From assembly GCA_016196885.1 (NCBI GenBank), contig JACPWU010000006.1:1-28676 (forward strand): a stretch of DNA of 28,676 nt, given 5' to 3'. How positions within the stretch are numbered: the first letter of the stretch is position 1; every line of letters begins with the position of its first letter. The position numbers and the translations under genes are program-made. Source of the DNA: Chlamydiota bacterium. Lineage in GTDB: Bacteria > Auribacterota > JACPWU01. This document shows, one piece after another, positions 1-28,676 of the stretch. The notes beneath the pieces are model-generated. The model saw only the letters and a list, made by a program, of their open reading frames with translations. It searched no databases and had not been told where the DNA came from.

Positions 1-7808: not shown

Positions 7809-8023
7809 TTCTGATAATCAGCCGCTTTGAGCCGACCCGCATTTTCCAGGCAATCCATTTCTGCGTGCAGCACCGCCGACTTCTTCTGCACACGCCGGTT
7901 GTGTCCCCTTCCAATCATTTCATCCCCCTTGACCAGCACAGAGCCAATCGGAATACCACCTTCCGCAAGGCCCTGACGCGCCTCTTCAATGGCAGCTTTC
8001 ATAAACTTTTCGTGTTGGATCAT
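7742..8023 (-). pseudogene. Truncated Fcy1-like cytosine deaminase (CDA fold); only the N-terminal half is present
   Basis: GGIPIGSVLV...GRGHNRRVQKKSAVLHAEMDCLENAGRL closely resembles yeast-type cytosine deaminase up to the HAE zinc motif. The expected PCxxC half is missing. The ORF continues out of frame across the nfi start (67-nt overlap). Confidence 0.6.
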
Positions 8024-8032
8024 AGGTCTACT

Positions 8033-8676
8033 TTAATCGTGATTTAAAGACTTACGAATGTTTTTCTCGATTTCTTTGTTTGCATGAATCCATAGAAGTT
8101 TAATAGGCGGATGCTGCTCCTGAAAAACCCTGAAAATCTCATCCGCAAAAGCAGGGCCAATACTTTTTACATCCTTAAAATTTAAAATAATCTCTCTAAA
8201 TTTTTCAAATCTTGTGAGCAATCTCTTTGCTTGGGATCGGGACACAAGATTTTCTTCTCCATATTGAAGTAGGTTGACAGGAACAATCGTTTTAGTAAAA
8301 CCAAAATCATTTTCTTCAGAAGCATATCTATCAAAAACTTCTTTGCTTGTACGCGATGACTTCAAACAAATCTTCATCATAACAGAGGTTCCTTCTTGAA
8401 CTTTTTCCTTGTCTTCGGTTAACCAGTCGTCATCCTTTTCAAAATGACTAAAATGAAGATGCCCTGATTTAATGATAAAACCATCAAACATGCGGGAACA
8501 GAAAAATATCCCCTCCCCCGTATGACGTTTTGGATCTGTTGTGAGTTTTCCTTTGGTTAATTCTAAAATTGCATGATTTTGAATTTGAGAATGGCCATTT
8601 TTGTTATATCGCCAGGGTGCCCATCTACATTATTTAATACAAAAGATATGATTTTGTTATCCAAATCCACGCTCAT
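8033..8676 (-). pseudogene. wHTH plus DUF4325 (STAS-like) protein, broken by a 1-nt frameshift in a homopolymer
   Basis: ATG 8676 gives MSVDLDNKIISFVLNNVDGHPGDITK and then stops. The frame of ORF 8033-8491 is open 46 codons upstream without an ATG (...NGHSQIQNHAILELTKGKLTTDPKRHTGEGIFFCSR MFDG...). Adding one A to the A5 run (plus-strand T5 at 8598-8602) joins the two into about 214 aa. The C-terminus SRSQAKRLL...FKDVKSIGPAFADEIFRVF is DUF4325-like. Confidence 0.55.
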
Positions 8677-8678
8677 GA

Positions 8679-8730
8679 TTGTCAACATCCTTTTGTATTA
8701 TTGTCAACCTAATGATATGATTTTGTCAAC
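8679..8730. repeat. Three direct TTGTCAAC repeats at 22-bp spacing (iteron/operator-like)
   Basis: TTGTCAAC occurs at 8679-8686, 8701-8708 and 8723-8730. This reads GTTGACAA on the minus strand and so contains TTGACA. The repeats lie immediately upstream of ATG 8676. The related GATATGATTTTGT(T/C)A occurs at about 8644 and about 8713. Confidence 0.5.
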
Positions 8731-8829
8731 AAGCTAGTTTAATTTGTTATACTCTATCAGGCGTCTGAATAACAAAACTTTTAGTGCTTACGCCACTAGA
8801 AAGAGTTCACAAAATGTCACAGAATATTT

Positions 8830-9225
8830 TCACGACTTCTTTTTCTCCCACTGCGCAAAAAACTCTTCCGCATTTTTGCGAATTTGATCTTTGCTCAAGT
8901 CCTGCGTATGCGTGGCAATCATCCACGAATAGCCGAAGGGATCCTGGACATTGCCCGCGCGATCGCCCCAGAACATGTCTGCCATCGGCATCACCACTGT
9001 GCAGCCGGCCGCAACAGCTTGCTTAAACACTGCGTCTGCATTCGGCACAGAGAAAAAGAGGCTGATCGGTGAACTGCCCAACGTCTCAGCGCTCTTGCAC
9101 TTCCCCGACATTTCGTCACCCATCATTAAGATAGAATCGGCAATTTGAATCGTTGCATGCATAATCCCATGTAATCCCGTAGCGTCTTGCTCCATACCAA
9201 AAAGCAAAGATGAAAGTGACTGCAT
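8830..9225 (-). CDS. VOC/glyoxalase-family protein (PhnB-like)
   Basis: Shows IMHATIQIADSILMMGDE and PMADMFWGDRAGNVQDPFGYSWMIATH, typical of PhnB-like VOC proteins. Confidence 0.7.
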   Translation of the reverse strand: MQSLSSLLFGMEQDATGLHGIMHATIQIADSILMMGDEMSGKCKSAETLGSSPISLFFSVPNADAVFKQAVAAGCTVVMPMADMFWGDRAGNVQDPFGYSWMIATHTQDLSKDQIRKNAEEFFAQWEKKKS

Positions 9226-9308
9226 GAAAGAGGATTGACTTTAATGACAAGGAAAGAAGGGTGCGATTTTAGAGATTCTTTGCTCTTCTCACATGGTAAA
9301 ATGATATC

Positions 9309-9857
9309 ATGAAAAAATTTCAATCACCCCCCTTAAACAAAGGACTTGTCATGAAAAAACGAATGGCTAGGTTGTTGGTATTTTTCACCATGGCCACAAT
9401 AAGTCTTGGCTCCACGCGTCTTGGTCATACGTCCGAAGATAAAAAAACGGCGGTGCTCAAAGCAGCGGAACAATTTTACGTGGCTTTGAATGCCCTGTTC
9501 ACTGGAGAGGTAGCACCCATGAAAGAAGTATGGTCACATGCAGAGGATGTAACCTATATGGGGCCCGGAGGCGGGTTTCAAATCGGATGGACACAAGTCC
9601 TTGCGAGTTGGGAAGAACAAGCAGCCATGAAACTGGGAGGTAAAGTTACACCAGACCGCATGCAAATCACAATAGGTAAGGACATCGCCCTCACCCATAA
9701 TTACGAAATCGGAGAAAACGTTGATAAAGATGGAAATACCAAAAAGGTTTCAATCCGGGCGACGAATGTGTTTCGCAAAGAAGGTGGCCTCTGGAAAATG
9801 ATTGGGCATCATACAGATTTACTGCCCTATCTCGAGAAAAATGCGCAAGGCAAATAG
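9309..9857 (+). CDS. Secreted NTF2-like (SnoaL/DUF4440-type) protein
   Basis: Has a signal-like segment MKKRMARLLVFFTMATISLG; the real start may be ATG 9351. Also shows AAEQFYVALNALFTG...VWSHAEDVTYMGPGG and the C-terminal FRKEGGLWKMIGHH pattern. Confidence 0.6.
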   Translation: MKKFQSPPLNKGLVMKKRMARLLVFFTMATISLGSTRLGHTSEDKKTAVLKAAEQFYVALNALFTGEVAPMKEVWSHAEDVTYMGPGGGFQIGWTQVLASWEEQAAMKLGGKVTPDRMQITIGKDIALTHNYEIGENVDKDGNTKKVSIRATNVFRKEGGLWKMIGHHTDLLPYLEKNAQGK

Positions 9858-9920
9858 GCACATGTTCAAATGGGTTCGACATCTCAAAAGATGTTTGAAC
9901 AAAGTCCAGATTTAGAGTAT

Positions 9921-10088
9921 AGGCATATGCACTTGATTCCCCTTTGTAGTCGCCCGATTCATCGGGCAAACCCATGCAAGGGGCACAGCCCCATGAATGG
10001 GGCGACTACAACTTCTTGCCATGGCGCTTGCTATCTAAGGGGAATCAAGTGCATATGCCTATCTAAGGGGAATCAAGTGCATATGCCT
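9921..10088. mobile_element. Type-2 MITE-like element, copy B (intergenic) with a tandemly duplicated right end
   Basis: 9921-10060 differs by one base from copy A. The 28-bp right end ATCTAAGGGGAATCAAGTGCATATGCCT occurs twice in tandem (10033-10060 and 10061-10088). Confidence 0.85.
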
Positions 10089-10125
10089 AATTATTAATCC
10101 AAGCCGGGTCGGTGGAGTTCAGGAA

Positions 10126-10386
10126 ATGTCAGCAAGTTTGCCCAAAAACAATCCTTTGGATTCATCTGCAATAATGAGCACTTTGGAAAACAAGAGCAAA
10201 AGCGAGGACCGCAACTCTCAAAACTGGCAAGAAGCGATGATGGGATATGAGAGAGGTTACTCCGAAAGCACAAGCCGAACGTATGACATGCCCCTGAACA
10301 GTTACGATCCAACAGTGGGCGCATACCGCAATTCCGATCAGCCCACAGAAATTTTGAACACCGATGACAATGCGCAGCAGCGATAG
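10126..10386 (+). CDS. Hypothetical low-complexity protein (86 aa)
   Basis: An ORF with only a weak GGAG upstream. It is Ser/Asn/Asp-rich with no recognisable motif. Confidence 0.25.
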   Translation: MSASLPKNNPLDSSAIMSTLENKSKSEDRNSQNWQEAMMGYERGYSESTSRTYDMPLNSYDPTVGAYRNSDQPTEILNTDDNAQQR

Positions 10387-10498
10387 ATCTGTCTACGATC
10401 CTACGAAGCCTTGGCGTTACAGAACAAAGTTCTTGTCGGCCAAAAAAAATTTCTTAATAAATTCTGTTGTAGCATGTAAATTATGATACGATCACTCC

Positions 10499-10936
10499 AT
10501 GCTTAATCGCGTGATGGGGCGTCTTGATTTTATACGAATCCTCGTTCGGGGCTGTTTTCTTGCAATCTTGTCTATGACGGTTTATCCCATTTTGCGTTAT
10601 CTTACTCCTCCAAAATTCAGACTTCCCAGGGATGTTTCCGTGACGGCGGCCAAACTTTCTGAAGTTCCCCCAAACACTGCAAAAATATTTCCTTTTGGGT
10701 CTAAACCAGCCATTCTGATTCATACGGCATCAGATGAATATAAAGCCTTTTCCGCAGTTTGCACACATTTAAACTGTACGGTTCAATACGATCAAAAGGC
10801 GAGTGTCATCATGTGCGCCTGTCACAATGGGCGCTACGGTCTGGACGGCCGCGTGATTTCAGGCCCGCCCCCGAGGCCCTTGGAAGAATATAAAGTTGCT
10901 CTTAGGCGTGATGAAATTATCGTGTCAAAAGGATAG
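10499..10936 (+). CDS. Rieske [2Fe-2S] subunit of a cytochrome bc/b6f-type complex
   Basis: Has an N-terminal TM segment and the Rieske boxes CTHLNCTV and CACHNGRY, followed by GPPPRPL. Confidence 0.85.
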   Translation: MLNRVMGRLDFIRILVRGCFLAILSMTVYPILRYLTPPKFRLPRDVSVTAAKLSEVPPNTAKIFPFGSKPAILIHTASDEYKAFSAVCTHLNCTVQYDQKASVIMCACHNGRYGLDGRVISGPPPRPLEEYKVALRRDEIIVSKG

Positions 10937-10938
10937 GT

Positions 10939-11997
10939 ATGGCGTCCCTGGACTGGATTCGAAAACGCTTTCCGATCGAACCTTTTGAAAAACTTCTCCG
11001 AAAAAAAGAAGTCCCGGTTTACCGCTCGAATTTGTTCTACTATTTTGGAGGAATCAGCTTACTGCTTTTTGGGATCCAGGTCTTTTCCGGAATTTTGCTC
11101 CTCTTTTACTATTCTCCTCATGCAGGCGGGGCCTATGAATCGGTCCGCTTTATCATGAACAAGGTCCAATTCGGATGGCTCATTCGTTCTGTCCATGTCT
11201 GGTCGGCGCATCTCCTCATCGCTTCCATCTTCATCCATCTTTTCAGCACATTTTTTATGCGGGCTTATCGTTTCCCGAGGGAATTCACCTGGATGACAGG
11301 CGTTTTTCTTCTGATGCTCTGTTTGGGTTTTGGTTTTACAGGTTATCTCCTGCCTTGGAATGAATTGTCTTTTTTTGCCACGAAAGTCGGAACCGAAATC
11401 ATTGCAGGAGTCCCGGCGATTGGAAAATTTATTCAGACGGTTTTAAGGGGAGGCGAAGAGGTCGGGGATGCCACCCTGGGTCGTTTTTTTGCCCTTCATG
11501 TCGCGCTCTTCCCCATGATGGTAACGGGTTTGGTTCTGATCCATCTGATTTTCATCCAGTTTCAGGGAATGAGCACCCCTCCAGCGCTTGAAAATAAAAC
11601 CCTGAAAACGCTTCCCTTTTTTCCTAATTTTATTCTACGGGATTGCATCGTCTGGTCCTTGACCTTGGGGCTGGTCCTGGTTTTAGCCGTCTATTGCCCA
11701 CCCCCCTTGGGGGCAAAAGCGGATCCTTTCGCCCCAACCCCTCAGGGCATCCGACCCGAATGGTACTTCATGTGGATGTTTCAAACGCTGAAGATGCTGC
11801 CGGGGCATATTCTTGCTTTAGAAGGTGAGCAGGCCGCCTTGCTCGTGATGGGTATTTTAGGGGCGGGTCTTTTGTTTATCCCATGGCTGGATATCTGGAC
11901 CCGAAGAGGCAAAAGATATTCACCCCTGACTTATCTTGGCTGGGTCATATTAATTTACATGATTTTTACAACCATTCTGGGTTATTTACATTCATGA
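10939..11997 (+). CDS. Cytochrome b (fused b6 plus subunit IV-like, 352 aa)
   Basis: Shows YYFGGISLLLFGIQVFSGILLLFYY, the His-bearing helices SVHVWSAHLL and RFFALHVALFP...LIHL, and the C-terminal PEWYFMWMFQTLK motif. It starts 2 nt after the Rieske stop. Confidence 0.9.
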   Translation: MASLDWIRKRFPIEPFEKLLRKKEVPVYRSNLFYYFGGISLLLFGIQVFSGILLLFYYSPHAGGAYESVRFIMNKVQFGWLIRSVHVWSAHLLIASIFIHLFSTFFMRAYRFPREFTWMTGVFLLMLCLGFGFTGYLLPWNELSFFATKVGTEIIAGVPAIGKFIQTVLRGGEEVGDATLGRFFALHVALFPMMVTGLVLIHLIFIQFQGMSTPPALENKTLKTLPFFPNFILRDCIVWSLTLGLVLVLAVYCPPPLGAKADPFAPTPQGIRPEWYFMWMFQTLKMLPGHILALEGEQAALLVMGILGAGLLFIPWLDIWTRRGKRYSPLTYLGWVILIYMIFTTILGYLHS

Positions 11998-13250
11998 AAA
12001 TCACTTACGGGTACTTTTTAGCGTTATTCATTTTGCTTGCCCCTACAATGGTCTTGGCGGAAAATGGTGAGCAAAAAAAAAATTCTTGTGTAGAATGCCA
12101 TAAACTCATAGACGATGAAAATGGAGGAGTTGTCGGGCTCATGGCCCACGATGTTCACGCCCAGGTGGGTCTTTCCTGCGCAGATTGTCATGGGGGTGAT
12201 CCAAGCTCAGATGATATTGAAGTTGCAAAATCTCCGCAAAAAGGATTTATCGGCGCTCCCAAGAGAAACGAGATTCCTCAATTTTGTGCCCGTTGTCATG
12301 CTGATCCGAACTATATGCGCCCGTTCAATCCAAACCTCCCAACAGATCAATTTTCAAAATATCAGACCAGCGAGCATGGCAAACGCAATGCCCAGGGCGA
12401 CGATCATGTTGCAGTCTGCTCCAGCTGTCACGGGGCTCATGGAATTCGGCGGGTGAACGATCCTCTTTCTCCAATCTTTAAACGGAATGCCCCGCTGACC
12501 TGTAGCAAATGCCACTCTGATCCAGAATATATGAAGGCTTACGGGATTCCCACGGATCAGTTTGAGAAATATAAAAAAGGCGTCCATGGAATTCTTCTCC
12601 TGGAAAAAGGGAATTTGGGAGCACCCGCTTGTCATAGTTGCCATGGAAGTCATGAAGCTTCGCGACCTGTCGAAACATCGGTTGGAAATGTTTGCGCCCA
12701 ATGCCACACCCTGAACCGGGATCTGTTTGCCGCCAGCCCGCATAAAAAGGCACACGACCAAATGAAGGTGCCGGAATGTGCGGTCTGCCATGAGAACCAT
12801 TTTATCCAGAAAACCTCAGATGACATGCTGGGGACAGGCCCCGGTGCTATCTGCCTTAAATGCCACAAACAGGATTCCAATGGATATCACTCGGCAAAGG
12901 CCATGAGAGGCTTTATTGAAGACCTTAAGGGTCAAGTGTCTCAGGCTGAAACCGCAGTGGTTCAAGCGGAGCATATCGGGATGGACATGAGCGATTCCAG
13001 AGTAGAACTCGATCAGGCCGTGACGTTATTGACCAAGGCGCGCAGCTACGTGCATTCCTTTTCTCCCCCAAAAATCGAGTCCATTACCAAGGAGGGCAAG
13101 ACGGTCGCAGACCATGTGAAACAAGCAGCAAAAACAGCCCGGGCGCAGTGGGTAACACGCAGGAAAGGCCTCTGGGTGGCCATCTTATTTCTCATCCTTT
13201 TAGCTGCGGGCCTTTTTCTGGATATCCGCAGAAGAGAGAAAAAATCTTAA
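11994..13250 (+). CDS. Membrane-anchored multihaem cytochrome c (nine CxxCH motifs)
   Basis: The start ATG overlaps the cytochrome b stop (ATGA at 11994-11997), giving a signal-like MKITYGYFLALFILLAPTMVLA. CxxCH motifs are CVECH, CADCH, CARCH, CSSCH, CSKCH, CHSCH, CAQCH, CAVCH and CLKCH. A C-terminal TM segment GLWVAILFLILLAAGLFL is present. Confidence 0.85.
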   Translation: MKITYGYFLALFILLAPTMVLAENGEQKKNSCVECHKLIDDENGGVVGLMAHDVHAQVGLSCADCHGGDPSSDDIEVAKSPQKGFIGAPKRNEIPQFCARCHADPNYMRPFNPNLPTDQFSKYQTSEHGKRNAQGDDHVAVCSSCHGAHGIRRVNDPLSPIFKRNAPLTCSKCHSDPEYMKAYGIPTDQFEKYKKGVHGILLLEKGNLGAPACHSCHGSHEASRPVETSVGNVCAQCHTLNRDLFAASPHKKAHDQMKVPECAVCHENHFIQKTSDDMLGTGPGAICLKCHKQDSNGYHSAKAMRGFIEDLKGQVSQAETAVVQAEHIGMDMSDSRVELDQAVTLLTKARSYVHSFSPPKIESITKEGKTVADHVKQAAKTARAQWVTRRKGLWVAILFLILLAAGLFLDIRRREKKS

Positions 13251-13318
13251 GGAGATTCTGTCCGATACAATGTAGGAGAGTCGAAGAAAGAATCTTTAAG
13301 CCAAAGGCTTACAGGTGA

Positions 13319-13459
13319 ATCGGCTTGGTCTCCTCCGTTCCGTCGGAGACTGTGTCCTTCCGCCACAAAGCAAGGCGGACAAGCTGCCTTCGCAAGAGAT
13401 TTTATTTTTGTCCGCCCCCCAAAAAATCAACTCCTTTCAAGGTAGTTTTGCTCAGGCTA
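13319..13459. repeat. Type-3 structured repeat, left copy (inverted partner of 15376-15516)
   Basis: 141 bp with 3 mismatches (counted by eye) to the reverse complement of 15376-15516. Contains stems GTCTCC/GGAGAC, TCCGCC/GGCGGA, and the mutually exclusive GGCGGACAA/TTGTCCGCC. Confidence 0.85.
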
Positions 13460-13502
13460 TTATAGAGATGGTTTCATTTGTCAGACCATTCATACATAGA
13501 AT

Positions 13503-13685
13503 ATGCAAATCAATCGAGTTAAAAGAGGAAAGTTTTCAGAAATTAAACTTGAAGACGGACGAAAAATATTCTTATCTGTCTTTCCTGATCGTATTACTGC
13601 GTCATTAATGTTTCTGTTTATTCCTACTAAGAAAATATGGGAATTCATATTTCCTTTCTATATTAGAACAGCAATTGATGGATAG
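13503..13685 (+). CDS. Hypothetical small protein (60 aa)
   Basis: ORF only. It overlaps the next small ORF by 8 nt (ATGGATAG). The two may be one frameshifted gene. Confidence 0.2.
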   Translation: MQINRVKRGKFSEIKLEDGRKIFLSVFPDRITASLMFLFIPTKKIWEFIFPFYIRTAIDG

Positions 13686-13797
13686 TTCGGCAAGAGCAAG
13701 GAATTTTCTAGTTTTTGATTTAGGAAAACAAATTTATAGAATTGACGAGAAGGCGTTCAATGACTATTTCAAAAAAGTAAAGTTTCTCGATGAGTAA
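13678..13797 (+). CDS. Hypothetical small protein (39 aa), not in the ORF track
   Basis: My own translation gives MDSSARARNFLVFDLGKQIYRIDEKAFNDYFKKVKFLDE. It ends 11 nt before the start of gene 13809. Confidence 0.2.
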   Translation: MDSSARARNFLVFDLGKQIYRIDEKAFNDYFKKVKFLDE

Positions 13798-13808
13798 TAT
13801 TTTTTTAT

Positions 13809-14354
13809 ATGAATCATAAATTATGGTTTTATATTTTTGTTGTATTTTTCAATGTTATTTTTTGTATGACATTTTCATCTTATGAAACCCATGCACAGGT
13901 GAAGAAAGAAATGTCAGCAAAGGACTTACTCAAATCCCATGCTTTGGAGGTTAATGATTTGCTTACGGCTTATATTGAACTGCACGATGATGCCTTAAAA
14001 GAATCCGGAACCTTTGAAAGTCTTTTCAGGCACGTAGACTTCGAAAGCCTACACAAGAGGTCTATAGATATCCACTCACGGTTAAGTACAAAACAGAAAG
14101 AACTGGAAGATTTCTATAAAGAATTTTATTCTCAAGCAGATCCAGATTGCCGATTGTATTATGACGCGTTACATATCTTTGTAGAAAGATTAACAAGAAC
14201 CACAGCTCTTCTAGAACAAAGGCAACTGTTTTTATATAAAAAAGCAAAGGGTGAAGGAGGCACTTTCTCTGATTACATGAAGATCGAGAAAGAATATCAG
14301 AACTCCGTCAATGATTATATGGAAGCGGGTAATAAACTGAACCAACTAAATTAA
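13809..14354 (+). CDS. Hypothetical secreted or membrane-anchored helical protein (181 aa)
   Basis: Has the N-terminal hydrophobic segment LWFYIFVVFFNVIFCMTFSSYETHA. The rest is charged and helical-looking. No family recognised. Confidence 0.55.
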   Translation: MNHKLWFYIFVVFFNVIFCMTFSSYETHAQVKKEMSAKDLLKSHALEVNDLLTAYIELHDDALKESGTFESLFRHVDFESLHKRSIDIHSRLSTKQKELEDFYKEFYSQADPDCRLYYDALHIFVERLTRTTALLEQRQLFLYKKAKGEGGTFSDYMKIEKEYQNSVNDYMEAGNKLNQLN

Positions 14355-14402
14355 TCTTATCTTTTGAACCTCAATGGTAATTAGCCCATTTCTATGAACT
14401 CC

Positions 14403-15266
14403 CTAACTATTAGAGAGAACCGCGAAGAAACTTTCCAAGTCGTAGTATTTTTTCGAAGGAAATAACTGCCCCCAAGCGTTTTTCATAAAATGCTTCTCAT
14501 CAGAAATAATAGCGTCTACACCAATCAAATAATTAAGATACTGTAAGTCTTGAAAATAGTTTTTATCTATATGCTTCTTATTATCAACCGTCATTGCATA
14601 CCAAGCTGCAAAAAGAAGTCCTTCAATAAATTTGGTAAAGTAAGGACACCGTTTATCTCTATATTTTAACCAATAACTTTTACGTTTATCCTTCGTATCT
14701 ACAGAAATTGCTGCTTTTTCAATGTGAACTAACGCCATGGATTCCAAATTTTTCCCTAGAAACGCCTGAAAATCATTGTCTTTTCTTTCCAAATCACTAT
14801 TCTTATATTTTTTAAGAATTTCCTCATTCATTTCTACATATATCTTTCGATTATTTTCTTTTATCTCTTCTCGCTGCCTAATCTGAGCAACTAATTCGTC
14901 TTTGCTGTTCACTGCTACACTTCCACTAATAGCTGCAGATAACCTAGCTTTAATTAATGAAACTTTGTTTTGCTTACAAAAAAGATATTCGCTTAATAAT
15001 TTACCATCTAGTTCCATTTCAAATATGTCAGCAGTATCTTGAAATAACTTCTGCCATGGCAAGTCGACAAGGAACCTTATCGATTCAATTCCAGCCGTAT
15101 TCACCTTTTCTTGCGTAAGAAAATGTAATTTCTCTTCTGCAAGAACAGGAATCATGTAAAATGTCAGCTTCTTCTTTTGACAAAGCTCCAATAGACTAGA
15201 CTCTCTAAGACGTTTCAAATTCGCTGGTATTAAAATATTTGAGTCTAAAACAAACTTAAGGCTCAT
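14403..15266 (-). CDS. Hypothetical protein with a split PIN-like signature (function uncertain)
   Basis: The N-terminus KFVLDSNILI resembles PIN strand 1. The C-terminus QDLQYLNYLIGVDAIISDEKHF resembles the distal PIN acidic motifs. A charged insert of about 190 aa separates them. AAGGAG lies 7 nt upstream of the ATG. Confidence 0.5.
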   Translation of the reverse strand: MSLKFVLDSNILIPANLKRLRESSLLELCQKKKLTFYMIPVLAEEKLHFLTQEKVNTAGIESIRFLVDLPWQKLFQDTADIFEMELDGKLLSEYLFCKQNKVSLIKARLSAAISGSVAVNSKDELVAQIRQREEIKENNRKIYVEMNEEILKKYKNSDLERKDNDFQAFLGKNLESMALVHIEKAAISVDTKDKRKSYWLKYRDKRCPYFTKFIEGLLFAAWYAMTVDNKKHIDKNYFQDLQYLNYLIGVDAIISDEKHFMKNAWGQLFPSKKYYDLESFFAVLSNS

Positions 15267-15341
15267 AAAGTCTCCTTGTCTAGGAGTTTATCATAAGCCT
15301 TTAACTCAAACACTTCAGAACCTTTTACAACCCGCAACTGT

Positions 15342-15516
15342 AATTCGGCTTGCTCCACGAAGCGGGGAGTGGCCGAGCCTGAGCAAAACTACCTTAAAAG
15401 GAGTTTATTTTTTGGGGGGCGGACAAAAATAAAATCTCTTGCGAAGGCAGCTTGTCCGCCTTGCTTTGTGGCGGAAGGACACAGTCTCCGACGGAACGGA
15501 GGAGGCCAAGCCGATT
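15342..15516. repeat. Type-3 structured repeat, right copy (longer, with its own ~10-bp terminal inverted repeats)
   Basis: 15376-15516 matches the reverse complement of 13319-13459. The extra 34 bp (15342-15375) begins AATTCGGCTTG, which is the inverted partner of the other end CCAAGCCGATT. Confidence 0.85.
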
Positions 15517-15585
15517 AAAGATCCTTTTTTCTACATTTGTGGATCATATTGGGTAAAATAATAGATAGAGTTCGAATTGATTTTG

Positions 15586-15794
15586 AATCCGGAGCCATTT
15601 TATAAGTATCGAACTGGGAAATTTGACCCCCCACCGTCAAATTTCCCTTTTTTGTTTCGGGGAACTCCTTATTTATCCCAGCGGTCGCCCCCACCCGACA
15701 GCAGGATAGAGGAAAAGAAACATCTACTGCCGCACTCGGCCCTTTATCTGCCATAGACAGCGGGCCTCCATTGTTGGGTATTTGTGTCTCAGAG
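15586..15794. repeat. Type-4 repeat, copy D1 (diverged, with ~75-bp extra block)
   Basis: Shares three blocks with 17026-17141: AATCCGGAGCCA..TTTTA, a 22-nt identical block CCAGCGGTCGCCCCCACCCGAC (15678-15699), and a 19-nt identical block GGGTATTTGTGTCTCAGAG (15776-15794). It lies immediately 3' of the stop of gene 15807-16451. Confidence 0.7.
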
Positions 15795-15806
15795 GCTTTT
15801 TTAAGA

Positions 15807-16451
15807 TCAGTACTTAGTAATGAAAAGAAAAAAAGTGCTAATAAATGCAATTCCAGAGACAAACAGTCCTATGGTCAACCAATAGAATAATGTTAGCAGG
15901 CGGGTTTTAACTCCAATAGGTCTCTTAAGACCTTCAAGATAATCTTCGTCATAGAATCTCAGGCTATCTCGAAAATTACATAAAAATTTTGTCTTAATTT
16001 TTTCGTCAACTTTTTTGTTTCCTGTTGTTGCTATTTCTTCAATCTGGTTTCTTATATTGTGTCCTTCCCAAAGATTTTTTAGAATTTCCACTCCTAATTT
16101 CATTGAGACATACCTAATTTCAAGAAAAATCTTAAAGACTAACGCAGAAAATACGGTGAGAACTAAAAGCTTGGAGCCTAGGACCAAAATTTCTACATAA
16201 GCTAAGTCGTTTGAAAGTTTGTTAAAAGTAAAGAATAGAGCTCCTGTCGCTAAACCAGTGAGCCAATTAATGAAGTTATCTCGACCTGAGAGTTTGGTTT
16301 GCAAAAACTCGTTGAGTTGTTCGTGATATTCCTTATTGTGTGGATTGTCGCACTTGCGTTTGATCTCTTCGGCTTTTTTCTCAAGTTCAGCTATATCTAT
16401 CTTCTCGTCAGACCGTTTTAATTTGTTGATTAGCCACTTAAACACGCACAT
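15807..16451 (-). CDS. Hypothetical integral membrane protein (214 aa)
   Basis: Has a charged N-terminus and hydrophobic segments FINWLTGLATGALFFTF, LVLGSKLLVLTVFSALVFKIFL and LLTLFYWLTIGLFVSGIAFISTFFLFI. No family recognised. Confidence 0.55.
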   Translation of the reverse strand: MCVFKWLINKLKRSDEKIDIAELEKKAEEIKRKCDNPHNKEYHEQLNEFLQTKLSGRDNFINWLTGLATGALFFTFNKLSNDLAYVEILVLGSKLLVLTVFSALVFKIFLEIRYVSMKLGVEILKNLWEGHNIRNQIEEIATTGNKKVDEKIKTKFLCNFRDSLRFYDEDYLEGLKRPIGVKTRLLTLFYWLTIGLFVSGIAFISTFFLFITKY

Positions 16452-16470
16452 TTCTTATCCTTACGATAAT

Positions 16471-16818
16471 TTATTGTTGCTTCGTATCATTATGATATTT
16501 TTCTTTCAACTTGTTGAGTTTATCGTCTAACATTTTAATGGTGTTTTCCCAATGAGAATCTATTATTTTTAGTTTTTCATCGAAAAAAATCTTAAAAATT
16601 TTGAAAATATTTAGAAATGAGAGCAGGATAACTATGTAATAGAATTTGTATTCATTTTTATCCTTCGGAAATTGGAAATAATGAACCTTAACTTCTTTTG
16701 GTAAATCTGTATCGTCCCTTTTGAATTCTAATCTATGGAAAAAAGAATTTACATCTGCATGTGAGCCGAATAAAATAAAGGGGTCAAATAAAGAATAAAA
16801 ATAATAAAGGTAAAGGGG
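16471..16818 (-). pseudogene. Start-less 115-codon open frame (possible 5'-decayed gene) upstream of the membrane protein
   Basis: My own translation gives ...FHRLEFKRDDTDLPKEVKVHYFQFPKDKNEYKFYYIVILLSFLNIFKIFKIFFDEKLKIIDSHWENTIKMLDDKLNKLKEKYHNDTKQQ*. The only in-frame ATG is 20 codons from the end (16533). The stop lies 19 nt before ATG 16451. Confidence 0.3.
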
Positions 16819-16968
16819 TCAAGTCTTTTCTTGACTACATATAAGAGTGACTCGGCACCTTTCATTCCACCCTCCCATCACCCCAAAAGAACGGCTTCAC
16901 GGAGGGAGTAGAGTCTTTGAATTTTCGGACAGACGGCCTCCCTATTCGTCCTGCCCTCGAGGCAGAAC

Positions 16969-17008
16969 AAAAAAATAAGCCAGGTCACGGAGAAGTGCCT
17001 TGGCTTAT
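16969..17008 (-). terminator. Rho-independent terminator downstream of the DUF4238 operon
   Basis: The minus strand reads ATAAGCCAAGG-CACTTCTCCGTGA-CCTGGCTTAT followed by TTTTTTT, a stem of about 10 bp with one bulge. It lies about 160 nt after the stop at 17167. Confidence 0.55.
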
Positions 17009-17025
17009 TTTGGCTCCGGATTCAA

Positions 17026-17141
17026 AATCCGGAGCCAATTTTAATAAGGTGTCGCCGTTGGCGACTTTATCTTTTTGGCCCAACCCGTCATTTTTTCCAG
17101 CGGTCGCCCCCACCCGACCGCTGGGTATTTGTGTCTCAGAG
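17026..17141. repeat. Type-4 repeat, copy D2 (compact, intact hairpins)
   Basis: Contains a perfect 10-bp stem CCAGCGGTCG/CGACCGCTGG (17097-17124), GTCGCC-GTT-GGCGAC, and GGCTCCGGA-TTCAAAA-TCCGGAGCC just upstream. It lies in the 3' untranslated region of gene 17167-18126. Confidence 0.7.
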
Positions 17142-17166
17142 ACTTTTTCGGAAGCTAATACATAAA

Positions 17167-18126
17167 CTAACCGACTTTAATTTTTATTTGGCTATCCTTA
17201 TACTTTGTCGCTAGTGATCTCAACCCTTCAGATTTAAGAGATGAAAATATAAATCGCCAAGATGCACTTGCAGTTCGTCTATTAAATTCTTTGACGAGCT
17301 GGTTATCAGCCTTGTAGTAGCTTGCATCGAGTTTCCATGAACCAAAGGCGCAAATGTCCTTGGAAAGGGGTAAAGTGACTTCAATATTTTTGTTCCCTAA
17401 GCCATATCCGTAGAAAGAAACCCGTTTATAACTGGGATCAATATAATTAAACGGATTATCCCCTGTTATAAATTTATTTTCATCTGATGCTTCAAAAAAG
17501 CCCCAGTGCATTTGTTTAAAAATTCTTGCAAATTTTTTTAAAAGAGATAAGGAAGTTGTAATACCTACCTGAGGATTCATTCTCATCTCAAAGTTCTTGT
17601 CAAAGTGCAAGACAGTCTTTCGATATTCCTCAAAAGGCATGCCAATAGTCTTTCCCGTTTTTTCTTCAATAGCCTTTACCGACCTTTCAAATGCTTTTTC
17701 ATCTGCTGCTAACATTTGTAATATCTTTTTATTAATTCCTGAAAACGCTTCCCCAACGTTGTCTCGAAAATTAGGAGCCCTAATCTGCATCAACGCGACA
17801 AAAAAGCTAAAAGTTATCATTTCGGAGTCTGTTAAAGATTGTTTATTCAAAATCTTCTTTATGACGGGTAAAGTTTCATTTTCCATATCCGTTATCAAGT
17901 TCTCTAGTGTCTCAGAATCTTTCTGTCCGTTTTCATTTATAAACGTGAAATAATCATTTTCATACGCTATGGCTTCAGGTTTTTCCTCAAACACTTCACT
18001 ATTATTTTTGTTATAAACCCACAAACACTCACTTGGAGAAACAAATCTTTTCAAGTAAGCGACTGGAATATAGTGATGCTTCTTCTTTGGCTTAGACTTT
18101 TTGATGTTAGGTGCGGCTTTTGTCAT
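17167..18126 (-). CDS. DUF4238 domain protein
   Basis: The N-terminal HHYIPVAYLKRF matches the DUF4238 signature (HY-P--YL--F), and the later WGFFEASDENKFITGDNPF block also fits. Length is 319 aa. The start lies 4 nt after the stop of the HTH gene. Confidence 0.75.
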   Translation of the reverse strand: MTKAAPNIKKSKPKKKHHYIPVAYLKRFVSPSECLWVYNKNNSEVFEEKPEAIAYENDYFTFINENGQKDSETLENLITDMENETLPVIKKILNKQSLTDSEMITFSFFVALMQIRAPNFRDNVGEAFSGINKKILQMLAADEKAFERSVKAIEEKTGKTIGMPFEEYRKTVLHFDKNFEMRMNPQVGITTSLSLLKKFARIFKQMHWGFFEASDENKFITGDNPFNYIDPSYKRVSFYGYGLGNKNIEVTLPLSKDICAFGSWKLDASYYKADNQLVKEFNRRTASASWRFIFSSLKSEGLRSLATKYKDSQIKIKVG

Positions 18127-18130
18127 GATT

Positions 18131-18307
18131 TCATCTCACAAGTTTATCAATAGAAACTTCCAAAGCATCGGCTAACTTTATGACAGTTCCGATTCTCGGA
18201 TTCTTTATTCCGTTCCGTTCAATCTTTATAAGAGTGTTGTAAAAAATACTTGCTTCTCGATCGAATTTCTCTTGTGAACAGGTTTCACGGGTTTCCTTTG
18301 CTCTCAT
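18131..18307 (-). CDS. XRE-family helix-turn-helix protein (58 aa), not in the ORF track
   Basis: My own codon-by-codon translation gives MRAKETRETCSQEKFDREASIFYNTLIKIERNGIKNPRIGTVIKLADALEVSIDKLVR. The IERNG..NP...T.IKLADAL.VSIDKL pattern is typical of HTH_XRE. It is packed 4 nt from both neighbouring genes. Confidence 0.6.
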   Translation of the reverse strand: MRAKETRETCSQEKFDREASIFYNTLIKIERNGIKNPRIGTVIKLADALEVSIDKLVR

Positions 18308-18311
18308 GAAT

Positions 18312-18752
18312 TTATTTCCAACCCAGTATGATTTTTTTGTCTCGCATGGATATCAATCTGGAAGAAGCAACAAGTTGGTCAATTTGATCCATGATTTCTA
18401 AAGTTAATGTGCCTACAAAATGTACAAGATTTTGCCGATATCTCTCACTCAATTCAGTACGAGGAAAAGACCAAACATTTCTACAATCAATGATTGTCTC
18501 CAGAGGAAAAAACGATAATTCACGGGGCTGGATTCGGACAAAATCCTTAACTTCAGGATGCTGATTATAAAATTCAATTTTAGAAGTGGTCAAAAATAGG
18601 AGCGTTTTGGAATCACTGGGATGTTTGTTAAGAACAATGATATATTTACTTTTTGTTTCACCCCTCTTGAAATGAAGATTCGTTAAAAGAACAACGCCTC
18701 TCTTGAACTCTTTTTCAAAAACACTGTCATGAATGATCGGAGGTATGTCCAT
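18312..18752 (-). CDS. Putative toxin partner of the DUF4065 antitoxin (MazF/PemK-like pattern, uncertain)
   Basis: 146 aa. FKRGVVLLTNLHFKRGETKSKYIIVLN...LLFLTTSK resembles the MazF/PemK N-terminal barrel pattern (G-vv-v-f..GhE..K-RP-vVls...v-P-TS). It starts 11 nt after the DUF4065 gene stop. Confidence 0.45.
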   Translation of the reverse strand: MDIPPIIHDSVFEKEFKRGVVLLTNLHFKRGETKSKYIIVLNKHPSDSKTLLFLTTSKIEFYNQHPEVKDFVRIQPRELSFFPLETIIDCRNVWSFPRTELSERYRQNLVHFVGTLTLEIMDQIDQLVASSRLISMRDKKIILGWK

Positions 18753-18763
18753 TGACGATAGGA

Positions 18764-19375
18764 TCAGGTTGGAGAAGCTAACAACGAAACTAAATCTACA
18801 TGTTCCTGAAGAATTTCAAGATATTCTATAGCTTGGGAATTTGCATCCTTATCATCCTCAAAAAATAAGCGGTAATCAATTTCTCCATTTTTTTCAGATT
18901 TATTCCAAGGGGCCTCTTTGTGAGTTGAGGTAATCAATTTATTCCAGGACAAATGTCCATATTTTTGAATGGTATTGTGTAAAGATTCTTGTTCGGATTC
19001 AGAGAGGCAGTCTAGATCAGGTGCTTTTTTAGGTTCGAAAGTCGGATGTTTACTTTGAGTGTTTACTTTGAGATATCTTTTAAAAAGTTCTAAATTGCTC
19101 TGCTGAATATTTGGGATTTTATAAGGAGAAATCGCTTCATTGATAATATCCAAAGCTTTTGATGGAACAGGGCCATAGTCTAAGTGAAAATAGACATCTC
19201 CCAAGATGGGACGCCCATATCTAACCAAATGGTACTTATCTGCATAATAAAGAAGTTTTACAGCTTTAAGCTTATCTAGATCCCTTATTTTTGAAGCTAA
19301 GAGAGTTAAACAAGCAATAAACTTCTCATTGTCAAATTTAAATCTAATAGGGGGCTGAGAGGCTGAAATATTCAT
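18764..19375 (-). CDS. DUF4065 (Panacea/SocA-like) antitoxin-type protein
   Basis: LDKLKAVKLLYYADKYHLVRYGRPILGDVYFHLDYGPVPSKALDIINEAI matches the DUF4065 core (KLLYyAd...g.pi.g..y.a...GPV). Length is 203 aa. A perfect TATAAT (plus-strand ATTATA at 19390-19395) lies upstream. Confidence 0.75.
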   Translation of the reverse strand: MNISASQPPIRFKFDNEKFIACLTLLASKIRDLDKLKAVKLLYYADKYHLVRYGRPILGDVYFHLDYGPVPSKALDIINEAISPYKIPNIQQSNLELFKRYLKVNTQSKHPTFEPKKAPDLDCLSESEQESLHNTIQKYGHLSWNKLITSTHKEAPWNKSEKNGEIDYRLFFEDDKDANSQAIEYLEILQEHVDLVSLLASPT

Positions 19376-19426
19376 AATTTATGGAAGGAATTATAGCATC
19401 TATATCCCGATTTTAACACGAGAAAC

Positions 19427-19503
19427 TGGCTCCCCGGGCAGGACTCGAACCTGCGACATACTGGTTAACAGCCAGTCGCTTCTACCAGCTGAGCTACCGG
19501 GGA
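19427..19503 (-). tRNA. tRNA-Asn (anticodon GTT), CCA encoded
   Basis: The reverse complement TCCCCGGTAGCTCAGCTGGTAGAAGCGACTGGCTGTTAACCAGTATGTCGCAGGTTCGAGTCCTGCCCGGGGAGCCA folds as a cloverleaf: acceptor TCCCCGG/CCGGGGA, anticodon stem ACTGG/CCAGT with loop CTGTTAA, and T arm GCAGG-TTCGAGT-CCTGC. It closely resembles E. coli tRNA-Asn. Confidence 0.9.
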
Positions 19504-19984
19504 GTAATCTTGAAACTCCTGAGAAATTTTGATTGCTCTAACAATGACCTAAACAACCTAACAATAAAAACAAGCACGTCACCGACCATTCCCCTCCCTT
19601 GATCCTAAAGGACCGCGCTTCGCTGGTGGAAGGGGTAAGGGGAGGGTGATTTTAAGCCCCCCTCCCTAACCCTCCCCACGAAGGGGGAGGGAAAATCCAC
19701 TTTCATTTGCATCATTCAATAGCCTACGACAATAATTTCTTTTCAAGAAGCTATCAGATGCACTAGGATACTGTCAAGGGAAGCTAATTCATACTTCCCA
19801 CCATGAACTTAAAATGGTTATAGACCATTCCCGAGTGTATTTATCGGGGATCCCATGACAAAAACCCTAAACGTGGATTCCCGCTTACCCCTTTCTGGGG
19901 CTACTTCGTTGAAGCTTGTGGGAATGATAGATATGGGTGAAAAATGTACGCAAAAATAGCTTGGCTCAAACAGCAATTACAACG

Positions 19985-21265
19985 ATGAAAAATATAAAAA
20001 CTCTCATCTGGCCTTTTCTTCTCTGTCTCACAACCAGCTCTTGCGTCTATGAGCCCCCCTCCTGGACACCTGATGGGAAGAAAATCGTGGTCGGCGCTCT
20101 CTATAACAATGAAAAGGGGAAAGAAGAGTATCAGTTTTTTTCGATGGATGTGACGTCCGGAAAATCACAGAAGATTTCTCAATTCACGGAAGAGAAAAAT
20201 GGAATTTGCCCTCGGCTCTCACCTGATGGAAGTAAGCTTGCTTTTCTTTACCGCAACAATCCAGAAGCACCTCAAAACAAAATGAATCTTTGTGTGATGA
20301 ACGCCTCGGGAGGAAAAGTAACCGCTCTCGTTGAACTAACTCGGGATGAGGAGAATTCTTTCTATACCGGTATAACCTGGTCATCCAACGGGTCATGGAT
20401 TGCAGCGCCTCATTTTAATTCAGAAAAAAAGATCCATGAAATGGTTCTCGTCTCTCTCCAAGAAGCTGCTAAAAAACTTTCCGGAGAGTATTCACAAATG
20501 CTCCCCTCCTGGGCAAAAAATGAAAATAGATTTGCTTATCTCGTCATCAAAGAAAAAAGTTACGACCTTTGTGTTTATGAGATGAAAAGCGGTGCTTCAA
20601 AAATTGTGCTTCATGATTTGAAACTTCCCGCAAAACATCGCAAAGAGCTACTTGCCTTTTTAGCCCCTTCCTGGGCCCCGGACAATACATCCATCGCCTA
20701 CATCAATGGGTCTCAAATTGAAACGGTGAATGTTCAGACGGGAGAAAGACATCAGCTCACGCATGGACGAAGTGCAAAAGTTTCCGTGGAGTGGTCCCCC
20801 AATGGAAAATATTTGGCCTTTATGAAGGTAAAAATTACCCTGAAAAATCCCAATTATGGAGAGAGTCAATCTGATATTGCCATCATAGATTTAAAAGGAG
20901 AAAATGCAAAAATTTTAACTTCTTTGGAGGGCGAGGCCTATCTTCCCCGCTGGTCCCCTTCAGGGGAAAAAATCGCTTTTCTTTTTGCCGAGGGAGACCG
21001 TGTGCTTTCTTTACCTGCCGTTACAGATCTCGAGGGTCAGGTTCAATTTTTTCCGGTAAACGGGGATCAGAAAATTCGATTGGCCAAATATGAATTTGAA
21101 CACGAGAGCCCAACGGATACGACCCACACAGAAGCCAAGAAATGGCTGCAAGAAGTGATTCAAGAAAATCCAAAAACCAAATGGGCTGAAGAAGCTGAAA
21201 AATTTCTTCAGGTCCTTGAAGAAGACCTCAAGAAAAAATCTTCAGAAGTTCCAGCGAAATTGTGA
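19985..21265 (+). CDS. TolB-like beta-propeller (PD40/WD40-like repeat) periplasmic protein, possibly a lipoprotein
   Basis: Has repeated TPDGKKIVV, LSPDGSKLAF, WSPNGKYLAF and WSPSGEKIAF blades. I prefer ATG 19985 (MKNIKTLIWPFLLCLTTSSC signal, possible lipobox) over GTG 19937. Confidence 0.75.
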   Translation: MKNIKTLIWPFLLCLTTSSCVYEPPSWTPDGKKIVVGALYNNEKGKEEYQFFSMDVTSGKSQKISQFTEEKNGICPRLSPDGSKLAFLYRNNPEAPQNKMNLCVMNASGGKVTALVELTRDEENSFYTGITWSSNGSWIAAPHFNSEKKIHEMVLVSLQEAAKKLSGEYSQMLPSWAKNENRFAYLVIKEKSYDLCVYEMKSGASKIVLHDLKLPAKHRKELLAFLAPSWAPDNTSIAYINGSQIETVNVQTGERHQLTHGRSAKVSVEWSPNGKYLAFMKVKITLKNPNYGESQSDIAIIDLKGENAKILTSLEGEAYLPRWSPSGEKIAFLFAEGDRVLSLPAVTDLEGQVQFFPVNGDQKIRLAKYEFEHESPTDTTHTEAKKWLQEVIQENPKTKWAEEAEKFLQVLEEDLKKKSSEVPAKL

Positions 21266-21445
21266 TTCGACCCAGAGAAATGAGCGCTTGCCACTCCTGG
21301 TCAGCCATGGACGAGAGCACTTCTTTGGGAACATTCCAACGAATGAAGCAAAGCGCCTCGTAATCCTTTTGGCACTGCTTGCAGGACTGCAGATGTCTTT
21401 TTAAAAGGTTTAAAGCGCTTTTATCGGGAGAGCTTAAAAACTTAA

Positions 21446-21483
21446 GCGGGGATGGTTCATATTCTTAAAGAGACCATCCCCGC
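21446..21483 (-). terminator. Probable terminator hairpin after the small gene 21510-21671
   Basis: 11-bp stem GCGGGGATGGT / ACCATCCCCGC. On the minus strand it is followed by TTAAGTTTTT. A second hairpin, ATCCCTACA-GGCCGG-TGCAGGGAT, lies just upstream. Confidence 0.45.
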
Positions 21484-21509
21484 AAAATCCCTACAGGCCG
21501 GTGCAGGGA

Positions 21510-21671
21510 TTATTTATACTCAGAGGACATTAATTTTAAGACTTGCTGCGAAAAGGTTTGGTGATACTGAACGGCAAATCGGGCAATCCACTCTTCAGGC
21601 TTAATTCCGAGGCGGCGGCACTCTTCTTTCATCAACTCCACCTCTTTCAAGATATAATCTTTAGCTGACAT
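21510..21671 (-). CDS. Hypothetical small protein (53 aa from the preferred start)
   Basis: GGAGGA lies 5 nt upstream of ATG 21671 (MSAKDYILKEVELMKEECRRLGIKPEEWIARF...). The track start at 21707 is a GTG with no RBS. Confidence 0.4.
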   Translation of the reverse strand: MSAKDYILKEVELMKEECRRLGIKPEEWIARFAVQYHQTFSQQVLKLMSSEYK

Positions 21672-21914
21672 TGCTTCCTCCATCCCCTCCATAGATATAG
21701 ACACCACAAATGTGAAAAAGTTGAAAAAAATATGAACATTTTTATAACATTCTTATCAAGAATGAGTTAAGAAATAAATTTTTAAATAAAAGGGGGCTTT
21801 TTCAGGAGAGATTGTTCATATTTGAGCAGAAAATGAGCTTGCGAAGATTTTCTAGGAACAGAAATCTGGTGAGAAACATACATGACTGTCCGTCACAAAG
21901 GGGGATGAAAATCA

Positions 21915-21967
21915 CCCTTGTAGTCACCCCATTTATGGGGCTGCCCGATGAATCGGGCGACTACAAG
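21915..21967. repeat. Type-2 element core fragment (inner hairpins only, no TIRs)
   Basis: CCCTTGTAGTCACCCCATTTATGGGGCTGCCCGATGAATCGGGCGACTACAAG matches the inner stems of the type-2 element (GTAGTCGCCCC..GGGGC and GCCCGATGAATCGGGCGACTACAA) in inverted orientation. Confidence 0.6.
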
Positions 21968-22023
21968 TCCTCATAACTTATTGTATAAGAATAAGTAAAG
22001 ACTATTTTTAGATGAAATGCGGG

Positions 22024-22440
22024 CTAGGTTGAAGTGGCAGGACAAGTTCCTGTGGTTCCAGCAATGGTATCGTCCGGGCTAGGTCTTTGGAGCTTAAGGG
22101 CATAGGTGTTGGTGGTGTCAAAAGTGAGAGAGGTTTCACAAAAAATAAGTGTGCTTCCGGAACTACAGGTTGACGAACCTGTACTTGCTGTACAAGTTGA
22201 GCCATCAACGACAAAGGTATTCAATGTAGACCCGTTTTTTGTCACGATGACCCTGTAATTGGTCAGAGTAGGAGTTCCAGAAACGCAGGCTGCAATGCCC
22301 CCACCTTCATCCTCCACAGAACAACTGGCTGATGTAGGAACCTCCGTAGAGCCAGTTCCTGAACTAAAATCAACATATTGGCTGAATGCACAAGGAAGAA
22401 CAGTTTGAACGGTTCTGAGAGAGGGTCTTTGATATTTCAC
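22024..22440 (-). CDS. Hypothetical Cys/Ser/Thr/Gly-rich protein (138 aa, GTG start)
   Basis: The ORF has 8 Cys and long S/T/G tracts (GSTCTASTGSSTCSSGSTLIFC). No ATG, no clear signal peptide, and only a distant GAGGAAG upstream. Confidence 0.4.
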   Translation of the reverse strand: MKYQRPSLRTVQTVLPCAFSQYVDFSSGTGSTEVPTSASCSVEDEGGGIAACVSGTPTLTNYRVIVTKNGSTLNTFVVDGSTCTASTGSSTCSSGSTLIFCETSLTFDTTNTYALKLQRPSPDDTIAGTTGTCPATST

Positions 22441-22608
22441 GGGAAGCGCTTCCTCAAGATAAAAAGAATCGGTCTATACGATGTTATTTTTCTATCATTT
22501 TGTCAAACAGAAAAAACTCCCGAATATTTATTTTAATAGGTGCAGGGTTCTTCCCCTATTGATTCAAAGGTGTTCTTTGGAAAGAGAATATCGTAAAATG
22601 TTCTTCCT

Positions 22609-28676: not shown

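Follow-up and report, generated by a model that had tools for sequence, protein, structure and literature searches.

The closest described systems are site-specific invertible segments (Hin/Gin/Cin, fimS, and the invertons of Bacteroides), MITE-bounded composite units of the TIME-COMP/IMU type, prokaryotic MITEs, and tRNA-adjacent defense or toxin–antitoxin islands. The sites used by invertases are usually 10–40 nt long. RecA-dependent recombination has a minimum of about 25–30 nt in E. coli, and Tn3-family terminal repeats take the form of a GGGG-type 38-nt inverted repeat. Prokaryotic MITEs, among them Correia/NEMIS, ERIC, RUP, and MITEAba12, span 50–500 nt, and Correia elements provide a reported case of MITE-linked inversion (PMC10969869). 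TIME-COMPs are 1.2–11 kb in size with a direct repeat flanking their outermost ends, and IMU-bounded units occur that lack flanking repeats (PMC13367494).

The DNA analyzed here, termed the window, is a stretch of 28,676 nt from a Chlamydiota-labelled bacterium, and it contains a two-gene module bracketed by inverted copies of one repeat, termed type-3. With a probability of about one half, the two arms are copies of a single low-copy MITE-like element that were inserted separately, one of which was later truncated. The features of the locus are:

13318..13458, minus strand: left repeat copy, type-3, MITE-like, inverted relative to the right copy
13330..13427, no strand: 98-nt identical core shared by the arms, partner 15407–15504
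13459..15341, no strand: interior segment, 1883 nt, 33% G+C
13503..13797, plus strand: small overlapping ORFs of 60 aa (13503–13685) and 39 aa (13678–13797), no family match
13809..14354, plus strand: gene for a 181-aa orphan protein
14403..15266, minus strand: gene for a 287-aa PIN-like protein
15342..15516, plus strand: right repeat copy, complete type-3 unit, 175 nt
15517..19426, no strand: rest of the low-G+C island
19427..19503, minus strand: tRNA-Asn(GTT), right edge of the island, toward which its 3′ end points

The repeat search places the inverted arms at 13318–13458 and 15376–15516, with a spacing of 1917 nt. Each is 141 nt long, and 138 of the 141 positions match in reverse complement (98%). 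An earlier note on this DNA had given the same size and the same number of mismatches, but its left arm began at 13319, one base too late. The mismatches fall at 13329/15505, 13428/15406, and 13438/15396, and identity runs uninterrupted through the 98-nt core at 13330–13427. Self-comparison of the arms by blastn gives an E-value of 2e-64, so their similarity is not due to chance.

The right copy is the longer one, as the earlier note had recognized. It begins at 15342, reaches 34 nt beyond the extent of the left copy, and has short terminal inverted repeats. The complete unit measures ~173–175 nt, is non-coding, and ends in AATTCGGCTTG / CCAAGCCGATT, with terminal inverted repeats of 8–11 nt. 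With the boundary base included, the ends of the right copy read A(T)TCGGCTTG / CCAAGCCGAT, and the element proper occupies ~15344–15515. The termini by which a cognate IS would be recognized are ATCGGCTTGG. This copy (53% G+C) is bordered by TAA (15341–15343) and TAA (15516–15518), or alternatively by TA/TA, as read from the one complete copy. A TAA/TAA border of this kind indicates that the copy inserted by itself. Missing from the left copy are the inner 34 nt, and with them the inner terminal repeat; that 34-nt end occurs a single time in the window. Outside the left copy the flank is TGA/GA where TAA/TA would be expected, and the truncation has removed the duplication on its inner side. 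The outermost ends of both copies are intact and identical (AATCGGCTTGG).

Folding of the repeat as RNA, a check that had been proposed earlier, gives a strong fold on both strands of the 175-nt unit, better than that of shuffled sequences (z about −3.2). The ends of the unit are paired, and the pairing extends in both MFE folds. The proposed mutually exclusive stems, TCCGCC...GGCGGA versus GGCGGACAA...TTGTCCGCC, are readable in the sequence, and each MFE fold uses one of them. A non-coding unit of 175 nt with short terminal inverted repeats and a strong fold lies within the size range of 50–500 nt for MITEs, which bears out its description as MITE-like. Six-frame translation of the repeat yields 0 matches in 5.8 billion proteins, so no predicted protein derives from it. 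Spurious ORFs arise from repeats at this locus, such as 13315–13608, and repeats also break assemblies, both of which call for caution in annotation.

The repeat had also been suggested to act as an orientation-dependent terminator. The T-run that follows the long stem amounts to no more than TTGCTTTGT, the stem loop is 25 nt, and a terminator scan does not call the arm hairpin as an intrinsic terminator. With the scan silent and the T-run weak, an intrinsic terminator in the arm was rejected. Moreover, recombination within the arms leaves the arms in place, and a terminator therefore cannot change on flipping.

The interior holds what had been described: two small overlapping ORFs, a 181-aa gene on the plus strand, and a 287-aa gene on the minus strand. 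The small ORFs overlap by 8 nt, and their coding status is putative. The G+C content is 33% in the interior versus 45% in the flanks, and the drop coincides exactly with the point where the left copy is truncated. Given the 53% of the repeat itself, the repeat looks host-native and the interior looks acquired. The 181-aa protein is hydrophobic at its N-terminus, and the part after it is modelled as an all-helical bundle (single-sequence AF2, pLDDT 84); it has no family match and no homologue in the searches made.

The 287-aa protein belongs to a real, uncharacterized family of 149 representative clusters with a full length of about 280–300 aa. In its AF2 model (pLDDT 91.6), beta-alpha units at the two termini are separated by a helical insert; the predicted PIN-like alpha/beta core comprises residues 1–95 and 236–287, with the insert at 99–226. 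Among 50 homologues, Glu85, Asp240, and Asp251 are invariant, and Asp8 and Glu45 are at least 90% conserved, a pattern that probably represents the conserved acidic active-site residues of a PIN domain. PIN domains (VapC, SMG6/EST1A) account for 9 of the top 12 PDB matches of the model, and PIN or PhoH proteins make up the viral matches at ranks 2, 3, and 7, all of these matches having E-values of at least 0.45. In Pfam, PIN_3 (E 0.09) and PIN_5 (E 0.14) both miss the cut-offs, as does the PIN_12 match of a single homologue (E 0.0036), and removal of the helical insert leaves the Pfam PIN matches short of threshold. No match to the protein was found in plasmid or phage collections. Its predicted structure suggests a nuclease-like protein of PIN-like fold.

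The interior opens a 6-kb island of toxin–antitoxin/defense type that ends at the tRNA-Asn. From 15517 to 19426, the order is a 212/214-aa membrane protein gene set between type-4 direct repeats, then DUF4238, HTH_3, an ORF of 146 aa, and an antitoxin-like gene of SocA/Panacea type, of which DUF4238 corresponds to a PADLOC defense-candidate model. The G+C content of the island is 33–36% vs 45%, and the island adjoins the 3′ end of the tRNA. An att-type repeat of that 3′ end longer than 10 nt was not found, and the annotated ORFs include no integrase, so the island is at best decayed. Low-G+C DNA extends 4 kb past the right copy, which means that the repeat pair does not delimit the foreign block.

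The extent of the island and the borders of the arms bear on whether the pair moved as a unit. In a MITE-bounded composite transposon like those of the TIME-COMP/IMU type, the outward intact ends would be used by a transposase supplied in trans, the 2.2-kb unit would carry the PIN-like gene and its neighbor, and loss of an inner end would stabilize it. The arms are indeed inverted copies of one unit with intact, identical outermost ends and one inner end destroyed, the interior is compositionally foreign, and no solo copies occur among the sequences searched. A size of 2.2 kb also fits the 1.2–11 kb of TIME-COMPs, and IMU-bounded units likewise lack flanking repeats (PMC13367494). Against this, the outer flanks of the pair read ...CAGGTG(A) (...GGTGA) on the left and (T)AAAGAT (TAAAG...) on the right, with no direct repeat of at least 3 nt at any offset. 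The TAA/TAA of the right copy spans its inner end, which composite insertion would produce only by chance; the low-G+C DNA runs 4 kb beyond the right copy, and neither a second location nor a transposase is known. Given the missing flanking repeat and the right copy's own duplication, the suggestion of composite movement is not upheld, and a composite origin is unlikely.

The type-3 family appears to be rare. Searches with blastn and nhmmer find 0 copies beyond this locus in 16 kb from a different contig of this MAG and 0 in 54 kb of two related MAGs, these 70 kb having been reached via type-1/type-2 peptides, and there are 0 copies in 677 kb of distant metagenome loci. The repeat has no match in a plasmid collection, and none in Rfam at gathering or E-value thresholds. 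The 24-nt core has no exact match in GTDB representative genomes, JGI metagenomes, or IMG/VR; a control type-1 26-mer has no match in the GTDB representatives either, so the source genome is absent from that set and the core search there is uninformative on copy number. Cytochrome b was tried as a synteny probe in JGI metagenomes, where the best match is 57% identical; this route was rejected because the relatives are too distant, and those loci contain no repeat.

Because the family is so rare, two independent insertions 1.9 kb apart are unlikely, barring local hopping or duplication of an arm. In a local inverted duplication, one arm would be a copy of the other made through template switching or in the repair of a break, with no transposition involved. 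That just two copies are known, 1.9 kb apart, that one is incomplete and ends at an arbitrary internal point, and that identity continues one base (A) beyond the presumed element end all agree with such an event. On the other hand, the outer arm boundary coincides with the element terminus within one base, which a random duplication would not respect, and no flank longer than 1 nt is duplicated. Copies truncated at an end also occur in other families of this genome, and local duplication is accordingly rather improbable.

The window has at least three other families of short repeats with terminal inverted repeats. Copies of type-1 are always TA-flanked, and one is truncated at one end, from which truncated MITE copies appear usual in this genome. 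The 98% identity of the type-3 arms is inside the 93–99% range between copies of the other families. Separately, another repeat family of the window inserts in frame into many genes and is a more promising lead than the repeat pair.

The earlier note had further raised the possibility that the segment flips. The arms are long enough to recombine, as was claimed, and the 98-nt core is the sole plausible substrate for homologous inversion. The segment would be a functional, phase-variable cassette if it flipped at a useful rate, so that the PIN-like and 181-aa genes changed places between read-through out of the respiratory cytochrome operon and read-through out of the island. A perfect core of 98 nt in arms of 141 nt is well above the RecA-dependent minimum. 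The two genes converge, and either orientation puts a 5′ end beside an outside promoter; for the same reason, inversion would merely swap which outside promoter reads into which gene. MITE-linked inversion is known for Correia elements (PMC10969869). Countering this, Pfam annotation of every sizeable ORF in the 28.7-kb window finds no recombinase or transposase domain, in agreement with the earlier statement that neither an invertase nor a transposase is present. The 141-nt arms far exceed the usual 10–40 nt of site-specific inversion sites, one of them is a damaged transposable unit and not a conserved site, and the window is collinear across the segment, in the same orientation, with the second NCBI contig (28,503 nt). 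A dedicated flip switch is not supported by these observations, and a functional cassette is very unlikely. Slightly less probable still is a co-opted, recombinase-free flip-flop, in which inversion across the 98-nt core would exchange the genes for a PIN-like defense nuclease and a secreted helical protein between the two sources of read-through, while inward-facing arm hairpins would insulate the module.

Logan contigs add evidence on the assembly, though they cannot tell the orientations apart, because the k = 31 graph is identical for either one. Contig L002 contains both inner junctions and L004 the left outer junction, each 100% identical to the window. The Logan contigs collapse at the 98-nt core. 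They run through the arms with no branch besides those of arm versus arm, which counts against the reading of separate insertions. The pair might be suspected of being a mis-join or a chimeric or collapsed repeat of a short-read metagenome bin, since the source is a MAG and the two NCBI contig versions differ by indels right next to other repeat copies. However, the arms differ at three positions, the junctions recur on independent Logan contigs, and the breaks between Logan contigs are exactly the ones that a true inverted repeat should cause at k = 31. An assembly artefact is therefore extremely improbable.

Under the preferred reading of separate insertions, the right copy would have inserted alone at a TAA site in the low-G+C island of accessory genes. 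Its partner on the left, which lies directly after the cytochrome operon, may later have been cut short by 34 nt at its inner end, at the very point where the G+C content drops. Local hopping perhaps contributed to the two nearby insertions, and occasional inversion of the module through host homologous recombination between the 98-nt cores could occur, presumably at a low rate. The order of these events and the past mobility of the unit are likewise inferred. Since the arms would have arrived separately, their bracketing of the 1.9-kb two-gene module, at the edge of the toxin–antitoxin/defense island next to tRNA-Asn, would be a by-product and not a built switch. Homologous inversion and composite movement are possible but unsupported. 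Overall, the locus has the appearance of routine mobile-element debris within a gene island.

The readings differ in what they would mean. If there were only two insertions of a rare MITE, the locus is routine genome texture. If the unit were mobile or invertible, MITE-bounded movement of cargo would be extended from resistance plasmids to defense genes in an environmental uncultured lineage. A true flip-flop would amount to population-level phase variation of a defense gene in an uncultured Chlamydiota-labelled bacterium.

Like site-specific invertible segments, the locus is a segment bounded by inverted repeats, and flipping would alter transcription from outside. It differs in the length of its arms (141 nt compared with about 10–40 nt), in having no serine or tyrosine recombinase nearby and no promoter-only or split-gene design, and in the single orientation observed. 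With TIME-COMP/IMU units it shares inverted copies of one MITE on either side of ~2 kb of passenger genes, the lack of a transposase, and intact outermost ends. Unlike these units, its ends are AATCGGCTTGG and not the 38-nt inverted repeats of the Tn3 family, it has no flanking direct repeat of 5–6 nt, its cargo is a PIN-like gene and an orphan rather than a resistance gene, and it is chromosomal with no second insertion site known. The surroundings resemble tRNA-adjacent defense or toxin–antitoxin islands in forming a 6-kb low-G+C block at the 3′ end of a tRNA-Asn with SocA/Panacea, DUF4238, HTH, and nuclease-like genes, but an integrase is lacking, as is a direct repeat of the 3′ end of the tRNA. 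Compared with prokaryotic MITEs, the type-3 unit is unusual in its two known copies, both at this locus, in having no known cognate IS and a target duplication at one copy, and in its lack of similarity to Rfam families and to plasmid or virus collections. It is nevertheless like them in its 175-nt length, terminal inverted repeats, stable fold, absence of a transposase, intergenic position, and short A/T-rich TAA duplication, and in sharing its genome with other such families.

The type-3 repeat, a MITE-like unit (MITE, a small non-autonomous transposable unit), occurs twice in opposite directions. At roughly even odds (about 0.5), the pair represents two separate insertions of a low-copy element at the edge of a decayed accessory island linked to tRNA-Asn, with one copy presumably truncated afterwards. 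The features concerned are:

13318–13458, left type-3 copy, truncated at its inner end
13809–14354 (+), gene for a 181-aa protein
14403–15266 (−), gene for a 287-aa protein
15342–15516, right type-3 copy, complete
15663–15801 and 17082–17148, type-4 repeats
19427–19503 (−), tRNA-Asn

A repeat search confirms the inverted repeat proposed in an earlier note, placing its arms at 13318–13458 and 15376–15516 (141 nt, 98% complementary, spacing 1917 nt; E 2e-64 for arm against arm by self-blastn), and its three mismatches (13329/15505, 13428/15406, and 13438/15396), between which lies a perfect core of 98 nt (13330–13427). The right copy is indeed longer, by 34 nt on the inner side to 15342, and this inner 34-mer occurs once in the window. 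The complete unit measures 175 nt, with ends AATTCGGCTTG and CCAAGCCGATT, and either strand folds more strongly than shuffled controls (z about −3.2). The competing stems already noticed are visible in the sequence, and each MFE fold uses one. The terminator proposed in the repeat is weak: its 9-bp stem closes a 25-nt loop, TTGCTTTGT comes next, and a consensus scan made no call. Two ORFs, 13315–13608 (+, 97 aa) and 15515–15862 (−, 115 aa), cross or abut the copies; they are almost certainly spurious, and gene calls from NCBI and on Logan contigs (a k=31-graph assembly of public reads) include neither.

Flanking direct repeats were checked at every boundary offset, for the single copy and for the pair. 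The right copy is flanked by TAA at 15341–15343 and 15516–15518 (alternatively TA/TA, shifted by one base), which, judged from sequence, would mark the unit as inserted on its own. For the pair taken together, no offset gives a flanking repeat of at least 3 nt (left ...GGTGA, right TAAAG...). Nor are the limits of the foreign block set by the arms, since low-G+C DNA extends 4 kb past the right copy. These findings appear to favor separate insertions, and the earlier suggestion that the segment could move as a composite unit gets no support from them. A MITE-bounded composite is unlikely. Such composites have been inferred from 5–6-nt repeats around their outermost ends, with the exception of IMU-bounded units, which lack flanking repeats yet were experimentally mobilized (PMC13367494). 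The type-3 pair, having no outer direct repeat, resembles the IMU-bounded units in that respect.

The setting of the pair is an island of distinct composition. G+C falls from 45% to 33–36% across 13459–19426; the drop begins precisely where the left arm is cut short on its inner side, and the block stops at tRNA-Asn, whose 3′ end faces it. Besides the segment between the arms (13459–15341), the block carries a SocA/Panacea antitoxin-like gene, a 146-aa ORF, an HTH_3 gene, a DUF4238 gene matching a PADLOC defence-candidate model, and a gene for a 212/214-aa membrane protein. No integrase was found in the block, nor a repeat of the tRNA-Asn end. Type-4 copies, with a common palindrome CCAGCGGTCGCCCCCACCCGAC, flank the membrane protein gene in direct orientation, a placement by which small repeats separate each island module. 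Logan contigs end at 15724, 17066/17088, and 19454, where no k=31 repeat inside the window explains them; the breaks at type 4 (15724, 17066/17088) may thus point to further copies elsewhere.

Searches for exact copies of the 24-nt type-3 core found none in GTDB representative genomes, JGI metagenomes, or IMG/VR. A control type-1 26-mer likewise has no match in the GTDB representatives, and the source genome is therefore absent from that set. No predicted proteins derived from type 3 were found. Peptides of the type-1 and type-2 repeats, used as probes, led to 16 kb from a different contig of the same MAG and, in two related MAGs, to a further 54 kb; type-1 copies occur in this sequence, type-3 copies do not. 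Logan contigs from SRR12113387 span 10060–13427 and 13398–15436, and within the arms they end exactly where the two arms by themselves would break a k=31 graph. Type 3 is, tentatively, a low-copy family. With few copies, the pairing is less likely to be pure coincidence; low copy number is compatible with local hopping, local duplication, or a composite origin; a local inverted duplication is decidedly unlikely.

The window is nearly identical to JACOUD010000008.1 of MAG GCA_016178005.1 (NCBI label ‘Chlamydiae bacterium’), and the two are collinear across the segment. The sole differences are a 139-nt indel (10057–10195) directly adjoining a type-2 copy and a 6-nt indel (24569–24574) directly adjoining a type-1 copy, reflecting either repeat-associated polymorphism or assembly differences; at 10060–10195 a Logan contig agrees with the window version. 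That the type-3 pair is an assembly artefact is highly improbable.

RecA-dependent recombination in E. coli requires a minimum homology of about 25–30 nt. The 98-nt perfect core is ample for it, so rare flips of the segment are plausible. Because the 181-aa and 287-aa genes are convergent, either orientation sets a 5′ end beside an outside promoter, and a flip would move read-through from the cytochrome operon from the former gene to the latter. A functional invertible cassette is nevertheless very unlikely, given the collinear second contig and the window ORFs, which, as first noted, encode no recombinase or transposase domain. Nor would the repeat act as an orientation-dependent terminator, since the arms keep their own orientation on flipping and add no switch. 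The Logan k=31 graph is the same for both orientations and hence uninformative on flipping.

The cytochrome operon (Rieske, cytochrome b, and multihaem cytochrome c; 10499–13250) lies in a MAG labelled Chlamydiae by NCBI, and the nearest JGI metagenome sequences to its cytochrome b are only 57% identical. Either the lineage's taxonomic label or its metabolism may merit attention.

Within the segment, the 287-aa protein, at first described as split, does not come from a split gene: an exhaustive search yields 149 representative clusters, mostly full length (270–300 aa), with E85, D240, D251, and K272 invariant and D8 and E45 nearly so. Its AlphaFold2 model, built with the family alignment (pLDDT 91.6), has beta-alpha units at 1–95 and 236–287 and a helical insert at 99–226. 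PIN domains (VapC, SMG6/EST1A) make up 9 of the 12 top Foldseek matches in the PDB, and PIN or PhoH proteins rank 2, 3, and 7 in a viral library, all non-significant (E at least 0.45); Pfam PIN models score below threshold, also with the insert taken out. For these reasons we infer a PIN-like nuclease with a helical insert rather than an established family member. The closest homologue (39% identity) adjoins Abi_C and SieB genes, which fits a defence context. On its contig (L092), short hairpin repeats AAAATAGGGAnACATCCTATTTT, unrelated in sequence to type 3, lie on either side of the homologue gene (2477–2502, 2710–2733, 2779–2801, and 3749–3772). The 181-aa protein begins with a hydrophobic N-terminus, and its predicted model is all-helical; no family match or homologue was found. 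The small overlapping ORF pair is present as described (60 and 39 aa, 8-nt overlap), and neither ORF matches anything.

At least three further small repeat families occur in the window, with copies 93–99% identical within a family. Apart from type 4, these include:

1945–2129, 6593–6777, and 24430–24568, type 1, with 25-nt TIRs
4296–4446 and 9912–10062, plus fragments, type 2

One type-1 copy has lost part of one end, resembling the left type-3 arm. The type-2 repeat at 4296–4446 is also translated, within a Fic gene (3345–4691; residues 317–371 of its protein, P0150). Of the complete type-1 copies, two in the window and five at other loci were examined, and every one is 178–179 nt and TA-flanked; 178 nt plus 2 gives 180 nt, or 60 codons. 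Type 1 lies inside annotated genes, always in the same frame, as a ~61-aa peptide LTRISHHISAASADS...KSDEKCGL (79–100% identical). In-gene copies are at 1945–2129 in the Fic gene 1072–2181 (−) and, on other contigs, at L008 11504–11681, L009 10577–10754, L010 754–931, and L011 10601–10778. The hosts are six unrelated proteins in three ‘Chlamydiae bacterium’ MAGs: Fic, a hypothetical protein, a GT4-like protein, a cobalamin-binding protein, a nucleotidyltransferase, and MiaA. These in-frame insertions are probably more interesting than the type-3 pair, and inserting in frame within genes is the behavior reported for Rickettsia palindromic elements (PMC10969869).

Follow-up and report, generated by a model that had tools for sequence, protein, structure and literature searches.

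Pairs of the antitoxin PanA with MazF/PemK-fold toxins (PanTs) are already described and were validated as translation-inhibiting toxin-antitoxin pairs; PanTs linked to MazF by HHpred alone were found to be toxic and to inhibit translation as well (PMC8832971). MazF/PemK-like PanTs are known from Pseudomonas moraviensis and Bifidobacterium ruminantium (Kurata et al. 2022, PNAS), and a standalone Panacea domain neutralises its toxin directly (PMC10440598). For DUF4238, a single protein from a P2-like prophage hotspot, the E. coli member of the family, protects against T7 (Rousset 2022, PMC9122126).

Genes of both kinds stand side by side in the window analysed here, a DNA stretch of 28,676 nt from an environmental Chlamydiae metagenome-assembled genome (MAG), which extends the range of PanAT and DUF4238 to this genome. 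We consider it likely that rearrangement has fused a PanA:MazF-like pair of known type to an XRE gene truncated at its 5' end and to a DUF4238 gene that stands alone, and that the four genes do not constitute one system.

Layout and composition of the locus

An earlier note on this DNA had described four tightly packed minus-strand genes next to a tRNA-Asn. This layout was confirmed: the ORFs of 203, 146, 58 and 319 aa (Table 1) are separated by gaps of 11, 4 and 4 nt. The first of them (PanA) is preceded, at a distance of 51 nt, by the tRNA-Asn (GTT), which has the same orientation. Real homologue families were found for all four ORFs, and on this ground they are genes and not chance ORFs. 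The domain calls made in the note for DUF4065/Panacea (Pfam 84.6 bits, cutoff 25.7), the small XRE HTH (HTH_3, 30.5 bits, cutoff 23) and DUF4238 (141.1 bits, cutoff 27) are likewise borne out, while the MazF/PemK-like call for the 146-aa protein is supported by the predicted fold (AF2, Foldseek) and not by the Pfam PemK model. None of the four proteins could be named from NCBIfam above threshold, and no relatives of the PanT, DUF4238 and HTH families were found in the viral contigs scanned for them.

Table 1 Features of the locus, with positions in the window
Feature	Position	Strand	Evidence and remarks
tRNA-Asn (GTT)	19427..19503	-	ARAGORN; Rfam tRNA 63.8 bits; upstream island boundary, operon strand
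Extended -10 promoter element TGcTATAAT, candidate	19390..19398	-	Read from the sequence; inferred
PanA antitoxin, 203 aa	18764..19375	-	Pfam SocA_Panacea (PF13274), 1.2e-23
PanT toxin candidate, 146 aa	18312..18752	-	AF2 model, Foldseek, family alignment
PanAT/XRE junction	18278..18311	-	4-nt spacer and first ~10 HTH codons, unrelated to the XRE family
XRE-type HTH ORF, 58 aa	18131..18307	-	Pfam HTH_3 3.7e-7; family alignment
DUF4238 protein, 319 aa	17167..18126	-	Pfam DUF4238 6e-41; PADLOC DUF4238-Pers 1.1e-14
Structured 3' region of the operon	16969..17148	-	RNA fold -80.8 kcal/mol, z = -5.05; repeats D1, D4, D6, I13
Low-GC island, ~6.2 kb	13251..19426	.	GC; from multihaem cytochrome gene to tRNA-Asn

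The four ORFs are probably co-transcribed, because they are set only 11, 4 and 4 nt apart and a hairpin resembling a terminator occurs solely after the DUF4238 gene. The promoter would lie just downstream of the tRNA-Asn, where the candidate TGcTATAAT precedes the PanA ATG by 14 nt. In the promoter consensus scan this element is missing because there is no good -35 hexamer.

The structured region at the 3' end of the operon contains four strong hairpins, the last of which (17009-16974) is followed by a T run and looks like an intrinsic terminator. Positions 17011-17148 are a diverged copy of a repeat at 15579-15801, and exact 20-22-mers are common to both. The repeats located 3' of two minus-strand genes were considered as integron attC-like cassette sites. 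This reading was rejected, as the repeats are multi-hairpin and terminator-like, several other dispersed repeat families are present in the genome and no integron integrase was seen.

Besides the operon, the low-GC island contains a gene for a 214-aa membrane protein and a two-gene segment with a flanking inverted repeat. Windowed GC values in the island range from 0.33 to 0.41, compared to 0.41-0.50 in the flanks; the island genes have a GC of 0.33-0.37 and the flanking genes of 0.43-0.48. The tRNA was the sole Rfam match. A classical tRNA-integrated element was also rejected: no integrase domain was found in the scanned island ORFs of at least 90 aa, a search allowing up to 3 mismatches did not find a second copy of the tRNA 3' end, and the signal is compositional only.

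The PanA gene and its 146-aa partner

PanA consists of a standalone Panacea/DUF4065 domain (residues 40-157) and a conserved acidic and hydrophobic C-terminal segment. It is conserved across its full length, and no N-terminal HTH was detected. A PanA homologue is encoded immediately upstream of the 146-aa family in all of the approximately 12 related loci with upstream sequence (adjacent genes in loci L001-L006, L018-L020, L022-L024, L026 and L028). These homologues are 59-69% identical to PanA, with one at 42%, and the adjacency persists down to identities of 42% (PanA) and 37% (146-aa protein). In at least 12 loci with differing flanks the gap between the two genes is about 3-21 nt, and a third gene is not conserved. 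Homologues of the 58-aa HTH or of DUF4238 are absent from all PanA/146-aa loci examined, in which no same-strand ORF starts within 100 nt downstream of the toxin gene. The comparisons made for each family comprise only about 11-14 independent contexts, all metagenomic and mostly on short contigs. Judged by this conservation, the PanA gene and the 146-aa gene are a conserved, self-contained pair of PanAT type.

The 146-aa protein matches the Pfam model PemK_toxin (PF02452) over its full length with 12.3 bits (E 0.2), which is below the cutoff of 23.1. Its AF2 model (pLDDT 90) is an SH3 barrel of MazF/PemK-like fold, extended by additional helices at both termini. The top 16 Foldseek matches of this model in the PDB are all MazF/PemK or type III ToxN-class (CptN) toxins, with a best E of 2.2e-4 and target-normalised TM scores of 0.45-0.71. 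Although it stays below the PemK threshold, the protein is thus predicted with high confidence to have the MazF fold.

The 146-aa family, with 490 representatives (~490 clusters at 50% identity), is a sizeable PanA-associated family of predicted MazF-fold toxins without a Pfam model, and could enter toxin-antitoxin and defence annotation resources. Three residues, G18, K35 and T55, hardly vary among 130 diverged members. Of these, T55 is aligned with T48 of EndoA/MazF from B. subtilis, and manual motif alignment places K35 at the position of MazF R25. By this manual alignment, the canonical catalytic arginine of MazF would be a lysine in the 146-aa protein. PemK is the only Pfam family matched by more than one member (4/130 at E <= 0.01). 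Searches of PDB sequences brought no significant match, either with a profile of 16 family sequences (E of 0.38 at best) or with one of 130 sequences, which found EndoA at an E of 0.25. An hhalign comparison of the family with a single MazF sequence resulted in a probability of 4%, a value to be taken as a hint only. The fold and the near-invariant Lys35 and Thr55 suggest that the protein is most likely a sequence-specific endoribonuclease that would block translation, and published PanA work suggests direct binding by PanA as the most likely way in which the protein is neutralised.

The HTH ORF and the DUF4238 gene

The HTH_3 match of the 58-aa protein begins at profile position 10. Its homologues (n = 50, 59-79% identity, covering 81-88% of the query) form a highly conserved XRE family of 63-67 aa. 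Compared to the family consensus, 0/9 N-terminal residues are identical, followed by 39/48. About six N-terminal residues are absent and 'MYLKNL' is missing. Helices 2-5 are kept, whereas helix 1 is absent or rewritten precisely where the ORF adjoins the toxin gene, leaving incomplete a five-helix domain that is complete in the close XRE family. By its alignment, the 58-aa ORF is a 5'-truncated copy of this family. The truncated protein may still bind DNA, because the recognition helix and the reading frame are intact. Members of the family are found upstream of unrelated genes in five contexts, including Fic, DUF3192 and GmrSD-type genes, and in two of the five they are divergent from a large serine recombinase. 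The description of the HTH as 'dedicated' to DUF4238 could hence not be upheld, since the family precedes these and other genes and the copy present here is 5'-truncated.

The DUF4238 protein covers profile positions 1-279 of 281 of the Pfam domain. Its match to the PADLOC model DUF4238-Pers is distant (52.6 bits), and it also matches phrog_29785 (3.9e-12). Its structure model matches a protein of Stenotrophomonas phage Smp131 (E 1.2e-10), a phage which we take to be P2-like. In the genome collection, the DUF4238 scan covered the close subfamily only. In this subfamily, close relatives (42-50% identity) at about 11 loci (within L007-L012 and L029-L037) are single genes with neighbours that vary from locus to locus. 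These neighbours are of defence type and comprise a restriction-type helicase, AbiEii, SoFic, Schlafen/AlbA_2 together with Fic, an MNT nucleotidyltransferase, and Dcm with Vsr. Neither an upstream small HTH nor PanA or the 146-aa gene was found at any of these loci. The gene would be a solitary module coding for a protein that is, by homology, of anti-phage defence type.

Origin of the arrangement and comparison with known systems

Taken together, the locus is probably a mosaic of independent accessory modules that would have been rearranged together within a small, horizontally acquired island beside the tRNA-Asn. One module would be a type II PanAT toxin-antitoxin pair and the other the solitary DUF4238 gene. 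The stretch between them would be what remains of a small XRE regulator gene, its 3' four-fifths; the family of this gene appears normally to head variable cargo operons on mobile elements. The promoter and first helix of this gene were probably lost at the toxin-gene junction, leaving an ORF of 58 aa whose new start arose by chance. The coupling of four genes would be accidental, confined to this locus, and would not reflect a conserved design. Spacings of 4 nt would allow translational coupling, and with it some functional linkage in this genome.

The earlier note had offered either two stacked modules or one four-component unit; the comparison of neighbourhoods speaks for the former and against the latter. 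Joint action of PanA/PanT, the HTH and DUF4238 in a single system for defence or abortive infection would be in line with the tight packing, the probable co-transcription and the origin of every part from a family linked to defence or toxin-antitoxin function. We nevertheless regard it as highly improbable: the neighbourhood test proposed in the note was run and gave no co-occurrence of the four genes in related loci searched from the PanT, DUF4238 and HTH families, and a truncation scar is present where the modules join. Stacked modules could both be functional if, next to PanAT, the 58-aa HTH were paired with DUF4238 as a working repressor which, in the manner of C-proteins or CapH-like regulators, silences it before infection. 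Such a pair is consistent with the 4-nt gap between the two genes, an HTH_3 score exceeding the Pfam cutoff, a weak similarity to the capH and control-protein models of PADLOC, and the occurrence of the same XRE family directly upstream of defence-type cargo (Fic, a GmrSD_N gene pair). In addition, a strong sigma-70-like match (11/12) at 18593-18564, within the toxin gene, could serve as the promoter of an HTH-DUF4238 transcript. However, promoter-like matches in the region are as numerous as expected from shuffles, none of the approximately 11 close DUF4238 relatives has an upstream HTH, and the 58-aa copy is without the conserved helix 1 and start of its family, so that we consider a functional XRE-DUF4238 pair unlikely.

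The toxin assignment has its own alternative, in which the 146-aa protein would be an inactive MazF-fold or CcdB-like binding protein or have a role outside toxin-antitoxin systems. The PemK_toxin E of only 0.2, the weak profile match to MazF in the PDB and the Lys at the catalytic Arg position (aligned by eye) would fit this reading. It is made rather improbable by the strictly conserved pairing with an antitoxin-family gene, the MazF fold predicted with high confidence, the nearly invariant active-site positions and the toxicity and translation inhibition of the analogous PanTs with an HHpred link alone. There is also a slim chance that the accidental fusion has been co-opted, with PanAT and the residual HTH controlling or stabilising DUF4238 expression in this Chlamydiae lineage. 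PanA could, for example, be an infection sensor whose loss frees the MazF-like RNase and the coupled translation of the DUF4238 effector. If true, the locus would be a lineage-specific composite abortive-infection operon.

As a mosaic of modules, the locus would illustrate clearly how closely spaced genes of an accessory island can mimic a multi-gene 'system', with neighbourhood conservation and the truncation scar pointing to juxtaposition instead. The only mechanistic question it raises is the existing one of how DUF4238 acts.

Compared to the type VI toxin-antitoxin system SocAB of Caulobacter, the locus has the SocA/Panacea domain of the antitoxin in common, whereas the score against the NCBIfam SocA equivalog is 27 bits (cutoff 190) and the toxin partner is unrelated to SocB. 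The type II systems MazEF/PemIK (EndoA) resemble it in the predicted toxin fold, in the conserved Thr, whose counterpart in the alignment with B. subtilis MazF is the catalytic Thr48, and in a C-terminal 'G-L-x4-M-x2-ID' helix motif similar to that of MazF. Here, however, the antitoxin is PanA and not a MazE/PemI protein of AbrB or RHH fold, and the toxin is about 30 aa longer and below the Pfam PemK threshold. With Rst_DUF4238 from the P2-like prophage hotspot (Rousset et al. 2022), the fourth gene shares the full-length DUF4238 domain, relatives that occur as lone genes in changing defence or mobile-element surroundings, and a predicted fold common to the Smp131 phage protein. It differs in its distant PADLOC match, its Chlamydiae MAG host and its position at the end of a fused operon. 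The PanAT systems of Kurata et al. (2022) differ from the pair described here in that the 146-aa family has extra terminal helices and, by manual alignment, Lys at the catalytic Arg position. They are likened to it by architecture and fold: an upstream Panacea/DUF4065 antitoxin gene is followed, with a gap of <100 nt, by a gene for a small toxin of MazF/PemK fold that is missing from domain databases, and this two-gene architecture is conserved across taxa.

Operon and surrounding island

The four packed minus-strand ORFs near tRNA-Asn described in the earlier note were recovered, with gaps of 11, 4 and 4 nt between them and the tRNA on the same strand. The contig comes from a Chlamydiae MAG, and the homologues retrieved at 100% identity bear HYS08_ locus tags. 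Its assignments of DUF4065/Panacea, XRE HTH and DUF4238 were likewise confirmed, all scoring above the Pfam cutoffs: 84.6 bits for SocA_Panacea in PanA (cutoff 25.7), 30.5 bits for HTH_3 in the 58-aa ORF HTH58 (cutoff 23) and 141.1 bits for the DUF4238 protein (cutoff 27). In PADLOC, a check named in the same note, the DUF4238 protein was matched by the model DUF4238-Pers (1.1e-14); HTH58 gave weak regulator-type matches only, and no match was obtained for PanA or the 146-aa protein.

Features of the operon and its surroundings
Feature	Position	Strand	Remark
PanA, 203 aa	18764-19375	-	SocA_Panacea (Pfam)
146-aa protein	18312-18752	-	sub-threshold PemK_toxin (Pfam)
HTH58, 58 aa	18131-18307	-	HTH_3 (Pfam)
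DUF4238 protein, 319 aa	17167-18126	-	DUF4238 (Pfam)
tRNA-Asn(GTT)	19427-19503	-	
Low-GC island	13251-19426		
181-aa ORF	13809-14354	+	
287-aa ORF	14403-15266	-	faint PIN-like N-terminus (PIN_3, E 0.09)
Inverted repeat pair	13318-13458 / 15376-15516		
Multi-hairpin repeat	15579-15801, 17011-17148		
Dispersed repeat copies	4292-4457, 9912-10098; 1945-2129, 6593-6777, 24429-24568		
Sigma-70-like match	18564-18593	-	
G/C-rich stretch	19595-19700	-	part complementary to 16868-16884

The operon lies at one end of ~6.2 kb of low-GC DNA bounded by a multihaem cytochrome gene and tRNA-Asn. The GC content is 0.33–0.37 in island genes, compared to 0.43–0.48 in flanking genes. Island ORFs of at least 90 aa yielded no integrase domain, and no repeat of the tRNA 3' end was found. 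By its composition the region is a foreign accessory island, in which no intact integrative element can be recognised.

Four strong hairpins (z = -5.05) are predicted in the 200 nt past the DUF4238 stop codon; a T run follows the final one, which resembles an intrinsic terminator. An extended -10 element (TGcTATAAT, read by eye) is located 14 nt ahead of the PanA ATG. Based on these two signals, co-transcription of all four ORFs is plausible. Within the toxin gene, ~250 nt upstream of HTH58, a sequence agreeing with the sigma-70 consensus at 11/12 positions (TTGACC, 18-nt spacer, TATAAT) was observed; the total count of such matches across the region equals the shuffle expectation.

Several repeats were also observed. 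Inverted repeats of 141 nt (98% complementary) enclose a low-GC segment with the 181-aa and 287-aa ORFs, possibly a cassette that is mobile or invertible. A multi-hairpin repeat, with exact 20-22-mers in both copies, lies directly 3' of two minus-strand genes, those of a 214-aa membrane protein and of the DUF4238 protein, and resembles a terminator or REP-type element punctuating the island modules. At least two further dispersed families (~140–185 nt, 93–99% identity) are present, one of them MITE-like with 37-nt terminal inverted repeats; some copies are situated inside listed ORFs. The G/C-rich stretch upstream of tRNA-Asn has inverted-repeat character (…CCCTCCCCCTTCGTGGGGAGGGTTAGGGAGGGGGG…CCCTCCCCTTACCCC…).

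The PanA/146-aa pair

The earlier description of the 146-aa protein as MazF/PemK-like is supported by its predicted fold, but not by the Pfam threshold: the PemK_toxin match is full-length at 12.3 bits (E 0.2), and Pfam PemK membership was hence not assigned. AF2 predicts the structure with confidence (pLDDT 90, pTM 0.82), and MazF/PemK toxins, together with the related type III toxin CptN, account for all of the best 16 Foldseek matches in the PDB (E down to 2.2e-4, target-normalised TM 0.45–0.71). The family is fairly large: at E <= 1e-3, 490 representatives were recovered after clustering at 50% identity, nearly all of them 135–160 aa in length. PemK_toxin is the only Pfam family matched by more than one member. 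Among 130 members, down to ~21% identity, only G18, K35 and T55 are near-invariant. The family profile matches B. subtilis EndoA/YdcE weakly (E 0.25), with T55 on the catalytic T48; K35 falls at the catalytic R25 position in a manual motif alignment. Taken together, the fold matches, the near-invariant K35 and T55 and the PemK_toxin matches indicate that the protein is probably a MazF-fold toxin acting by RNA cleavage.

PanA is a standalone Panacea protein whose conservation extends over the full length and takes in a C-terminal segment of acidic and hydrophobic character. Its assignment as a SocA equivalog was ruled out (27 bits, cutoff 190).

Gene neighbourhoods were compared from three sides: the 146-aa family, DUF4238 and the HTH. 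Homologues of the 146-aa protein with 50–58% identity were taken from contigs with differing flanks (loci L001-L004, L005, L006), and eleven metagenome loci were added (L018-L028). Wherever upstream sequence is present, a PanA homologue (59–69% identity) immediately precedes the 146-aa homologue, and the pairing is kept even in the most diverged such locus, L028 (PanA 42%, toxin 37%). None of these loci contains an HTH58 or DUF4238 homologue (tblastn and family HMMs) or a same-strand ORF starting <100 nt past the toxin gene. PanA and the 146-aa gene thus form a conserved, self-contained two-gene module (PanAT).

DUF4238 and the truncated HTH58

Relatives of the DUF4238 protein with 42–50% identity were found in about 11 contexts (L007-L012, L029-L037), none of which features PanA, the 146-aa gene or an upstream small HTH. 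The neighbours change from locus to locus and are of types common in defence or on mobile elements, among them a restriction-type helicase, AbiEii, SoFic, Schlafen/AlbA_2 with Fic, an MNT nucleotidyltransferase, Dcm with Vsr and an integrase fragment. DUF4238 is thus found as a solitary gene. Its protein model (pLDDT 86) matched no solved structure; among viral proteins it matched one, of Stenotrophomonas phage Smp131 (E 1.2e-10), and the protein also matches phrog_29785. Frameshifted or truncated relatives in a Thermodesulfovibrionia MAG (L035, 4001-4923) and an Omnitrophota MAG (L037, 4001-4231) suggest frequent decay of the gene. The closest relative (P0018 in L007, 4001-5302; 50% identity), called as 433 aa, has an N-terminal extension of ~115 aa with a hydrophobic segment first, which could mean that this variant is membrane-anchored or that its start was mis-called.

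HTH58 belongs to a very conserved XRE family of 63–67 aa, which heads unrelated genes in five contexts: Fic; DUF3192; a nucleotidyltransferase-like gene with GmrSD_N; MerR with a giant protein; and DUF7685/7686. It is a promiscuous lead gene. In two of the five contexts the homologue and a large serine recombinase (Resolvase, Recombinase, Zn_ribbon_recom) are divergently oriented, with variable cargo behind the homologue (L015, 1446-3198; L017, 1399-3195), which suggests that members of this family lead an integrative element.

Aligned with its own family, HTH58 lacks the N-terminal 'MYLKNL' and agrees with the consensus at 0/9 of the first aligned residues versus 39/48 of the remainder. The conserved C-terminus of the toxin is encoded right up to the stop codon, which lies just 4 nt before HTH58 and leaves no space for the missing codons, and DNA similarity to the family starts at about the 'TCACAAGAG' (Ser-Gln-Glu) codons. 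The missing N-terminus, the lack of room and the late-starting similarity argue that promoter and first helix of the XRE gene were lost where it abuts the PanAT module. A rearrangement juxtaposing unrelated modules would leave such a truncation at the PanAT/XRE junction.

Probable stacked modules of known kinds

The earlier note had offered two readings of the operon, two stacked modules or a single four-component unit. The neighbourhood comparison favours stacked modules, with the PanA/146-aa pair self-contained and DUF4238 solitary. The single unit is disfavoured by the lack of any joint occurrence of all four genes elsewhere among the loci examined from the three sides. Neither is the small HTH dedicated to DUF4238, as had been assumed, given that its family precedes unrelated genes and this copy is truncated; by its sequence, HTH58 appears to be a leftover, not a dedicated regulator. 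That an accidental operon fusion has a functional consequence in the host organism is unlikely to very unlikely, depending on the strength of coupling meant.

PanA antitoxins have been validated with partner PanTs whose MazF/PemK likeness was evident via HHpred only and which inhibited translation (Kurata et al. 2022; PMC8832971). Standalone Panacea was found to neutralise its toxin directly (Ernits et al. 2023; PMC10440598). PanA with a MazF/PemK-like partner is a combination already in the literature. E. coli is shielded from T7 by a single DUF4238 protein encoded in a P2-like prophage hotspot (PMC9122126). Both parts of the locus, the PanA:MazF-like toxin-antitoxin pair and the DUF4238 defence-type gene, are of known kinds and share a small foreign island.
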